A stretch of 64,000 nt of DNA, taken from NCBI GenBank assembly GCA_963758525.1, contig CAVWVQ010000003.1, positions 2,080,001-2,144,000 of the forward strand. Reading direction: 5' to 3'. Under the pieces are notes generated by a model that did no database searches, was not told the DNA's origin, and was given only the letters and a program-made list of their open reading frames with translations. Each line of letters opens with the position of its first letter. Positions within the stretch are counted from its first letter, which is position 1. Positions 1 to 64,000 of the stretch are shown here, piece after piece. Source of the stretch: an uncultured Phycisphaerales bacterium (lineage in GTDB: Bacteria > Planctomycetota > Phycisphaerae > Tepidisphaerales > Tepidisphaeraceae). A program made the translations under genes and the position numbers.

Positions 1-1663
1 TGCTGCAGAGCGCGGAGAAGGACTATCCCGAGTTGGTCAAACGCTGCGAAGAATTTGACAGAGATCTCATGGCCGACATGACCAGAGTCGGCGGAGCGAA
101 ATACGCGCAGATTGCGGCGCTGGCCTATCGCCAGTGCTTGTGCGCGTGCGGACTGGCGGCCGACGCCAACAAGCAGCCGCTCCTGTTTACGAAGGAAAAC
201 ACGAGCAATGGTGATGCTGCGACCGTCGACGTCATCTTCCCGATGGATCCGGTCTTCATCTTCATCAGCCCCACGCTCGCCAAGGCATCGCTGGTTTCCG
301 TGCTGGACTATGGCGCGTCGGAACGCTGGAAGTTTCCCTGCACCCGCACGATCTGGGAACCTATCCAAACGTCCGCGGCACCGATGACGGCGGCGAAGCC
401 ATGCCGGTCGAGGAAAGCGGCAACATTCTGATTCTGATGGATGCCATCGCTCACGACGATGGCAACGCCGACTTCGCCACGCGGTGGTGGCCGGCGCTGA
501 CGAAATGGGCGAACTACCTCGAGCAATTCGGCCTCGATCCCGAAGAGCAACTCTGCACTGACGACTTCATGGGCCATCTTGCTCACAACGCGAATCTGTC
601 GATCAAAGGCATTCTCGCCCTGGCCGCCTACGGCGATCTCTGCAAGATGCGCGGCGACGCCGCAGGCGCTGAAAAATATCAGGCGCTGGCGAAGGCAGAC
701 GCCGAGCACTGGGTAAAAGTTGCCGTGGAGGACGGCCACTCCCGCCTGGCGTTCGATAAGCCGAACACATGGAGTCAGAAATACAACCTGGTGTGGGACA
801 AGATCCTGGGTTTGAACGTGTTCCCGCCTTCGGTGGCAGAGAATGAGGTTGCCCACTACAAGACCGTCATGCAGAAGTACGGCGTCCCGCTCGATTCCCG
901 CACGCATCTCACCAAAACCGACTGGTCTGTCTGGATCGCGACGCTCGCAAACAATAGGGCTGACTTTGAGTCGATCATCTCTCCGATCTACGACTATCTT
1001 GACCAGACGACGACCCGCGATCCGCTGGCGGACTCCTACGAAACCGACAACATCCGCAGCGGCGGAATGCACGCCAGGCCGGTGGTCGGCGGGTTGTTCG
1101 TCAAAATGCTCTCCGATCCGGAGATTTGGAAGAAGTGGGCCATCGGCGACAAGCAACCGGCCGGCGACTGGGCGCCGCTTCCCAAGCGTCCCATCCTGAC
1201 GCAAGTCGTTCCGACCTCCCGGGAAATTGCTGCCACGTGGCGTTATACATTCGAGAAACCCGCCGGTGATTGGACCGCCGAGAGTTTCGACGACTCGAGT
1301 TGGAAGCAAGGTGAGGGAGTCTTTGGCCGTAACGTTGCCAGGGGCATACCGCAGCGAACGAAGTGGAACACGGACGACATCTGGCTTCGTCGAGAATTTA
1401 CGATGCCTGATATGCCTGAAGGTGGGTTCACCAACCTCCAGTTCAGCGTCTATCACGACGAAGATGTCGATGTCTGGCTGAACGGCGTTCCCGCCCTCCG
1501 CGAAGGCGGCTACAACAACAGCTACGAGCCCTTCGACATCTCCCCGCCCGCCAGGGAGCTTCTCAAGCCAGGCGCCAAGATCACGATCTGCGTCCACTGC
1601 CATCAGACGATCGGCGGACAGGGCATCGACGTTGGTCTGGTCAACGTATCAGATCCTCAATAG
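1..1663 (+). CDS. Glutaminase GtaA-like (DUF4965/DUF1793) protein with C-terminal beta-sandwich; 5' end outside the window; apparent frameshift near 343
   Basis: Motifs KENTSNG, TVDVIFP, PHDLGTYP (restored by adding one C near 343), MPVEESGN, QLCTDDF, WSQKYNLVWD and YGVPLDSR join ORFs 33..431 and 401..1663. Confidence 0.8.
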
Positions 1664-1671
1664 GTAAATGG

Positions 1672-3570
1672 ATGCTACAGATGCAGCAGCGGAGTTGGAT
1701 CATCAGAACGGTCGTGGCGGGGCTTCTCGGAGCCGTCGCTCCCGCCCTGGCTCAGGTTTCCGGCGGGAAGCTGCCGACGCGCTGGGACAAAGACGTTTCG
1801 CCCACCAGCCCCCTGCCCGAATATCCGCGCCCGCAGTTGGTCCGCCTCAAATGGCAAAGTCTGAACGGCCCCTGGGACTATGCTGTTACCGACCCCAAGG
1901 CCACTGCGGCGCCGACGACGTACGTTGGCAAAATTCTCGTGCCCTACCCATACGAATCGGCGCTGAGCGGCGTTGGCAAGCCGAGCATTGTCGATAAACG
2001 GTTGTGGTATCGGCGCACCTTCACGATTCCCCCCGCCTGGCGCGGGAAACGCGTGTTGCTCCACTTTGGCGCGGTCAACTGGAACAGCACCGTCATCGTC
2101 AACGATACGAATCTCGGTGAACACACCGGCGGCTATGACGCTTTCGATTTTGACATCACAGACGCCCTCAAACCCGGAGACAACCAACTCATCGTCTCGG
2201 TTCAGAATCCCCTCTATCACGATGTGACGTGCGCGCAGGTTCTCGGAAAACAGCGGCCCGATCCGAGTGGAATATTCTATAGCGGCGCCACTGGCATCTG
2301 GCAGAGCGTCTGGATCGAGCCGGTTCCCACGACGTACATCGCCGGCCTGAAGATCACGCCGGATGTCGATGCTGGCGCGCTGCATCTGAAGGTGCACACA
2401 AACGGCGATATTGACGGGAAGATCAGTGTCACGCTGATTGACGGGAAAATCACCCGCGGCACAACCGAGGGAGTTGCCAGCGCACCGATGACCATCCCCA
2501 TCATCAAGCCACATCTCTGGTCCCCCTCCGATCCGCACCTGTATGGTCTGAAAATCTCTTTCAGCCGGGCCGGCAGCCCGATGGACCGCGTGGAAAGTTA
2601 TGCGGCACTTCGCAAGATCTCCCTGGGCAAGGATGATCAGGGCCGCACCGTGATGCTGCTGAATAATCAGTTCGTCTTTGAAGTGGGTGCTCTGGACCAA
2701 GGCTACTGGCCCGATGGAATCTACACGGCCCCCACTGACGACGCGCTCAAGTATGACATCGAGACGGCTAAATCGTTGGGACTGAACCTCCTGCGCAAGC
2801 ACGCCAAGGTGGAACCCGAACGCTGGTACGCCTGGGCGGATAAAATTGGCATTTTGGTCTGGCAGGATATGCCGCAGGCTTTTGGCAACGACCTGACCGA
2901 CGCGACCAGGGAGCAATGGCTCACCGAATTAAACCGCATGATCGCCACGCATGACAACCACCCGTCCATCATCGTGTGGACGCTGTTCAACGAAGGATGG
3001 GGGCAGCACGACACTGAAGCGATCGCGCAGCATGCCAAACAGCTCGACCCGACGCGGCTCGTGAACGCCGCCAGCGGCGGATACAACCAGATCGTGGACG
3101 GCAAAATGAGTCAGTTTCGGCTGCCCGCGCCCGCCGGGGTGGGCGACATCAACGACACGCACGCCTATCCGGATCCCGCCACCGAGAAGCACGATGATTC
3201 GCGCGCGCTGGTTTGTGGCGAATTTGGCGGCATCAGCATGCGCGTCGCCGGTCATGTCTGGAGCACCGCCAACTTCGGCTATGGACGTGTCATGCCCGAC
3301 AGCTGGCACCTGACGCAGCGATACCAGAAAGTGCTCAACGAGGCTGACGGATTGCGAAGCCGGGTTGGAGCCAGCGCCGTCGTCTACACGCAGCTGACGG
3401 ACGTTGAAGAAGAGACCAATGGCCTGATGACCTACGACCGGGCCGTCGTGAAGCCGATCGTTGGTTTTGTCGTCGCCGCGAACCAGGGGCAATTTCCCCC
3501 TTTGCCGCCTGCGCCTGTCAGTCATGAGCCGTCACCAACCACAAGGAATGAACCGCAGCAGCGAAAATAA
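1672..3570 (+). CDS. Secreted glycoside hydrolase family 2 (beta-galactosidase/glucuronidase-like)
   Basis: Signal-like N-terminus, PEYPRPQL, LHFGAV, LDQGYWPDG, RKHAKVEP, WTLFNEGWG (acid/base Glu), GEFGG. Confidence 0.9.
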   Translation: MLQMQQRSWIIRTVVAGLLGAVAPALAQVSGGKLPTRWDKDVSPTSPLPEYPRPQLVRLKWQSLNGPWDYAVTDPKATAAPTTYVGKILVPYPYESALSGVGKPSIVDKRLWYRRTFTIPPAWRGKRVLLHFGAVNWNSTVIVNDTNLGEHTGGYDAFDFDITDALKPGDNQLIVSVQNPLYHDVTCAQVLGKQRPDPSGIFYSGATGIWQSVWIEPVPTTYIAGLKITPDVDAGALHLKVHTNGDIDGKISVTLIDGKITRGTTEGVASAPMTIPIIKPHLWSPSDPHLYGLKISFSRAGSPMDRVESYAALRKISLGKDDQGRTVMLLNNQFVFEVGALDQGYWPDGIYTAPTDDALKYDIETAKSLGLNLLRKHAKVEPERWYAWADKIGILVWQDMPQAFGNDLTDATREQWLTELNRMIATHDNHPSIIVWTLFNEGWGQHDTEAIAQHAKQLDPTRLVNAASGGYNQIVDGKMSQFRLPAPAGVGDINDTHAYPDPATEKHDDSRALVCGEFGGISMRVAGHVWSTANFGYGRVMPDSWHLTQRYQKVLNEADGLRSRVGASAVVYTQLTDVEEETNGLMTYDRAVVKPIVGFVVAANQGQFPPLPPAPVSHEPSPTTRNEPQQRK

Positions 3571-3785
3571 CTGACCGTCGCGCCCGGCAAAGAGTGCGCG
3601 ACGCTGGGAGTTGATGACCGCACCTGGAAAGATGCCGGCAGGCTTTTGCGTAATGACTTACCGACTTCCGCGCGCCCCAGGCGTGGGCGTGCGCGAATTT
3701 CCGGGCGCAACCCATTCGCGGCGAAATCCCGCTCGTGCCACCTCCCCTCGTACTGCTCCGAAAAGAGATGTGGGAGACCAAGAAA

Positions 3786-3893
3786 TGCCCAATGCCCAAT
3801 GGCCAACAAAATCCCAAATTGCAATGACCAATGCGAGAACCAGCCTTGAGACTTGGACCTTGGGGCTTTGTTGGCCATTGGGCCTTGGACATT
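3786..3893. repeat. Intergenic inverted repeat built on CCAATG heptamer-like units
   Basis: ccaatggccaacaaaatcccaa pairs with ttggggctttgttggccattgg. Confidence 0.6.
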
Positions 3894-4079
3894 TCTGCTC
3901 TGAAAGGAGACGCCACCCACGCCACCCAATGTCCCCGCAAATTCACGCACGCCCCTTGGGCGGTTGGTTCCGGCACGAGTCTGCGGCACGAGTCTCGCGA
4001 CGGGCGCGGTTTGGGCCTAAAATGGGAGGATGCGGGCCGAGTGCGGCGGAGAGGGATGAGCACTTCGTGAACTAAGCCT

Positions 4080-5762
4080 ATGCCTTCGGATCAATCAACG
4101 CGGGATCGGCGTTTTATCGCCCCGGTGCAATGCGACATCTGCGGGGTGTCGGCGCCGGGTCTGCGCCTGATTAAAGATGTGGCGGGGTCGGGATATTGCG
4201 ATTCGTGCTTTCGGCGGCTGCGGAGCGGAACCGAGGAGATTCCGGAAAGCGACGGGGTTCGATTTCGCTGTTCGACCTGCGGGACTCCAACGAAGCCGCG
4301 CGAGCTGCGGGAACTGGGCGAGCAGTTGATCTGCCGGAAATGCCTGGCGTCAACTTCGGGGGATAGTTCGGCGGGCTCGGTGGCGGGAATGTCGCTGGCG
4401 GGGGCACGGGCTGCCGCCACCGCCGCCAATGCGGCGGAGATCGTGGCGCATCTCGAGGGGCCGCTGCCAGGGAACATTCTTCAGAAGCTGACGTGCCCGC
4501 ATTGCTGGAATGTTTTTCCGCCAGATCAGATCCTGTGGATCTCGCAGCATGCGGAGTTGATGGGAGATCCGGTGCTGGGGGCCGAGGCGCCGGTGCGGTT
4601 TCGGCCCAGCCGGTTTAACGCGCGGGGCGAAGCGCTCGATGGGCGCGACGTGCCGTGCCAGCATCTGGCGTGTCCGCGATGTCATCTGGAGTTGCCGCGG
4701 GCCGTCATCGAGGCTGAGCCGCTGTTCATGTCGATCATTGGAGCGCCCGCCAGCGGGAAATCGCATTTGCTGGCGAGCATGACGTGGGCGCTGCGACGGC
4801 TGCTGCCGGAGAAATTCTCACTGGCGTTCAACGATGCGGACACGCTCTCGAATCACATTCTCGCGGGATATGAGCAGACGCTCTTTTTCGCGGACGACAC
4901 CGATCTGCCGGTGGCGATCCAAAAGACCGAGCTGCACGGCGAACTCTATGACGAAGTGCGCCTCGGCCAGCAGATCATCAGTCTTCCGCGGCCGTTCCTA
5001 TTTACGCTCCGCCACACAGGGCGTGCCATCGGGCAGACGGACGCGGCCCGAATGCGCGTCATCTGCCTGTACGACAACGCGGGCGAGCACTTTCATCCGG
5101 GGATGGACTCGCTGTCGTCACCCGGCACGCAGCACCTGGCCAAGTCGCGCGTGCTGCTGTTTCTGTTCGATCCGACGCAGAACCCGCGCTTCCGCGATCA
5201 TTGCCGAACCTTCAGCTTCGATCCGCAGCTCTACGGCGCATCCCGCACCGAGCGGCAGGAGACGATCCTCACCGAGTCGGCGCAGCGGGTTCGACGATAC
5301 GTCGGGCTCTCCCCACACAAGAAGCACGACCGGCCGCTGCTGGTGATCGTCTCCAAAGCGGATATCTGGGCTCCGCTGCTCAAGGCAAACATCGACACCG
5401 AGCCGCTGGTTTCGGTTGGTGACGGATCGTCGGCCGCGGTCGATCTGCCGCGCATCGAGGAGACGTCGCGCGAGCTGCGGTCGCTGCTCAAGACGTGGGC
5501 GCCGGAGTTCGTGGCGGCAGCGGAAGACTTCTGCAACACGGTGCTGTACGTTCCGGCAAGCGCACTGGGGCGCGGGCCGGAATTGAAGGAGGAGACGGGG
5601 CTGCTGACGATCCGCCCGCGCGACATCCATCCGAAGTGGGTGACGGTGCCGGTGCTGTATATGCTGGCGAAGTGGGCGTCTGGCGTGCTCCCGGCGGTGC
5701 GAGCGCCGCAGGCTGCGAAGGCAAAGGCGTCCGCGCCGGTTCCGTCGCAGCGGAAGCAGTAG
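4080..5762 (+). CDS. TRAFAC-clade GTPase (double-GTPase-2-like) with N-terminal zinc ribbons
   Basis: G1 GAPASGKS, G2-like QKT, G3 YDNAGEHF, G4 VSKAD; CxxC pairs CDIC/CDSC, CSTC/CRKC, CPHC/CPRC. Confidence 0.8.
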   Translation: MPSDQSTRDRRFIAPVQCDICGVSAPGLRLIKDVAGSGYCDSCFRRLRSGTEEIPESDGVRFRCSTCGTPTKPRELRELGEQLICRKCLASTSGDSSAGSVAGMSLAGARAAATAANAAEIVAHLEGPLPGNILQKLTCPHCWNVFPPDQILWISQHAELMGDPVLGAEAPVRFRPSRFNARGEALDGRDVPCQHLACPRCHLELPRAVIEAEPLFMSIIGAPASGKSHLLASMTWALRRLLPEKFSLAFNDADTLSNHILAGYEQTLFFADDTDLPVAIQKTELHGELYDEVRLGQQIISLPRPFLFTLRHTGRAIGQTDAARMRVICLYDNAGEHFHPGMDSLSSPGTQHLAKSRVLLFLFDPTQNPRFRDHCRTFSFDPQLYGASRTERQETILTESAQRVRRYVGLSPHKKHDRPLLVIVSKADIWAPLLKANIDTEPLVSVGDGSSAAVDLPRIEETSRELRSLLKTWAPEFVAAAEDFCNTVLYVPASALGRGPELKEETGLLTIRPRDIHPKWVTVPVLYMLAKWASGVLPAVRAPQAAKAKASAPVPSQRKQ

Positions 5763-5793
5763 ATGCGGAGGAAAGAACCGCGGAAATCATACG

Positions 5794-6524
5794 ATGGCCT
5801 GGGAGCTTTATTACACGTCGGCGCGCGCGGCTTGCGAATCGGGAGCAGGGGGTTCTGCACCGTGGCGCGGACGGAAGGGATGCCGTTGGCGACAGCCGAT
5901 CGGCTTGAATCGCTCAGCGGATATCAGCCGGCCGCGGCGCACGCCAGCAATCCGGCGGGCGCGCCGGCGTTGCTTGCCCATTGGCGTCTTGCGACCCTGG
6001 GACGGCCGCGCAGCGTGCTTTCGCGCGTTGCAATGGGGGGCTCGGATTATTCGGGGCGGCTCAACAAGTTCGCGTATCACTTGATGCTCGAGACTGCCGA
6101 GCAGGCGGCCGCGGGACCGGCGTGGATGCTGGCGCAGCCGGGGATCATGAAGACAACGTGGGAAGGAGAACCGCGCGTGCTACCCCCCTTGAGGTTGTCG
6201 ATTTCCGCCGGGAGCGACGGGTTATCGGACCAGGCGGCGGGCAATTGTCATGCGCGCGTCTTAGCCGATGCATTTGTGGCGGACGCGACAAAATCCGCCT
6301 GCGTCGTCTATCCGCCCGGCGTCGACCCATTGCCGTTGCTGGCGGACGCGCTGGCGCTGTTGGACGCGCGGCTGCGCTGGCAGGTGACCTTCAGCACGTG
6401 CTTCAGCGAGCTGTCGGCGGGGCTGAGTTGCAACTGGCGTTGCATGCCCGCGGGAACCCCCGCCGCGGCTGATGCGGCGCGTCATGCCACCAGCGGTGTG
6501 GTGATCGATCTGACTGCGCACTGA
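5794..6524 (+). CDS. GAP1-N2 (plus GAP1-M-like) domain protein; apparent frameshift near 5825
   Basis: MAWELYYTSA joined by one missing base to RGLRIGSRGFCTVARTEGMP...LESLSGY...DYSGRLNKFAYHL...RWQVTFST matches the GAP1-N2 pattern. Confidence 0.75.
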
Positions 6525-6526
6525 AC

Positions 6527-7546
6527 ATGGTGGATTACAAGGAGATTCCCGAGCTCATCCGCGCCTTCCTGGCCGCCAGCGACTCCGCGGGCCAGCGGGG
6601 GTGGAACGATGAAACCGCTGACCTGGCGGCGTCCTATATCACGCTGGTCAAGGAAGCCAACGACCGGCTGCGGCGCTGCGCCGAATACCTGCAGCGCGGG
6701 ATGCGATCCGAGGCGATTCACCTGGCGGAATGTCAGCCGAGATTGCTCGAACTGGCCGAGGCGCTGCGTCTTCCCGACCCGGCGGTGTGGACGCGCGCCT
6801 GCATGGCGCACGGGCTTCCCCCGCCCCCGGAGTTACTGACCGATGGATTGGACAAGATCGAGGAAGCATTCGGCATCGAGCGCGCCCTCGAGCCGCTGCT
6901 GGCGCGGCATCGGCTGCTGGCGCTGGCGCAGTCGCCTGTGAAAAACCGCCAGGAAGTGCTCCGGGCGGTCTTCGAGCAGGATCCGGAAAATCCGAGTTGG
7001 GACGAAGGGCTGCGCCTGCTAGACGTCGCGCGGTTCAAGGAGCTGCGCGCCGAGGCCAAGGTCGCGTTTAACGCGCATGACCGCGCGGCATTGGAGCGGC
7101 TGGTCGATGAGTTGGAAACGCACCCCCCGCGCGCGGCGGTGCCGGATGATTTGCGGGACGGATTGAACAAGGCGTTGAACTCCGTACGGCTCGAAGCGGC
7201 GCGGAAGCTGCTGTTGCCGCTGCTTGGCGAGCTCGACGCGGCGCGGGCGGCGGGAAATTACGAGGTGGCGACGGAGTTGCTGGGCCGATGGCAGCAAACC
7301 GTGGACGCGGCGAAGGTGGTTTTGCCGCCTGAGCTTCAACAGAAGGTGCGACCGACAATCGTGTGGCTCGCGTCGGAAAGTCATCGACAGGGTGTCGAGC
7401 GAAAGCGCCAAATGATTCAGCCGATCATTCAGACGGGCCAGCGTGACATCAAATCGGTGCAGCGCAATCGCAACCTGCTGATCGGCGGGATCGGCGCTGC
7501 CGCGGCACTCGTTGGCTGGGGCCTCGTACACCTGTTGCGTCATTGA
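6527..7546 (+). CDS. All-helical protein with C-terminal TM, third component of the GTPase/GAP1 operon
   Basis: Starts 2 nt after the GAP1 stop; ANDRLRRCAEYLQRGMRSEA; C-terminal hydrophobic LLIGGIGAAAALVGWGLVHLL. Confidence 0.65.
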   Translation: MVDYKEIPELIRAFLAASDSAGQRGWNDETADLAASYITLVKEANDRLRRCAEYLQRGMRSEAIHLAECQPRLLELAEALRLPDPAVWTRACMAHGLPPPPELLTDGLDKIEEAFGIERALEPLLARHRLLALAQSPVKNRQEVLRAVFEQDPENPSWDEGLRLLDVARFKELRAEAKVAFNAHDRAALERLVDELETHPPRAAVPDDLRDGLNKALNSVRLEAARKLLLPLLGELDAARAAGNYEVATELLGRWQQTVDAAKVVLPPELQQKVRPTIVWLASESHRQGVERKRQMIQPIIQTGQRDIKSVQRNRNLLIGGIGAAAALVGWGLVHLLRH

Positions 7547-7643
7547 GGACGAGGCGCTGGCTGCGCCCGCAACCCAAAGCAAAGAATCTGACCGCGGATG
7601 AACGCAGGGAAAGAGATTGAACCGCTGATAAACGCCGATGAAC

Positions 7644-7905
7644 CCAGCGCTGCCTCGCTTCGCTCGGCCGCAACCAAACGAAGAGCCGCGAAGACGCGAA
7701 GACGCGAAGAGAGACGCGAAGGTAAGAAAATCAAAAATGCGGGATCGAAGCCCAAGGAATTGTGCCTTCGGGTTTCAGGTGCAATTGAATTGTCTTCCTT
7801 CGCGTTTGTCTTCGCGTCTTCGCGTCTTCGCGGCTCTTGATCTTTTGGCTGATCGCCTGCCCGGGAAAATTTGCGCAGCGCGCGAAGATCTCAATGGGTT
7901 GTGAC
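7644..7905 (+). repeat. ~260-bp non-coding module with inverted CGCGAAGA arrays, copy 1
   Basis: Near-identical reverse complement at 15627-15887; partial end at 61708-61769. Confidence 0.85.
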
Positions 7906-7914
7906 GCAGATTGG

Positions 7915-8298
7915 TCAGAGACTTCGTACGATTCGTTTAATGTCCACTTGTGGTTTCCCGAAGTTAATCAAGAGGCAAATGTGAAGGCCGGTCGCCTTGA
8001 GATAGTTGATGCATTGTGCCATGTGGATCTCGTCGAATGACTTCACTACCTTGAGTTCCACGATGACACATCCTTCAACCAACAGGTCCGCGTAATAATC
8101 GCCTGCTACCTCGCCGCGCCACAGGACTGGTATCGGATGCTGCTGCGAAACCGCGAGGCCCACATGACGCCGCTCGATGCGTAAAGCGTTCTCATAGACT
8201 TTCTCCAGGAACCCACTTCCCAGCCCATTGGCAACATCGTATGCGCAACCGATGATCTTCTCAGTGATTTCATTCAATCTGCGTTCATTTGCGTTCAT
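7915..8298 (-). CDS. GxxExxY protein (PD-(D/E)XK nuclease-like family)
   Basis: LGSGFLEKVYENAL, ADLLVEGCVIVELK, Q..NYLKATG..LLINFG. Confidence 0.92.
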   Translation of the reverse strand: MNANERRLNEITEKIIGCAYDVANGLGSGFLEKVYENALRIERRHVGLAVSQQHPIPVLWRGEVAGDYYADLLVEGCVIVELKVVKSFDEIHMAQCINYLKATGLHICLLINFGKPQVDIKRIVRSL

Positions 8299-8572
8299 CT
8301 GCGGTTCCCTTTCTTCTGTTTGGCAAAGCAGTCACACCAGCAGCGGCGTCGCCGACAGCATCGTGAAGAAGTGACGACGAATGCTTGGAGTTTAACGTAG
8401 AGAAGGGAGAGGTTGAACCGCGGATAAATGCCCTGAGGGCTGCCCCCAACGCAAGGCACGAAGGGAGGAAGGAGGGTGCTTGTTAAGAAAACAAGATGTG
8501 ACAATCTTGCTATGCGGGGCAACGACGCAGTATTTCCAGTCGTCCGGCGCCGCCCATTGCCGTGGAAGCGGA

Positions 8573-9895
8573 TCACGCCAGAAGCTGATCGTAGACCTTC
8601 TGGACCTTTTCGACGGTGTGTGCGATGGTGAATTGCTCGCCGACCCGCAGGCGTCCGCGCTCTCCCATCTGCGCCGCCGCCTGCGGGTCGGAGAGCATCT
8701 GACAGATCGCTTCGGCCATCGCCACGGGATCGCCCATCGGAACCAGCAGACCGGTTTCCCCATGCACGACGATTTCGGGAACGCCGCCGCCGTTGGTCGC
8801 CACGACAGGCTTCCCCAGCGACATCGCCTCGATTAATACTTGTCCGAATGGCTCGCCGGTGGTCGAGGCATGAACCAGCAGATCGATGCCCGCCATGTAT
8901 TGCTGAATGTTGCCGCGGAATCCCAGGAAGTCCACGTAGTCCTGCGTGCCGAGCTGGATCGCAAGCTCGCGGACTTCGGTCTCGTATTCTTTTTCATCGA
9001 AGAGCGCCGCGCCGACGATCTGAAACCGCGCCTCGGGAAACCGCCGGTGCGTCCACGCCGCCGCCTGCAGGAAAATGTGCTGACCCTTCCATCGCGTGAT
9101 GCGGCCCACCAGCGCCACGCAAGGGCCCCCGCAGCGCGTCACAGGGCCCTGTTCTTCGGTTGTGGTGCCGGTCCCGGAATCTGGCGCGGTAACGGTTCCG
9201 TCATGCACGACGCGCACGCCCGTGCGCGCGCCGATCGTGTCCCCATCATGCTCGTCCAGGCTGCGGGAGGACTCGATTGCGATGCCCGAGGGAATCGCCG
9301 CCGAACTCTGGGACCGGCGGCGGAGGGTGTTGAGCGTTGCACCGGAATTGGCGATGACCCACGTTGGGATAAACTTGGTCAGCACGCGAAACGCGTAGAC
9401 AACGGGGCTGGGCAGATAGTCGGAGTCGATGCGATCGCGAACGTGCCAGATCACCACCTTGCGGCAAAACCGCGCCGCCAAACCGCCGATGATGTCGGAT
9501 TTGAGAGAATTGGTGTGAACCAGGTCGACGTTCAGCCGGCGGATCCGCCGCGTGACTCCAAACACCGCGAGCAGCGTCTGATGAACTTCGCGAAGCCGCA
9601 GGAGTGACCGGACGCCCAGAGTATCCTTGCGCGCGTGCAGAACGCTGCCGGCAATCGAATAGAGATGCGTCTCGATCCCTGCGTCTTCCAGCTTGACGCG
9701 CAGCGGCCCGTCCTGCAGGAGAAGCACAACCGGGACGTACCGGCTCGTGTCGAGATTCTTGACGAGATTCAGCAGCGCGATTTCGCCGCCTCCCAGCGCG
9801 GCGGTGTGATCGATGTACAGCACGCGCCGGGGCGCGATCGCGTCCGCGACAGGCAACTCCGTTATTCCATCGATCGTTTGCGTCACGCTGCTCAC
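8573..9895 (-). CDS. Glycosyltransferase family 4
   Basis: GGGEIAL, HTNS, VGRITRWKGQ, EPFGQVLIEAM..GKPVV. Confidence 0.92.
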   Translation of the reverse strand: MSSVTQTIDGITELPVADAIAPRRVLYIDHTAALGGGEIALLNLVKNLDTSRYVPVVLLLQDGPLRVKLEDAGIETHLYSIAGSVLHARKDTLGVRSLLRLREVHQTLLAVFGVTRRIRRLNVDLVHTNSLKSDIIGGLAARFCRKVVIWHVRDRIDSDYLPSPVVYAFRVLTKFIPTWVIANSGATLNTLRRRSQSSAAIPSGIAIESSRSLDEHDGDTIGARTGVRVVHDGTVTAPDSGTGTTTEEQGPVTRCGGPCVALVGRITRWKGQHIFLQAAAWTHRRFPEARFQIVGAALFDEKEYETEVRELAIQLGTQDYVDFLGFRGNIQQYMAGIDLLVHASTTGEPFGQVLIEAMSLGKPVVATNGGGVPEIVVHGETGLLVPMGDPVAMAEAICQMLSDPQAAAQMGERGRLRVGEQFTIAHTVEKVQKVYDQLLA

Positions 9896-9973
9896 TAAAT
9901 CCGCGGGATTTGCCGCGCACCGTTAAACTACACGAAAGCCGACAGCCGGCGGCCGTTACCGCTCCGATCGCGT

Positions 9974-10942
9974 TTACTGGGGAAAATCCTTGTCCATCCA
10001 AATGCTGGCCAAATCACCGCTGGGGCCGTCGCCCGGCAAAGCGATGGTACCGCCGCTCTTCAAGATTGCGACGTTGTCGACATGCCCGTCGGCAAACAGC
10101 ACATTCATCCGTCCTCGATGCCGGATCAGATCAAAATTGATTGGGCCCGAGGTATTGAACCCGCCGGCATCAGACCCATGGTATACGTCGGCCATCGTGT
10201 CTGGCGCCGATGTGCAAAACATGTCAAACCGCTGCCATGCCCCAATACTCCCGTCGCCCTGCCCGTCGCAGAGAAGCATGGTCCGGCTCGGATTGCCGAT
10301 GGCGGGTATAAAGCCGGCGGCCCGGGCATGTCTGATGTCATACCGGGTATTATTCGGCCCGAATCCAAGTGCATCGTTGTTGTCACAATAGCTTGAATAG
10401 CCGGTCAAGTGAGTGTTGAAAGCGGCTCCATCCTCGATGATGCTGCCGAACGATGAAGGGGCGCACTCCGCGATGTTTTGATCGGAGGGGCATGAGAACA
10501 TGGCCTGCAACGGCCCGACGGCGATGTCGGCCTCCACCGTAAAATAGTAGTCGGAGCGGCAGGGCATCCCCAGATACGGCGCCAGTGCGGCGGGCAGCGC
10601 CGTTGGCCGAAGACCGCCCCAATCCGCGAGGTAGTCGTATTTTTGCATTGCCGCATCGGCGAGGTTTTCCGGGGTGTCCTGGGAAGTCCCGGTCGGGCCG
10701 GCGTACTGAGCGCCCACCAGCGGGAAATATTGGTGGTGTTCATTGGCGTGCAACATCATCGCCTGCCCGATCGAGCGAAGGTTGACCTCGCATTTCAGCG
10801 AATTGGCCGCCTCCCGCGTGCGGGCGAGAACCGGCAGCAGAATCGACAGCAACAGGGCGATGATGGCGATCACCACCAGCAGTTCCAGGAGCGCAAAGCC
10901 AGCGCGCAACTCACGGAACCGGGTTGTGCATCGGTAGCGCAT
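9974..10942 (-). CDS. Prepilin-type N-terminal cleavage/methylation protein with C-terminal H-X9-DG motif (DUF1559-like)
   Basis: AGFALLELLVVIAIIALLLSILLP..AREAAN..C..NLRSIG; HRGRMNVLFADGHV. Confidence 0.88.
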   Translation of the reverse strand: MRYRCTTRFRELRAGFALLELLVVIAIIALLLSILLPVLARTREAANSLKCEVNLRSIGQAMMLHANEHHQYFPLVGAQYAGPTGTSQDTPENLADAAMQKYDYLADWGGLRPTALPAALAPYLGMPCRSDYYFTVEADIAVGPLQAMFSCPSDQNIAECAPSSFGSIIEDGAAFNTHLTGYSSYCDNNDALGFGPNNTRYDIRHARAAGFIPAIGNPSRTMLLCDGQGDGSIGAWQRFDMFCTSAPDTMADVYHGSDAGGFNTSGPINFDLIRHRGRMNVLFADGHVDNVAILKSGGTIALPGDGPSGDLASIWMDKDFPQ

Positions 10943-11035
10943 GCAAATGGGGAGAACAAACCTTCGATCTACGTCACTACGGCTCAATAGAAGTGAAGTT
11001 CCACTAATCCTCAAGATATCGGATCCGATTGCAAT

Positions 11036-11054
11036 TAGAAAAGCGTTTTGTCAA
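11036..11054 (-). promoter_or_regulatory. TTGACA -35 box overlapping a LacI-type operator-like palindrome
   Basis: Minus strand reads TTGACAAAACGCTTTTCTA, with an AAAnCGnTTT core, in AT-rich DNA upstream of the prepilin gene. Confidence 0.35.
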
Positions 11055-11161
11055 TATTAGGTTAAGCTCACGCCCACGGCCCATTGGAATTGGGACACTA
11101 CTACTTGTGAAAGAGGCACTTGCGCAGATTCACGGTCTTCCCGCCCGGCTGGCGGAGATTT

Positions 11162-12367
11162 CTAAGGCGTATGATCGCCCTTTGCCGCTCGCAAGGGAGT
11201 TGGTCCGAGCAATTCGCGGATCGCTGATACCAGGTTTTCCGCATACCGCTCAACGGAGAAGTCGAGCGCCCTCCGTCGCGCCGCCTGGCCCATCGACCTG
11301 CCCGTTGCAGGGTCGCGCAGATATCGAAGCACAGCGTCGGCCAACGCTGCGGAATCGCCGAAGGGCGTCAGGAAACCATCGACACCCGGCGTAATGATCT
11401 CGGCGGGGCCAAATCCGGAACCGGCGACAATCGGCTTCGCCATCGCCATCCCCTCGATGACGACCAGGCCGAACGGTTCGTTGTCTGAGGCGTGCACGAA
11501 AACATCCATCGCCGAGATCCACTCCGGTATATTGCGCTGCAATCCCGCCATCGTGACCACGTTACTGAGATTCAGCGCATCGATCCGCTGCTGAAGAAAC
11601 GCGGGATAATCCGGTTCGAGATCGTGAACGCCTCCCACGACGACGCAGCGGGCGGCGGGAAATTCCTGCAGGATCGCGGGCATCGCATTGATGAGCACGT
11701 GGATCCCCTTCCACGTCTGCAGACGGCCGACGATTCCGACGATCGGCACGGCAAGCGGCAGACCGAGTTCGCGCCGAGCGTCGTCCTTCGCTGCAACACG
11801 CTCGGGATCAAAGCGGGAAACCTCCACGCCCAGATGCACCGCTCTGACCTGCCTGGCGGGATTGAGAGCCGTCTGGGCCGCGGCAGTGGCGTGCGAGCAT
11901 GCGAGGATGCCCCGGGCGGGAATGGCTGTTGCGCAGCGGTCGAGCCATCCGCGCGGGTCTGGCAGCCCAAGCTGGAACCACATCGCAGGAACCCGGGCCA
12001 ACATTCCCGCGGGACCGCCATAGAGATGCGCCTTGGTCATCCAACTGAACACCAGGTCGAATTTTTCGCGGGAGAGGATTCGAGCGATCTTCAGCACCGC
12101 GGCGAGCATGTGATGGGGTTGGCGAAGACGTCCGGCCGGCACCACCCGCGACTGCACGCCGCACGCAGCGGCGTCAGCGACCATCGGGCCGTCTTCCAGA
12201 AATATCACCGACCACCGGACGCCAAGGCCCTGGCCCGATTTCAACAACTGAAGCAACGCGACTTCCGACCCGCCGCGTTGCTCGGCAAGCGGCATGATGA
12301 TCAGCACCTTGAGATCGCGACCGCCAGATTCCATCAACTCGGCGCCGTACGGCCTTTCTGCATCCAT
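11162..12367 (-). CDS. Glycosyltransferase family 4
   Basis: GGSEVAL, VGRLQTWKGI, EPFGLVVIEGMAMAKP. Confidence 0.92.
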   Translation of the reverse strand: MDAERPYGAELMESGGRDLKVLIIMPLAEQRGGSEVALLQLLKSGQGLGVRWSVIFLEDGPMVADAAACGVQSRVVPAGRLRQPHHMLAAVLKIARILSREKFDLVFSWMTKAHLYGGPAGMLARVPAMWFQLGLPDPRGWLDRCATAIPARGILACSHATAAAQTALNPARQVRAVHLGVEVSRFDPERVAAKDDARRELGLPLAVPIVGIVGRLQTWKGIHVLINAMPAILQEFPAARCVVVGGVHDLEPDYPAFLQQRIDALNLSNVVTMAGLQRNIPEWISAMDVFVHASDNEPFGLVVIEGMAMAKPIVAGSGFGPAEIITPGVDGFLTPFGDSAALADAVLRYLRDPATGRSMGQAARRRALDFSVERYAENLVSAIRELLGPTPLRAAKGDHTP

Positions 12368-12466
12368 CTGCCACTCCCGCCGTGCCCGCCTGAAGGCCTG
12401 TTCAGATCCTGCGCAGTCAGAAATTATTTTGACTCCGCTGCGGCGGCTCGTCCGAAGCGGAAGCCC

Positions 12467-12656
12467 AGATCGAAGTCATAGAGCCGACGAATCCTCGGGT
12501 CAACACGTGCCCGACCGTCTCTGCGCCGCCCCCTCTCCAGGTATTTTCGGGAGATCGAAGTCATAGAGCCGAGAAATCCTCCGGTCAATGCGGTGCATGA
12601 CCATCTCTGCACGCTGCCCCCTCTCCCGGCATTTCCGGGAGAGGGCTGGGGTGAGG
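12467..12656. repeat. Imperfect ~85-bp tandem duplication ending in a CCCTCTCCC-type REP
   Basis: agatcgaagtcatagagccga at 12467 and 12552, with similarity continuing along the whole unit. Confidence 0.75.
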
Positions 12657-12795
12657 CTGATTTCGAACGTAGGGGATCTCTTGGTATTCGCAGGCTCAAA
12701 GCCCGCACGACAACGTGCTGCCCGACCATTCGCCCAGACCCTCCGCGCCCGCTTTTCACTGGCCTTCGCATGCCGCGGCAGATACATTGATTCTC

Positions 12796-13278
12796 GTGCA
12801 AGCTGTCGCGCCCTTGGTTTACTCCCGCTGCACGGTCGTTCAACGCTCTTCGGTTTCCGGTCGATTGCTTGCCTTGGCGATCGCGATCACGTGCGGTGCG
12901 GTGCTGCTGACGGCCGCCCGGCTGACGCCAGATCGTCATGGCTTTGGCACCCATACCGCGCTGGGCTTGCAGCCCTGCGCGTTTCTGGCGCGGACGGGCC
13001 TCCCCTGCCCCGCGTGCGGAATGACCACGAGCTTCGCCTGTTTTGTCCGCGGGCATCTGCTCGATAGTCTATACGTGCAGCCGATGGGAAGCGTCCTGGC
13101 GGCGCTGACCTGCTTCGCCTGGTGGGGCGGGTTGTATATTGCACTCACGGGCAGACCGATTTATCGCTTGCTTTGGGTCATGCCCAGCCGATATTACGTG
13201 GTCCCGCTGGTGTCATGGGGGGTCGTCGCCTGGGCGTGGAAAATTTTCATCCACGTGCGCGGGATCGACGGCTTCTGA
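12796..13278 (+). CDS. DUF2752 family membrane protein (start uncertain)
   Basis: GTHTALGLQPC..TGLPCPACGMTTSF followed by TM helices. Confidence 0.8.
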   Translation: MQAVAPLVYSRCTVVQRSSVSGRLLALAIAITCGAVLLTAARLTPDRHGFGTHTALGLQPCAFLARTGLPCPACGMTTSFACFVRGHLLDSLYVQPMGSVLAALTCFAWWGGLYIALTGRPIYRLLWVMPSRYYVVPLVSWGVVAWAWKIFIHVRGIDGF

Positions 13279-13290
13279 CGAGGGTTCATC

Positions 13291-13977
13291 ATGAAATCGT
13301 TTCGCGCATGCAGGCGCGCCTGCCCGTTTATCACGCTTTTGCTGTTGCTGGGCGGTTGCAACGTCGTCGGCGTGCTCGCCCAGGCGATGCCGCGGGACAA
13401 CATTCCCGCCGCGTATAAGAAGCTGGCCGGGCAGAGCGTTGTGGTTTACGTCTGGGCCGATCGCGGTGTCCGCATCGACTGGCCGGACATTCAATTCAAC
13501 CTTACTAGCGGCGTGCAAAGCAAGCTGCAGCTTGCCCAGAAAGCCGATCCCAAGCTGGCGGAACTGAAAGACACGACATTTCCGCTCGGCGCTGCCTCGG
13601 TCGCGCGGTTTCAGGAAGATCATCCCGAACTGGAGGCGCAGCCCATCAACAGCGTCGCGCCGATGCTCAATGCGTCGCGCGTTGTTTACGTGGAAATCTC
13701 CTCGTTCCAGACGCGCTCGAATGATTCGGTCGAACTATATCGCGGCTCGATCACCGCGATCGTGAAGGTGCTGGAAGTGAAGAACGGTCAGGCGACGACA
13801 GGATTTGAAGATCGCAACGTGGCGGCGGTCTTTCCGCTTAAGAGTCCCGAGGAAGGAGTCGCCGATCTGACCGATGAGGCAGTCTATCAGGGCGTGGTAA
13901 AGGAACTGGCCACCCAGATTGCGATTCGCTTCATCCCCCACGCCGACGCCGATGAACAGGACGAATTGGACAAGTGA
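13291..13977 (+). CDS. Hypothetical lipoprotein
   Basis: Lipobox-like LLLLGGC; operonic with neighbours. Confidence 0.7.
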   Translation: MKSFRACRRACPFITLLLLLGGCNVVGVLAQAMPRDNIPAAYKKLAGQSVVVYVWADRGVRIDWPDIQFNLTSGVQSKLQLAQKADPKLAELKDTTFPLGAASVARFQEDHPELEAQPINSVAPMLNASRVVYVEISSFQTRSNDSVELYRGSITAIVKVLEVKNGQATTGFEDRNVAAVFPLKSPEEGVADLTDEAVYQGVVKELATQIAIRFIPHADADEQDELDK

Positions 13978-14648
13978 ATTTCAAGCGTGATTCAACCTCA
14001 CGTCAGGCGAAACTGACCATCGGCGCAGCGATGCTGCTGCTAATGGCCTGCGCCGGCGGGTGTCAGTACCTGGGCGCGCTGCTCTCGAAGGTGGTTGATG
14101 ATCCGCCGGTTCCCGCGGAGTACGTTCCAACGCGCGAAGAGATGCTGGTGCTGATTGAGGATTCGCACAATCCGGATCTGATCGGAATCATCGGCGACCG
14201 CATGATGAGCGACGTGGCCAAAAATCTCTCGCTGCACAAAGTGGATCAGATTGTCCCCCCGACGAAGCTTTTCGACTTCCGCTCCGCCCACCTGGATCAA
14301 TTTCGGCAGATGTCCATTCTGGCCCTGGCCCATGCGATGGGCGCGCGGCAAGTCCTCTACGTCGACGTCATCAGCTTCAACGTGACCGCGCCAATCGCCA
14401 GCCAAACCGCGAAGGGGGCGATCACCGCCCACGTAAAAGTGATTGACGCACAAACCGGCGAAACCCGCTGGCCCCAGGACGCGGGGCCGAAGATCATCAC
14501 CGTCGAATCACCAACGATGCCGCTCAAGGGCGACGGCTCGCTTGAGCCTCTCAATGACTACATCGTTGACCGCCTCTCGGAACGCATCTCTGAGTTGTTT
14601 TACTCGCATCCCCCGATCACCGACGATCAGTCGGAAGAGAAAAACTGA
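13974..14648 (+). CDS. Hypothetical lipoprotein, probably paralogous to the preceding gene
   Basis: AGGC lipobox; shared VPAEY/IPAAY and A.QVLYVDV/ASRVVYVEI patterns; GTGA overlap. Confidence 0.7.
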   Translation: MNFKRDSTSRQAKLTIGAAMLLLMACAGGCQYLGALLSKVVDDPPVPAEYVPTREEMLVLIEDSHNPDLIGIIGDRMMSDVAKNLSLHKVDQIVPPTKLFDFRSAHLDQFRQMSILALAHAMGARQVLYVDVISFNVTAPIASQTAKGAITAHVKVIDAQTGETRWPQDAGPKIITVESPTMPLKGDGSLEPLNDYIVDRLSERISELFYSHPPITDDQSEEKN

Positions 14649-14687
14649 ACGTCCGATAGCTGGGCGCACCCGTGAACCGCAGACGAA

Positions 14688-14789
14688 GGTTAGCCGCGAC
14701 GCGCAGCGGAGCGCGTATTCGAGCGGTAAACAGCGCAATTTTTACACCTCGCCCACGGATACGCGCTCCGCTGCGCGTCGCGGCTAACC
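14688..14789. repeat. REPIN-like inverted doublet (GGTTAGCCGCGACGCGCAGCGGAGCG)
   Basis: Long inverted arms; second copy at 50713-50817. Confidence 0.85.
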
Positions 14790-14897
14790 TCGGCTAACTT
14801 TAATGCCCTGAGGTCACACAGCATGCGCGCCTCAAGCTTGAGCCCGCTCGCCGTTAAGCTGTTCCCGTGAATGTTCGATAGTGGCTGAGAGGCCACA

Positions 14898-15341
14898 ATG
14901 AATTCAGAATTGCAATCTGCGCCCGAAACCGCCACCGAGGCTGACCGTCGCGAGAGAACGCCTGGCCCCGATCGGCGGCTCGACCGTCTGGATCGCCGCG
15001 CCGGCCTGGAGCGTCGCGCGCAGTCCGCCGACGCCGCCGACTACACCGGGCCGGAGCGACGCGAAGCCCAGGAGCGCCGCGGGAACAGTCTCGAACGCCG
15101 TCGCGGCCCCGGGCGTCGTCTGGCCGACGATCGCAAGAGCGCCGAAGAGGGGGAAATGAACCAATATCAGTTCGAGTTTGTGATGGCGATCCAAACCTAC
15201 AAGAAGGTCAACAAGCGCCTCTATCCAACCTGGACAGAAATACTCGAGATCGTCGAGCAGCTTGGGTACCGCAAGGTTCAGCGCCGTAATTTCAAGCTCC
15301 CGGATTGCCCCGAGCCCCAGTTGCAGACCGATGGCGCATGA
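14898..15341 (+). CDS. Conserved hypothetical protein with (D/E)RR repeats and a YTGPERR motif
   Basis: Arg-rich repeats, then EFVMAIQTYKKVNKRLYPTWTEILEIVEQLGYRK. Confidence 0.7.
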   Translation: MNSELQSAPETATEADRRERTPGPDRRLDRLDRRAGLERRAQSADAADYTGPERREAQERRGNSLERRRGPGRRLADDRKSAEEGEMNQYQFEFVMAIQTYKKVNKRLYPTWTEILEIVEQLGYRKVQRRNFKLPDCPEPQLQTDGA

Positions 15342-15367
15342 ATTGGAGCTCGAAGCGCGGATTTCGC

Positions 15368-16009
15368 GGCGCTGGCCTCGCCCGCAACCCAAATCAAAGA
15401 ATCTGACCGCGGATGAACGCAGGGAAAGAGATTGAACCGCTGATAAACGCCGATGAACGCAGATTGATCAGAGACTTCGTACGACGCGTTTAACGCCCAA
15501 TTGCAAGTTCCCGAAGTTGATCAAGAGGCAAATGTGAAGGCAGGAACCCACTTCCAGCCCATTGGCAACATCCTATGCGCAGTCGGTGTTCTTCTCAGTG
15601 ATTTCATTTAATCTGCGTTCATTTGTGTCACAACCCATTGAGATCTTCGCGCTGCGCAAATTTTCCCGGGCGGGCGATCAGCCAAAAGATCAAGAGCCGC
15701 GAAGACGCGAAGCCGCGAAGACAAACGCGAAGGAAGACAATTCAATTGCACCTGAAACCCGAAGGCGCAATTCCTTGGGCTTCGATCCCGCATTTTTGAT
15801 TTTCTTACCTTCGCGTCTCTCTTCGCGTCTTCGCGTCTTCGCGGCTCTTCGTTTTGGTTGCGGCCGAGCGAAGCGAGGCAGCGCCGGGTTTATCTGCGGT
15901 TCCCTTTCTTCTGTTTGATAAAGCATTCACACCAGCAGCGGCGTCGCCGACAGCATCGTGAAGAAGTGACGACGAATGCTTGGAGTGTAACGTAGAGAAG
16001 GGAGAGGTT
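15368..16009. mobile_element. GxxExxY cassette, copy 2 (non-autonomous; gene internally deleted)
   Basis: Same flanks as 7553-8414; gene remnant 15468-15622 lacks the ~220 bp equivalent to about 7988-8205. Confidence 0.65.
15627..15887 (-). repeat. ~260-bp module, copy 2 (inverted)
   Basis: Reverse complement of 7644-7905 with few differences. Confidence 0.85.
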
Positions 16010-18546
16010 TGCCGGCGCAGCCTGCGCCAAGTCTTATCTGCGCCCGGCTTTGCCCGTGGCGGAATCCGCACCGGCTTTTTCACCACCGCAGCGCCGATTC
16101 CATCTGTTCCCGCCGCGTCGATCGGCGGATCGAGCGGAAGAATCTTCAGCGATACGACATTCGTCGGGCAGACCTCGACGCACTCCCCGTCCAGATCGCA
16201 TTTGTTGAGATGCCGAAGATCGACCAGGGCCTTGCCGTCGATCATGCGCAACACCCCCTTGTCGCAATGGGCGACGCAGACTTCGCACCCGATGCAGTCG
16301 CGCGTGTCGATGTTCAGTGCCACGCGATACATCTGTCCGTCGGCGGGATCTTCACGAACAAAATTCCCGGTGGGGCTGGCGGTTTCGCGGGAATCATTGA
16401 TCTCAAAATCCGCGTCAAGCTGGTCGAAATGGCCGTGTGACTGCACTTGCACCGTCCCGCGGCGGCGCAAACGGTAGACCGGCTGATTGCAGCTCTCGCA
16501 CAGTTGGAGCTGTTCGAGCTTCTCCAGATACTTGATCGTCGTGCTGACGACGGTCGCGTGAGACCAGGTCAGCGGGCTGACGCTCAGCGGCGCGTTCGTG
16601 TATGGATTCACTTGCTCGGCAAGCACGCCGCTTTCCAGCGCGTGGCCTGCCGTCCATTCGAAGATCGGAATCGCGGCTTTGAGCTCGGCGACGCTTTTGG
16701 CGCACGCGATGTAATAGTCAGCCATCCACAGCGTGCAGATAAACCACGGATTTCCCGGGACGGCCGCGATGTCGCTGCTGATCCGATGATAGTAGTCGTT
16801 TTCGTAGCGCGCCACGCCCCCAACGCGTGTCTTGACCCACAGCTTCTGCTCGACGGCCCGCATCGTCGATTCGACGCGCGGATCTTCGACCTCAAAGAGA
16901 TGAAATTTGAAAATCGCCCAGAGCGAAGCATCCACCGTTTCGTCGACTTCAAAAAGCTCGTCGATCGACGGATCGTGGAGCAGCGGATCTTTTTCCTGAT
17001 AATCGCCCGCGTCCGGCGGCTTGGGAACATCCTTCATCACCAGCCGGCGAACAAACCGGCCAAGCTTCTCGCTGTACAGATATTTCGCGGCTCCCTCTTT
17101 TACTTCCTTCGCGGCCCTGGCGTAGATTTCCGCTTTGACGCGGTCGCCAAAGCAGACGGCAAAGTTGTGTGCCGCTTTGAGCCCGCCATAGACCGTTGCC
17201 ACGGTGAACGCATGAACGCCCCACCGCTCCTCCCACAAGTCGTAGCTGGGAAGCGGCAAACCCGTGCGCGGATCGCGGTAACGGACCATGAAATCCGCCG
17301 CCTTCTGCACCAGGTCCACCCACAGCGGGCGGATGAATTCGATGTCGCGATAGCGGAAATAGTGGCGCCACAGCGCCCAGACGACCAGGGCCGTTTCATC
17401 TTCCTGAATCGGCATCGCCCGGTTGCCCTTGAGCACCCACGGATGCCAGCTTGAGGCTGGCGAACCGTCCGGGTTGTACTTGTGATAGAAATAACCCTCG
17501 TCGGTGAGCACGTCGCTGCAGAATTTGTAGAACCATCGCGCGATGTCGGGGAAGCCCGCCATATCGAGTGAATTCGCGACCAGCGCCCCGTCGCGCGGCC
17601 ACATATAGGAATAGGTGTCGCGCGAGAACTGCATGATGTCCGAGTCATTGGCGGCAATGATCGCGCCGCCGTTGTCGATCTGCGTGCGCAGCACCAGCAG
17701 CGAACGCTTGAAGAGCTCGACCACTTTCTGCGGGAGGTTGCCGAAATTGATGTTGGTCCCGCCCGCCCAGAGCCGCCAGTAGCTGCTCGTGCGATCCACC
17801 ACGCCCTGCGGTCCCATCTTCGCCAGCCAGTTGTTGAGTTCGAGCAATTCATCGCGCGACTTGCCCGCCATGATGATCATGTAGACGTTCTGCTCAGCCT
17901 CGGGGGCGAGCGGGACGTGCAGCGAGATGGTTGAATCGACCGAGCCCTGTGCGATCGGGTTGCCCTGCAGATGCCCGTCTTCCGCGTCACGGTAGGTTCC
18001 CTCAGCTCCGTTAAACCCACTTTTCCCCGTCGCATATTCGTCGATGCGCTGTACGGCATCGGCGTGAAACGTGATCATCAAATATCGCTTGGCGCGATAA
18101 TGCACCATGCCATTCAGCTCGGGATCGAAGTAGGCGGTGTCGCCCACTTTCGTGCCAAACATGCTGAAATCGTTGTGATGCATCACCTTGGCGACGCGGG
18201 CGTGCGGAGCAAGATTCTTGATCTTGATCTTGCGGATCAGGATGTTGCGATGGAAATCGACGACGTCGTTGCAGTAGAGCGCCAGCCGAAGCTCGCGATG
18301 ATCGAGGCTGACGCTGGTGGTGAGCGTGTCGCGCAGATACCGCTGCCGGACGTTCCACCCGTCGCAGCTCCACGCCAGCAGCGAGCGCTGCTGCCCCGGA
18401 ACATCGCAGTAGACGCCAAAATGGCACGGCCCAGCGCCGGCGTGATTCTCCTGCCCGACGTGAGGAAAATACAGATCGCGAATCTGGTACTGATGATCGA
18501 AGTTAACGAGCAGTTGCCCGTTGCCGACCGGAATATCTCGTGGCAT
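15805..18546 (-). CDS. Glycoside hydrolase family 15 fused to a C-terminal 2x[4Fe-4S] ferredoxin-like domain (true stop may be earlier)
   Basis: MPRDIPVGNG, YSYMWPRDG, QEDET, YDLWEER, LAEQ..PLTWSHA; then CIGCEVCVAHC and CDLDGECVEVCP. Confidence 0.85.
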   Translation of the reverse strand: MPRDIPVGNGQLLVNFDHQYQIRDLYFPHVGQENHAGAGPCHFGVYCDVPGQQRSLLAWSCDGWNVRQRYLRDTLTTSVSLDHRELRLALYCNDVVDFHRNILIRKIKIKNLAPHARVAKVMHHNDFSMFGTKVGDTAYFDPELNGMVHYRAKRYLMITFHADAVQRIDEYATGKSGFNGAEGTYRDAEDGHLQGNPIAQGSVDSTISLHVPLAPEAEQNVYMIIMAGKSRDELLELNNWLAKMGPQGVVDRTSSYWRLWAGGTNINFGNLPQKVVELFKRSLLVLRTQIDNGGAIIAANDSDIMQFSRDTYSYMWPRDGALVANSLDMAGFPDIARWFYKFCSDVLTDEGYFYHKYNPDGSPASSWHPWVLKGNRAMPIQEDETALVVWALWRHYFRYRDIEFIRPLWVDLVQKAADFMVRYRDPRTGLPLPSYDLWEERWGVHAFTVATVYGGLKAAHNFAVCFGDRVKAEIYARAAKEVKEGAAKYLYSEKLGRFVRRLVMKDVPKPPDAGDYQEKDPLLHDPSIDELFEVDETVDASLWAIFKFHLFEVEDPRVESTMRAVEQKLWVKTRVGGVARYENDYYHRISSDIAAVPGNPWFICTLWMADYYIACAKSVAELKAAIPIFEWTAGHALESGVLAEQVNPYTNAPLSVSPLTWSHATVVSTTIKYLEKLEQLQLCESCNQPVYRLRRRGTVQVQSHGHFDQLDADFEINDSRETASPTGNFVREDPADGQMYRVALNIDTRDCIGCEVCVAHCDKGVLRMIDGKALVDLRHLNKCDLDGECVEVCPTNVVSLKILPLDPPIDAAGTDGIGAAVVKKPVRIPPRAKPGADKTWRRLRRQTSPFSTLHSKHSSSLLHDAVGDAAAGVNALSNRRKGTADKPGAASLRSAATKTKSREDAKTRRETRR

Positions 18547-18662
18547 CAGGAACCTGCCTGCAAGTGCGCACCGTCGTTCGCCACATGGCCCCAAGTTATC
18601 GGGCGCCTTGCCGCTTTGGTTATTGGTATTTCGACCGCTCTTCCCCGCCGACTTGAATCCGT

Positions 18663-20093
18663 CTACACGCGAAGCGTAAACGCTTCCTGCAACTGATCTC
18701 GATAGCGCTCGCGGATCGGCGCCACCACGTCGGCAATAAAACGTGTCACCTGTACCGAAGAGCGTCCGGTGAACGCCGACGGGCTCAATACCTCGTCCCA
18801 CTTGATCCGCGAGAACGCGGGATCACTTCGCAGCCGCGAAATCAGGTCATTCTCCCTGCCGTACATTTTCACCTGCTCGCTGGCGGCCAGTGAGTGATTG
18901 CGAATCACTTCGTGCAGCACCTGACGATCGCCCCCGCCGCGCACGCCCGCCATCAGGATTTCCTCGGTTGCCATAAATGGCAATTCCGCGGCAACCGCGG
19001 CCGCGATGGTCTTTGGATAAACAACCAGCCCGCGCACCACATCGATGACGATCTGCAGGCAACCGTCCAGCGCCAGGAACGCCTCGGGGATGCTCAGCCG
19101 CTTGTTGGCCGAGTCATCCAGCGTCCGCTCGAACCACTGCTCGGCAGCGGTCTGCAACGGCGAGGTCGACAGACTGATGACAAATCGCGCCAGCCCCGTC
19201 GCCCGCTCGCAGCGCATGGGATTGCGTTTGTACGCCATCGCGCTGGAGCCGACTTGCTCTTCCTCGAACGGCTCCTCGATCTGCTTCATGCCCGCCAGGA
19301 GACGAATGTCATTGCAGAATTTATGGACGCTCGCGGCTGCATTGGCCAGGGCGGAGACAATCTGCGCATCAATTTTGCGCGGATACGTCTGCCCCGTAAC
19401 CGCAAAAGACTCGGCGAACCCGAACTTCTGCGTCACCATCCGGTCGAGCCGATCGACCTTGTCATGATCTGAATCGAAGAGCGAGAGAAACGACGCCTGC
19501 GTGCCGGTCGTTCCCTTGACGCCGCGGAAGCGCAGCGTGGCAATGCGATGCTCGATCTCCTCCAGATCGATCGCCAGGTCCTGCGCCCAAAGGCTTGCGC
19601 GCTTGCCGACGGTGGTGAGCTGGGCCGGCTGAAAGTGCGTGTAGCCCAGCGTGGGCAGGTCCTTCCACTTTTGGGCAAATGTCCCCAGCGCGTCAATCGC
19701 GCTGGCAAGACGACCCGCCACGAGTTGCATCCCCTCGCGCATGATGATCAGCTCGGCGTTGTCCACGACGTATTGCGACGTCGCTCCAAGATGAATGATC
19801 CCGCGTGCCGCCGGCGCAATTTCCTCGTACGTCGCGATATGTGCCATCACATCATGCCGTTTGCGCCGCTCCCATTCCGCGGCCTTCGCGAAGTCGATCT
19901 GGTCGACGGCTGCCTCCATCTGCGTCAGCGCCTCTTGCGTGATCCGTGTCAGCCCCAGCTCGCGCTCGCATCGCGCCAATTCCAGCCACAGCCGCCGCCA
20001 AAGGCCGAACTTATGCTGCGGCGAAAACAGCCGCAGCATCTGCGGGCTCGCGTTGCGGGAGACCAGCGGCGATTCGTAAGTGTCATGAGCCAT
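18663..20093 (-). CDS. purB: Adenylosuccinate lyase
   Basis: HDVMAH, IHLGATS, GYTHFQPAQ, GSSAMAYKRNP. Confidence 0.95.
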   Translation of the reverse strand: MAHDTYESPLVSRNASPQMLRLFSPQHKFGLWRRLWLELARCERELGLTRITQEALTQMEAAVDQIDFAKAAEWERRKRHDVMAHIATYEEIAPAARGIIHLGATSQYVVDNAELIIMREGMQLVAGRLASAIDALGTFAQKWKDLPTLGYTHFQPAQLTTVGKRASLWAQDLAIDLEEIEHRIATLRFRGVKGTTGTQASFLSLFDSDHDKVDRLDRMVTQKFGFAESFAVTGQTYPRKIDAQIVSALANAAASVHKFCNDIRLLAGMKQIEEPFEEEQVGSSAMAYKRNPMRCERATGLARFVISLSTSPLQTAAEQWFERTLDDSANKRLSIPEAFLALDGCLQIVIDVVRGLVVYPKTIAAAVAAELPFMATEEILMAGVRGGGDRQVLHEVIRNHSLAASEQVKMYGRENDLISRLRSDPAFSRIKWDEVLSPSAFTGRSSVQVTRFIADVVAPIRERYRDQLQEAFTLRV

Positions 20094-20103
20094 GAAATCG
20101 ATC

Positions 20104-20263
20104 CCCGTGGCATAGGCTTCCGGTCCATGCTGGCGGCGTGGTAGCGAATAAAATCAGATCGCTCAGCATGGACTCACCAAACAGTTTCGCGAAGAGAATG
20201 AGGAGCCGCGGCTGCGCGTAATTTATCGCGCAACGAACATGGGCTGGAAGCCCATGCCACGGG
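20104..20263. repeat. Inverted REP pair of CCGTGGCATGGGC type
   Basis: cccgtggcataggcttcc...gaagcccatgccacgggg; related motifs at 23858-23953 and 45952-45994. Confidence 0.65.
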
Positions 20264-20374
20264 GAAGGCATCTTTTATCAGAAATTCCCGGCGTTCAGAA
20301 TGGCGCGCTGGTGGTGAACGGTCAGGGTACGCGAATTCCCGGGGCACCTGTTCGCGGCGATGCCCGCCCTTGCC

Positions 20375-20488
20375 CCCTCTCCCGGTATTCCGGGAGAGGG
20401 TTGGGGTGAGGGTGCTTGGATCGACGAATGCCGTCGGTGCTCGAAATCACCCTCACCCTGTCCCTCTCCCGGAGTACCAGGAGAGGGG
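20375..20488. repeat. CCCTCTCCC-type REP inverted doublet
   Basis: ccctctcccggtattccgggagagggttggggtgaggg...ccctcaccctgtccctctcccggagtaccaggagaggg; relatives at 12618, 32337 and 33467. Confidence 0.8.
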
Positions 20489-20559
20489 ATCGGAGGGCGT
20501 TCGCAGCGAAATTAAGCCACGTGCATTGCGACCAGGATGCTACATCACCGCAACGTCAC

Positions 20560-21696
20560 TCACTCGGCCTTCGGCGCCTCCACCGGCCGCTGCAGGCTGA
20601 CCGTCGCGCCCAAGCCCAGAAAGGCGAAGCCTGCGGCGACCGCGGCGACGCCCCATTGAAGGAACAACGCCATGCCTCCCGACGATGCCGCCGCGGCGAT
20701 CCAGTAGAACGCGTGCCGCCGCAGATACACATAGACGTACACGATATACGCCCCCGCGATGACGATCATGGCCGAGGTTAGCGGCGTCCTCGCTCCGATC
20801 TGCAGATACAGAGGTGCGGGGTCCGCCAATGTCATTGCGATCGCCAGGACTGGCAGTCCCAGCCGCGCCGTCTTGAACATCCCGCGAAGCTGCGGGTCAG
20901 CGATCCGCACGCGCGCCAGTGGCAGCGACACGCCCAACAGCACCAACGCGCCCTCACCAAGATAAAAGCGGGCGTTGTAAACCCAGTGCAGCATTCCCAG
21001 ATGTGCCACCAGTGACACGAACGGCAGCACCATATACAGCCGCAGGATGAACTGCCGGCGCGGCGCGTCCAATTCAGCGGACCGACCCCTCTGGAAGCGC
21101 TCCGCAAGCCACAGTTGCACTTCGTACAACACCGGCAACAGCGCGATGACCACCCATGCAGTATAAAACTGCTGAAAACTCGGCACCCCCGCGTGTGCCA
21201 CGGCTTTGAAGACGCTGGGAAGTCCGAACAGCACAAGCAGCTCCGCCGCCACGAATTTGAAGACCCTCGCCGGGAATTCGCGATAGAGCACGCGAAAGAT
21301 GACCGCGACCTTCAGGAGAGCCAGAACAAATACCAGCCCATTCAGGATCAGCGCCGTCGGCCCGCGCGTCTGCGCCATCTCGGCGTTGAGAAACGCCAGA
21401 TCGACAAGGAATGGCGCTTCGAGCAGCAGCAGCGTCCGCCCGTCGCGTTCGATTCCCCGGTCGCGGATCAGATACAGCCCCAACGCGATCAGCAGCACCT
21501 CATACAGATTCAGCGTGACCACCAGCACCAGCAGCCGCGGCAACTCGCCCGCCCGCAGGCCCAGATCGCCATTGAGCGCGTAACACCCGGCGATCATGCA
21601 GAGTGCACTGAGCAGATAGAAAGGATTGTGATGAAAAAGAAACGTCGCCAGCGCCCGGGAAAGCCGCGCGCGCACAGAAGCGGATACGGCGTCCAT
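20560..21696 (-). CDS. Hypothetical polytopic membrane protein
   Basis: HNPFYLLSALCM.., LNLYE, many hydrophobic segments; AAGGAG SD. Confidence 0.7.
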   Translation of the reverse strand: MDAVSASVRARLSRALATFLFHHNPFYLLSALCMIAGCYALNGDLGLRAGELPRLLVLVVTLNLYEVLLIALGLYLIRDRGIERDGRTLLLLEAPFLVDLAFLNAEMAQTRGPTALILNGLVFVLALLKVAVIFRVLYREFPARVFKFVAAELLVLFGLPSVFKAVAHAGVPSFQQFYTAWVVIALLPVLYEVQLWLAERFQRGRSAELDAPRRQFILRLYMVLPFVSLVAHLGMLHWVYNARFYLGEGALVLLGVSLPLARVRIADPQLRGMFKTARLGLPVLAIAMTLADPAPLYLQIGARTPLTSAMIVIAGAYIVYVYVYLRRHAFYWIAAAASSGGMALFLQWGVAAVAAGFAFLGLGATVSLQRPVEAPKAE

Positions 21697-21978
21697 GATG
21701 GACTCCTTCGGTTTGGCCGTACGCGGGACAACGGCGGATTGAGAAGGATCAACGTTTAGTGAAAGGGAAGCGTCTGGCTTTCCACACCTCCTGACAGACT
21801 CGCAAGCACGCCGGCCGGGATCGATAAGATGGATGATGATAAAGCCGCGCTGGCGACCCGCGAAGCGAGCAATGAAAGAGCCCCGCCAACCCGAAGCCTC
21901 TCCCGCAAGTCCGCGGTGGCGGGCTATTGATAACAGACCATCGCACCGCGATTGTTGCAGCGAAAATAAAACCTCGAT

Positions 21979-22170
21979 TCACGGAGTCGATGTCCGACGC
22001 GTTGACGGCCGCGTTGTACCACCCGAAGAGGTCCACGCAACCGGTCCCGCCGCCAGCGCGGCAGGAATTTTCTGGGCTGCGGGGTTGGGCACCAATTCAA
22101 CGTGTCCGCCTAGAAACAGAAATACTCCACCCCCGGTAGACGCCGGCATTGCCGCATCATATGACATGAC
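21979..22170 (-). pseudogene. Possible remnant of an H-X9-DG-type C-terminal domain
   Basis: VMSYD...GGVFLFLGGHVELVP resembles NVLF.DGHVEF; no N-terminal part seen. Confidence 0.3.
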
Positions 22171-22228
22171 CGCCGTCGTCGAGCTGCTCCATTCCTCGAT
22201 CGCGCAATACGTACCAAAACACGAGCAC

Positions 22229-23245
22229 TTACTGCCCCGGCTCCGGCTTCCCATGCAGTTCCGCGAGCAACTCATCCAGCGCGCTCTTCCGATCTTCCGG
22301 TTCATACGGCACCCAGCAACTCCGCGGCAGCGCCTGAAGCATCTGCTTGGCCTTGAGGGCCGTTTGATCGTCGGGAATGCTCTTGCCGGAGGTGACCGCA
22401 AGCTGCTGATATTGCCGGAACTGATCGGGAGTGGCGATATTCGCGATCACGTGCGCCGTTGCGTTGGCGCCCAGCGCAGCGACGCGCTGATCGGTGGCCT
22501 TCACCCGGCTGGCGAGCGTGGGATGATCGCTCTCGATCGCCGGCGTCTTGTCGTAGCCGGCGGCGATCATGTGCTTGAAGAAATCGCCGAAGTGCGTCGG
22601 GTCCCAGCCGGCGATCACGTAGAAATGGAATCCCAGCTCGTCGGCTTGCGCTTCGTCGCCGCGGGTGAAGCCCATGTTGACAAACTGCGCCGCCATCGCG
22701 CCGGCGCTGGCGCCGCCCTTCGCGTACGCCGCGCCGTTGTCGCTTCCCCCGGCAACGTATCCCGCGGCGCCGGCGATGCCTTCAATTCCCATTGCCGCCA
22801 TGCTGCGGTTCATTCCCTTGTGGACGTGGCGGGCATAGATATGGCCGAACTCGTGCGCGATCACCGCGGCCAGTTCATCTTCGCTTTTGGTCTGCTGGAA
22901 CAGCTCGTTGTAGACGTAGACGTGGTATCCGCCGGTCGTGAAGGCGTTGAGCGTTTTGCTGTTCACCAGGTGAAACTGCACCTTGTCGGAGAACATCCAC
23001 TGATCGCTCTCGTCTTTGACAAAATGACTTTTGGGCCCGTAGTGCTGTGCGTCGGCGATCTTCGCCGCCGCCTGCACCCGCCGGCCGATCGCGGTGAAGT
23101 AGGCGTTGACGTCCGACTGCACCACCTCGGCCGGATGCAGACTGCCGTCAAACTGATCCGCCTGCAACTGCACCTTCTTGTCGCTGGCGCACCCCGCCGC
23201 CACGGCAAGCAGACAAAACAACCCCGTCGACCATAGATGTTTCAT
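22229..23245 (-). CDS. M48 family metallopeptidase lipoprotein
   Basis: AAGC lipobox, NAFTTGG, ELAAVIAHEFGH, E.QADELG, SDHP..SR. Confidence 0.9.
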   Translation of the reverse strand: MKHLWSTGLFCLLAVAAGCASDKKVQLQADQFDGSLHPAEVVQSDVNAYFTAIGRRVQAAAKIADAQHYGPKSHFVKDESDQWMFSDKVQFHLVNSKTLNAFTTGGYHVYVYNELFQQTKSEDELAAVIAHEFGHIYARHVHKGMNRSMAAMGIEGIAGAAGYVAGGSDNGAAYAKGGASAGAMAAQFVNMGFTRGDEAQADELGFHFYVIAGWDPTHFGDFFKHMIAAGYDKTPAIESDHPTLASRVKATDQRVAALGANATAHVIANIATPDQFRQYQQLAVTSGKSIPDDQTALKAKQMLQALPRSCWVPYEPEDRKSALDELLAELHGKPEPGQ

Positions 23246-23388
23246 GAAGATCTCCGCGCCAGCCCCCGTGAAAACTACACCACCTTGCGGCAACCATGAA
23301 TCGCTCGGTGTGATTCCCACGCAGTCGGCGTCGCTGACGCTGTCCGCGGTCTCCGACCCAAGCTACAGCGCCGCACGTCACCGCCGGG

Positions 23389-23712
23389 TTATGCCTCGTC
23401 GGCATCATAGGCCGGCGGCGCATAAACGTTGAACGTGACCGCCGGCGAAGCTGCCTTGTTCACGAACCGGTGCGGAACCCGGGGCGGAACGATCACCACG
23501 TCCCCTTTTCGCAGCGTCAGCTTCTCCTTGCCGATTTCCGCGAGCACTTCCCCTTCGAGCACCAACAGCACCTGTTCGCTTTGCGGATGCTCGTTGCCCT
23601 TCGGTCCGCTCGACTTTCCGGGGGCCAGCGTCATCGTAGCCGTCTGGCTCTTTTTGGAGGTCTGAAGCACTTTGAAAAATGCCCGGCTGTCACGCGCATT
23701 CGCTACGTTCAT
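23389..23712 (-). CDS. Cupin domain protein
   Basis: EHPQSEQVLLVLEG...GDVVIVPPRVPHRF. Confidence 0.88.
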   Translation of the reverse strand: MNVANARDSRAFFKVLQTSKKSQTATMTLAPGKSSGPKGNEHPQSEQVLLVLEGEVLAEIGKEKLTLRKGDVVIVPPRVPHRFVNKAASPAVTFNVYAPPAYDADEA

Positions 23713-23770
23713 GGCCTGATGCTACGAAACTCCGGCTGACAATTCATCATTCGCATTGAATTCGAAATTG

Positions 23771-24058
23771 AAGAGCCGAAGGCGCGAAGCAGCGAAGACA
23801 AACGCGAAGCCGGGGGAGTGCAAACCGTGCGTGACGCGCTGGGCCCGCGGCCCGTTGCCGTGGCACGCGTGCCACGGGGAAGCGTATCAACTCTCACAGG
23901 ATGAGTCGCACTGCCGCAGCGGCGTTGCCGTGGCACGGGCATCTTGCCCGTGCTGGTTGCGTCGACAATGACGAGCATCTGCGGGTCGCACCAACAGGCT
24001 CCACCCGCTTTCTCTTCTTCGCTTCTGTCTTCGCTACTTCGCGCCTTCGCGGCTCTTC
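23771..24058. repeat. Nested repeats: CGCGAAG-array inverted arms enclosing CCGTGGCAC-type REPs
   Basis: aagagccgaaggcgcgaagcagcgaagaca...tgtcttcgctacttcgcgccttcgcggctctt, with inner gccgtggcacg hairpins. Confidence 0.7.
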
Positions 24059-24825
24059 TCCCCCGCCAGCACAAACCGGTGCCCAAAGTGCCGGTGATAC
24101 GTCGCAAACGAGATCCCGGCCTGATCGCGCAGCGCGATGATTTCCTCTTTTCTGAGTGCCTGCGCCACGCTGATCCGTCCGTCGTGGCGGACCATCGGAT
24201 TCGCCAGGCTGGTCAGCACGTTCACCCAGAAGTACGCCCGGCGATGCCGAAGCAGATCCCCCACAATGACACCCCGCCGCGCAACTCGCCCCATCTCCGC
24301 CAGCACAGTCACAACGTCCGCCTCATCGAGATGATGCAGGAACAGCGAGGTCGTCGCGTAATCGAAGCTGCCGTCCGCGAAAGGGAGGCACATTGCGTTT
24401 GCCTGCACGATCCGAACACTATCGTTCGATCCGGCGGCCCCCGCCGTCTTGGCGTGCAGATCGACACCCACGACTCGCACGTCAAACCCGCGCCGCACAG
24501 CCCACTTCAACATCGCCCGCGGGACATCCGCCGAGCCGGTGGCAATGTCGAGAATCCGAATCGTCTCGCCGGGCTTCCAACTTCGGCTGAATCGCGCGAG
24601 ATGGCTCAGCGTCGATCGCGTATACCCGAGCACTCCGTTAATCCGCCGAAGATATCGCAGGCTCTGGCGAAGTTGCTCCGCGTCCGTGCCCGGTTCGTCC
24701 ATCCACTCCGGGCCACGCAGACGCGAGCGGAGGAAGCGGGGATTGACGACGTTCAATACGCTCGGCGGGTCGCGGAGGAGGGGATCGTTCACTTCCCACC
24801 TTTGGTTGTTGGCGATGGTGCGCAC
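24034..24825 (-). CDS. Class I SAM-dependent methyltransferase (start uncertain)
   Basis: EWMDEP..LRRIN, ILDIATGSAD, FDY..TSLFLHHL, DLLR, HDGRISV. Confidence 0.85.
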   Translation of the reverse strand: MRTIANNQRWEVNDPLLRDPPSVLNVVNPRFLRSRLRGPEWMDEPGTDAEQLRQSLRYLRRINGVLGYTRSTLSHLARFSRSWKPGETIRILDIATGSADVPRAMLKWAVRRGFDVRVVGVDLHAKTAGAAGSNDSVRIVQANAMCLPFADGSFDYATTSLFLHHLDEADVVTVLAEMGRVARRGVIVGDLLRHRRAYFWVNVLTSLANPMVRHDGRISVAQALRKEEIIALRDQAGISFATYHRHFGHRFVLAGEKSREGAK

Positions 24826-24969
24826 ACGCTACAAGTGATATCACCGGTCGCTTGCCTGCGGAAATGCAGCAGACGTACGCGCCCCGGCGTCACGCAATCC
24901 AGATTGCCAGTAGGATATCGAGCCAAACTTTTCGATGGTAAGCGGCCGGGCAAATCCTCTCGGAGCTTT

Positions 24970-25581
24970 ATGATACTGGCGCAGGGCGCTCCCGCGGAAG
25001 GCCTAGCGCCGCTCTGCGGCGTCGTTGGAATTCTCCTACTGCTGATTTGGCTTGTCGCGGCAGCCATTCGGCTTTTGAACCTCGGGAGACGCCGGGCGCG
25101 GGCTCGAGGGCCGAATGGACCCGAGCGGAGGAGTTGGCCTCAGCGCATCTTGTTCGTCGCGCTGACGTGCGCGCTGCTGTTTGGGCTGATCTTTGTATTT
25201 CTTGCGTTGTCAGTGCTGGAGTCGCCGACGCACGCGTGGAGAAACCGGACGCGGACGGTTATTTTGAGCGCAGCAGACACCGCAACCGGCCAGCGCGTCC
25301 CGATCGAGGCGACCTGGCGGCAGGACATCGAAGATCCATGTGCCGTCCTCAGTTCCGGAACAAGCTCGTCGACTCAACCCGGCGAAGTTGAGGTCACGTG
25401 GAATGTTCAGATTCCGCTCACAATTACCGCGAACGGTTACGACGATCAGGTCGTGACGCTTAACCCGGCATTGCCAAAACGGGTGCTGCTCCATCTCTCC
25501 CGAACGATCTGCCAGGTGCCGCGCGAATCCATGAACAGGGAACACGAATCTGCGCCAATGGGCACGAATCCTCACGAATAA
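24970..25581 (+). CDS. Hypothetical membrane protein
   Basis: Two TM segments followed by a beta-rich domain (LTITANGY). Confidence 0.55.
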   Translation: MILAQGAPAEGLAPLCGVVGILLLLIWLVAAAIRLLNLGRRRARARGPNGPERRSWPQRILFVALTCALLFGLIFVFLALSVLESPTHAWRNRTRTVILSAADTATGQRVPIEATWRQDIEDPCAVLSSGTSSSTQPGEVEVTWNVQIPLTITANGYDDQVVTLNPALPKRVLLHLSRTICQVPRESMNREHESAPMGTNPHE

Positions 25582-25638
25582 ACGCGGGGAAATCTGTTTC
25601 GTGAAGATTCTTGCGAAATTCGTGTCGATTCGTGTTCT
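25540..25638. repeat. Inverted CACGAAT/ATTCGTG short-unit array
   Basis: Three cacgaat units face three attcgtg-like units. Confidence 0.55.
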
Positions 25639-25782
25639 GCATTTCTCGGTACCTGCGGAACGGGCGGGATCGCGCACGTCATTTAGACAGAGATGCCCGA
25701 CCACCCCGGACGCCTTCGCATTTTCCTGTTTCACCTGGGCATCAATCAATCCACGGCGGCCTCAGTCGCGGAAGAGGGCCAC

Positions 25783-26079
25783 TCAATTCATGCGTAGAGC
25801 TCCGGCATGGGGATCGAGATTCGAGACGAAGCGGGTCTTGGGTGGTTCGGTCGCCAGCGCCACGCCACCGGGAGATCTGGACCACTCGCGATCTTGCAGG
25901 GGTTGTGTCTCTAAAGCGAGGACGTCGGGCACCATGGTACGGGAGTACGGTTCGACAAGAGCAAAGATGCCCTTGGGGAGCAAGCCTGCATTGAATGCGT
26001 CGCAGATCGCGCCGGTCCAATGCTGGTGGAAGTGATGAAAATAACCTAACGGCGCTCGAGTCCAATCATGGATGGGCAT
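25783..26079 (-). pseudogene. Truncated DUF4058-like gene
   Basis: MPIHDWTR..GYFHHFHQHW..I.DA.N.GLLP..PDV; stops after ~98 aa. Confidence 0.6.
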
Positions 26080-26373
26080 GGCGACCACCTCTATGGTGAG
26101 AGCTTATCATTGACTCTGCAGAGCCGCGACTTGCGGTCAGCAGATCAAGCCGGTCGAGCTCGCATCCCATCCGCGCCCATCCGCGCGAACCGTGGCTGAA
26201 ACTCTTCCTGTTCGAGAGCAGCCCGGCGACAAAGTCGCTCGGCTCCGTGCTGCCGCGGCTCTGACGCCCTTTCCCACGGGTGCGATTACTCTGCGCCCGC
26301 GTTGGACCAAGCCCTGTCTGAAACTCCCCGCGCGGCCCGACAGGCGCGGCCCTGCCGGTCGTCGAATAAATCG

Positions 26374-26517
26374 GGGTGTGCCCAGCGTTCTGCGTCCCTC
26401 CCCCGTGCAGCCGTCGAGCTTTGCTCGCGGTTGTCCGAGCGGCACAAAATCCCGCGAGCAAACTCGGCGGCTGCACTCAGAGAGACGGAACGCTTATCGC
26501 AAAATCTGGGCACACCC
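26374..26517. repeat. Long nested inverted repeat downstream of the SRPBCC gene
   Basis: gggtgtgcccag...ctgggcacaccc encloses gtgcagccgtcgagctttgctcgcg...cgcgagcaaactcggcggctgcac. Confidence 0.7.
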
Positions 26518-26526
26518 AACGGACCC

Positions 26527-27438
26527 TCAATCTCCGGCGGATGTTTGCAGCACCGCTGCCAGTTGCTGCAGCGACGCGGTCCAGCCGCGTTCGTGGCCCT
26601 GCTTGCTTTCGACGTTGGCAAAGCCGTCGTGGATCAAAGTGACTTCGGTGCCGCCGGCGCGGGCGGTGAGTTCGAACGTCACGCGCGATTCGTGGTTCTG
26701 GTCTTCCCACATCCACGAATAGACCAGGCGGTTGGGCCGATCGATCTCCTGGTAGGCGCCGGCGACGAAGAGGGTTCCGGGGCCGGTTGGAGCATCGGGC
26801 CGCTTTTCCATTTTGATGCGGTAACGGCCGCCGATGTGCGGCTCCATCAACATCACGTCGCACGTTTTCACCATGATGCGCGGGCCCATCCATTGGCAGA
26901 CCAGCTTCGGGTCGAGCAATGCGTCGAACACCCGCTGCGGCGAGGCGTTGACCTGCTGCTTGAGCGTGAGCCGCAGTTCGAGCAGGTCGGCCAATTGCGG
27001 CAGCGACCCGCCCCACCCGGCCAGATGCTGATCGCGGGCCTGTTCTGAACTGAAGCCTTCATGGGTGAGCGTCACCAGCGTCCCCGCATCGGCCGGCTCG
27101 AACAGAACCGTGACGAGCGTTTCGACCTCTTCGCCGTCGCGAATCCAGGTGAATGAGAGGTGGGTGTGCCGGTCGATCCGGCGATAGACGCCGCTGACTC
27201 CCCCGCTGCACGGCTCCCGCCCCGCGACTGCCCTGGTGTGCGTGCGAAGATGGTAGCGCCCGCCGACGCGCGGCTCGAGCAGCGTCGCCTCGCACGATTC
27301 CACCCATTCCCTGGGCCCGATCCACTTGCACAGCAGCTTCGGGTCGAGCCATGCGGCGAACACCGCATGCGGGGGCGCCTTCACGTGCTGCGTGAGGGTG
27401 AGCTTGAGTTCCGTTTCACTTGCGTTTGCCATGACCAT
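26527..27438 (-). CDS. Tandem SRPBCC (AHSA1/START-like) domain protein
   Basis: Two copies of VF.A..DP.L..W.GP...GGRY...GT.VTL.H.GF....H..GW. Confidence 0.88.
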   Translation of the reverse strand: MVMANASETELKLTLTQHVKAPPHAVFAAWLDPKLLCKWIGPREWVESCEATLLEPRVGGRYHLRTHTRAVAGREPCSGGVSGVYRRIDRHTHLSFTWIRDGEEVETLVTVLFEPADAGTLVTLTHEGFSSEQARDQHLAGWGGSLPQLADLLELRLTLKQQVNASPQRVFDALLDPKLVCQWMGPRIMVKTCDVMLMEPHIGGRYRIKMEKRPDAPTGPGTLFVAGAYQEIDRPNRLVYSWMWEDQNHESRVTFELTARAGGTEVTLIHDGFANVESKQGHERGWTASLQQLAAVLQTSAGD

Positions 27439-27793
27439 GATTTCTCCTGAGAGGGATTTGAGGTTGTGCAGGCGGATCGAAATGATCCGCCAACTGTTGA
27501 AGGCTCCCGGACCAGAACCCGCGATAGAACTCGAGCCACTGCTGGGCGGACTGCAATGCCTGGGTCTCAAGCCGGCAACGGCGGTGCTTGCCGTCGATGC
27601 GCCGGGCGATCAGGCCGGCGTCTTCGAGGACCCGCAGGTGCCGGGAGACAGCAGGGGCGGAAATCGGGAACCTCGCCGCGAGCGTCCCCGCGGCGACTTC
27701 TCCCGCGGCCAGCACCTGGAGGATCTCACGCCGAGTTGGGTCCGCCAACGCGGCGAAGGTGCGGTCGAGATCCGGGGGCTCTTCAATTAACAT
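27416..27793 (-). CDS. ArsR/SmtB family transcriptional regulator
   Basis: FAALADPTRREIL..SAPAVSRHLRVLEDAGLI. Confidence 0.92.
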   Translation of the reverse strand: MLIEEPPDLDRTFAALADPTRREILQVLAAGEVAAGTLAARFPISAPAVSRHLRVLEDAGLIARRIDGKHRRCRLETQALQSAQQWLEFYRGFWSGSLQQLADHFDPPAQPQIPLRRNHGHGKRK

Positions 27794-27798
27794 TCGTG

Positions 27799-27822
27799 TT
27801 ATTTAACCTATAAGTTAAATAA
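27799..27822. promoter_or_regulatory. ArsR operator-like perfect inverted repeat TTATTTAAC-N6-GTTAAATAA
   Basis: Immediately upstream of the ArsR ATG and next to a TTGCAA -35-like box on the minus strand. Confidence 0.75.
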
Positions 27823-27960
27823 TTGCAAGGGGAAAATTTTCAAGTGCCGGGCGAGATTACGCAGCTCATCCACGGGTGCTTTCTGATATTCGCGGCTGGG
27901 CACGCCCCGCGAGCGAGGCAGCTAATTAAAGGATTCGGACTCGAAGACGAGTGCCTGATG

Positions 27961-29193
27961 TCATTTTGCGCCGGAATATGTGGCGCGGACGTAGCGGATG
28001 TAATTCTCTACCGATCGCAGCGCCGCTACGAGGCGCGGTTCCATGATCTTCACGCCGACGTCGTTCAGGTGATAGTCGGTGTCGTAGCCGTACTCGCGCG
28101 GCAGAACATTTTCGCCGGGCTGGAGGAGTTCGATGGCGCCGTTCCGCGTTGCGTAGTCAATAAACGTCTGCTCCATCTTGAGCAGTGCCGGTTGATCGAA
28201 TTGGGGGACGCTGAGCCGAAGGGGAGGCATGACGCACAGGGTGCAGTTCCGCGCGGCGCAGGCGTCCTTCAGCAGCGAGAAAGCGGTTCCGCCACGGCTG
28301 TCAATCGGATCCATGGCCGCGGGATTGTGCTCGTCTGGGTTGCTGAGTTGCCATGATGCGTAGCTAAGGGAACCGGGCCGCGGGAAGAGGATATTGCCGT
28401 CGGCGTCGATCGCATCAAGTGTATAGGGGGTTTTCCCGTTTCGGGGTTCTGAGCCGTCCGCAGCCGCACGTTGTCCCGCGGGGGCCGGGGCCTGCGGCGG
28501 AGCCTTTATTCCAAATGCGCGGGCAACCCTTGGGCCAAAGAATCGATCGACGACGCCGTTGCTCGGAACGGTGCCGAAGGCTCTCTGGAGCCGATAGGTG
28601 GCGTTAGCCTCCAACAACGTGCGAATGCGACTCGATCGATAGCGGGCTCTCCACCATCGAGTCGTGAAGAACACCTCCGGCGTTTGTTGGATGGCGTTGG
28701 GATGCGCGGTGAGAAATTCGAGGCGCAGGTCGTCGTTGCGATCGTTTGAGGCGTTTCTGTGGAAATGAGAGAGCTCAGGGGAGTAGACGACGATATCGCC
28801 CGGGCTGACGCATTCCAGGGCGCGGCCGGCGATGACATCGGCGCCCAGGCCGGCATGGAGGCCGTAGTTGATGACGGGCACTCCAAGGTCGCGCGTCATC
28901 CGGGGTGCATCGACGCCGAAGCGGATGTTGCTGCCGCCGATGAAAATGATCTTGTGCTGGTGAATCCGCTGGGCGACGGCGGCGGTTCTGGAATCGAGCG
29001 CCAGCGTCCAATCCAATGCGGGCGGGGGAGGCACGCGCTTGCCAATTTCGAATCCAAGGATCAGAGGTGACAATGCGGCAAAGACGACTGCGACATTAAA
29101 GAGCATGGCCTGGCGACGCGTACCAGGGACGACCGGGGGATGATCCGGTTGCTGAATCTTCGGCAAGGGTCGCGGTGGCTCGGCGGGTCTCAT
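27961..29193 (-). CDS. SGNH-like extracytoplasmic acetyltransferase partner of the MBOAT
   Basis: N-terminal TM, IIFIGGSN, NYGLHAG, DTDYHLN (DxxH). Confidence 0.65.
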   Translation of the reverse strand: MRPAEPPRPLPKIQQPDHPPVVPGTRRQAMLFNVAVVFAALSPLILGFEIGKRVPPPPALDWTLALDSRTAAVAQRIHQHKIIFIGGSNIRFGVDAPRMTRDLGVPVINYGLHAGLGADVIAGRALECVSPGDIVVYSPELSHFHRNASNDRNDDLRLEFLTAHPNAIQQTPEVFFTTRWWRARYRSSRIRTLLEANATYRLQRAFGTVPSNGVVDRFFGPRVARAFGIKAPPQAPAPAGQRAAADGSEPRNGKTPYTLDAIDADGNILFPRPGSLSYASWQLSNPDEHNPAAMDPIDSRGGTAFSLLKDACAARNCTLCVMPPLRLSVPQFDQPALLKMEQTFIDYATRNGAIELLQPGENVLPREYGYDTDYHLNDVGVKIMEPRLVAALRSVENYIRYVRATYSGAK

Positions 29194-29199
29194 ATGGGG

Positions 29200-30590
29200 T
29201 CAAAACCGGTAGTATAGAAATTCAGGAGGAGCGACGGTGCCGAGGGTGAACAGCATGCTCAGGCTCATCAGCGCGCAGCGCCCAGCGCCCACGGCAACGT
29301 TGGACGGAAGCGCCGGCTCAATTCCCGAGTGTTGGGCAGCGCCAGGGCGATGATGATTGCGATGAGCAAATACGGCAGCGCGGTAACGAGGACAGGGTCG
29401 TAAGCCATGCGACGGCCGATGTTGAGTCCCAGCATCGAACGGTAGACGCCAGCCGCGTCGCTGAAGGATTTTGCGCGGAACAGAACCCAGCCGCCGACCA
29501 CGGTAGCAGTAGTCAGCAGCCAGCCCGGAAGCGCCGGCATCGTGCGTCTGGCGGCGGACCAGCGGTGGTTGATCACCAATGCGATTCCGTGCACTCCTCC
29601 CCAGAGAACGAAGGTCCATCCCGCTCCGTGCCACATCCCGCCGATCAGCATGGTCACCAGCAGATTCGCGGTATTCCGCGGCTTGCTGACACGAGACCCG
29701 CCGAGGGGGATGTAAATATAATCTTTCAGAAAGTTGCTCAGCGTGATGTGCCAGTTGCGCCAGAACTGGCTGATGCTGGTCGATTTGTAGGGGGACAGAA
29801 AGTTCCAGGGGAATTGGACGCCGAACATGAGGGCCAGACCGACGGCCATGTCGGAGTAGCCGGAGAAATCGAAGTAAAGCTGCATGGTGTAGCAGATGAC
29901 GACCGCCCAGGCGTTGAGCGTGGCGAGTGAATGCACGGCGGCGGGATCGAAGCCGGCGTCGGAAACTTTGCCCAGCGAATCGGCCAGCAGCGTCTTCTTT
30001 GCCAGACCGACGGAAAAAATGAACAGCGCGAGCGACAACGTCTGGGCGGTGGGCCTGGGTTGCTCCAGTTGCGGCATCATCGAGGCGTGATGCACGATCG
30101 GCCCGGCAATCAGATGCGGGAAGAAGCTGACGAACAGCAGATATCGCCAGAACCCCGCCAGAGGCGCGGCCCTTTTGTAGCGGTCGATGAGATATGCGAT
30201 CTGCACGAACGTGAAAAACGAAATCCCCAGCGGGAGCATTTTGGCAGCCAGTGGATGGCTCATGATCCCCACTTGAGCAGCGACGGAGGACGCGAATACG
30301 GCATACTTAAACCAGAACAGCAGGGCGACGTTGCCGGCCACTCCAACGCACAGCGCAGCCTTGGCAAAATACCGGCCGCGCTCCACGTATCGCGAAAGAA
30401 TCCAGTTAATGACGATCGATGACAGCAGCAGAGGTATATCCCGCGGGCGCCAGACGCCATAGAAGACAATCGAGGCGGCGGTGAGAATTCCCAGTGCCGC
30501 GCCCACGCCGGCGAAGCGCCGCATCAGCGCAAACAACAGGCCCGTGATCGGCAGGAAGACGAAGATGAATTCGACGGATGAGAAGAGCAT
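29200..30590 (-). CDS. MBOAT family O-acyltransferase (AlgI/DltB-like); apparent frameshift near 29275
   Basis: MLFSS..F..FLP, PLGISFFTF, FFPHLIAGPI, YFDFSGYSDMA, FWRNWHITLS, GMWHGAGW; C-terminal EFLYYRF lies in another frame. Confidence 0.9.
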
Positions 30591-30765
30591 GCGTCAGGCG
30601 GGAGATTCCTGCTGGAATCGGCCCGCCTGAAAGAGTAGCAGATTGTCGGGAAAATCACGTTTCCCGCGCGGGGGGGCTTAACACCGCGCAGGCGCGCTTG
30701 CGCAGCAGCGCCGGGCCGATATGTTCAGGGAGGAGATCCGGGGCGGCACGAATGCGAGGCGCGCG

Positions 30766-31593
30766 ATGAAGGGCGTTATTCTGGCGGGAGGTACGGGGTC
30801 GCGGCTTTTTCCGCTGACCAAGGTGACCAACAAACATCTGCTGCCGGTCTATAACAAGCCGATGATCTATTACCCCGTCGAGTGCATGGTGCGGGCTGGC
30901 ATCGAACAGGTGCTGCTGGTGACGGGCGGCAACAACAGCGGTGATTTCATCCGCCTGCTCGGCAACGGGCGGGAGTTTGGGCTGAAGAATCTCAACTACA
31001 CGTATCAGGAAAAGGCTGGAGGAATCGCCGAGGCACTTTCGCTGGCGGAGCACTTTGCCGAGGGAGAGCCGATTTGTCTGATTCTTGGAGATAACATCGT
31101 TGAATACGCCATCAACGACTGCGCGCAGCGGTTCGCGGAGCAGAAGATTGGCGCGAAAATTCTGCTGTCGCAGGTGGAGAATCCTTCCGCCTACGGGATC
31201 GCGGAGATGAAGGGGGAGGCGGTTGCCCGGATTGTCGAGAAGCCGAAGGAGCCCAAGAGCAACTGGGCGGTGATCGGGATTTATTTTTTCGATGGGAAGG
31301 TGTTCGAGATCGTGCGCACGCTCAAGCCGTCGGCACGAAACGAACTGGAGATCACGGACGTGAACAACGCGTATATCCAGCGCGGCGAGATGACCGCCGA
31401 CAAGCTGAACGGGTGGTGGGCGGACGCCGGCGAAAACATCGACTTTTACCTGAAGGCGTGCAATAGGGTGGCGGAGTCGGGAGCGAATAAGGAGGGGGGA
31501 GGCACGAAGGCACTTGGGGGAGCAGGCACGGAGGCACGGGAAGAAGCAGGCACGGAGGCACGAAGGCACGGAGGCACGGAGGGAAGGAAGTAG
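30766..31593 (+). CDS. rfbA: Glucose-1-phosphate thymidylyltransferase
   Basis: GVILAGGTGSRLFPLT..NKHLLPVYNKPMIYYP, EKP, ELEITD; first gene of the rfbACBD cluster. Confidence 0.88.
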   Translation: MKGVILAGGTGSRLFPLTKVTNKHLLPVYNKPMIYYPVECMVRAGIEQVLLVTGGNNSGDFIRLLGNGREFGLKNLNYTYQEKAGGIAEALSLAEHFAEGEPICLILGDNIVEYAINDCAQRFAEQKIGAKILLSQVENPSAYGIAEMKGEAVARIVEKPKEPKSNWAVIGIYFFDGKVFEIVRTLKPSARNELEITDVNNAYIQRGEMTADKLNGWWADAGENIDFYLKACNRVAESGANKEGGGTKALGGAGTEAREEAGTEARRHGGTEGRK

Positions 31594-31711
31594 GATCTTT
31601 GTTAAAAGGCGACGTCAGACGGGTTTTGGTGGGAAGTTAACCGCGGCGATTGGATTATCATCGGGACCTTTGGGGTCGCTTTTAAATCGGGCGCGGTGAA
31701 CAACGGACGGT

Positions 31712-32263
31712 ATGCAGATTGTCGACAGCAAGATTACTGACGTGAAGATCCTGGAGCCGCGCCGCATCTCCGATGTGCGCGGGTATTTCAGCGAGACGTA
31801 CAGCGAACGGTTGCTCCGGGCGGCGGGGATTCATGTCGCTTTTGTGCAGGACAATGAATCGCTCTCCGTGGAAAAGGGGGTCGTGCGCGGCCTGCACTAC
31901 CAGATTGCGCCGGCGGCACAGGCGAAGCTCATCCGGGTGGTCAGCGGGGCCATCCTCGACGTTGCCGTGGATATTCGCAGAAGCTCGCCGACGTTTGGAG
32001 AGCATGTGAGCCTGGAACTCAATTCGAAGGAGGGCCGGCAGATGTTTATTCCGGCCGGATTTGCCCATGGGTTCGTTACGCTCGAAGCCAACACGATGCT
32101 GTCGTACAAGGTGTCGAGTTATTACGCGCCCGATTGCGACCGGGGAATTCGCTGGGATGACCCGGCGATGAAGATCGACTGGGGCGTGAATTCGCGGACG
32201 GCGATACTTTCCGAGCGCGACCGCCGGCATCCGCTGCTGGCGGATGCGGCCGATCTGTTCTAG
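31712..32263 (+). CDS. rfbC: dTDP-4-dehydrorhamnose 3,5-epimerase
   Basis: D.RGYFSE, VQDNES, RGLHYQ, GFAHGF. Confidence 0.95.
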   Translation: MQIVDSKITDVKILEPRRISDVRGYFSETYSERLLRAAGIHVAFVQDNESLSVEKGVVRGLHYQIAPAAQAKLIRVVSGAILDVAVDIRRSSPTFGEHVSLELNSKEGRQMFIPAGFAHGFVTLEANTMLSYKVSSYYAPDCDRGIRWDDPAMKIDWGVNSRTAILSERDRRHPLLADAADLF

Positions 32264-32393
32264 GGGAATGCGAGAAAGGCGTTGCGACTGAACACCGCCG
32301 TTGAGGGGCCGCTTTTAGAATTTCCAGGGATGTACCCCCTCTCCCGGATTACCGGAAGAGGGAGTAATGAAACCAGCTCTAAACGAAAGGTTT

Positions 32394-33443
32394 ATGGGCG
32401 CGACGAAACGAACTATTTTAGTCACCGGGGCGGCGGGGTTTATCGGATCGAACTTTGCCCGGCTCCTGCTGCGCGGCAGCGACGACCTCAAACTCATCGC
32501 GTTTGACAAGCTCACCTACGCCGGGAACCTGGCCAACCTGCACGACCTGCTGAGCGATCCGCGACTGGTGTTTATCAAGGCTGACATCTGCGACGGCAGC
32601 GCCGTGACGGAGGTCTGGGAAAAATACAACGTCAGGGAAGTGGTCAATTTCGCGGCGGAGAGCCATGTGGACCGGAGCATTCTCTCTTCCGCGCCGTTTG
32701 TGACGACCAACATCGTCGGAACGCAAGTGCTGCTCGATGTGGCGCGGGCAAAGGGCGCACGCCGATTTGTGCAGGTGAGCACGGACGAAGTATATGGCTC
32801 GCTTCCGGAGAATCGCCCGGATTTGAAGTTCACCGAGCAGACGCCGCTCCAACCCAACAGCCCGTACAGCGCGAGCAAAGCGGCGGCGGATTGTCTCGTG
32901 CGATCCTATTTTCACACGTTTGGCATGCCGGTTCTCACGACGCGCTGCTCCAACAACTATGGACCGTATCAATTTCCTGAAAAGCTGATCCCCCTCTTCG
33001 TCACCAATCTGCTCGAGGACAAGACAGTGCCGCTCTACGGCGATGGGTTAAATGTGCGGGACTGGCTCTACGTCGAGGATCATTGCGAGGCGGTTTTGGC
33101 CGTGCTGAATCGCGGCACGCCGGGCGACGTCTACAACATCGGCGGCGGAAATGAGATCACCAATCGGAAGATGACCGAAACGATTCTTCTGGAGATGGGC
33201 AAGAGCTGGGAACAGAGCGTGCAATACGTGAAAGACCGGGCGGGCCACGACCGCCGGTATGCGATTGACGCGTCGAAGATCCGCGAGGAACTGGGCTGGT
33301 CGCCGCGGTTCAAGTTTGAGGAGGCGATGCATGCGACGATTCAATGGTACCTCGCAAACGCGCCGTGGTGGCAGGCCATTAAGAGCGGAGAATACCTCAA
33401 GTATTACGAGAGTCAGTATGCCGGACGGGAGCTTGGGAGATAG
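32394..33443 (+). CDS. rfbB: dTDP-glucose 4,6-dehydratase
   Basis: TGAAGFIGSNF, DKLTYAGN, AAESHVDRS, STDEVYG, YSASKA, GHDRRYA. Confidence 0.95.
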   Translation: MGATKRTILVTGAAGFIGSNFARLLLRGSDDLKLIAFDKLTYAGNLANLHDLLSDPRLVFIKADICDGSAVTEVWEKYNVREVVNFAAESHVDRSILSSAPFVTTNIVGTQVLLDVARAKGARRFVQVSTDEVYGSLPENRPDLKFTEQTPLQPNSPYSASKAAADCLVRSYFHTFGMPVLTTRCSNNYGPYQFPEKLIPLFVTNLLEDKTVPLYGDGLNVRDWLYVEDHCEAVLAVLNRGTPGDVYNIGGGNEITNRKMTETILLEMGKSWEQSVQYVKDRAGHDRRYAIDASKIREELGWSPRFKFEEAMHATIQWYLANAPWWQAIKSGEYLKYYESQYAGRELGR

Positions 33444-34452
33444 ATCAAACCGGACGACTGTTTCCTCCTCCCCTGGTACACCGGCGGAGGATCGAGGTGG
33501 GGGCTTCCCTCGCGTCGGCCCCCACCCCAACCCTCCCCCGGAGTACCAGGGGAGGGGGAAAGAGCGGGCATCGCTGAATTCTGGCAACACGCCAATTCTG
33601 CTCGTCGGCGCAAATGGAATGCTCGCCCATGCCCTGTCGCGCACGCTGACATCGCGCGGACTTGAGCCGATTCTGCTCACGCGTGCTCAGTGCGAGATCA
33701 CGAAGCCGGAGCAGGTCGATCGCGCATTTGGCGAATATCAACCGAAGATCGTGCTGAACTGCGCGGCGTTCACGAAAGTGGACGCATGCGAAACCGAATC
33801 GCAATACGCTGATGCGGTGAACGGCCGTGCGCTCCAACATCTCTTGCGCAGATCCGAAGAAGCCGGCGCCAAGCTCGTCCACCTTGGGAGCGACTTTGTC
33901 TTCGACGGAGCTTCGCAGCGCCCCTACCGCGAAGATGACCCGGCCAATCCGCTTTCCGCTTACGGCCGGTCGAAATTCCTTGGGGAGTCGGCGTTGCTCG
34001 CGAACCCTGGCGGCAACTGGCTGCTGCTTCGCACCGCCTGGCTCTACGGCCCTGACGGCGTCAGCTTCCCGCGCACGATGATTGAACTGGCCCGCAAAGG
34101 CGTGCCGCTCTCGATCGTCAACGACCAGATCGGCTCGCCCACGTTCACCAATGATTTGGCGGAGGCGACGTTCGATTTGCTGGAGCGCGATGTGACGGGG
34201 CTGTTTCACGTTGTAAACAGCGAGCCGGCGAGTTGGTTCGATCTGGCGGTTGCGACGCTCGAAGCTTTTCAGATTTCCCATCCCGTGCGCCCCATCAGCA
34301 CCGAGGAATGGCGGGCAAAGCGGCCAGGACAAGCGATTCGTCCGGCGTACAGCGTGCTCGACACTGAGAAGTTCGCAAAGACCATCGGCCGATCAATGCG
34401 GCCTTGGCGAGAGGCGCTGCGGGCGTTTGCGAAGCCGCCGCAGGCTGAATGA
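33433..34452 (+). CDS. rfbD: dTDP-4-dehydrorhamnose reductase (start uncertain: TTG at 33433 or near 33574)
   Basis: GANGML, NCAAFTKVD, SDFVFDG, YGRSK, DQIGSPT, RPAYSVL. Confidence 0.9.
   Translation: MGDRSNRTTVSSSPGTPAEDRGGGFPRVGPHPNPPPEYQGRGKERASLNSGNTPILLVGANGMLAHALSRTLTSRGLEPILLTRAQCEITKPEQVDRAFGEYQPKIVLNCAAFTKVDACETESQYADAVNGRALQHLLRRSEEAGAKLVHLGSDFVFDGASQRPYREDDPANPLSAYGRSKFLGESALLANPGGNWLLLRTAWLYGPDGVSFPRTMIELARKGVPLSIVNDQIGSPTFTNDLAEATFDLLERDVTGLFHVVNSEPASWFDLAVATLEAFQISHPVRPISTEEWRAKRPGQAIRPAYSVLDTEKFAKTIGRSMRPWREALRAFAKPPQAE
33467..33559. repeat. CCCTCCCC-type REP doublet between or inside rfbB-rfbD
   Basis: cctcccctggtacaccggcggagg...ccctcccccggagtaccaggggagggg. Confidence 0.7.
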
Positions 34453-34549
34453 CTTTCTATCTCTGCCTAAGGATTTCGCTCTGCGATCAAGTATCGCGAT
34501 TCGCTTTCCGGGTCGCTACACTTCAACGTAATCTGGGAATGCATGCGCT

Positions 34550-36480
34550 ATGGCCTATACCGTTCTAGCCCGCCGATACCGTTCCGCGACGTTCGATGAT
34601 GTCATCGGGCAGGATCACGTTGCGCAGACGCTGAAAAAAGCGATCGATTCGGGGCGGGTGGCGCATGCGTACCTGTTCTGCGGGACGCGCGGGGTGGGCA
34701 AGACATCGATGGCGCGCATCCTGGCCAAGGCGCTCAATTGCGATGCGCATGCGGAGCCGACGTCCTCCCCTTGCGGGAAGTGCAATTCCTGCCTGGCGAT
34801 CGCGCGCGGCGAAGACCTCGACGTGATCGAAATCGACGCGGCGTCCAACCGCGGCATTGACAACATCCGCGATCTGATCAGCAACGCGCAATTCAGTCCG
34901 GCCCGCTCGCGGTTCAAAGTCTACATTATCGACGAGGTGCATGGCCTCTCGAAAGACGCCTTCAACGCATTGCTGAAGGTGCTGGAAGAGCCGCCGAGTC
35001 ACGTGAAATTCATTCTCGCGACGACGGAAGCCGAGAAAATCCTGCCGACGATTCTGTCGCGCTGCCAGCGGTATGACTTCCGCAACATCGGCGCGGGAAA
35101 TCGCCGGGCATCTGCAGGAAATCTGCAAGAAGGAGAAGATCAAGGCGGACGACGATGCGTTGATGCTGCTGGCCAAGGCCGGCGCCGGATCGATGCGCGA
35201 CGCCCTTTCGCTGCTCGACCGGATGCTCAGCGTCGGCGAGAAGCATCTGGACATGGAACTGGTGGAGCGGCTGCTCGGATTGCCCAAGAGCCAGCGGATG
35301 TTCGATCTGGCCGGCGCGATCGCCGGGGGTGACGTCAAGGCAACGCTGGGACAGGCAAGCTCGTTGATCGACTCGGGATTGTCCGTTGATTCGCTCCTGG
35401 GGGCGCTGGTCGATCACCTGCGCAACCTGCTGATTATCCGCACCTGCGGGCCGGACTCGGAACTGGTCGAAGCGCCCGGGCTGGCGATGAAGGATCTCAC
35501 CAGCCAGACGGAACGCTTCGATCCCATCGCGCTCACGCAGGACATTACCATTCTCGAAGAGTTGCGCCGGCAGATCCGCCAATCGCAGGCGGGCCGGGCG
35601 CTGCTCGACGCGACGCTGGTACGCATGGCGTTGTCGGATCAATTCTCATCCATCGGCGAGTTGCTCTCTCGTTTGGACGGCGGCGCGGGGCCGGGCGAGC
35701 CGCAAAAAAAAAACGATAGGGTCGGGCCGGCAGTAGGACGGGCCGCCACGGGAGTCGCGGCGAAGGTTCCGCCTGGTAATGCGCGCCCGGAGGCAGCGTC
35801 GTCGGCGAGCCCGTTCATTGATGCGGCGGCAGAGCCGCTTGCGGGGCCGCTCGATCACGCGGGGGCGGACGCGAAGGCGCAGAGTCCGCTCATGGCCGCG
35901 GGAGGGGCGGGGACAGCGGAGGGCGCTTCGATCAGCCTGGGGGCGGTGGTGGCGAGTGGCGAACCCGCAAGCGGCGGGGAGATCCCCGCGGGCAGCGAAG
36001 CTCCAAATGTGGAGCCGGTCGATCCTTCCAATCTGCCAGCGGTCTGGCGAGCGATGCTGAATCTTCTTGCCGGTCATGGGCACGGGCTGCAGTCACTTCT
36101 GTCGCCGGGAAAGCTGGCAAGCATCGACGACGGGCGGGCGATCGTGCGATATGGATCGCAGCATGAGACGTTTGTCAAAATGCTGGATCGCAACGGGAAA
36201 AAAGAGCTCGTTCGCGACGGGCTGAGCAGGGTGCTGGGCCAGCCCGTTGGCATCCTGTTTGAAGTGGAGCCGGAGACGGCCGCGGCTGCGGCGCCGGTTT
36301 CGGCGGCAAATGGGGGAGCTTCGCGTGCTGCGCCGCGCGGGTTGCGGCTGCCGTGGAATCGGCTGCGCCGCGCGCGTCGAGCCGGTAACTCCGGAAATGA
36401 TCGAGCAAGTACGCCAGAGCGATCCGCTGGTGGCGGCGCTTATGCAGACGCTGGGAGCAACGGTCATCAAAATCGAATAG
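34550..36480 (+). CDS. dnaX: DNA polymerase III subunit gamma/tau; apparent indels near 35092 and ~36340
   Basis: [53 protein letters not shown]-terminal [19 protein letters not shown] lies in another frame. Confidence 0.93.
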
Positions 36481-36488
36481 GACGTGCC

Positions 36489-36827
36489 ATGTTTGATGCA
36501 TTCAAAAACCTCGGCAATCTTCCGGGCCTGATGGCCAAGGCTCGCGAAGTGCAGGACAAGATGAAGTCGATGCAGGAAGAGATGGGCCGGCGTGAAGTCA
36601 CCGCCGGCGCTGGCGCGGGCATCGTGGAGGCGACGGTCAACGGGCGGCTGGAACTCAAGCGAATTCGCATCGACAAGACGAAAATCGATCCGGCCGACAC
36701 GGAGATGCTCGAAGACCTCATTGTGGCCGCGGTAAACGCGGCGCAGGCGCGGGCGGGGGAAATGATGAAAGCGGAAATGCAGCGCCTGACCGGCGAAATG
36801 GGGCTGCCGCCGGGTATGCTGCCATAA
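36489..36827 (+). CDS. ybaB: YbaB/EbfC nucleoid-associated protein
   Basis: AGAGIVEATVNG, EMLEDLIVAAVNAA, GLPPGM; follows dnaX. Confidence 0.92.
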   Translation: MFDAFKNLGNLPGLMAKAREVQDKMKSMQEEMGRREVTAGAGAGIVEATVNGRLELKRIRIDKTKIDPADTEMLEDLIVAAVNAAQARAGEMMKAEMQRLTGEMGLPPGMLP

Positions 36828-36869
36828 TGCGTGGTTTGCGGTCTGCCGGACCCTTCCTTGCGCGGCTGC

Positions 36870-37832
36870 TTACCGCACGGCTTCGACAGCAACGACACCA
36901 GACACTGGCATGGGGGCCTCTACAGCCGGTGTCGTGGATCCGGGCTTGGCGTCAGCGACGCCGACTTCACCAGAACCAACTGATTCGACCAGCCGATCCA
37001 GCGGCGGCAACGTCACCGAAACGGTCGGCGGCGGTGGCGCAGGCAAGTCCATCGCGATCACCTCGCTGGCCAATGCCCGGTAGTCGGCGGCGCCGTTGCT
37101 GGCGGGGCCGTAGGCGAGGATGGTCTGCCCGAAGCTGGGACATTCGGCGAGCTTGATGTTCCGGCGGATCTTGCTCTGGAGAATTCTTGCCCCGGCCCAG
37201 GGCAGCGGCTTGCCCGCCGCGGATTCGAGGAAGCCCTGAAGCTCGGTGACGACTTCGCTCGTCAGCTTCGTCTGCGAATCGAACATCGTCAGCACGATCC
37301 CGCTTACCTTCAGCCGCGGATTCATCCGGCGATTCACCAGGTGGACCGTCTCCAGCAGCTTGGCGACGCCCTGCATCGCCAGAAAGTGCGGCTGCATGGG
37401 AATCAGCACCTCGCCGGCCGCGGAAAGCGCATTGATCGTCAGCAGTCCCAGGGACGGAGGGCAATCGAGCAGGATGAACTCGAAGTCGTGCTTCGCCTCC
37501 TCGAGGCGGTTTTTCAGGAGTGACTCGCGCCCGATCACGCTGACCAGCTCAATTTCCGCGGCGGCCAGATCGATCGAACTGGGCACCAGCCAGAGATTCT
37601 CGCCGACCCGATGAACCGCCTGCAGCAGGGCCGTTTCCTCGATCAGCACGTCATACAGGCTGGCAAGCTTCTGAGCGGGCTCGATGCCGTAGTTGATCGT
37701 CAGGTGCGCCTGCGGGTCCATGTCGATCAGGCAGACGCGCCTCCCCTGTTCGGCCAGGGCCGCGCCGAGATTCACCGTGGTGGTGGTCTTTCCGACGCCC
37801 CCTTTCTGATTCATCAGAGCGATGACCCGCAT
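36870..37832 (-). CDS. ParA/Soj family ATPase
   Basis: NQKGGVGKTTT, IDMDPQAH, DCPPSLG, LAECPSFG. Confidence 0.92.
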   Translation of the reverse strand: MRVIALMNQKGGVGKTTTTVNLGAALAEQGRRVCLIDMDPQAHLTINYGIEPAQKLASLYDVLIEETALLQAVHRVGENLWLVPSSIDLAAAEIELVSVIGRESLLKNRLEEAKHDFEFILLDCPPSLGLLTINALSAAGEVLIPMQPHFLAMQGVAKLLETVHLVNRRMNPRLKVSGIVLTMFDSQTKLTSEVVTELQGFLESAAGKPLPWAGARILQSKIRRNIKLAECPSFGQTILAYGPASNGAADYRALASEVIAMDLPAPPPPTVSVTLPPLDRLVESVGSGEVGVADAKPGSTTPAVEAPMPVSGVVAVEAVR

Positions 37833-37849
37833 TGGAAAGAGAGTACCAA

Positions 37850-37889
37850 AAAAAGAAACCTTCCGCCGTGGCTGGGAAGGTTTCTTTTT
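37850..37889. terminator. Intrinsic (bidirectional-type) terminator
   Basis: AAAAAGAAACCTTCC-loop-GGAAGGTTTCTTTTT. Confidence 0.8.
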
Positions 37890-37981
37890 GTTTCGAGGCC
37901 TAAGTTGGAGCCAAGGCCCGAACGGTAAAAATCCAAGGTGTGACCAGAAGGCCGCCGGCTTGAGCCACGTGCCGGTGGAAA

Positions 37982-38053
37982 TTACTTCTTCTTGGTCGTC
38001 TTCTTCGCAGGCTTCTTCGCAGGAGCCTTTTTAGCAGGTGCTTTCTTTGCCAT
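37982..38053 (-). CDS. 23-aa Lys/Ala/Pro-rich histone-H1-like microprotein MAKKAPAKKAPAKKPAKKTTKKK
   Basis: ATG..TAA ORF with AAGGAGGT SD, sigma70-like promoter and downstream terminator. Confidence 0.75.
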   Translation of the reverse strand: MAKKAPAKKAPAKKPAKKTTKKK

Positions 38054-38083
38054 GGCGCTTGTACCTCCTTTCTATGACGGACA

Positions 38084-38112
38084 AATTTAGTGCGCGCGAA
38101 AAACTCCGTCAA
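38084..38112 (-). promoter_or_regulatory. Sigma70-type promoter TTGACG-N17-TAAATT with A-rich UP-like tract
   Basis: Minus strand: gaaaaaattta TTGACG gagtttttcgcgcgcac TAAATT. Confidence 0.7.
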
Positions 38113-38194
38113 TAAATTTTTTCTCAATGGGAACTCTATTTTCGCAATAGTCGGTGGGCAATCGCCCCGGGCCGCGGGAGACATCCAGCCCGGA

Positions 38195-39333
38195 TCAGAA
38201 CCGGGGCTTGCGCCCGACGAGGCGCTTCTCGATGATCTTCTCGAGGGTGTCGCAGACCCGCTCGATCTGCACCGAAGTGAGGGCGCCGAAGAACGGCAGC
38301 GCGATCGTGCGCGCCGAAACGTATTCGCAAACTGGAAACGCGCCCACGCGAAAATCGAACTTTCTCCGCATGTAGGGCTGCAAATGGATCGACGGGAAAT
38401 AATTGGTCGATCCGATTCCCGCCGCGCGCAGCTCGTGAATCACCGCGTCGCGATCGTCGGCGTCGAACAGATCGTTGAGACGCACGACGAAGACAAACCA
38501 GCTCAACTGCGTGTCGTCCTGCAGCGTCGGAAGAATCAGATAACGGTTGGTCATCAGCCGCTCGATATACTGCTGAGCGACGCGGCGGCGCGATTCGAGA
38601 ATTTCATCGAGCCGCGCGACTTGCGTCACCCCCAGCGCTGCGGAAATCTCGTTCATCCGGTAGTTGTACCCCAGCCGCTCGTGGGCCAGCCACGACATTC
38701 CCTCGCGCCCCTGGTTGCGCAAAGCGCGGCAAACGGCGGCACATTCGTCGTCATCGGTGACGATCATTCCCCCCTCGCCGGTGGTGATCTGCTTGTTGGG
38801 ATAGAACCCGAACACCGACGCCAGCCCGAACGACCCGATGGCCCGCTCTCCGACGCGCCCGCCGAAGCCTTCGCAGGAGTCTTCGATCAGCTTCAGCCCG
38901 TGCTGATGAGCGAACTGCTCCAGCTCGATCATCCCGCCGGGATGTCCGAAGGTTTCCACCGCGACGATCCCGCGCGTCTTGGAGGTGACCGCCGCCGCGA
39001 CCTGGCTCACGTCCATGTTCAGCGTCTTGGGGTCGATATCGACAAAGACGGGTTTGGCATCGACAAACAGGCAGCAGTTGGCCGACGCGACGAAAGAGAA
39101 GGGGGTGGTGATGATCTCGTCTCCGCTGCCGATGCCCGCGGCCAGCATCGCGCAATGCAGCCCCGCTGTGCCGGAAGAGACGCCGATGCCATGACGTCGC
39201 CCGCAAAGCTGGCGCAGGCGCGTTCGAACTGCTCGAGTCGCGGGCCGATCGAGAGCGTGCTTCCATGCAGCACGTCCACCACCGCGTCAATTTCTCGCTG
39301 CGTGATATCCGGCCGGGAGAGGGGAATAGTCAT
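38195..39333 (-). CDS. DegT/DnrJ/EryC1/StrS PLP aminotransferase; apparent frameshift near 39201
   Basis: IPLSRPDI, VSSGTAGLH (restored frame), IEDSCE, FGFYPNKQITTGEGG, GYNYRM. Confidence 0.9.
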
Positions 39334-39349
39334 GGCGAGGATGATCCTC

Positions 39350-39916
39350 TTAGCTCGGAGGCAGCGCCGCCGCTGCCGGGGCATCAAGGCTGCGCGTCCG
39401 CTTCCCGCCGGCGGGGGCGTGGATGCCGTCCTTGGCCAACTGCAGCCCCCGGGGCATGGCGATGGCTCCGGTGCGGGCCAGTTCCTTGATTCCGTAGGCT
39501 TTCATCAGCTCGATGAATCGATCGACTTCGTCTTCCGCTCCCGTCAGTTCGACGACGAGCGTCTCGGCCGAGACATCAACGACTTTGCCGCCGAACACAT
39601 GAGCGACTTCGATCACTTCATTGCGGCGCTGGGGACCGACGCCGACGGTAATCAGCGCCAGATCGCGCTCGACGTATGCCGTTCCCATGAAATCACGGAC
39701 TTCCACGACGGGGATCAGCTTGGTGAGCTGTTTTCGGACCTGGTCGAGGGTGTTGTCGTCGGCGGTGACCACGATGGTCATCCGCGACAGCTCGGGATTC
39801 TCCGTGCGTCCGACCACCAGCGAATCGATATTGAAGCCGCGGGCCGCAAACATCCCGGCCACATTCGCCAGGACGCCCGGCTCATTGATCACCAGCGCAG
39901 AAATCACGTGACGCAT
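39350..39916 (-). CDS. ilvN: Acetolactate synthase small (regulatory) subunit
   Basis: NEPGVL..GMFAARGFNIDSL, SRMTIV, ELARTG. Confidence 0.93.
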   Translation of the reverse strand: MRHVISALVINEPGVLANVAGMFAARGFNIDSLVVGRTENPELSRMTIVVTADDNTLDQVRKQLTKLIPVVEVRDFMGTAYVERDLALITVGVGPQRRNEVIEVAHVFGGKVVDVSAETLVVELTGAEDEVDRFIELMKAYGIKELARTGAIAMPRGLQLAKDGIHAPAGGKRTRSLDAPAAAALPPS

Positions 39917-39985
39917 TAGTCTCCTGGTTCAGAATCGAGGAGGAGAGTCTACGTGAACCGGGGTCGGAGGTAAAATTGTGCGGGC

Positions 39986-41428
39986 TTATGCCGCTTTGAC
40001 CGCGGAACTTGTCTCAGGCTCCGCCATCAGCTCGCGGCTGCTCCGGCAGCGGTTGATCCCGTCCAGCGCGGCGACCTTATAGCACTCAGCGAGGGTCGGG
40101 TAATTGAAGATCGACTCGATGAAGTAGTCAATCGGCATCCCCGCTGCCATTACGGCTTGGCCGATGTGAATCAATTCCGTCGCGCCGGTTCCGATTGCAT
40201 GCACCCCCAGCAGCCGGCGGCTTTGGGGGTGGAACAGCAGCTTGAGCAGGCCGAACGGATCGGCGATGAGCTGCCCGCGGGCGATTTCGCGATAGCGGGC
40301 CAAGCCGACTTCGTAGGGCAGTCCCTGTTGGGTCAGCGATTGCTCGGTCGCGCCGACCATGCTGATCTCCGGAATCGCATAGATGCCGTAGGGGAACAGT
40401 GCCGAGGGCTGCTCTGCCAGCTGGTGAAAGATGTGGCTTGCCGCCACGCGGCCCTGTTCCATGCTTGTTGCCGCCAGCGCCGGAAATCCGATCACGTCGC
40501 CGGCGGCATAAATGTGGGGCACCACCGTCTGGTACCATTCGTTGACCTTGAGCCTCCCGCGATTGTCGGCGCCCAGGCCGGCGGCTGCCAGGTTCAGTTT
40601 TTCCGTCGCACCCTGCCGTCCGATGGCGTACAGCAGCATCTGGGTGTTGATCGTTTTGTTGCTCGCCAGTGTCGCTTCCACGCCATCGGGCGTCAGCTCG
40701 ATCTTCGAGACTGACTCTCCCAGCCGCAGGCGGATGCCCATGTCGCGCATGCGAAACTGAAGCGTTTCGCCCAGCTCATCGTCGATAAATTCAAGCAGGC
40801 GCGGCCGCGAATCAACCAGCGTCACCTTGACCCCGACGGCCGCCATCATGCAGGCGTATTCGGTTCCGATGACTCCGCCGCCGACGATGGTCATGCTCCT
40901 GGGCAGCGCGGTCAGCGACAGCAGCTCGGTGCTGTCGATCACGCGGTCGTGGGTGAAGGGAACATCGGCCGGTCGGGCCGGCTCGGTGCCGACGGCAATC
41001 ACGACATGATCCGCCCGGATCGACTGCACGTCGTGCTCCTGCGCGATGCGGATCGTATGCGGGTCGACAAACGACGCGTCACCGAAGAGCAGCACGATGT
41101 TGTTGCGGGCCATCTGATTGCGGATGACGTCCACTTCCGTGCGCACCACGTGCCGGGCGCGGTAGAGCAGATCCTCCATCGTGATCGCCTGCTTGACCGA
41201 GTAGCTCTCGCCATAGACGGAACGCTCGCGGATGCCGGTCAGATGCAGCACCGCTTCGCGAATAGCCTTGCTGGGGATCGTTCCGGTATGAATGCAGACG
41301 CCGCCCACGCTCATCACTCGCTCGATGATGGCGACGCGTTTATTGAGCTTGGCGGCGCAGAGGGCGGCCTTTTGCCCGGCGGGGCCTGACCCGATGACCG
41401 CCAAATCGTAGTGTGAGTCAGAGATCAT
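39986..41428 (-). CDS. sthA: Soluble pyridine nucleotide transhydrogenase
   Basis: GSGPAGQKAA, GGVCIHTGTIPSK (single Cys), GDVIGFPALA.TSMEQGR, FNYPTLAECYKVAA. Confidence 0.92.
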   Translation of the reverse strand: MISDSHYDLAVIGSGPAGQKAALCAAKLNKRVAIIERVMSVGGVCIHTGTIPSKAIREAVLHLTGIRERSVYGESYSVKQAITMEDLLYRARHVVRTEVDVIRNQMARNNIVLLFGDASFVDPHTIRIAQEHDVQSIRADHVVIAVGTEPARPADVPFTHDRVIDSTELLSLTALPRSMTIVGGGVIGTEYACMMAAVGVKVTLVDSRPRLLEFIDDELGETLQFRMRDMGIRLRLGESVSKIELTPDGVEATLASNKTINTQMLLYAIGRQGATEKLNLAAAGLGADNRGRLKVNEWYQTVVPHIYAAGDVIGFPALAATSMEQGRVAASHIFHQLAEQPSALFPYGIYAIPEISMVGATEQSLTQQGLPYEVGLARYREIARGQLIADPFGLLKLLFHPQSRRLLGVHAIGTGATELIHIGQAVMAAGMPIDYFIESIFNYPTLAECYKVAALDGINRCRSSRELMAEPETSSAVKAA

Positions 41429-41536
41429 GCAGTTAACGCGTCTATCGGGCGAACCGACGCCCGGCATAACCGGTACAGCTTTTGGGGGACCGATTTATCG
41501 GACGGCGAAATTTCCGGATTTGGCGAGGGGCGGGGC

Positions 41537-42595
41537 GTGCCGATACAGAGAACTGAAATGACCGAAATGAATGAGAGTGCCGGAGATGCAGCCGATGACC
41601 GGCCCAGCCCTGACGTGCCGCCGCTGCGGCTGCGGGCGATGCCGCCGCGGCAGCTTCCGATGTGGCTCGGTGTTATGACCGCGATCGTCGCCTGCATTGG
41701 GCTGTCCTGGTTTCTGTATCCCCCCGCGAACACCGGCGGCACGCCGCTGCAGCTTGCGTACCGCGGCGTGCTGACGCTCGGCGGCCTGTTCGTGCTGGTA
41801 ACCGTTGCCGCCGCTACGTGGAAATCACTTCACGGGGAGCGCGTGACTGCCCGGGAACTGCGCCGGCTGCTCGAGATGCTGCCACGCGTGCGATCCGGAC
41901 AGTTGCCCATCGACGAGTTGAAGCTGATCGACGATTCGCTTGCCTCATTGTCCGCCGAACTGCAAGAAATGCTTCACGAGTTGCGTCAGCAGCGTGCTGC
42001 CGTCTCGGCGATGGAAGCGGAGCTTCCGCAGCGAGTCGCGAGCCGAACCAGCGCGCTGGAGCGCACCATCGGCTCGCTGCGCCAGCAGGCGATCCGCGAT
42101 CCGATGACCGGGCTCTACAACCGCAGGCTGCTGGATCAGCACCTTCCTCCGATCGTCGAGCGCTGCCGCGTCTCCGCCTCCAACCTCAGTCTCCTGATGG
42201 TGGATGTCGACAACTTCAAGGTGCTCAACGACACCCTCGGGCATGCCGCCGGCGACGAATTGCTGCGTGACGTCGCGCAGATCATCCGATCAACCATTCG
42301 CGAGAACGACGTGGCTTTCCGCTACGGCGGCGACGAGTTCATTGTCGTCCTGGAAGGGTTTGATGCCGAGGCCGGGGCGGCGTTGGGCGACCGGCTGACA
42401 TCCCTGGTGGACGCATTGGCCCAGACCTTGCGCGTCAGCCCCAAGCCCCGCCTTTCGATTGGCGTCGCGACAATCAAGGATCTTGCCAAAGCCACGCCCG
42501 CTTCTCTGGTTCAGGAAGCCGACCGGCTGCTGTACGAGGAAAAGCGCAGTCGCAAGGAGCGCCGCGACCCCGGGCCGGGGCGGATTGCGGTGTGA
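41537..42595 (+). CDS. Membrane diguanylate cyclase (2 TM, coiled coil, GGDEF)
   Basis: DPMTGLYNRR, DVDNFK.LND.LGH.AGD, RENDVAFRYGGDEF (intact I-site RxxD). Confidence 0.92.
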   Translation: MPIQRTEMTEMNESAGDAADDRPSPDVPPLRLRAMPPRQLPMWLGVMTAIVACIGLSWFLYPPANTGGTPLQLAYRGVLTLGGLFVLVTVAAATWKSLHGERVTARELRRLLEMLPRVRSGQLPIDELKLIDDSLASLSAELQEMLHELRQQRAAVSAMEAELPQRVASRTSALERTIGSLRQQAIRDPMTGLYNRRLLDQHLPPIVERCRVSASNLSLLMVDVDNFKVLNDTLGHAAGDELLRDVAQIIRSTIRENDVAFRYGGDEFIVVLEGFDAEAGAALGDRLTSLVDALAQTLRVSPKPRLSIGVATIKDLAKATPASLVQEADRLLYEEKRSRKERRDPGPGRIAV

Positions 42596-42620
42596 GCGAA
42601 TTCGGAATTTCGCCTCCCCC

Positions 42621-42648
42621 TTGCAGCCCTCCCGGACTTCGCTAGAAT
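42621..42648 (+). promoter_or_regulatory. Sigma70-like promoter TTGCAG-N16-TAGAAT for rpsR
   Basis: -10 box ends 10 nt before the ATG; no SD. Confidence 0.45.
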
Positions 42649-42658
42649 ACTCCCCCTT

Positions 42659-42937
42659 ATGCCCAGACCCGAATCCGCCCGCGAGCGCCGCGAAAAAGCC
42701 GAGAAGTTTCAGACATTTAACCGTCCCAAGGTGAAGGTGACTCGCACCAGCGCTTCGGGGAAGGTCTACATCGACTATAAAGATACCGAATCGCTGCGCA
42801 AGATGGTCAGCGGCAATGGGAAGATCCAGGCCCGCAAGCGCACCAGCGCCAACGCCATGGAACAGCGCATGCTTGCCCGCGCGATCAAACGAGCCCGCTA
42901 TATCGGCTTGCTCGCGTATGTCGCAACCAGCGCGTAA
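42659..42937 (+). CDS. rpsR: 30S ribosomal protein bS18
   Basis: IDYKD..LRK...GKI.ARKRT...QR.LARAIKRARYIGLL. Confidence 0.92.
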   Translation: MPRPESARERREKAEKFQTFNRPKVKVTRTSASGKVYIDYKDTESLRKMVSGNGKIQARKRTSANAMEQRMLARAIKRARYIGLLAYVATSA

Positions 42938-43402
42938 GGCCTTTGCCGCGCGAAGCGTTCGATGGCGGAAACCCGCCAGGGTGGCAAGCGTCAGTTCATT
43001 CCTTTCCGACCCTCCCGCGAAACAGCGAGCCCGCCAGGATGGGAGAGGGGGAAAGAGCTACAGCACGCGATCCTGAAAATCGCGTAGGCCCACCGCAGCC
43101 GCTGCGAATTTTCGGCGGAAGCACATTACACGCCAATGTGATATTAATCCGATCTTCATTAGGGCGAGCGATGATATGAGGCGAGAAGTGCGCGCCGATT
43201 GAGCGCTGGCAGCTTAGAGCCCGTTTCACAATCCCACGCGTGTCGAGGTACTCCGAAGGCTCGGATCGATCGTCGGAAATCCGAGGCTGTGGAGTACCTC
43301 AAACTCGGCATGGGTTGATCGGGGACCTTGAAACCGCTTCTTAGCGCGGACTTCATAAATTGATCGGCAGGTTGGGCCGATCTGGAAGCCGAGGGCGTTG
43401 AG

Positions 43403-44037
43403 ATGAGCACAACGTTGCAATTCCGCCAGATGGTTTCTTCCAAACACCAGGCCGTGCGGCGCTGGGCTCAGCACTCGCTTGGAGCAATCGAGCACGAAGA
43501 CCGCGTCGCCCGCACCGCCGAGGCTCTCGCCCGCGTCACATCCGCTTACCATTGCCTGACCTTGGCCGATCTTCGGCTCCTCGCGCTCGCCGCGGTCGTT
43601 CACGATGTCGGCCGGAGCATCGACGATGAGACCCACCCCCGCCAGGCGCGCGGATGTTGCTCCATGAGCCAAGACTCCCCCTCAGCAACGATGAACGCCG
43701 CTGGCTCGCCTACCTGACGCGATATCATCGCGGCTGCGTTCCCGATCGGGGCTGCGACGGCATCCTCCGCCGTTCCGACCCGCACGCGCGCCTCGCGCTG
43801 CTGCTGGCGTTTCTCCGCGCCGCCGATGCGCTGGACAGCCGATCCGCCGAAACACCGCAACTCAATTTCAGTCTGCATGGCGGAAAGCTGCGCATCCTCT
43901 GCCACATCGAGGACCCCAGCCCCAAAGCCTGCCGGGTATACACGCGACGCAAGAAGTTTCGTCTTCTGGAAGAGCTGTTGAATCTGCGCGTCGATGTGCG
44001 GATTGTCACGGAAACTGCCTCGTGCGCGGCCGCATAG
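43403..44037 (+). CDS. Stand-alone HD-domain protein resembling the Ppx/GppA C-terminal domain; apparent frameshift near 43650
   Basis: HEDRVA, AAVVHDVGR..H, RYHRG, LRAADALD. Confidence 0.75.
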
Positions 44038-44062
44038 CCCTCCTTGAGTCTGAGGGGTAGCA

Positions 44063-44590
44063 TCACAGCGGGCGCAACTCCCAATCCACATTCAAGGCGT
44101 CGCACGTTGCCGCCAGATTCTGGCGAAGCTGCACGACCGCAACGGCGCTGGGAACCGAAAGCGTCAGTTCCATTTCAAACAGCGGCGCCCCGGTATAGGG
44201 CGCCGGCGTGAAGCGTGTTTCCAGGCTCTCGATATTGACGAGCATCTGCCGCAGCGTGTGCGAAACCCGATGAACGATCCCCGGCTGATCGATCGCCGTT
44301 GCAACCAGCCGATACCTCCGCGCCGCCCCGGCCGCGCCCGCCGGCGCGTCGCTGACTGAACGCAGCTCGGCATGCAATCCGCTCGCCTGCGCGAAGCGGG
44401 CGAGGCCGTCCTTCAATTTGCCAAGCGCATCGCCCGCGCCAGCCACCAACAGCATGATGGCGAACTGTCCGCGGAGGTTGACCATCCGGCTGTCTTCGAT
44501 GTTGCCGCCGCTGTCGAAGATGAATCGGGAGACCTCATCCACCAGGCCGGGGCGATCGGTTCCAAGAGCGGTGAGAATCGCGTGTGACAT
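44063..44590 (-). CDS. Double-ACT GcvR-like regulator
   Basis: LTALGTDRPGLV..GGNIEDSRM; AIDQPGIVHRVS..NIESLET. Confidence 0.85.
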   Translation of the reverse strand: MSHAILTALGTDRPGLVDEVSRFIFDSGGNIEDSRMVNLRGQFAIMLLVAGAGDALGKLKDGLARFAQASGLHAELRSVSDAPAGAAGAARRYRLVATAIDQPGIVHRVSHTLRQMLVNIESLETRFTPAPYTGAPLFEMELTLSVPSAVAVVQLRQNLAATCDALNVDWELRPL

Positions 44591-44653
44591 GCGATCGAGG
44601 ATACGGCAGCGAGGCAGGGAGGAAAAGGCGGGGGGAAAGGTAGCAGGGGGAAA

Positions 44654-44806
44654 AAGGCACGAAGGCACGAAGGCACGAAGCACGAAGGCACGAAGGGAAG
44701 GACGCTGCGCGGCGGAGTAGTTATTATCAAATCCCCCTTCCTTACCCTTCGTGCCTCCGTGCCTCCGTGCCTTCGTGCCTTTCCCTCTCCGTCCCTTCGT
44801 GCCTTC
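44654..44806. repeat. GGCACGAA octamer-array inverted element
   Basis: Arrays face their reverse complements; the spacer is near-identical to the 49188 copy. Confidence 0.85.
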
Positions 44807-45903
44807 CCCGCACATCCTCATAAATCGCCGCATCGATCTCCCGCATCCGGCGGTCGTGGGCGGCGTCGCCGCACGCGCCGTTGCAAACCACCGCGACCAC
44901 CAAGTGGTGTTCCGGATCGGCGTACGCCGTCGAGGACTGGAAGCCGTTATGTCCAAAGGTCGATTCGCCGGCATCAACGCCGAAGCCGTACGGCACCGTG
45001 TCCGCCCCATGGCGGTTGGAGTTGATGATGAATCCGAGACCCCAGTCGATCACATGGCGAAAGGTCTGGTCGTACATGCCGACGCGCTGGCGCGATGTCG
45101 AGCGCCTGCACGGTTTCGGGCAGCAGGACGCGGTGTCCGCCGGCCAGTTGACCATCGGACAACAGCATTTCGTAAAACCGCCCGAGCTCGCGAATAGGGC
45201 CGTGGGCGTTGGCCGCGGGCCGGGGTTGGATGACGGCCTCACGCAGGTTCCACGGAGCCAGCGGCTTGAGCGTTCCGCTTTCCGTCTGCTGCAAAACCCC
45301 CAGACGATCGCCGTATTCGTCGAACCGCTCGGGCGGCATGCCGATCCAGGAATCGTTCATCGCCAATGGCAGGCAGATTTCTTCGCGGATGTAACTGCTG
45401 AACGGCCTCCCGCCGAGGCGCTGCACGATCTCGCCGAGAATGAACCAGCTTGTCGTCGCGTGGTAGCCGGCCTTTTCGCCCGGAATCCAATCCCGCTCCA
45501 TCGGCATGGCACAGATTTTCGCCATGATCTGCTCCCAAGGCGCCCGCGGCCAACCCGTGTCCAGCCAGCGGATGCCAGCAGTGTGAGTCAGCAGGTGACG
45601 GATCGTGACCGAATCCTTGCCGTTCGCGCCAAACTCTGGCACGTGCCGCGCCACGGAGTCTTCGATGTCGAGCTGTCCCAATTCCCACAACTGGCCGATT
45701 GCGACGGCCGTCAGCGGCTTGCTCGCGGAAAGCCAGATCATCAACGTGTCGGTCGTCATCGGGACGCCGGGCCGCGACTCGCCGATGGCGAAATCCGCCA
45801 CCGTTTTTCCTCGCTGCGAGACGTACACCTGCGCCCCGATGTGGAGCCCGGCCAACATGCCCGCGCGGATCACCTCGCGCGTGCGAGGCAGAGCGTCCGC
45901 CAC
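44742..45903 (-). CDS. Serine hydrolase (beta-lactamase class C-like); apparent frameshift near 45100
   Basis: LSASKP (SxxK), LLTHTAG, PGEKAGYH, FGHNG. Confidence 0.85.
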
Positions 45904-46001
45904 CGTCTGATCTTGGAAATTGCGTGCAGGCACGATTTCTGATGACGCTTCCCCGTGGCATGGGCGTCCCGCGCGTCCCGCCCATGCCACGGGGAAGCGA
46001 A

Positions 46002-46715
46002 TCAACTCCCGGGTGATCCTGTCGATTTTACTTCGCCAAATTTCAAGATGGCTTCCACACAAGGCGGACCAGGGACTCCAGGAAGACGATCCTCCTCTGA
46101 TCCAGCAGTTGAGCCGGTCGTGGGCATCAACTGATAAATCCTGTCCGCATGCCGCTCGAACATTGCCGAATCATGGTGGCTGATCATCAGCACCTGAAAC
46201 CCCAGGGTTTTCCCGGCCTCGCGAACGATCGCGACCAGCCGCGGGACCAGCGACGGATGCAGCCAGCAGTCCTGCTCGTCGAGCACGAGAAACCGGCGGT
46301 GTTCCTTTTCGTCGAGTGTGGTCAAGGCCAGGAGCCGCAGGCCCACCGAGAGGATGTTGGCGACGGAGCCGCCTTGCCCGTCGATGATGTTCTCCTTTTT
46401 CCCCTGGCGTTCGATGTGAAACTCGATCGACGCGACGCCGTTCTTGAAGCCGCGCTCCGCTTTCAACTGGATCGGCTGCTCCAGCACCTCCTGCAATGCC
46501 CGGCTGAGCTGTGATTCCACCGCCGCGATGACCTGCTGAAAAAGCTGCTGGCCCAGCAGATCCAATGCATCGCGCACGGCATCGGCAACCGAGAGGTATT
46601 CGGCGAGCTTCTGCTGTTCGCCCGCGACGAAGCGCCGCCGCTCCGCCATCGCTTCGCGGCGATGCACCAGCCGATCGCATCGGCGGCGCAACGCATCCGG
46701 CATCGGAACGCTCAT
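46002..46715 (-). CDS. C-terminal ABC-ATPase half of a split SbcC/Rad50-like protein
   Basis: Coiled coil, signature-like QGGSV, Walker B FLVLDEQ, H-loop MISHH; no Walker A. Confidence 0.8.
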   Translation of the reverse strand: MSVPMPDALRRRCDRLVHRREAMAERRRFVAGEQQKLAEYLSVADAVRDALDLLGQQLFQQVIAAVESQLSRALQEVLEQPIQLKAERGFKNGVASIEFHIERQGKKENIIDGQGGSVANILSVGLRLLALTTLDEKEHRRFLVLDEQDCWLHPSLVPRLVAIVREAGKTLGFQVLMISHHDSAMFERHADRIYQLMPTTGSTAGSEEDRLPGVPGPPCVEAILKFGEVKSTGSPGS

Positions 46716-46716
46716 C

Positions 46717-47010
46717 TCACGCGTCGCCAAAATTCTTCTCCGCTTCGCCGAGGTCGGCTTCAATCTTCTCGAGGTGCCGCTGGTACTCGGCGCGCTGCCG
46801 TTCGTTCTCGGCATTCATCGCTTCGAGCTGCCTCTGCAGCTCGGCAAGATCGTCCGTCTGGAACTGCTCACGCGCCTCCTGCTTCAGGCGGGCAAGCTGC
46901 TCCTCGGCATTTTTCAAGTCGGCCGCGGCGGTGATCTTCCGCTCGTTGAGCTTCGCGTGACGCTGGCGCAGCGATTCGATCGATTCCTGTTTTTCTGTTC
47001 TAGCTGGCAT
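46717..47010 (-). CDS. Small coiled-coil protein (middle piece of the split SbcC system)
   Basis: Heptad-rich 97 aa with FQTDDLAEL; coupled to both neighbours. Confidence 0.7.
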   Translation of the reverse strand: MPARTEKQESIESLRQRHAKLNERKITAAADLKNAEEQLARLKQEAREQFQTDDLAELQRQLEAMNAENERQRAEYQRHLEKIEADLGEAEKNFGDA

Positions 47011-47950
47011 CGTGCAGCACCTCATCGGCCAGCGCGAGAATCTGATCGCGCATGCGCTGGTCGTCAAATTGTTCGAGATTGCGCCGAAGGAACTCGCGGA
47101 CTCCTTCGCCGGACGTTTTGAACTTCTGCAGCGCGGCAAGCCCCGCGACGAACTGCGATTCTCCCAACTCGACATGATCGCCGACGATCTCGGGGTGAAA
47201 GACTTCCTCGAACGGCGCGTGCGGCACCGCGATCGTCGTCGCGATCCACGCCAGCGGCGTCACGTCAATCCGAAGGACGGATGGACGGTGTTCCCGAATG
47301 GCGTCGCTCCGCTTGATCCGGCTGATGTTGCCGGGATTGCACCACGTCGTCGCGCCGCACACCACCTGTTGTGCGGCTTTGTGAATATGCCCGTTGATCA
47401 GCAGATCGATGCCGGGAATCTCGTGGCATTGAATGGCCGAGCCCAGAAATTCTCCCGCGCCAAATGCGATATCGTGATGCGTGATCCAGAATGTCCAGCG
47501 CGGATCGCCCACCTCGGCGCGGTCCACCCGCGCAGGCAATGGCTGTCCCCAGCTGGTTCCCCCGACGGCAATGGACACGCCGTTGATCTCGCCGGTCCAC
47601 GTTCCCCGGTCGAGCAGTCGGAGCCGGCCGGCAGCGAGGAGGATCGAAAGGGTGTCGTTGTCCACCAGCGCATTCTCGCTGCAGTCGTGATTTCCGCCGA
47701 CGGTCAGAACGAGCTGGCCTTCCAGCACCCGCATCAATTCAACGGTCACCCAGTTGGCATTGTCGCGCGGGTAGTGGAACAGATCGCCCAGCACGATCGG
47801 CAGCAGCCGCTCGCGCCGGGCCAGATCGAGGCACCAGCGAAACTTCGACAGCGTCACGCGCGGATAGTCGTCCTTGCGGAATCCGGGGACCCGGCTGCAG
47901 AGGTGCGGATCGCCAATGCAGAGAATGCCCGCATAAGGCAGCTCAAACAT
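47000..47950 (-). CDS. SbcD/Mre11-like metallophosphoesterase nuclease
   Basis: GDPH, LGDLFH, GNHD, THH, NGHIH, NPGNISR. Confidence 0.85.
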   Translation of the reverse strand: MFELPYAGILCIGDPHLCSRVPGFRKDDYPRVTLSKFRWCLDLARRERLLPIVLGDLFHYPRDNANWVTVELMRVLEGQLVLTVGGNHDCSENALVDNDTLSILLAAGRLRLLDRGTWTGEINGVSIAVGGTSWGQPLPARVDRAEVGDPRWTFWITHHDIAFGAGEFLGSAIQCHEIPGIDLLINGHIHKAAQQVVCGATTWCNPGNISRIKRSDAIREHRPSVLRIDVTPLAWIATTIAVPHAPFEEVFHPEIVGDHVELGESQFVAGLAALQKFKTSGEGVREFLRRNLEQFDDQRMRDQILALADEVLHDAS

Positions 47951-49160
47951 GCGCGTGCTCCGCTTCGAGCACCGCTTCGCAAGTCGTCGGGGCGCCGCAG
48001 GTCGGGCAATTCGGATGCGCGTCCACCCACGCGCGCACCTGCTCGCGCAGCCCGTCGATTGCCGTTTGCGCCAAAATCAGATCGGCTTTCGCGGCCGTGC
48101 GCCGAGCGGTCAGCTCTCTGCCGCGCGAGATCAGGTTCTTCATCGCCAGTGGCCGCTGAATATTTTCTTCCGGCGGACCGGACAAGGCCATCAGACCGCG
48201 ATCGATTGCCTGCGCCTGGCGGGATTGCATGAGGGCAGCGCGCATCTTCTCAGTCAGCAGCCGCAGCGCGCTGGGGTCACACCAGCGCGGCGGAGATCGA
48301 AGATCCTTCACCACTGCAGCTCTGATCTGATGCTGCCGCAGGCCCGCGGAGGCTCTGGAAATACCTTGAATCGTTTTCACTAATTTCGAGGTGTCGATCC
48401 ACGCTGGCGGGGCCATCAGCGGCTCGGCGGCGCGCACGCGATTCGCCTGTGTTTCGCGTTGTTGTCGCGCCCGGCCGAGACGATCGACAGCATTCTTTCG
48501 CGATAACATCGCGCGATCTGATTCGGCAAGCGCTCGGTACGCCTCTTCGAGTCGCGCCGTCCGTTCCGACAATTCCGTCACGGGCGCGGTCGATTCGAGC
48601 CGTCGATCCAGCGCCGCCGCTTCTGAAGCGAGCCGGTCATGATCGCGCCGGGCGTCCTTTACCTTCTCACGATGTCGCTTCTGCATCTCCAGGAGCTTTT
48701 CGGCATCCGATGAGCTGGCGAAAAACGTCGCCGCTCGCGCGGGAGGGTCATCCAGCAGGAAAATCGGTGACTTCTGCAGGCCAAAATGGACAAAGAACGA
48801 ATCGCCCGAATCATTTGGCGGATCGATGCGCGGCATGCGCAGATAGCGATGCAAATCCTCAGGAACATCGCCGCGCAGACGTCCGATCTCGCGGCCGTCA
48901 ATGACGTAGCTGACAACACCCTTGCGCCGCTGCCAGGTGAGGACGTGACCGTCATCGGTTTCGACGGTGACCGACGCGTCCTTTTCCCCGTGCCGCACCG
49001 CGAAATCCGCCGGCTTGTTGTAGCAGAGCGTCTGCAGCGCATGCACAACCGCGGATTTGCCGCAGTTGTTTGGACCGACCAGCACCGTCAGCCCCGCCGC
49101 CGGCTCGATGACGGTCCGTCCGTGGGCCATGTAATTCTCGAGGATGATCCTCCGGATCAT
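47943..49160 (-). CDS. N-terminal half of a split SbcC/Rad50-like ATPase ending in a zinc hook
   Basis: I.LENYMAH, Walker A GPNNCGKS, Q-loop FGLQ, coiled coil, CPTCG 15 aa from the end. Confidence 0.85.
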   Translation of the reverse strand: MIRRIILENYMAHGRTVIEPAAGLTVLVGPNNCGKSAVVHALQTLCYNKPADFAVRHGEKDASVTVETDDGHVLTWQRRKGVVSYVIDGREIGRLRGDVPEDLHRYLRMPRIDPPNDSGDSFFVHFGLQKSPIFLLDDPPARAATFFASSSDAEKLLEMQKRHREKVKDARRDHDRLASEAAALDRRLESTAPVTELSERTARLEEAYRALAESDRAMLSRKNAVDRLGRARQQRETQANRVRAAEPLMAPPAWIDTSKLVKTIQGISRASAGLRQHQIRAAVVKDLRSPPRWCDPSALRLLTEKMRAALMQSRQAQAIDRGLMALSGPPEENIQRPLAMKNLISRGRELTARRTAAKADLILAQTAIDGLREQVRAWVDAHPNCPTCGAPTTCEAVLEAEHAHV

Positions 49161-49187
49161 GACGGGATTGTAGGGGGAAAGGGAAGA

Positions 49188-49332
49188 AGAGGCACGGGGG
49201 ATAAGGCACGGGGGAGAGGCACGGGGGGACAAGGCACGAAGGCACGAAGGGGAGGACGCTGCGCGGCGGATCTTTTTTATCACATCCCCTTCCTCACCCT
49301 TCGTGCCTCCGTGCCTTCGTGCCTTCGTGCCT
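49188..49332. repeat. GGCACGAA octamer-array inverted element
   Basis: Same arms and ggacgctgcgcggcgga spacer as the 44654 copy. Confidence 0.85.
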
Positions 49333-49396
49333 TTCTTCGACTGGCCTTTCTTCCCAGTCGCACCTTTCCCCTTCCACGGCTATAACCCGCCAACCG

Positions 49397-50668
49397 ATGT
49401 CCGCAACTCCATCATTGCCCTCTCCCGATAGCGGCGCACCCAAGGGCGCGCTGAAGATCATCTTCTTCATCGTCTTCATGGATCTGCTCGGCTTTGGGAT
49501 CATCATCCCGCTGATGCCGCGGTATGTGCCGGATTACCAGCACAATGTGTTTGGCGTCACGCTGCTCTTTTCCGTCTATTCCATCTGCCAGTTCGTTGGC
49601 GCGCCGATTCTGGGATTGCTCAGCGATCGGCATGGCCGCCGGCCGGTGCTGGTGCTGTCACAGTTTGGAAGCGTGGTGGGATACGCGATGCTGGGGTTTG
49701 CGACCGATTGGGGCGGGCACTACACGCTGGCAATCATCTACCTCTCTCGAGTGATCGATGGTTTTACCGGCGGCAACATCTCCACTGCCCAAGCCTACGT
49801 CAGCGATGTGACCACGCACCAAGACCGGGCCAAGGGAATGGGAATGATCGGGGCGGCGTTCGGCATCGGCTTTTCCGTCGGCCCGGCGATCGGCGGCATC
49901 CTGGGAAAATATCACGTGAGCTGGCCGGCCTACCTCGCGGCGCTGATGAGCCTGTGCGCCGCCATTCAAACCTGGCGCAAGCTTCCGGAAACCCGCCACG
50001 ACAAGCCGGTCGAGGCGGAGGTCTGGCTGCATCCGAGCCGGTTTCTGCCGATCTTGCGAAATCCAGTGCTGGCGCAGTTCCTCGCGATCGGCTTTTTCAC
50101 CATGGCCGGATTCGTCATGATGGAGACGACGATGGTCCTCTTCCTCGACCGCACCTTCGGCTACAAGGAAGCGGCGACCGGGTGGTACTTCGCGTTTATT
50201 GGGTTCATCATCGTCATCGTGCAGGGACGACTGATCGGCCCGCTGACGCGCCGCTTTGGAGAATGGCCGCTGGCCATCGCCGGGCCGCTGTTCATCGCGG
50301 CCGGCATGGCGGGGCTGACGCAAACCGCTTTCACCCCGCTGCTCGGTCTGCTCCTGGTGGCGGGCGCTTCCAACGCCATTGGCCGCAGTCTGCAGACTCC
50401 CACGCTCACCGCGCTGCTCTCCCGTTACGCGAACAGAAGCGAGCAGGGCGTCGCCTTCGGGCTGTTTCACGGGTTAGGCAGTCTGTCGCGCGTCGCCGGG
50501 CCGATTCTGGCTGGATGGGGCTATCAGCATTTGTTTCGACGCAATACCGGGCAATTTGCGCTCGCCGGGGGCATATCAATCGCCGTAGCGGTCTGGACGC
50601 TCCTGCTGTCGCGCACTTCCGGGAGGATTGAAACATCGCAGCCGGAAGAAAGTTCGCTCACGGTGTAG
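49397..50668 (+). CDS. MFS transporter (TetA/DHA1-like)
   Basis: DLLGFGIIIP, G.LSDRHGRRPVL, SRVIDGFTGGN, GF..GPAIGG. Confidence 0.92.
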   Translation: MSATPSLPSPDSGAPKGALKIIFFIVFMDLLGFGIIIPLMPRYVPDYQHNVFGVTLLFSVYSICQFVGAPILGLLSDRHGRRPVLVLSQFGSVVGYAMLGFATDWGGHYTLAIIYLSRVIDGFTGGNISTAQAYVSDVTTHQDRAKGMGMIGAAFGIGFSVGPAIGGILGKYHVSWPAYLAALMSLCAAIQTWRKLPETRHDKPVEAEVWLHPSRFLPILRNPVLAQFLAIGFFTMAGFVMMETTMVLFLDRTFGYKEAATGWYFAFIGFIIVIVQGRLIGPLTRRFGEWPLAIAGPLFIAAGMAGLTQTAFTPLLGLLLVAGASNAIGRSLQTPTLTALLSRYANRSEQGVAFGLFHGLGSLSRVAGPILAGWGYQHLFRRNTGQFALAGGISIAVAVWTLLLSRTSGRIETSQPEESSLTV

Positions 50669-50712
50669 TGCGCTGACGGATTCCCCCGACACTCTTACGT
50701 TCGCCCAAACCT

Positions 50713-50817
50713 GGTTAGCCGCGACGCGCAGCGGAGCGCGTATTCGAACGGGAAAACTCGGAATTTCACACTGCGCATCCATGCAAATACACGCTCCGCT
50801 GCGCGTCGCGGCTAACC
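50713..50817. repeat. REPIN-like inverted doublet, second copy
   Basis: Same arms as 14688-14789; lies between convergent genes. Confidence 0.85.
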
Positions 50818-50850
50818 CGGGTTAACGCGTGGGCCTCCTGGGTGCTCCCC

Positions 50851-51765
50851 TCACACTTCCCGCTCGACGACAAACCGCGCCAGCGCTCGAAGTCCGTCGG
50901 CGGCGGGCCCGATCGACTGGATGCTTTCCAGCGCTGCCGCCAGTTGCTTCGAGGCTTCGCGACGGCTCTCTTCCAGCCCCAGCAGGCTGGGGTAGGTGTT
51001 CTTCCCCCGTTCGGCGTCCTTGCTGGTGGCCTTTCCAAGCTGCTCCGGCGTGCTCGTCACGTCCAACACGTCATCCACGATCTGAAATGCCAAGCCCATG
51101 TGCTGGCCAAAGCTGGTGATGGCTCCCAGCAGCGCGCCCTCGACCGCCCCGCTGGCAATGACGCCGAGCCGGCACGCGGCCGTGAGCAGGGCGCCGGTCT
51201 TGAGCCGATGAACGCGCTGAAGATCGTGCAGCGGAAGCGAACGGGTCTCTCCGTCCATGTCGAGCACTTGACCGCCGATCATCCCCTCCGGTCCGCTCGC
51301 GGCTGCCAGCTCGCGGACCAACGCCGGGACGAGCTTCGGATCGGCATCGCGAGCGATGATCTCGAACGCCATCGTCACCATCGCGTCGCCGGCGAGAATC
51401 GCGAGCGCTTCGCCGTACACTTTGTGATTTGTCGGCACCCCTCGGCGGAGGTCGTCGTTGTCCATCGCGGGCAGATCGTCGTGCACCAGGCTGAACGTGT
51501 GAATCAGCTCGATCGCACCGGCGGCCGCGAGTACCGAAGGGTTGGTCGCGGCCTTGGGGTCCACCGCCAGCGCGCATTCCAGCACCAGCGCGGGACGGAG
51601 ACGCTTGCCGCCGGCCAGCAGGCTGTACTCGACGGCGTCGAGCAATCGCGCCGGCGCCTCCGGATGCCGCCCGCGCAAACCGCCAAACCAGACGGTCAGG
51701 TGCTCGCCATGCTGGCGGAGCAGTCCAATGGCCCGATCTTCAATCGGCATTACCCGTGACATCAC
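50851..51765 (-). CDS. ispA: Geranyltranstransferase / FPP synthase
   Basis: GGKRLRP, SLVHDDLPAMDNDDLRRG, GQVLD, FQIVDDVLD, GKNTYP; follows xseB. Confidence 0.9.
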   Translation of the reverse strand: MMSRVMPIEDRAIGLLRQHGEHLTVWFGGLRGRHPEAPARLLDAVEYSLLAGGKRLRPALVLECALAVDPKAATNPSVLAAAGAIELIHTFSLVHDDLPAMDNDDLRRGVPTNHKVYGEALAILAGDAMVTMAFEIIARDADPKLVPALVRELAAASGPEGMIGGQVLDMDGETRSLPLHDLQRVHRLKTGALLTAACRLGVIASGAVEGALLGAITSFGQHMGLAFQIVDDVLDVTSTPEQLGKATSKDAERGKNTYPSLLGLEESRREASKQLAAALESIQSIGPAADGLRALARFVVEREV

Positions 51766-52019
51766 TCGTTCCCGCCCGCTGCTTCCACCAGCGGCTCAGC
51801 CGCCAGCGACCCGTCGGGCGCCTTGGTCAACAGCTCGATCTGTTTTTCGGCCGCCCCCAGCACTGTCCGGCAGTGCCGAATCAGAAAGCTGCCGCGCTCG
51901 TATTTCACAATGCTTTCTTCCAGCCCGACCTGACCCCCCTCCATGTCGCCGAGGATCTGCTCCAATTCCTGCAGCGCCTCTTCGAACGTTTCGGGAGGAA
52001 CCTGTTTCGCCTTGGCCAT
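51762..52019 (-). CDS. xseB: Exodeoxyribonuclease VII small subunit
   Basis: TFEEALQELEQI..LEESI..YERG..C...L..AE. Confidence 0.92.
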   Translation of the reverse strand: MAKAKQVPPETFEEALQELEQILGDMEGGQVGLEESIVKYERGSFLIRHCRTVLGAAEKQIELLTKAPDGSLAAEPLVEAAGGNE

Positions 52020-52050
52020 CGGGCGAAAGTATAGCGGAAAAGCAGAAGAG

Positions 52051-52230
52051 AGGCACGAAGGGAAGTGAGGGAAAGGCACGAAGGCACGGAGGCACGGAGG
52101 CACGAAGGGTAAGGAAGAAGACTCTCGTGAATCAGAGCGAAGCCACAAAAATCCCCTTCCTTCCCTTCGTGCCTTCGTGCCTCCGTGCCTTCGTGCCTTT
52201 CCCCAGCTTCCCTTCGTGCCTCCGTGCCTT
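52051..52230. repeat. GGCACGAA octamer-array inverted element
   Basis: aggcacgaaggcacggaggcacggagg faces ccttcgtgccttcgtgcctccgtgcc. Confidence 0.85.
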
Positions 52231-52252
52231 GGTGGCCTTTCCCCAGCTCCCC

Positions 52253-53293
52253 TCAATCCGCCGCCATTGCAAACACCGGCTCGGTCTCTTCCGCCCGTTC
52301 GTCATACCGCAGCCGCCAATCGAGGAATCGGTTGACCACCTCCTCGAAGTCCGCGGCGCTGTTGATCGCCCGCATCGGGTCGCGGAGCGATCGGCATGGG
52401 TTCATCTCCTTGGCGTACCAACTCACCCGCTTGCGAAACTCGCAGACGGCGCTCCGCTCGCTGCGGTAATGCACCAGATGATGAAAGTGATCCCGCATGA
52501 GCTGGCACTTCTCCTGAATGGTCGGCGGCGGCGGAACCGTGCCAGAGGTGAAATAGCTCCAGATATCGCGAAAGATCCAAGGCGTGCTCAGAGCCGCCCG
52601 CCCGATCATCACGCCGGCGCACCCCGTCCGGCGAATCATTTCCGCCGCATCTTGGGGCGAACGGATGTCGCCGTTGCCAATCACCGGAATCCGCTTGACG
52701 GCAGCGACGACCTCGGCGATGCCGTCAATTCGCGCCTGCCCGGAAAAACGCATTTCCGTCGTGCGGCCGTGGATGGTCACCAGCGCCACGCCCGCGTCCT
52801 CGAGTCGGGCGGCCAGCGACGGCGCCACGATGCACGAGTCATCCCACCCGAGCCGGAGCTTTGCCGTCAACGGAGTATGCCGCAGCACGCGCTTGACGCG
52901 TTCGACCATCCGCAGCGTGCGATCGGGATCGCAGAGGAGCTTGCTGCCGCCATCGCGCTTGGTGATCTTGTCGACCGGACATCCCATGTTGATGTCGATC
53001 ACATCCGCGCCGCGATCCTCGGCCCATTGTGCCGCCTCGCAGAGCTTGTCGACGTCCCCTCCGTACAATTGCATCGCCAGCGGCGAGTCTTCCTCGCACG
53101 TTGCCGCCAGTTGCATGGATCGAAAATTTTCCCGCAGAACGCCTTCGGGGCAGAGCAGATCTGTGCAAGCCAGCCCCACGCCGCCGCAGGAGCGCGCAAC
53201 CAACCGGAACGACACGTCGCAGTACCCCGCGATTGGCGCCAGAAAGAGATTCGTCGCCAGGTTCAGCGACTCGATAGAGAGTTGTTTGCTCAC
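52253..53293 (-). CDS. dusB: tRNA-dihydrouridine synthase B
   Basis: LAPIAG, DINMGCPV, KLRLGWD, TIHGRT, IGNGDI, GVMIGRA. Confidence 0.9.
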   Translation of the reverse strand: MSKQLSIESLNLATNLFLAPIAGYCDVSFRLVARSCGGVGLACTDLLCPEGVLRENFRSMQLAATCEEDSPLAMQLYGGDVDKLCEAAQWAEDRGADVIDINMGCPVDKITKRDGGSKLLCDPDRTLRMVERVKRVLRHTPLTAKLRLGWDDSCIVAPSLAARLEDAGVALVTIHGRTTEMRFSGQARIDGIAEVVAAVKRIPVIGNGDIRSPQDAAEMIRRTGCAGVMIGRAALSTPWIFRDIWSYFTSGTVPPPPTIQEKCQLMRDHFHHLVHYRSERSAVCEFRKRVSWYAKEMNPCRSLRDPMRAINSAADFEEVVNRFLDWRLRYDERAEETEPVFAMAAD

Positions 53294-53661
53294 TCAGCGG
53301 TTGCCAGCTCGAGCGAAAGATTCAAAGGTCTCAAGAAGATCTCAAAGCCGCGCAACGTCCCCAGCGCCGGCTTCAGTTCGTGCCTGCCGTAAGACCAGAC
53401 GACAATTCCTGTCCACAGCATCAAATACGCCGGTAACAGGGTGAGCAACTCACACCTGGAAGTGAGAATCAGGGCTGCCATTGAGAGCGGGAGCAGCCAT
53501 GAGATCGTCGAAACCGCTTGGGCGCGTTCGTGGCCGCGCTGGCGTGCGTTTGCGCCGGGGAACCACGCCATCAGGACGGGGATGCACAGCAGAAGCACAT
53601 GCGGCGCCCACCATGCGACGTAGAGGGGAATCAGCTTGTCGAGAAGTTCCATCGAGAGCAT
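53290..53661 (-). CDS. Hypothetical small membrane protein
   Basis: Three hydrophobic segments; overlaps the dusB start by 4 nt. Confidence 0.5.
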   Translation of the reverse strand: MLSMELLDKLIPLYVAWWAPHVLLLCIPVLMAWFPGANARQRGHERAQAVSTISWLLPLSMAALILTSRCELLTLLPAYLMLWTGIVVWSYGRHELKPALGTLRGFEIFLRPLNLSLELATAE

Positions 53662-53966
53662 CGGCTATTTTCTCCGGCGGTCGCGGTGGTCAGATCGGCG
53701 GAGGGATCATCGCGAGCTTCACGTGGCTGTCAATTGCTTCACGAACTCTCAATGATCCCATCGCTACGAAAACAGCTACGCCGGGCCAGTTCGATTGGTT
53801 CTGGAGAAAAATCGGGGTGATAGACTGAGAAACTGATCGAGGACGTTCGGCAGATGAGGGTTCAGGGTGTCAGGGTTCAGGGGCCAGGGCTCGGCGGAAA
53901 AGGTGGCCACTGACTCGTAAGTGATTACGCCTGAACAACTTGATCGAGTGTCGAAGCTATAAACGA

Positions 53967-54611
53967 TCACCCGGCTTCGGCGATTCGGAGCGATCGTGAG
54001 TCGATCGGCACCTGTTCCGCGTGCAGGTCGGCCCACATCGCGGCCTCGCCGTTGAGCGGGCTTTTAATGTTGTACGCCTGATAGGCGATCATCTCGCCAA
54101 TGCGAACGGCCAAGTCGATCAGGCGTTCGCCGGCGGTCCAATGATCGCCGACGCAGATGGTGCGGGCGTCGATATTGGGGTGGAAGATCGGGGTGAGCAT
54201 CTTGCAATGAGGGCTGAGCCGGGGGTAATCGCTGGTCAGTTCGATTTCAACCAGGTGGGTGTCGCGAACGATCGGGTCGTTCCCCTTGCCGCGCTCCAGA
54301 CCGCGAACGAAATACTCCAGTTGATAAGTGGAAGGGGGATCACCGACGGCGGACTTGAGCCGGATCGGTCCGTCGGCGGCAAAGGTCCGAGCCATCAGCT
54401 CGGCATCCGCACGCAACCGCCGGACGCGCATGGGAATCCTCGGCGCTGGCGCCCGGGAGGTTGGCGGCGCCGCAGCTGGAGCGTTGGGAACGGTCAGCAC
54501 CGCGCCGCAGGTCTTGCACGACGCGCGACGGCCGGCGTACGCGGGCGGCACCGAGAACGCCCGACCGCATCGATCGCACTGAAAACTGATCATTACCGCG
54601 TCGGCAGCCAT
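53967..54611 (-). CDS. Ubiquitin-conjugating enzyme E2 (UBC fold) with N-terminal zinc ribbon
   Basis: YPRLSP...TPIFHPNID..TICV (HPN plus catalytic Cys), W, SPLNGEAA; N-terminal CDRC..CKTC. Confidence 0.88.
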   Translation of the reverse strand: MAADAVMISFQCDRCGRAFSVPPAYAGRRASCKTCGAVLTVPNAPAAAPPTSRAPAPRIPMRVRRLRADAELMARTFAADGPIRLKSAVGDPPSTYQLEYFVRGLERGKGNDPIVRDTHLVEIELTSDYPRLSPHCKMLTPIFHPNIDARTICVGDHWTAGERLIDLAVRIGEMIAYQAYNIKSPLNGEAAMWADLHAEQVPIDSRSLRIAEAG

Positions 54612-55573
54612 GTTCTTCCACCTACCCACCAATAATATGAGAGAGCCAGGCCCGCGACGGCGCCGGTCAATGAAACTGCGATCGAAAGAAAGACAACTCT
54701 TCGCTGGCGCTGGGGCCTGGCCCGAAACAAGTAGAGCAGCGCCGCCGCGCCCGCGACCAGCGCGGTCGCGCCGAAGGTGAGCGTCCCCGCCACCGCTCCC
54801 AGCACGCTGACGGCCAGGAGCGCATACGCCAATGGCATGCCGCCATGAGCGAGTGCGAGATGCTCCTCCAAAGGAAGGGACGAAACCACGGGCGCCGCGT
54901 CAGGCTCGCGCAGTGCCGCTGAGTTGACCTGCGAGCAGCCGTAGACGGAGCAACCGCCGTTTTCAGTCCAGCATTCGATGTGAAACAGGGCTTTGCACGA
55001 CGGGCATTGTTTGGTTTCCTCCCCCGGTTGGATCGCGCCGTGGCATATGCCGCATTGAGCCGGCGGACTCTGCGGGGTGGTCGCGTCCGGCCGCGCCGGA
55101 CCCACGGGCCGCGGAACCGCGATTGGCGCTCCGCAGATCCGGCAGCGACCCCGCTTGCCGGCGGCGTCCCACGGCGCCCACATCGGAGCGCCGCAGGTGC
55201 AGTCAAATACAATGCCCGCTTCCGGCGAGGGCGTCGGCTGTGCGCGCTGGTGGAGGTCCAGCGGCGTGGCGCCAACAGGGATGGCCTGCCCCTCCTCCAG
55301 CCGCAGCGCCAACGACCCGATGCGAATCCGGTCGCCGGGCCGAACGTCAGTGCGGACGACAACCCGCTGGTCGTTGACAAACGTACCGCTTTTGCTGCCG
55401 GCATCGGCGATGAAGTGCGTGCCGTCGGCGGTGACGCCGATCCAGGCGTGAATGGGCGCAACCGCTTTGCTGGCGGCGCGGACCTGGCTCTCGGGCCGGC
55501 GTCCGACGATGACCCGGCCGCTGATGACACCAGCTTCCATCTTGCCGTCATGTTCTACGATCAGTAGCGCCAT
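54593..55573 (-). CDS. FHA - zinc ribbon - RING finger - TM protein (putative E3 ligase)
   Basis: FHA (VGR..H..SKSGTFVN..GDRIRIG); CTC..CRIC; CGIC..CPSC..H..CW..GGC..GC; C-terminal TMs. Confidence 0.82.
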   Translation of the reverse strand: MALLIVEHDGKMEAGVISGRVIVGRRPESQVRAASKAVAPIHAWIGVTADGTHFIADAGSKSGTFVNDQRVVVRTDVRPGDRIRIGSLALRLEEGQAIPVGATPLDLHQRAQPTPSPEAGIVFDCTCGAPMWAPWDAAGKRGRCRICGAPIAVPRPVGPARPDATTPQSPPAQCGICHGAIQPGEETKQCPSCKALFHIECWTENGGCSVYGCSQVNSAALREPDAAPVVSSLPLEEHLALAHGGMPLAYALLAVSVLGAVAGTLTFGATALVAGAAALLYLFRARPQRQRRVVFLSIAVSLTGAVAGLALSYYWWVGGRTWLPTR

Positions 55574-55588
55574 GAATCCCCGCGGTCC

Positions 55589-56816
55589 TCAGCTGGTTCG
55601 ATCCTGAAATAGAAAGATCGTCGATCCCACCGTGATCCGGTCTCCGTGGCGCAGCCGAATTTTCGAAATCGGCTTGTTGTTGATCATGGTTTTCTGTCCC
55701 AGCGGCAAATCTTCCAGTTCATACGCGCCGGGCACAATATGAATTGCGGCGTGCCGCGGGCCGACCTTGGCGTCCTTAAAGAGATAAATCTGGCAATCCG
55801 GGGCGCTGCCGATGAATGTCGGATTTCGGTAGAGGATGAACTGTTTGCCCGCCAGCACGCCGGCAATGACGCGGAGCCAAGCGGTGCGGGCGGCGTTCTC
55901 GATCAGGCCGGTTCCGATGCCGGAGATGACGCCGATCGCAAGCAGCGCCATCAGTCTCGAGTCCTGCGCTGTCAGTGAGGCGCCGCACCGGCTCGAACAG
56001 CGCGCCGCCGATCAGTCCGCCGATCAGTCCGCCGGCCATTCCAATGGCGAGCTTTTTGGGATTGCGCATCACCACTCCCGCGCCGGCGACGAGAAACAGT
56101 CCGAGGATTCCCCAGGAGCCGGTTTGCACCATCGATTCGGTCAGATGTCGCGGGCCGGCGGTTTGGCGCAGGACGTAAATGAACATCGCCGACGCCAGCC
56201 CTCCAAGCAGACCGAGCAAGGCGGCGACCGAACCGTTGGTCAGCGCACTGGCGAAATTGCGTTGCGTCAGCGGCTCGGCGACGGCAAGACATGCCGCGAT
56301 CAGCATCCCGCAGATGCCGAAGATCAGCGCGTTGCTGATGAATTCCTTGGCGCGGTCGCGCGCCGCGATTTCCGATTCGCGCGTATCCCGCTCCGCTTGC
56401 GACAGCTTCGGATCGGTTTCGATTTCAAAATAGGGATTGTCCTGCCCGTCGGCGCGGATCAGCGCCAGCGCCTGGTCGGCCTCGTCGGCGCTGGATCGGC
56501 CGGTGTCGCGGGCGGCGGTCACCTTCTGCATTTCATGAATCAGATCCGCCGCCTCGGCTTCGGTGGCGGGTTTGAACTGAAGCGCCACCCCGCTTCCCCA
56601 CGCCAGCAGCCCCCCGAGGATTCCGAAAGCGGCCATGTACACGATCGAGTTATAAATGAGCTTGGGCCGGCTCGGTCCGGTCGTTTCCGGGACCGCGTCG
56701 GCGTCGAGCTTCGCATAGGCGCGATTGCGCTCCATCGCCTTCTGCTCGCTGATGCGAGTCTCGACTTTGCGGCTCTGCAGATCGTCCCAGGTTACGACAA
56801 GTTTTTGGTTTTCCAT
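55589..56816 (-). CDS. Polytopic membrane protein with C-terminal FHA domain; apparent frameshift near 55958
   Basis: Gly-rich TM helices, then AWLRVIAG.LAGKQFILY..IGS...HA.I..LRHGDRITVG. Confidence 0.78.
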
Positions 56817-56837
56817 GGCAGTACATCTCCACAGTTG

Positions 56838-57686
56838 TTACGAATTCTGACCCGAAGGCGGGCGCACCGCCGCCGGCATCGTGCTCGGCTCGCGATCGGC
56901 CGGATCATTGGCTTTGGGCGACCCGCGGTTTACGCCGACGACGAACAAAAACACCATCAGCGGCCAGACCAGCGCGACCAGCCCGACTGCTCCCAATCCC
57001 GCCATGATCCATTTTTGCCGCTGCTCCGCCGCCTGGAGGCGCGACATCAAGTCGCTCAACGTGCCCGAGGAAACTTTCCCGTCGGCCGGTATAACCGCGG
57101 GTGGTGCGACTCCCGCCGGACGCGCCGCCTCGCCGTTTGCAGGCAGAACGAGAAATGGCTCGTTGACCGTCTTTCCCGCGTGCCAGACGAAGACGCCCTC
57201 TTCCCGGCTCTTGGGGTCGTATACCAGCGCGATCTGCCAGGGTTCCGCGAACCAGTTCGCCTGGATGAAGTCGTCCATCCCCGACAGAAAAATCCCAAAG
57301 CCGGGGTGCGTGTGATACCACCCGACGAATTTCTTATCGGGAAACTCCCGGTCGCGCACCTCGTTGACGTGCGTCCAGGTTTCGGAAGTGATGGTCACCT
57401 GCGTTTGCTTTCCGGCCGAAAAGTTTCCCCGGACGCTCGCATCGATCAGGCACCACGGGCCCTTCTCGTCGTGGAAGACGCTGCCCAGCAATACGCCGCA
57501 TATTTCGATGTCGCTGGTGGCTTGGCCGTGGGCGTGAATATCGTCCAGGACCGATTGGAGGATCGCGACCTGGTATCGCCGCTCGCGCACCTTTGCCAGG
57601 GCCGGCAAATCGCGGCGCGGAAAGTCCTCGGCACGGAGATGGGCCGCGTCGCGGCCGGTCGAAAGCTGTTCGTTGGTCAGAGCCAT
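56838..57686 (-). CDS. JAB/MPN+ (JAMM) isopeptidase with C-terminal coiled coil and TM anchor
   Basis: EICGVLLG..GWYHTHPGFGIFLSGMD (intact E/H/H/S/D); TM WIMAGLGAVGLVALVWPLMVFLFVVGV. Confidence 0.9.
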   Translation of the reverse strand: MALTNEQLSTGRDAAHLRAEDFPRRDLPALAKVRERRYQVAILQSVLDDIHAHGQATSDIEICGVLLGSVFHDEKGPWCLIDASVRGNFSAGKQTQVTITSETWTHVNEVRDREFPDKKFVGWYHTHPGFGIFLSGMDDFIQANWFAEPWQIALVYDPKSREEGVFVWHAGKTVNEPFLVLPANGEAARPAGVAPPAVIPADGKVSSGTLSDLMSRLQAAEQRQKWIMAGLGAVGLVALVWPLMVFLFVVGVNRGSPKANDPADREPSTMPAAVRPPSGQNS

Positions 57687-58953
57687 TCCAACGCCTCGGA
57701 ATCTGCCAGCGGCCCCAGGACGCGCGGCGCGTCGGCGGCCAGCTCCAGCCCGATCGCGCGGTCGCCGGCGCGCGCGATGAGCACATCGAACAACGGCACC
57801 CCGATGCTCGCCAGCGGCTGATCGAGAAAAGATTCGTCGCCGCGGATGGTATGAAATGTCACCGGTTCGCGGCGGACATTTGGGCCGCAACTGCAGAAAG
57901 CCGCCGAGGCCGGCACGCGCCCCAGCGATGCGAACATCGTCTCTTCTTTTCCGCAAGCGGGGCAGACCAGCTTGTGCAGAACGTCGCGCGCGAACTCCAG
58001 CCCCGCGCCCGCGCCAAGACGCTGGCGCACTTCGCGAAGCAAGTCGCCGGCGGTATGCGTCAGCGCCGACGCGTCGAGCGGAATGATTTCCTGGAGAATC
58101 TCGTGACTGTAACAACTGGCTTTGCGTTGAAACTCCACCTGATACGCTTCGGTGCTCAGCCCGTCAAAAACAAACCCGCGGCCGCGGATGGTCTCCAATC
58201 CGTGCAGCAGCTTAACGGCTTCCTGTGACTGCACGCCGGCGATGATCGAGCTGATGGTCGGCGTGGTCGGGGTGTGGCCCGTTTCCATCTGCTCCCGCGA
58301 GAGAAGATTGCACGAGCGTCGAGCCTGGAGCAGTCGCCAGTCGGTCTCCGACATGGTGCATTCGTAGCAGGGCCCGTCGGGCGCGAACACGCGCGCGGTG
58401 CCCTGAATTTGCTCGATGGCGCCGTCAATCCAGGGTCGGTTGCAGCGCCAGCAGTTGCGGTTGATTGCAAGGCGCGCCTCGCGGTTATCGAGGCCGCCGA
58501 TGACGACGTCCGCCCAGCGAAACACGCCGACGCCCAGGTCGTACACCACGTTGCCGACAAAGGCGTGTGCTTTGATCTGGGGATAAATTTCCCCGGCCGC
58601 GCGAACGGCGACCTCAGCCTTGAAAGCGCCGTTATCGGCGGCGCGATAGAGCACCGAGCGCGAGAGATTCGAGTTTTCGATGCGATCCAGATCCGCGATC
58701 AGCAGGTGACCGACGCCCAGCAGCGCCAGGTTTTTGACGATCTCATTGCCCAGCGCCCGGCGCCGACGACGAGAACCTTCGCCCTGGCCAGCTTCTCCTG
58801 GTCCCACCACTCGATCAGGCGAAAACGATCAAACCGGTCGGAAACAGCGGATTGCGCATTGTTGAGGTCGATGCGAAGGCGCGGCCCATCGGGCGACGCT
58901 TCGGATTCGGCGCACGCGCTGTCGGCGACGTTGAACGGATTGGGACGCGTCAA
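57677..58953 (-). CDS. Ubiquitin-activating enzyme E1 (ThiF/MoeB fold with C-terminal extension); apparent frameshift near 58757
   Basis: DRFDRF..WW.Q, GAGALGNE (restored by one G), D.DRIENSNLSR, LDNREAR, CYEC, RRSC (probable catalytic Cys), CPAC..CSC. Confidence 0.9.
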
Positions 58954-58961
58954 ATGGATGG

Positions 58962-64000: not shown

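Follow-up and report, generated by a model that had tools for sequence, protein, structure and literature searches.

The locus between positions 4080 and 7546 of the window (the whole 64,000-nucleotide stretch of DNA that was analysed) is a cut-down version of an already known type of computer-predicted GTPase/GAP1 system, namely the GAP1-N2 DO-GTPase, or "GTPase-centric", systems predicted by Kaur, Burroughs, Iyer and Aravind (2020, eLife 9:e52696; PMC7159879). Its three genes are real and co-conserved, and the two extra zinc modules carried by the GTPase are, judging from their sequences, copies of a family-wide host module. The features of the region are the following:

4080..5762, + strand: DO-GTPase2-type TRAFAC GTPase (PF19993), 560 aa, G1-G5 motifs intact
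Motif positions within the GTPase: G1 4740, G2 Thr near 4926, G3 with Glu 5070, G4 5352, G5 5559
4131..4208, + strand: finger A (C18/C21/C40/C43), a diverged version of the family-wide module and predicted to be a treble-clef zinc finger
4269..4343, + strand: finger B (C64/C67/C85/C88), predicted treble-clef zinc finger
4494..4685, + strand: zinc-binding core region, conserved in the GTPase, with C139, H141, C142, C198 and C201 invariant
5794..6524, + strand: two-domain GAP1 (N2 and M); a base is lacking behind 5823, and the read-through product has 243 aa
6527..7546, + strand: unnamed protein of 339 aa, all-helical and here without ectodomain; a C-terminal TM is predicted at about 7475-7531
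7630..7917, no strand assigned: dispersed repeat of about 280 bp, outside the system
7915..8298, - strand: GxxExxY (PD-(D/E)XK) gene, TIGR04256 at E 2e-40, an insertion

In the ORF list the trio occupies 4080-5762 (560 aa), 5794-6524 (in two frames) and 6527-7546 (339 aa), with intergenic gaps of 31 and 2 nt, so that the tight spacing described in the initial annotation was found for all three genes. The survey of related planctomycete loci showed that the trio is co-conserved elsewhere with its gene order kept. Among the 401 genomes of the phylum examined, GAP1-N2 was found in 25 of the 26 that carry the helical family, and in 22 of these 25 the two genes adjoin on one contig; within the window's family the GTPase is present in 27 of 141 genomes. 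Compared with the related locus L035, synonymous codon changes exceed non-synonymous ones in the three genes (195/84, 83/47 and 123/60, in gene order). The trio can come apart: the GTPase stands by itself in L015 and L137 and the helical gene in L039, and L043 has these two genes but no GAP1. Promoter and terminator scans of the locus gave results at chance level. By reading of the ORFs, the genes flanking the trio in the window resemble those of glycosidases and glycosyltransferases and not a defence island.

The GTPase carries GAPASGKS at residue 221, with K227 as the G1 lysine, YDNAGE at 331 and SKAD at 425, the three motifs read initially; in an alignment of 66 sequences the G1-G4 residues are invariant, and so is the Walker-B glutamate E336 within YDNAGE. 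The double-GTPase profile gave a mixed outcome, with the window protein matching PF19993 at E 3.6e-5 and 24 bits, slightly below the cut-off of 27, and with relatives (P0054 and the GTPase of L034) passing it. The family assignment is borne out by the GAP1-N2/M profiles and the Walker-B glutamate. A PDB sequence search with the GTPase returned weak EngA/Der P-loop matches only. The three N-terminal CxxC pairs that had been described as zinc ribbons are present (residues 18/40, 64/85 and 139/198); the third is the core ribbon, whose motif was found in 116 of 121 GTPases, and the two extra ones model as treble-clef fingers, not as ribbons.

The frame 5763-6524 matched both GAP1-N2 (PF20013, E 1.2e-20) and GAP1-M (PF20014, E 3.2e-10) above the cut-offs, in agreement with the GAP1-N2 protein suspected behind the frameshift. 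No GAP1-C profile match was obtained in the window's GAP1, which stops where GAP1-M ends, nor in the long GAP1 proteins that were scanned; the protein consists of the N2 and M domains only, without the effector tail whose absence had been noted. For GAP1, a PDB sequence search gave nothing significant, and a comparison with DENN/longin GTPase regulators, by sequence and by features, yielded no match to DENN. The frameshift is most likely an assembly error, because a near-identical contig has the missing base and the close relatives are intact (243 aa). This contig, of 246 bp and from run X1, spans 5666-5910 and deviates by a substitution and by an additional base behind 5823, the read-level evidence for the extra base being this single contig at depth 2.3. 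GAP1 is intact in L035, L037 and L038, and the read-through protein, with an X at the break, shares 79.5% identity along its whole length with the 243-aa GAP1 of L035. Splits of this kind also affect these genes in other genomes assembled into few contigs. Seven GTPase-GAP1 fusions were present among the homologues listed (P0054, P0055, P0061-P0064 and P0070), with a GAP1 part of 270-309 aa.

Planctomycete GAP1-N2 loci have the gene of the helical protein as their third core member. The protein's proposed terminal TM corresponds to a hydrophobic stretch at residues 317-335, and its structure model is all-helix (pLDDT 90.7). Pfam, NCBIfam, PADLOC and Atlas provided no name for it, and Foldseek no match at E 0.001. 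A wide fold search gave a best Z of 8.6 at rmsd 21, and the other matches were generic three-helix bundles such as the MIT-like 2crb (Z 6.5) and 2a9u (Z 7.2), all too weak to use.

The description of this copy as minimal holds for a whole clade and not just for the window. In the tree, calculated after removal of 11 near-duplicate or truncated sequences, core-less sequences and frame-split GTPases, all six minimal loci fall together with the fusions in one clade of 38 rows (support 100/100), nested among long-type loci. Missing from the minimal loci are the TM and ectodomain of GAP1, the stretch of about 620 aa that forms the ectodomain of the helical protein in all 37 of its long relatives, and the GYF partner gene; no GYF gene was found in any of the seven minimal loci with at least 1 kb of downstream sequence. 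FNIII gave no family match in 31 scanned proteins of related loci, and the three-gene unit has no room for it. No variable effector is fused or adjoining, and the flanks are unconserved. The short architecture recurs in at least eight loci, down to about 50% identity. Both fingers are present in all six minimal loci (L128 by CxxC count) and in none of the 31 long-type loci scored for both, a count made without the duplicate loci L012, L022, L052, L138 and L140; two-finger GTPases exist outside the minimal clade too (P0072, P0118, P0136, P0140). Linked genes of the MotA/ExbB, Tad, prepilin-peptidase and kinase kinds accompany the long-type loci, and no linked motor or pilus genes were found in the minimal clade.

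The finger pair (structure model pLDDT 83) has eight invariant cysteines and a long variable linker. It was found in 127 of the 141 family genomes, whereas the GTPase occurs in 27. Four mis-paired truncated fingers (P0038, P0042, P0048, P0052) were left out of the finger profiles. Three other proteins of the window's genome carry the fingers. Stand-alone finger proteins are encoded, for example, at C3:1298011-1298436 and C4:162277-162813 of genome G000. The double zinc-finger membrane family comprises 1925 clusters at E 0.001 or better; among the best 150 finger proteins, 112 have a predicted C-terminal TM and 137 are at most 260 aa long. At 30 loci the stand-alone finger genes had no conserved neighbours, and a literature search found no paper on a Tepidisphaer zinc-finger membrane protein. 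Compared with the stand-alone consensus, the window's fingers have diverged and may have a changed or lost ligand; their conservation to L019 is 38%, against 67% for the GTPase core.

The N-terminal slot of the GTPase is variable and holds no, one or two fingers, or in L034 a weak GYF_2 match (E 0.0024). Finger A adjoins GYF_2 in L045, and a gene encoding finger A, a TM and an ectodomain adjoins the system in L017, L023, L045 and L130; this family was not found in the window's genome. A 983-aa finger-B/TM/trypsin-like protein, present in 45 of 141 family genomes and in 16 of the 27 with the GTPase, was the one candidate examined as a required partner; it was not found in the minimal-type genomes G069 and G086.

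The GxxExxY gene, which the initial annotation had placed immediately downstream, is an unrelated insertion. It lies 369 nt from the trio on the opposite strand, and as an effector of the system it was rejected, since it occurs in 0 of 67 related loci and is missing at this site in the close relative L037, where the next gene starts 30 bp past the trio's stop. The dispersed repeat at 7630-7917 was recognised by a blastn search of 7547-8572 against the genome, which gave 149 hits, 23 of them at least 200 bp long at 85% identity or more. GxxExxY paralogues and fragments are spread across the genome.

Our preferred reading, to which we give a little less than an even chance, is that the trio forms a membrane-tethered GTP switch docking via the captured fingers onto partners encoded elsewhere. 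GAP1, the GTPase and the helical protein would likely assemble on the cytoplasmic membrane, at its inner face, with GAP1 binding the GTPase and controlling its nucleotide state and the helical protein serving as a membrane scaffold. The extra fingers are likely the protein-docking part; they may recognise partners of the type bound by the host finger-TM proteins and would therefore replace the lost GYF and ectodomain links, GltJ being a parallel. Their partners would likely be cytoplasmic and encoded elsewhere in the genome, and the output would be the control of a membrane or envelope process, not a self-contained toxic effector. The presence in 27 of 141 genomes and the unconserved flanks would be fitted equally well by defence genes. 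The main alternative, which we consider rather unlikely, is an anti-invader system in which the fingers would be a decoy of a core host membrane protein; the GTPase would catch an invader protein directed at that host module, and GTP loading would cluster the single-pass helical protein, resulting in membrane harm or a growth halt. A conflict role and the decoy use of captured host domains are proposed in the available text of Kaur et al. (2020; PMC7159879), and the patchy distribution of the system, the near-universal host module copied by the fingers and their lower conservation relative to the GTPase core (38% vs 67% to L019) point the same way. However, no part has a PADLOC match, there is no enzymatic effector, the flanks are glycosidase/glycosyltransferase-like, and the ectodomain of the long helical relatives is kept in all 37, unlike a swapped effector. 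No experimental study of DO-GTPase/GAP1 systems turned up in the literature searches, in line with their earlier description as computational predictions. To a version in which the locus would be a complete effector-less three-gene unit, with a LIM-like double finger captured by its GTPase from a near-universal host membrane protein as an integrated decoy, an invader protein directed at the host module tripping the switch and the single-pass helical protein clustering at the membrane, we assign a low probability. Integrated decoys are used by plant immune receptors.

The strict docking idea, that the fingers are effector-associated domains (EADs) recruiting separate finger-bearing effectors by like-with-like binding, appears improbable. 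One copy is indeed fused to the terminus of a core component (GTPase residues 18-88), and both the three other finger proteins of the genome and the finger-A/TM/ectodomain genes adjoining the system in four loci would agree with it. The stand-alone copies, however, do not track the system (127 vs 27 of 141 genomes), and the adjoining copies are not mutually closest, ranking 31 and 30 of 34 in L017 and L130 when compared with their own GTPase finger; in comparison with the window's fingers, the stand-alone fingers of its own genome rank 12 and 22 of 30 for finger A and 17 and 30 of 30 for finger B. Moreover, most stand-alone proteins (137 of the best 150, at 260 aa or less) are too short for an effector domain, and the adjoining finger-A family was not found in the window's genome. 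The earlier proposal of the extra zinc modules as a sensor or effector-docking part is supported in part: the modules occupy a variable slot and are likely for protein docking, the co-occurrence and sequence-closeness results speak against effector adaptors, and no observation points to sensing. Least probable of all, in our view, is a decaying remnant, in which a larger envelope system would have lost its outer parts and left a pseudogene cluster with a true frameshift. The break does stand in the assembly, orphan and partial loci exist, and the extra base comes from one contig at depth 2.3; against this, that base restores the exact frame of three intact relatives, synonymous changes predominate in GAP1 past the break just as they do in the neighbouring genes, the short architecture persists in at least eight loci down to about 50% identity, and similar splits affect the same genes of other few-contig genomes.

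Most DO-GTPase/GAP1 members are large multi-gene membrane assemblies, and a natural form with just three genes, whose products have 560, 243 and 339 aa and in two cases are soluble, offers a practical chassis to probe the action of GAP1 on the GTPase; it also suits the question of whether these systems defend or regulate. Two families without a name have also come to light. One is the helical TM protein, the constant third member of the planctomycete systems; the other, a membrane protein with a double zinc finger, occurs in almost every genome of the window's family.

LIM and other treble-clef fingers (RING, GATA, FYVE, ClpX ZBD, DksA/TraR) fill the match lists of the finger pair and would share with it the predicted hairpin plus helix, four ligands and tandem arrangement. 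These matches are weak, with E values no better than 0.03 and a top Z of 3.8 (rmsd 8.6, 62 aligned); the best to LIM have this same Z, rmsd and aligned length, E 0.039 and, for PF00412, E 0.23. The LIM pattern has a His ligand in finger 1 and a two-residue spacer between the fingers, whereas the window's pair is all-Cys with eight ligands and a linker of about 20 residues. GASH resembles the helical protein as an all-helical constant third component beside GAP1, but, in the available text, it is a component of GAP1-N1 systems (PMC7159879), and the window's protein ends in a TM; GASH was absent among the 25 of 45 weak families listed for the helical protein, each matched by at most 5 of 42 members.

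With the GAP1-N2 systems, as described in the accessible part of Kaur et al. (PMC7159879), the locus shares the TRAFAC GTPase with its Walker-B glutamate and N-terminal zinc modules, the GAP1 N2 and M domains after, or fused to, the GTPase, and a TM component. The paper also describes the coupling of planctomycete relatives to genes for GYF-pair/trypsin or GYF-pair/TM proteins, as found here. Unlike those systems, the locus has no GAP1-C, FNIII-repeat protein, variable effector or GYF gene, and it has two extra treble-clef-type fingers common to stand-alone membrane proteins; its third gene is unnamed in that text. In Myxococcus xanthus, according to the available text of Attia et al. (2024, Sci Adv; PMC11135422), the zinc-finger/linker/GYF switch of GltJ acts with MglA/MglB, the zinc finger and GYF connecting the cycle of a small GTPase with an envelope machine. 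The GTPase family is another one, the minimal clade lacks motor genes, and the GltJ module is a beta-hairpin ribbon on a membrane protein, whereas the window's fingers are part of the GTPase and are predicted to end in a helix. The likeness is one of working only, in that cytoplasmic zinc-finger and GYF modules of membrane proteins dock GTPase-cycle proteins, and GYF, finger and ExbB/MotA-like genes occur in the long-type loci here.

The trio occupies positions 4080 to 7546 of the window, which is part of contig C3 of a 6.47-Mb genome in 6 contigs; the intergenic gaps are 31 and 2 nt, and each of the same-strand genes has a single copy in the genome.

4080-5762, + strand, GTPase (560 aa)
5794-6524, + strand, GAP1
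6527-7546, + strand, helical protein with a predicted TM (339 aa)
7915-8298, - strand, GxxExxY gene

The GTPase carries GAPASGKS (G1), an invariant KT (G2), YDNAGE (G3), SKAD (G4) and SALG (G5), and scores 24 bits against the DO-GTPase2 profile, below the cut-off of 27, which its relatives exceed. The middle gene matches the GAP1-N2 and GAP1-M profiles and its protein ends there, in agreement with the proposed GTPase followed by a GAP1-N2 gene; both are members of their described families.

The GAP1 gene had been described as hidden by a frameshift. The assembled frame is indeed broken, and a 246-bp contig of sequencing run X1, a single contig at depth 2.3 whose source may be the sample of the window itself, shows an additional base after 5823 and one other difference from the window. 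This base gives back the frame found intact in the related loci L035, L037 and L038, and the read-through protein has 243 aa, with 79.5% identity to the equally long L035 protein. In our view the break is an error of assembly, or at most an allele of very recent origin. The overlapping ORFs 3-431 and 401-1663, which we take to be glutaminase-like, look like one frame-broken gene without an NCBIfam match, perhaps another indel error. At 15805-18801 (- strand), the sequence of a 998-aa ORF suggests to us a glycoside hydrolase whose C-terminus carries a ferredoxin-like Cys cluster.

The helical protein received no name from Pfam, NCBIfam or PADLOC searches, and its all-helix model (pLDDT 90.7) gave no usable match in fold searches. 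Its relatives comprise 26 proteins of like length (query counted) and 37 of 957-1048 aa; in all 37 a TM is predicted at residues 338-355, with about 620 further residues after it. The family is present in 26 of 401 phylum genomes, 25 of which also have GAP1-N2 (22 with both adjacent on one contig), and it has no match in 11 of the 36 GAP1-N2 genomes among the 401. This co-occurrence and adjacency make it a constant third part of the present subtype.

In long-type planctomycete loci both GAP1 (mostly 715-980 aa, TM and ectodomain included) and the helical protein (mostly 850-1090 aa) are extended. Their order is GTPase, GAP1, helical protein, frequently followed by a GYF-pair/TM or GYF-pair/trypsin gene, and some loci also have genes for a kinase, for Tad and prepilin peptidase, or for MotA/ExbB. 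In minimal loci (the window, L019, L020, L035, L037, L038, L042 and L128) GAP1 measures 234-287 aa and the helical protein 290-344 aa, with no TM seen in the helical protein of L128; none of the seven with at least 1 kb of downstream sequence has a GYF gene. An 80-row GTPase tree, midpoint-rooted and with a long L128 branch, groups every minimal locus that it includes (six) with seven GTPase-GAP1 fusions in a single clade (support 100/100), which is nested within a background of long-type loci. The architecture that the initial annotation called minimal is thus a trait of a whole clade. Intermediates that combine a long GAP1 with a helical protein of 378 aa (L011, L047, L125, L126) fall elsewhere in the tree, so that the ectodomain was likely lost more than once.

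A long-type subclade (L016, L024, L026, L027, L028, L050, L053, L055) carries an additional kinase-like gene on the upstream side; on the downstream side it has genes of the Tad/TadE, prepilin peptidase A24 and PilT-like ATPase types, a set that hints at a pilus connection. A MotA/TolQ/ExbB gene (PF01618, E 1e-10 in L017) and genes that, judging by sequence, resemble ExbD lie downstream of further long-type loci:

L017:14382-15389
L023:6968-8760
L032:10275-13150
L051:9879-10406
L059:9618-10472

In the close relative L035, GTPase and GAP1 lie about 830 bp apart with a 176-aa ORF between (L035:4421-4951). L015 and L137 have the GTPase alone, L039 has the helical gene alone, and in L043 the helical gene comes directly after the GTPase, with no GAP1. 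At L045:9684-12174 a damaged system adjoins genes resembling a patatin and a nucleotidyltransferase, as in CBASS.

Of the three N-terminal CxxC pairs noticed at the outset, the third is the conserved core ribbon, and the first two (fingers A and B) fill a variable slot. Among the window GTPase and the best 120 of 773 matches, a list biased to close relatives, two extra fingers are present in 37, a single one in 42 (four of these being truncated two-finger proteins) and none in 37; 5 lack the core motif. Both fingers occur in all six minimal loci with a visible N-terminus and were scored in 0 of 31 long-type loci; four two-finger GTPases fall outside the minimal clade. The pair models as a hairpin-plus-helix twice (pLDDT 83), and most of the weak matches that it gave are to treble-clef folds, with LIM at the head. 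One or two N-terminal ribbons are reported for 60% of DO-GTPases (Kaur et al., 2020; PMC7159879).

The finger module also occurs outside the GTPase, in the window's genome (G000) and beside related systems:

G000 C3:1298011-1298436 (L062), small double zinc-finger protein, predicted C-terminal TM
G000 C4:162277-162813 (L061), small double zinc-finger protein, predicted C-terminal TM
G000 C3:3404455-3407406 (L063:6456-9407), 983-aa protein with zinc ribbon, finger B, TM and trypsin-like C-terminus (weak Pfam matches)
L017:2412-3993, L023:8757-10274, L045:7942-9522 and L130:4187-5800, finger-A/TM/ectodomain family beside the system, not found in the window's genome

No family scored above cut-off for the two small proteins, and relatives of the 983-aa protein occur in 45 of 141 family genomes. 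The finger-pair profile hits 127 of the 141 (70 of 72 high-quality ones), a count that takes in matches on GTPases and in which the unpublished G004 enters as one genome, and just 9 of 401 phylum genomes. In a full search 1925 clusters reached E 0.001 or better; among the best 150, 137 are of at most 260 aa and 112 have a predicted TM at the end. The double-finger TM proteins possibly form a core, unstudied family. Since the pair is family-wide and the GTPase far rarer (27 of 141), the GTPase likely captured a host module.

The GxxExxY gene, noted by the initial annotation as lying immediately downstream, is an insertion. It lies opposite to the trio next to a dispersed repeat, of which there are 23 long copies; its paralogues and fragments are spread over the genome, and it is found in 0 of 67 related loci. 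In L037 the helical gene is followed, 30 bp on, by the end of an orthologue of gene 8573-9895 of the window (68% identity, best match in the genome). The dispersed repeat, about 280 bp long, occurs at window positions 7590-8320 and about 15620-15926; several of its copies contain end pieces of the GxxExxY gene, which is itself bounded by short inverted tracts that match imperfectly. Together these features resemble a small mobile unit.

The analysis shows what the trio consists of, its gene order and conservation, its fused and reduced forms, and the fingers that it shares. On this architecture, GAP1 would regulate the GTPase, the helical protein would tether the pair to the membrane, and the fingers may be protein-binding docks replacing the lost GYF and ectodomain links. 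We tentatively favour a regulatory switch, at a little under an even chance; an anti-invader decoy, less likely, is the main alternative. That the fingers serve strict homotypic effector recruitment is improbable, as two criteria of Kaur et al. (PMC7159879) for effector-associated domains speak against it: the fingers do not track the GTPase (127 vs 27 of 141 family genomes), and adjacent or same-genome finger copies are not specially similar. A decaying remnant is very improbable, because, compared with L035, synonymous changes exceed non-synonymous ones in all three genes (83 to 47 in GAP1 after the break, 195 to 84 and 123 to 60 in its neighbours).

Kaur et al. (2020), the sole relevant paper found with GAP1-N2 or DO-GTPase terms, place an FNIII-repeat protein in the third slot of GAP1-N2 systems and the helical GASH in that of GAP1-N1 systems; the parts of their text used for comparison give our helical protein no name. 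Docking has a tested precedent in Myxococcus (PMC11135422), where it is the zinc finger and GYF domains of GltJ that dock proteins of a GTPase cycle to an envelope motor. As GAP1-C, FNIII and an effector are absent from it, the trio is a new variant of these systems and not a canonical member.

Follow-up and report, generated by a model that had tools for sequence, protein, structure and literature searches.

In SbcCD / Mre11-Rad50 complexes both lobes of the ABC head lie on one chain, N-lobe first, and a zinc hook forms the tip of an antiparallel coiled coil made by that same chain; the head carries an LSGG signature and a D-loop aspartate. In known ABC ATPases the signature serine and the D-loop aspartate act across the head dimer. 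A Rad50 head also exists as separate chains of 149 and 145 residues (PDB 1f2t/1f2u), a precedent for two-chain heads. Phage T4 has a short ATPase, gp46, a single chain of 560 aa with the canonical order, and a short nuclease, gp47 (339 aa). SbcC/SbcD are practically universal in jumbo phages, and the available part of the report on them mentions no split or permuted SbcC (PMC7824862). According to the accessible text on Bacillus phage 0305phi8-36, its gp8 is a Mre11-Rad50 fusion for which the authors did not see one of the P-loop segments (Yoshida et al. 2011, PMC3175470). Lamassu (LmuABC), again from the portion of the source available, combines a short single-chain Rad50-like ATPase, LmuB, which has a CPxCG hook and often an E-to-Q change in Walker B, with a small third gene and a nuclease partner, the effector being variable and not Mre11-like (PMC10586767). 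SbcE (YhaN-YhaO; PMC2811018) has a single long ATPase chain of the AAA_27 type, which contains a central domain and adjoins YhaO. The literature that we searched contains no account of a Rad50/SbcC family that is split or permuted; the ABC ATPase classification of Krishnan et al. (2020, NAR), which lay outside our coverage, may list the clade.

The window, the whole stretch of 64,000 nucleotides analysed from an uncultured Phycisphaerales bacterium, contains on its minus strand (46002..49160) four coupled, intact ORFs in the order N, D, S, C, just as an earlier note on this DNA had described. N (47943..49160, minus strand; 405 aa; AAA_23, E 1.7e-9; phrog_16465, E 1.2e-18) corresponds to the N-terminal half of a Rad50/SbcC-type ABC ATPase, D (47000..47950, minus strand; 316 aa; Pfam Metallophos, E 3.9e-8) to a Mre11/SbcD-like metallophosphoesterase, S (46717..47010, minus strand; 97 aa) to a coiled protein of fixed length that is a conserved member of the module, and C (46002..46715, minus strand; 237 aa; phrog_15167, E 4.9e-7) to the C-terminal ATPase half. 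N and D overlap by 8 nt, D and S by 11 nt, and the S stop lies 1 nt from the first possible C start. C may begin at ATG 46715 (237 aa) or 46703 (233 aa), and the identical database protein has 233 aa; in databases C is annotated as hypothetical or as an ABC transporter ATPase. With SbcCD / Mre11-Rad50 the locus shares the ABC head fold, a CxxC hook-like motif after a helix and a coupled calcineurin-like nuclease with five motifs; it differs in having the head on two genes, the order N-D-S-C and the extra gene S.

This arrangement is not peculiar to one assembly. The order N-D-S-C is kept in 75 of 80 genome loci, judged as far as each contig reaches, and the same four-ORF breaks recur in all 22 metagenome loci whose upstream sequence reaches 3.3 kb or more; in two genomes C is on a different contig from N-D-S, with both parts intact. 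In each of the nine pairs tested every one of the four genes has a dN well below its dS, and all four are under purifying selection. Faulty sequencing or assembly, or the decay of an sbcCD gene, could in principle produce such breaks, and the source assembly does have frameshifts in its smc gene. However, the recurrent breaks, the low dN and the nuclease gene between the ATPase halves leave such readings practically no probability, and we regard them as ruled out by the conservation data. The earlier claims of a split with a Mre11-like gene between the pieces, and of breaks that are not frameshifts, are thus borne out, and the split proves to be conserved.

N consists of lobe I, an ascending coil of about 95 residues, three 39-residue helix-proline repeats, a 45-residue helix and a terminal CPTC. 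Its Walker A motif GPNNCGKS (N residues 29-36; 49053..49076, minus strand) is found as GxNNxGKS in 56 of 57 complete loci, and the Q-loop glutamine Q129 (48774..48776, minus strand) is invariant (50/50 alignment rows). The repeats (48069..48419, minus strand; consensus L..PP.L.D...L..Li..L..A), which had been missed before, carry Leu-x-x-Pro-Pro at a spacing of 39 residues; such proline-broken repeats distinguish N from SbcC/Rad50, their copy number differs between genomes, and proline-rich linkers interrupt them in the structure model. The zinc-hook-like CPTC (N residues 385-388; 47997..48008, minus strand; 54/57 loci) is followed by 17 residues to the stop and by no descending coil, so that the CxxC stands at a chain end and not at the apex of a folded-back coil. 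Positions 407-470 of the N profile match the Rad50 hook structure 6zff (E 3.4e-5), and the hook structure 1l8d was also matched. By its sequence, N ends in a CxxC zinc-hook motif of the SbcCD / Mre11-Rad50 type, for which zinc binding is predicted. In contrast to SbcE, the ATPase is split here and the AAA_27 match is confined to N residues 20-89.

C, with 2001 homologues of 129-413 aa, begins with a descending coil of about 70 residues, followed by the signature GQGGS (46365..46379, minus strand) instead of the canonical LSGGE, the Walker B FLVLDE (46275..46292, minus strand) and the H-loop ISHH (46173..46178, minus strand), the latter two conserved in the alignment rows. That the signature is divergent had been recognized; GQGGS is invariant (50/50 rows), as is DEQDCWLxP. 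Overlooked so far was the loss of the D-loop aspartate, where QDCWL(H/R)P follows Walker B (DEQDCWLHP in C versus DEGFGTLD in E. coli SbcC). The signature serine has become an invariant glutamine in the split family and T, R, S, N or A in the permuted kin discussed below. Together, the changes in signature and D-loop suggest that the heads engage differently or that ATP is cycled more slowly. More radically, the head could bind ATP with little hydrolysis, or the module could act on something other than DNA ends, for instance as a static clamp, its likeness to Rad50 lying in shape and not in cycle. Such a reading would account for the replaced serine, for DCWLxP in the D-loop place and for the degenerate D genes of two megaplasmids, but it is very improbable given that none of the 50 alignment rows departs from the Walker A lysine, Q-loop, Walker B DE or H-loop and that the D motifs are intact in the chromosomal family.

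The relation between the two ATPase halves is illuminated by their long relatives, 95 of 102 of which are C-then-N fusions, that is, circularly permuted, with 94 ending in CxxC; none of the 102 is an N-then-C fusion. The nearest long relatives of the split family are such permuted single chains, seen on megaplasmids, and permuted Rad50-like ATPases occur on pMPPla107, in 20 other plasmid records and on further contigs. The megaplasmid proteins, which are annotated only as AAA family ATPase, share with the window the motifs, the repeats, the terminal CxxC and the cyclic gene order (S-C-N-D); they differ in having C and N on one chain, and both megaplasmid D genes examined have lost the metal-binding motifs. 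In the AlphaFold model of one permuted relative pLDDT is 79-98 (10-residue blocks, residues 11-450), helices span residues 12-84 and 374-458, and the best structural matches are Rad50 and SMC heads (VIA, Foldseek; Z 11.1, rmsd 2.7 A, 145 residues aligned to 9a9j_A). The split pair is therefore predicted to carry an ABC head with Walker A, Q-loop, Walker B and H-loop and a Rad50-type fold, the fold being taken from the permuted relative. The existence of natural C-N fusions with a confidently predicted fold makes it very probable that N and C form one ABC head; the model of N alone has low confidence at residues 111-150, where lobe II should pack.

D carries the metal-binding motifs GDPH, GDLF, GNHD, HHD and GHIH, four of them in 57 of 57 loci and GNHD detected in 54. 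It aligns with SbcD at an hhalign probability of 67% (E 5e-5) and falls below NCBIfam sbcD detection. With 316 aa versus about 400 aa it is some 85 aa shorter than SbcD, ending in a short, helical C-terminus with no SbcD_C Pfam match. Judged by its five motifs, D is a coupled nuclease of the Mre11/SbcD type.

The role of S is less clear-cut. It has a central F/Y-G-T-D-D turn between two helical halves, and homologues aligned at this turn are present in phage phBC6A51 (P 1e-4) and plasmid pMPPla107 (P 3e-4). The earlier note had inferred an antiparallel arm assembled in trans from three chains; in a repair complex with its full arm built in this way, S would connect the hook end of N with the C coil. 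In line with this, S is encoded where a descending arm would be (it immediately precedes C on chromosomes and plasmids and stands between N and C in phBC6A51 and 0305phi8-36), and each of its helical halves is about as long as the 45-residue pre-hook helix of N. But across 51 loci the N arm varies from 229 to 384 residues in steps near 39, whereas S has no indel and C an indel of at most 2 residues (Spearman 0.01), so neither S nor C can run alongside the variable part of the arm. The proline-rich linkers also break the N repeats, the C coil nearly matches the head-proximal coil of N in length, and hhalign shows no specific resemblance between S and canonical SbcC (probability 0.9%; reversed control 0.6%). 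The full three-chain arm is thus not supported, and it is improbable. The PHROGs matches of S members are generic coils, among them head scaffolding (24/50) and SbcC-like (6/50) proteins; ESM Atlas matches are unnamed clusters only. Prediction of the N+C+S complex with S as the partner scored 0.16 (mark 0.32), which speaks neither for nor against S in the complex, and inter-chain covariation over 58 paired rows was uninformative, its positive control (N coil versus C coil) having itself failed. It is gene order that suggests S as a piece of Rad50.

Phage and plasmid relatives place the family among replication and recombination genes. The relative in phage Tunturi_5 is accompanied by uvsX, ruvC, ssb and dnaB (the C half was not found in 18.5 kb of this phage), that in phBC6A51 by a helicase and MCM, that on pMPPla107 by a topoisomerase, a helicase and rep, and that on an Alteromonas plasmid by recQ. 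In phage 0305phi8-36, whose gp8 (A7KV18) is the top viral structural match of N (E 1.5e-14), the order is the canonical D-N-S-C, with D fused to N; gp8 shares the D and N parts with the window, where they are separate and in the other order. The P-loop segment not seen in gp8 was located three genes on, in gp5. The C-lobe tree joins split and permuted forms (100/92; 99/96 with split phages added), with a long-branch warning, and the N-lobe tree separates them weakly from canonical SbcC (78/52). T4 gp46 groups with canonical SbcC in both. The lineage probably stems from phage and megaplasmid replication-recombination modules; given the weak N-lobe separation and the long-branch warning, the trees leave origin and direction of transfer undemonstrated. 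Pattern scans of IMG/VR (53 and 20 pattern matches) confirmed no relative, the patterns suiting close kin only, and phrog_15167 had no match anywhere in 201 genomes, controls included, which makes that scan uninformative.

Carriers of the module span Planctomycetota, Thermodesulfobacteriota, Spirochaetia, Poribacteria and others, patchily (5 of 40 relatives; 8 of 221 genomes in the phylum). Thalassoglobus neptunius and a Rhodopirellula strain are among the cultured carriers. One candidate in the survey of relatives (G028) proved to be an unrelated ATPase. No canonical sbcD was found in the source genome (91% complete), a check that the earlier note had called for. An SbcD-like match occurs in 69 of 221 genomes and in none of the eight that bear the split module; this exclusion is weak, as about 2.5 overlaps are expected, kin are not independent and 144 of the 221 have neither match. 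Upstream regions (n = 52) yielded no shared palindrome or 7-mer above shuffles and no motif pointing to SOS control.

We favour, at somewhat better than even probability, a reading in which N and C build the head as separate chains, zinc is held between two N tips and D cuts, the module probably being a mobile-element-derived stand-in for SbcCD in DNA-end processing. The four products would be parts of a Mre11-Rad50/SbcCD-type nuclease with its ATPase head built from two proteins. N and C are predicted to join via a beta-sheet to which both contribute and via some 70-90 residues of antiparallel coil, on the pattern of the fused permuted relatives, and two such heads would sandwich ATP, while a D dimer may dock at the coil base through its helical C-terminus. 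The remainder of N would be a rod that one chain forms from 39-residue repeats, with CxxC at its end and one zinc shared by two N tips; S would be a fixed-size accessory, most simply a remnant of the descending arm packing on a constant helix of N. Once loaded on DNA ends or hairpins, the machine would trim these for recombination repair, in hosts that lack SbcCD. Motif conservation, purifying selection, the permuted fusions and the replication and recombination neighbours argue for this reading; the patchy distribution, as is often seen with defence genes, the replaced serine and aspartate, and the degenerate megaplasmid D genes argue against it.

Of the two roles left open by the earlier note, repair is the one that we favour, and defence has lost ground. 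In a Lamassu-like anti-phage or anti-plasmid system, the ends of foreign DNA would be recognized by the Rad50-like part, which would then set D free to degrade invader or host DNA. Patchy spread across phyla, a self-contained operon around which no neighbours are conserved, and LmuB as a short, hook-bearing Rad50 relative fit such a system, as do weak PADLOC matches to LmuB, GajA, AriA and mad3 (best E 4e-9) and the proximity of cas3 (two genes away) and of a Bpu10I-type endonuclease at one locus each of 28. However, the PADLOC models give nothing beyond generic P-loop matches, the LmuB match is at E 3.6e-6, D has no PADLOC match and S no LmuC match, so single-chain LmuB, LmuA-type effector and LmuC are not recovered. 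The partner is always of the Mre11 type and never a variable effector. Among 127 flanking genes of the 28 loci, seven have PADLOC matches at E 1e-15, six of them generic (UvrD, kinase, AAA, Uma2, HTH-peptidase, PD-DExK), and the other nameable ones are mostly metabolic, transport or translation genes, a tally made without a matched control. In the window the flanks are an MFS transporter and a serine hydrolase, with ordinary GC, and the phage copies lie within replication modules. We consider a defence role unlikely. Wadjet and canonical SMC systems do not fit: no hinge, kleisin or JetD match was obtained, and the partner is a metallophosphoesterase, whereas Wadjet has KITE partners and a Toprim JetD.

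An open question about Rad50 is how its coiled coils and zinc hook communicate with the head and detect DNA ends; the usual approach is to engineer truncations. The family offers natural experiments of this kind: a two-gene head, a circular permutant, a hook without a return helix, arms differing by 39-residue units and a replaced signature and D-loop, in small parts (97-405 aa) that can be expressed one by one. It also accounts for phages and plasmids that seemed to lack half of SbcC, and draws attention to a family that annotation has overlooked. A bolder proposal, to which we give somewhat less than an even chance, is that of a separate Rad50 clade, disseminated by phages and megaplasmids and established in bacterial chromosomes, that has given up the folded-back chain entirely, with a two-protein or permuted head, a repeat-rod arm whose length is set by copy number, a terminal zinc clasp, a rewired signature and D-loop and S as a new subunit, which would still process DNA ends. 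If this is true, the long antiparallel coiled coil would be dispensable for Mre11-Rad50 function.

The four coupled ORFs claimed in the earlier note were all found in place, on the minus strand of the window: N, the N-terminal half of a Rad50/SbcC-type ABC ATPase (49160-47943, 405 aa); D, an Mre11/SbcD-like nuclease (47950-47000, 316 aa); S, a 97-aa coil (47010-46717); and C, the C-terminal half of the ATPase (46715 or 46703 to 46002, 237 or 233 aa). N overlaps D by 8 nt and D overlaps S by 11 nt; a gap of 1 nt separates S from C. Pfam AAA_23 matches residues 4-67 of N and Metallophos matches D, C is matched only weakly, by SMC_N and AAA_21, and S only by generic coils; none of the NCBIfam and PADLOC models fits any of the four at the family level. 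In PHROGs, the family of N's size (phrog_16465, 491 positions, E 1.2e-18) is separate from that of C's size (phrog_15167, 211 positions, E 4.9e-7). The locus has ordinary GC content and lies beside an MFS transporter and a beta-lactamase-fold hydrolase. The genome (91% complete) holds a single copy of each gene, and in the search for a canonical sbcCD elsewhere in it, proposed earlier, neither TIGR00619 nor the SbcC/SbcD queries from E. coli and planctomycetes gave a match. Its canonical smc (G000:C2:361232-364902) is interrupted and lies in three frames, probably owing to indels in the assembly; caution is due with any further gene that looks split in this assembly.

An 8-base unit is repeated in short arrays between genes at 31525-31580, 44656-44779, 49233-49331, and 52075-52228 of the window, often in inverted pairs, one of which is directly upstream of N. 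These REP-like arrays, a source of false ORF extensions, number 197 in 125 clusters genome-wide; none occurs in 2 Mb of shuffled sequence. A ubiquitin-like conjugation cluster (53967-58810, minus strand), unlinked to the module and some 5 kb upstream of it, encodes ThiF/E1, a JAB protease, a membrane protein, an FHA plus prokaryotic RING protein, and a protein with a UBC/E2 domain. On the plus strand at 43403-44037, two short ORFs of 104 and 127 aa overlap; they have no Pfam match at E 1e-4 and resemble one frameshifted HD-domain protein.

The order of the four genes, whose conservation had been put forward as a test, is kept. Homologues of C number 2001 (129-413 aa). Among 40 relatives C is present in five, each of which also has D, S, and N (complete or partial) in unchanged order; one of the five, G004, is unpublished, and none of the conclusions rests on it. 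A sixth match, G028, is an unrelated ATPase. When 185,579 species genomes were scanned, 310 of 319 pattern hits were confirmed; the best 80 of these 310, which were kept, belong to Planctomycetota, Thermodesulfobacteriota, Spirochaetia, Poribacteria, Zixiibacteriota, and others. The full N-D-S-C order is present in 58 of these best 80 and is followed as far as the contig end in 16; one has a frameshifted N, one has no N nearby and carries, separating S from C, an ORF that by eye resembles a transposase, and four have C alone. Genomes were searched for three of these four: two, G259 and G260 (loci L130 and L131 with L041 and L080), have N-D-S on another contig than C, both intact, and one yielded no N. 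In metagenomes the order is found in 22/22 loci that have 3.3 kb or more of upstream sequence, a count that leaves out 58 shorter loci. For all four genes dN is far below dS in nine pairs, dS being saturated in some. Walker A (GxNNxGKS) is present in 56 of the 57 complete loci, a terminal CxxC of N in 54, and both GQGGS and the four nuclease motifs in 57. The signature serine and the D-loop aspartate, both trans-acting, are replaced, and the cis motifs are invariant.

The proposal that the antiparallel arm is built from three chains does not fit the protein lengths at 51 loci. The head-to-CxxC distance is 229-230, 266-271, 305-317, 343-354, or 384 residues, in steps of about 39, the period of the L..PP repeat of N, while S lacks any indel and C has at most two. 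The coil of C (about 73 residues) nearly spans the head-proximal coil of N (85-94). Since neither S nor C can line the variable arm, S may bind a constant segment or act separately. S has no specific homology to SbcC, and its position in D-N-S-C phage clusters, the sole hint, suggests a possible derivation from the descending arm; S homologues in phBC6A51 (P 1e-4) and pMPPla107 (P 3e-4) align to it at the central turn.

When 1.84 billion representatives were searched by profile, the top matches beyond the split family were proteins of 570-780 aa with the C half at the N-terminus. Among 102 stored relatives of at least 430 aa, 95 have the C-then-N order (94 ending in CxxC), seven match C without a complete N-lobe, and none has N then C. 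Five C-half proteins of 475-531 aa (P0135, P0142, P0143, P0147, and P0153) carry an unrelated C-terminal extension, similar among the five. Plasmid records with permuted genes number 21, and the sizes of the 20 listed range from 253 to 1261 kb. Both plasmids that were read, pMPPla107 and an Alteromonas plasmid, have the order S, C-N, D, which is the cyclic order of the window, and a degenerate D. These two Mre11-like genes beside the permuted ATPases (L022:9656-10462 and L023:9757-10680) have lost several metal-binding motifs, which suggests that the D partner on these megaplasmids may be nuclease-dead.

The AlphaFold model of the natural permutant P0187 (73 rows) has block pLDDT of 79-98 across residues 11-450, with kinked helices at 12-84 and 374-458 and low-confidence repeats. 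Fold searches with it matched Rad50 and SMC heads, and alignments to long antiparallel coils cover residues 10-464 of the model, which is indirectly consistent with pairing of the two long helices. Modelled alone, N is unconfident at residues 111-150, the part needing lobe II, and forms helices at 152-245, two linker-split repeat helices, a 45-residue helix, and a CxxC hairpin; the last part of its profile aligns with the Rad50 hook (6zff, E 3.4e-5; 1l8d, E 1.8e-3). A Rad50 head made of two chains is known to bind ATP; that of P. furiosus is listed in PDB 1f2t/1f2u as one chain of 149 residues and another of 145.

Split forms are also present in phages: N, x, S, C, x, D in phBC6A51; a D-N fusion, a weak S, x, and C in 0305phi8-36; N, D, a 94-aa coil without match to the S model, and C in Mvi-JY20; N, D, and C spread across 8 kb in LR745208; and widely separated C, N, and an S-like gene in Magritte. 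In Tunturi_5 an N gene, a coil the size of S, and sbcD follow uvsX, ruvC, ssb, and dnaB, and the stretch examined yielded no C half. A missing segment of 0305phi8-36 gp8 is noted, and not located, in the accessible part of PMC3175470. The C-lobe tree (51 rows, 7 canonical), which carries a long-branch warning, joins the split and permuted forms at 100/92 and adds the split phages at 99/96; in the N-lobe tree (49 rows, the motif cut having removed P0190, P0246, and L113) the support is only 78/52. A single origin is plausible, and no donor is claimed.

The four genes probably encode an SbcCD-type DNA-end-processing nuclease with a predicted head formed by N and C. The Mre11-type partner favours a role in repair or recombination, as do the replication setting of the phage and plasmid relatives and the lack of overlap with SbcD-like genes: of the eight split-bearing genomes, 0/8 belong to the 69/221 with an SbcD-like gene (about 2.5 expected; a weak deficit, and kin are not independent), and in family f17 the split module and the SbcD-like gene do not overlap (6/14 against 4/14). 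That the module is a defence system would agree with its patchy distribution, but seems unlikely, as its context, with no conserved neighbour, gives no support and PADLOC matches only 7/127 flanking genes around 28 of the 57 complete loci, one being a true cas3. No SOS-like motif was found in upstream regions.

No description of a split or permuted SbcC was found in the literature searched, although Krishnan et al. 2020 or its supplements may list this clade, nor in the accessible parts of PMC7824862, PMC10586767, PMC2147016, and bioRxiv 2021.05.15.444277. The nuclease is predicted to work like SbcCD; however, it departs from the latter in the single chain, the signature and D-loop, and the apical hook, all three of them defining, and thus we class N-D-S-C as a variant rather than as SbcC itself. 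We tentatively propose a two-protein or permuted head, a rod of 39-residue repeats, a rewired signature and D-loop, S as a new subunit, and a dispensable antiparallel coil. Overall, N-D-S-C is a genuine, conserved, and uncharacterised architecture of a known machine.

Follow-up and report, generated by a model that had tools for sequence, protein, structure and literature searches.

Six linked, co-oriented genes of a soil planctomycete (a Tepidisphaeraceae genome), all on the minus strand, encode a full ubiquitin-style set of proteins, and the locus raises the question of where such machinery would act and what, if anything, switches it. A sequence-only reading of the window, that is, the whole 64,000-nucleotide stretch of DNA that was analysed, had proposed a membrane-localised, possibly phosphorylation-gated tagging complex rather than a soluble antiviral module. 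The reading that we favour, and consider reasonably probable, is a machine that conjugates and deconjugates a ubiquitin-like protein (Ubl) at the cytoplasmic face of the inner membrane, tagging membrane or membrane-proximal proteins in regulation of the envelope.

Composition of the operon

The gene order is Ubl, E1, JAB-TM, 6TM-FHA, FHA–zinc ribbon–RING–3TM and zinc ribbon–E2, and the same six-gene order was found again across dozens of genomes, which places it above chance. The features are as follows.

58962..59231, minus strand: Ubl of the YukD family, 89 aa (Pfam YukD 49.9 bits, cut-off 27)
57677..58953 (start inferred), minus strand: E1 (ThiF-like) activating enzyme (ThiF 140.7 bits)
56838..57686, minus strand: JAB/MPN+ peptidase, 282 aa, the putative eraser and Ubl maturase (Pfam JAB 42.6 bits)
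56931..56987, minus strand: C-terminal TM helix of the JAB, residues 234–252 (Kyte-Doolittle 2.66)
55589..56816, minus strand: 6TM-FHA protein, a putative scaffold (six TM helices, C-terminal FHA)
55592..55897, minus strand: FHA domain of the 6TM protein (Pfam FHA 50 bits)
54593..55573, minus strand: E3, FHA–zinc ribbon–Prok-RING_1–3TM, 326 aa (Pfam FHA 47.5 bits, Prok-RING_1 29.8 bits)
53967..54608, minus strand: E2 with an N-terminal zinc ribbon (Pfam UQ_con 34 bits)

The Ubl, which is 75% identical among relatives, terminates in EITAG with an exposed Gly; this motif is present in 69 of 70 relatives, and variable tails extend beyond the Gly in 42. The E1 motif CxxC..SC is found in 64/65 relatives, and the E2 active site HPN..C (Cys152 here) in all 67, with a profile that matches eukaryotic E2s (E 3e-11). 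A Ubl with a C-terminal Gly and the catalytic Cys residues of E1 and E2 thus stand together in one operon. The JAB domain (residues 38–141) carries catalytic E61, H125, H127, S135 and D138, a motif kept in 74/76 relatives, and is an active JAB as judged on motif only. In the E3, Prok-RING_1 spans residues 173–214, just above its cut-off (29.1 bits), and its eight zinc ligands (C174, C177, C190, C193, H198, C201, C208 and C213; C4HC3) are invariant in 41 of 41 aligned relatives.

Burroughs, Iyer and Aravind reportedly predicted prokaryotic E1/E2/RING/JAB Ubl operons with Prok-RING_1 in 2011. The operon belongs to this Prok-RING_1 (PF14446) tri-ligase Ubl class, a class predicted from genomes and outlined in PMC4197634 and PMC7159879. 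A 123-aa ORF at 53661-53293 lacks relatives among the compared loci and was left out of the operon, and promoter and terminator scans returned chance-level signals only.

Membrane anchoring and topology

Three proteins of the operon carry membrane segments. The JAB has one TM helix at its C-terminus, as previously noted, with basic residues just before it; such a helix is found in 70/76 relatives, and five of the six TM-less JABs terminate in a strongly amphipathic helix. Among relatives, basic residues precede the JAB TM (51 versus 10), with a mean K+R of 2.4 before the helix and 1.0 after. The E3 was confirmed as an N-terminal FHA with C-terminal TMs, both by Pfam domains and by an AlphaFold2 model with three C-terminal helices (248–265, 269–284 and 291–318), the second of which is followed by an Arg-rich loop. 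C-terminal TM helices are present on 87 of the 93 RING relatives; bacterial Prok-RING_1 proteins are reported in Pfam to bear TM helices.

The 6TM-FHA protein consists of an N-terminal KxIx(S/T)WDDL motif, six TM helices with variable outer loops, and a C-terminal FHA. Six TMs are predicted in 62/82 relatives, and the AlphaFold2 model of a congener's intact protein has a pLDDT of 87.7. Large insertions, including vWA domains, occur in loops 1 and 3, which lie on the same side. A sliding-window K+R count of the loops gave no clean alternating pattern, and fold searches, in which the TM bundle was barely covered, returned FHA matches only.

Every catalytic domain and each FHA is predicted to lie in the cytoplasm, with no catalytic domains placed on opposite membrane faces, and by inspection no signal peptide precedes the JAB or FHA/RING domains. 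These results support a conserved membrane anchoring with one-sided topology, in agreement with the proposed membrane localisation. The companion claim, that writer, eraser and adaptor are all membrane-anchored and FHA-linked, stands for the anchoring but is overstated for the FHA linkage because the JAB has no FHA domain of its own.

Natural fusions may place these proteins in one complex. The RING is fused N-terminal to 6TM-FHA, the reverse of gene order, in two sequences (P0079 and P0102), and the JAB is joined to 6TM-FHA in two others (P0074 and P0128). Each is a single sequence, on 1–4 contigs for P0102, P0074 and P0128, and the JAB fusions run in gene order and could therefore be assembly artefacts. 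At the level of sequence, both kinds of fusion support a single complex. Close Ubl, E2 and 6TM-FHA relatives share the same 16/400 phylum genomes, plus one contig-end case. In one genus the Ubl remains beside 6TM-FHA, with E1-JAB-E3-E2 located elsewhere; this split is one event in a single genus. A Ubl–FHA distance correlation (r=0.83) reflects common descent and was discarded.

Defence, phosphorylation and other readings

The operon occurs in 69 of 103 family genomes, as a single copy in 68; the E2 is absent from about a third of the family genomes searched, including two near-closed assemblies (G247 and G136). Occurrence across the phylum is patchy (4%), a pattern compatible with a conflict system too. 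The conserved neighbours are polysaccharide genes, with Wzc-like and Dus genes as the flanks here and a divergent Wzc-like gene in 34/62 rows. The Wzc association may be mere synteny. A functional link between Wzc and the FHA found no support because the Wzc-like neighbour is also present at loci where the E3 FHA is absent or degenerate (L039, L048, L082, L087 and the locus in this window); Wzc is, in addition, of the Tyr-kinase type. A Pup ligase was looked for in the genome (91% complete) and not found, and hence there is no evident route to degradation; the genome has two PF00227 matches.

A membrane system against phages or predators, which would conjugate the Ubl to invader proteins at sites of entry or assembly much as cytoplasmic Bil-type systems do, could draw on the patchy distribution and on the variable outer loops of the 6TM protein. 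Tested bacterial E1-E2-Ubl systems work in defence, as PMC10557695 and PMC11601603 describe them, and a related tri-ligase set sits in predicted conflict systems according to PMC7159879. However, in PADLOC 2023, from which Bub models may be absent, four of the six proteins (Ubl, E2, E3 and 6TM-FHA) match nothing and the other two, E1 and JAB, match weakly, and 3/78 downstream neighbours match its models, each partially; the model match plus defence neighbourhood that marks Bil, Bub and CBASS was not found. One pattern scan placed no E2 relatives in viral contigs. With polysaccharide genes as conserved neighbours, a single highly conserved copy and no effector gene in the operon, an antiviral role appears unlikely. 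The locus is stable and non-defence, and the anchors and the few, partial PADLOC matches among neighbours agree with the earlier view that this is not a soluble antiviral module.

The proposed phosphorylation gating depends on the two FHA domains. Canonical phosphothreonine-binding FHA motifs are GR, SxxH and NG, as given in PMC3162421. The E3 FHA of this genome (residues 21–86) keeps G24-R25 and has APIH at 39–42 in place of SxxH, both as first read, and also SKSGT instead of SRNGT; having lost Ser, Arg+1 and Asn, it is not a canonical phosphothreonine binder. These changes are substitutions without an indel relative to the congener, which rules out a hidden compensated frameshift behind APIH. 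In the 6TM protein, IGS replaces GR, as had been seen, and GPRH for SxxH and LGQKT for SxNGT add to the changes noted earlier. The FHA fold of this domain is confirmed (Z 19.1, rmsd 1.2, 97 aligned) and the domain is strongly conserved despite loss of the binding Arg, which is present in 0/91 relatives (1/139 in another count); the Ser is kept in 3/91. This FHA, too, falls outside the canonical definition.

Relatives of the E3 FHA present a different picture: Arg, Ser and His are retained together in 50/56 and Asn in 31/56. Since these binding residues are kept although the FHA varies more than any other domain (31% identity), the binding motif looks selected. TM parts and the 6TM FHA are widespread in homologous operons, but a canonical FHA is found on just 52/93 RING proteins; the 41 FHA-less E3s form deep branches plus one nested clade, the FHA being confined to one subclade and lost again within it. 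In a fully gated scheme, kinases would mark membrane proteins, FHA domains would read the mark and the RING would ligate the Ubl there. The retained motif and the genome's roughly 19 kinase loci fit such a scheme, and yet it is rather unlikely given the FHA-less E3s, the eroded E3 FHA of this genome and the 6TM FHAs without Arg. Kinase ORFs near the operon are at background density, three in 2/80 loci (1.19 Mb) against about 3.5 expected, so the anticipated Ser/Thr kinase co-occurrence was not borne out. In another analysis a kinase did adjoin three loci, but these are of a sister subtype that lacks FHA proteins. Gating is thus mostly unsupported as first proposed, although within the family it is likely true as an optional extra. 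Because its FHA domains have lost key binding residues, the operon is likely not phosphorylation-switched in this organism. Core to the system are its anchors and the phosphate-blind FHA, and the phosphate-reading FHA is optional: a clade-specific addition to the E3 that, by its residues, probably reads phosphothreonine in most relatives and not in this genome.

Much less probable is a non-covalent module in which the YukD-like Ubl clamps the 6TM protein's FHA as YukD does on YukB, with the enzymes secondary. The YukD family match, a weak EccD match and the retention of the Ubl with 6TM-FHA in the split genus recall type VIIb YukD–YukB, where a YukD-family Ubl adjoins, and binds, a membrane protein with docking FHA domains (as reported in PMC12637312). 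Type VIIb has no E1, E2 or E3, however, and the likeness is an analogy only; among the matches listed, the YukB FHA and this FHA show no sequence or fold match. The invariant terminal Gly with its variable tails and the intact E1, E2, RING and JAB sites speak against such a module, YukD itself is reported as not conjugated (PMC1779556), and the conserved neighbours examined include no secretion ATPase.

As assembled, frameshifts near 58756 and 55967 split the E1 and 6TM-FHA genes (tblastn). Relatives of the latter have a single frame, and once its break is allowed for, the multi-TM protein ends in a second FHA, as had been read. One near-identical 151-base short-read contig carries one extra base at the E1 break, no reads cover the break near 55967, and frameshifts occur in 20/116 conserved genes of the same assembly, or one per 7 kb; both breaks are likely assembly errors. 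That the operon is decaying, as the two breaks, the uncovered one at 55967 and FHA substitutions private to this genome could suggest, is hardly credible against that assembly-wide rate, the extra base and the retention of every catalytic residue.

Proposed mechanism and relation to known systems

In the favoured conjugation machine, the JAB would cleave Ubl precursors back to the invariant Gly, E1 would activate the Ubl and hand it to the E2 Cys, and the membrane RING would place E2~Ubl on targets, from which the membrane-held JAB would take the tag off. The 6TM-FHA protein may be a scaffold or receptor with its variable outer loops toward the periplasm; through its N-terminal motif and its phosphate-blind FHA it would likely dock the Ubl or the enzymes by protein contact.

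The operon shares with tri-ligase operons the five core parts, a C4HC3 RING above the Pfam cut-off and a Planctomycetota host, and differs in an FHA-RING fusion in one clade, a universal phosphate-blind 6TM-FHA partner and a JAB anchor replaced by an amphipathic helix in some relatives. Our literature search found no bench test of the RING-bearing tri-ligase class. Like Bil, Bub and CBASS Cap2/Cap3, the operon has E1, E2, JAB and (as in Bil and Bub) Ubl, with covalent chemistry predicted from its sequence; unlike them, it carries membrane anchors, its E3 is a RING protein, its E2 is of the eukaryote type with HPN..C, and its Ubl resembles YukD. Eukaryotic FHA-RING ligases (CHFR, RNF8 and Dma1/2) also place the FHA N-terminal to the RING, and eukaryotic membrane RING ligases (Hrd1 and Doa10/MARCH) also have a TM-tethered RING; we know of none that combines FHA, RING and TM anchor. 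The different RING family and the clade-limited fusion indicate that the bacterial FHA-RING is convergent with the eukaryotic FHA-RING ligases. FtsH ternary vWA-MoxR systems, as described in PMC7159879, likewise hold JAB, E1, prokaryotic RING, E2 and Ubl together, but there the Ubl forms a fusion with E2 and EAD1 and is accompanied by MoxR, vWA, FtsH and caspase genes, whereas the Ubl here is free-standing (89 aa) and the E2 separate.

A bolder extension is doubtful at present: a vertically inherited, non-defence system in which the six-helix receptor would read the periplasm through swappable loops, its repurposed, phosphate-blind FHA would dock the tag, and a membrane FHA-RING ligase, evolved independently of CHFR/RNF8, would couple Ser/Thr kinase signalling to Ubl tagging in the envelope, with the Wzc-type polysaccharide machinery encoded next to the operon as one example of a target. 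If true, bacteria would have an equivalent of the ubiquitination of membrane proteins in eukaryotes. To our knowledge, those bacterial ubiquitin-like systems that have been tested are soluble, and most of them act against phages. This compact six-gene version, at a stable locus in two thirds of the family, offers a clean entry point to E1-E2-RING tagging of bacteria's own membrane proteins.

A six-gene operon for predicted ubiquitin-like conjugation

The RING, JAB and multi-TM FHA genes proposed by the sequence-only reading are all real, and they lie on the minus strand within a run of six genes whose products match Pfam domains.

Features of the operon (window coordinates; all Pfam matches above cut-off)
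59231-58962, minus: ubiquitin-like protein (Ubl); YukD
about 58953-57677, minus: E1; ThiF
57686-56838, minus: JAB protein; JAB
56816-55589, minus: multi-TM FHA protein (6TM-FHA); FHA
55573-54593, minus: FHA-zinc ribbon-RING-TM protein (E3); FHA and Prok-RING_1
54608-53967, minus: zinc ribbon-E2; UQ_con

The frame is broken near 58756 in the E1 gene and near 55967 in the TM-FHA gene, both of which are in one frame in most relatives. At the E1 break, one near-identical short-read contig of 151 bases carries an additional base; reads leave the 55967 break uncovered. Frame changes affect 20 of the 116 conserved genes tested in the assembly, at a density of one per 7 kb. Both breaks are most likely assembly errors.

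The accessible text of PMC4197634, citing Burroughs 2011, reports E1/E2/RING/JAB Ubl operons from Planctomycetes, Actinobacteria and Acidobacteria and terms them uncharacterised; the window's operon is a member of this class. A literature search covering few subscription papers returned neither experimental work on the bacterial class with a RING nor a description of a 6TM-FHA partner. The operon is a variant of this predicted class.

Most complete loci share the gene order Ubl-E1-JAB-6TM/FHA-RING-E2. Among 103 Tepidisphaeraceae genomes, a tally that counts the window's own genome and the unpublished G283, an E2 profile match was found in 71 (two through a long paralogue only) and the operon type in 69, as a single copy in 68; it is missing from two near-closed genomes of the family. 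Close Ubl, E2 and 6TM-FHA homologues coincide in the same 16 of 400 other genomes of the phylum, plus one contig-end case, in a survey that scored only 9-13 candidates per genome and may contain misses. The JAMM motif of the JAB is kept in 74/76 sequences, CxxC..SC of the E1 in 64/65, HPN..C of the E2 in 67/67 and the RING zinc ligands in 41/41. The Ubl motif EITAG is kept in 69/70, and in 42 the Gly is followed by a variable tail. This combination of kept catalytic motifs and a Ubl Gly with variable tails is the sequence signature of a predicted covalent conjugation system with JAB maturation.

In L071, an orphan second E2-like domain, with HPN kept and the catalytic Cys apparently missing, starts an 854-aa open frame (L071:7104-9665; G000:C3:4015103-4017664, minus), and long paralogues resembling it occur in 16/103 family genomes. 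The 6TM-FHA gene at L147:9026-10303 lacks any gene of the Ubl system within 10 kb; in the congener (L074:7432-13571), 6TM-FHA and E3 lie apart, with 6 kb of other genes between them. Deeper-branching operons include a trypsin-like protease (7 loci; for example, L153:5597-6535) or DUF2752 (6 loci; for example, L151:15311-15778). A homologous zinc ribbon is common to the E2 (window 54608-54470, minus) and the E3 (55210-55120, minus) and recurs on about ten other gene products in the genome, most of which have TM helices; L179 has at least six zinc ribbon-TM genes inside its operon. Such proteins are candidate adaptors or substrates.

Elsewhere in the window, four genes at 46002-49283 (minus), split into short ORFs, have by inspection the appearance of an SbcC/SbcD-type ATPase and nuclease set. 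Short GGCACGAAG-type intergenic repeats recur across 44300-52260 and yield 'RHEGTKARR'-like shadow ORFs.

Membrane anchoring and topology

Anchors were counted by hydropathy in distinct closed ORFs from loci L033-L153. A TM follows the JAB domain in 70 of 76 JABs, and TMs follow the RING in 87 of 93 RING proteins. One of the six TM-less JABs is truncated; in the other five the anchor appears to be replaced rather than lost, because they terminate in a helix with a hydrophobic moment that ranks among the top 3% for windows of the protein concerned. Of 82 multi-TM proteins, 62 have six helices. AlphaFold2 models show six long helices followed by the FHA for the congener's intact 6TM-FHA (pLDDT 87.7) and three helices for the window's E3 (pLDDT 88.2).

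The JAB and RING/FHA domains are N-terminal to the first TM of their proteins, and Lys and Arg are more abundant before the JAB TM in 51 of 70 cases and after it in 10. Given the even helix count, we infer that both ends of the 6TM protein are inside, as is its MRNxKR loop. Large insertions, vWA domains among them, lie in loops 1 and 3; an automated Lys and Arg count over the loops gave a pattern that was not clean. The protein also has a conserved N-terminal motif, K-[IL]-x-I-[ST]-W-D-D-L (window 56816-56780, minus; low confidence in the monomer model), which resembles a SUMO-interacting motif.

In a soluble sister subtype, E1-Ubl-E2-JAB, from other Planctomycetota (L164-L174), no 6TM-FHA was seen in the 11 loci fetched and the E2-adjacent JAB lacks a TM in 11/11; a second, TM-bearing JAB and a RING occur in 2/11. 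Membrane anchoring is therefore a mark of the window's subtype. A TM Ser/Thr kinase adjoins three sister loci of one family.

Two contrasting FHA domains and a possible complex

The accessible text of PMC3162421 lists GR, SxxH and NG as the motifs crucial for phosphothreonine binding by FHA domains. The changes first read from the sequence (APIH for SxxH in the E3, IGS for GR in the 6TM protein) are present, and two further elements are missing from the 6TM FHA, the SxxH Ser and NGT. Across relatives, the two domains behave in opposite ways. In the 6TM FHA, Arg occupies the GR position in 0/91 sequences (1/139 in a second count) and Ser is found at SxxH in 3/91, yet the domain is conserved to the same degree as the E2 (60% identity, 32 loci), with W, AGK-F and D invariant; it is likely to be a protein-docking surface. 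By contrast, no domain varies more than the E3 FHA (31% identity), which nonetheless probably binds phosphothreonine in most relatives, because Arg, Ser and His are kept in 50/56. Of 93 RING proteins, 52 carry this FHA; in a midpoint-rooted tree of 57 loci, the deep branches are without it and one nested clade has lost it. In the window, APIH is a substitution private to this genome; the congener has SRVH.

About 19 kinase loci were found in the window's genome, none beside the operon. The check for co-occurrence with kinases gave three kinase ORFs in 80 related loci (1.19 Mb) against about 3.5 expected. The first interpretation, of a membrane-bound and possibly phosphorylation-gated complex, is partly supported, in its anchoring but mostly not in its gating.

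Among the best 150 family representatives, a RING is fused N-terminally to 6TM-FHA in P0079 and P0102, opposite to the gene order, and a JAB is fused to it in P0074 and P0128, each fusion being a single sequence on few contigs; P0083 was discounted as apparent read-through. In one genus, through one event, Ubl stays beside 6TM-FHA (5 loci) and E1-JAB-E3-E2 lie together elsewhere (3/3 checked). In type VIIb secretion, according to PMC12637312, YukD binds YukB at its FHA domains; this is a precedent by analogy for a putative Ubl-FHA contact and does not imply homology to 6TM-FHA.

Biological role

A role in defence would accord with the patchy spread across the phylum, the variable outer loops of the 6TM protein and the defensive activity of tested relatives. 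Against a defence island, four of the six operon proteins have no PADLOC match, only 3/78 downstream neighbours have one (all partial), the operon is single-copy and a divergent Wzc-like gene heads a polysaccharide cluster in 34/62 rows (one locus counted twice). In the window, the Wzz/Wzc-like polysaccharide copolymerase (59460-61624, plus) has a Walker A motif, diverges from Ubl across 228 bases and carries a frameshift near its end, with the Tyr-rich tail absent. On balance, we favour, with moderate confidence, an operon that regulates membrane or envelope proteins.
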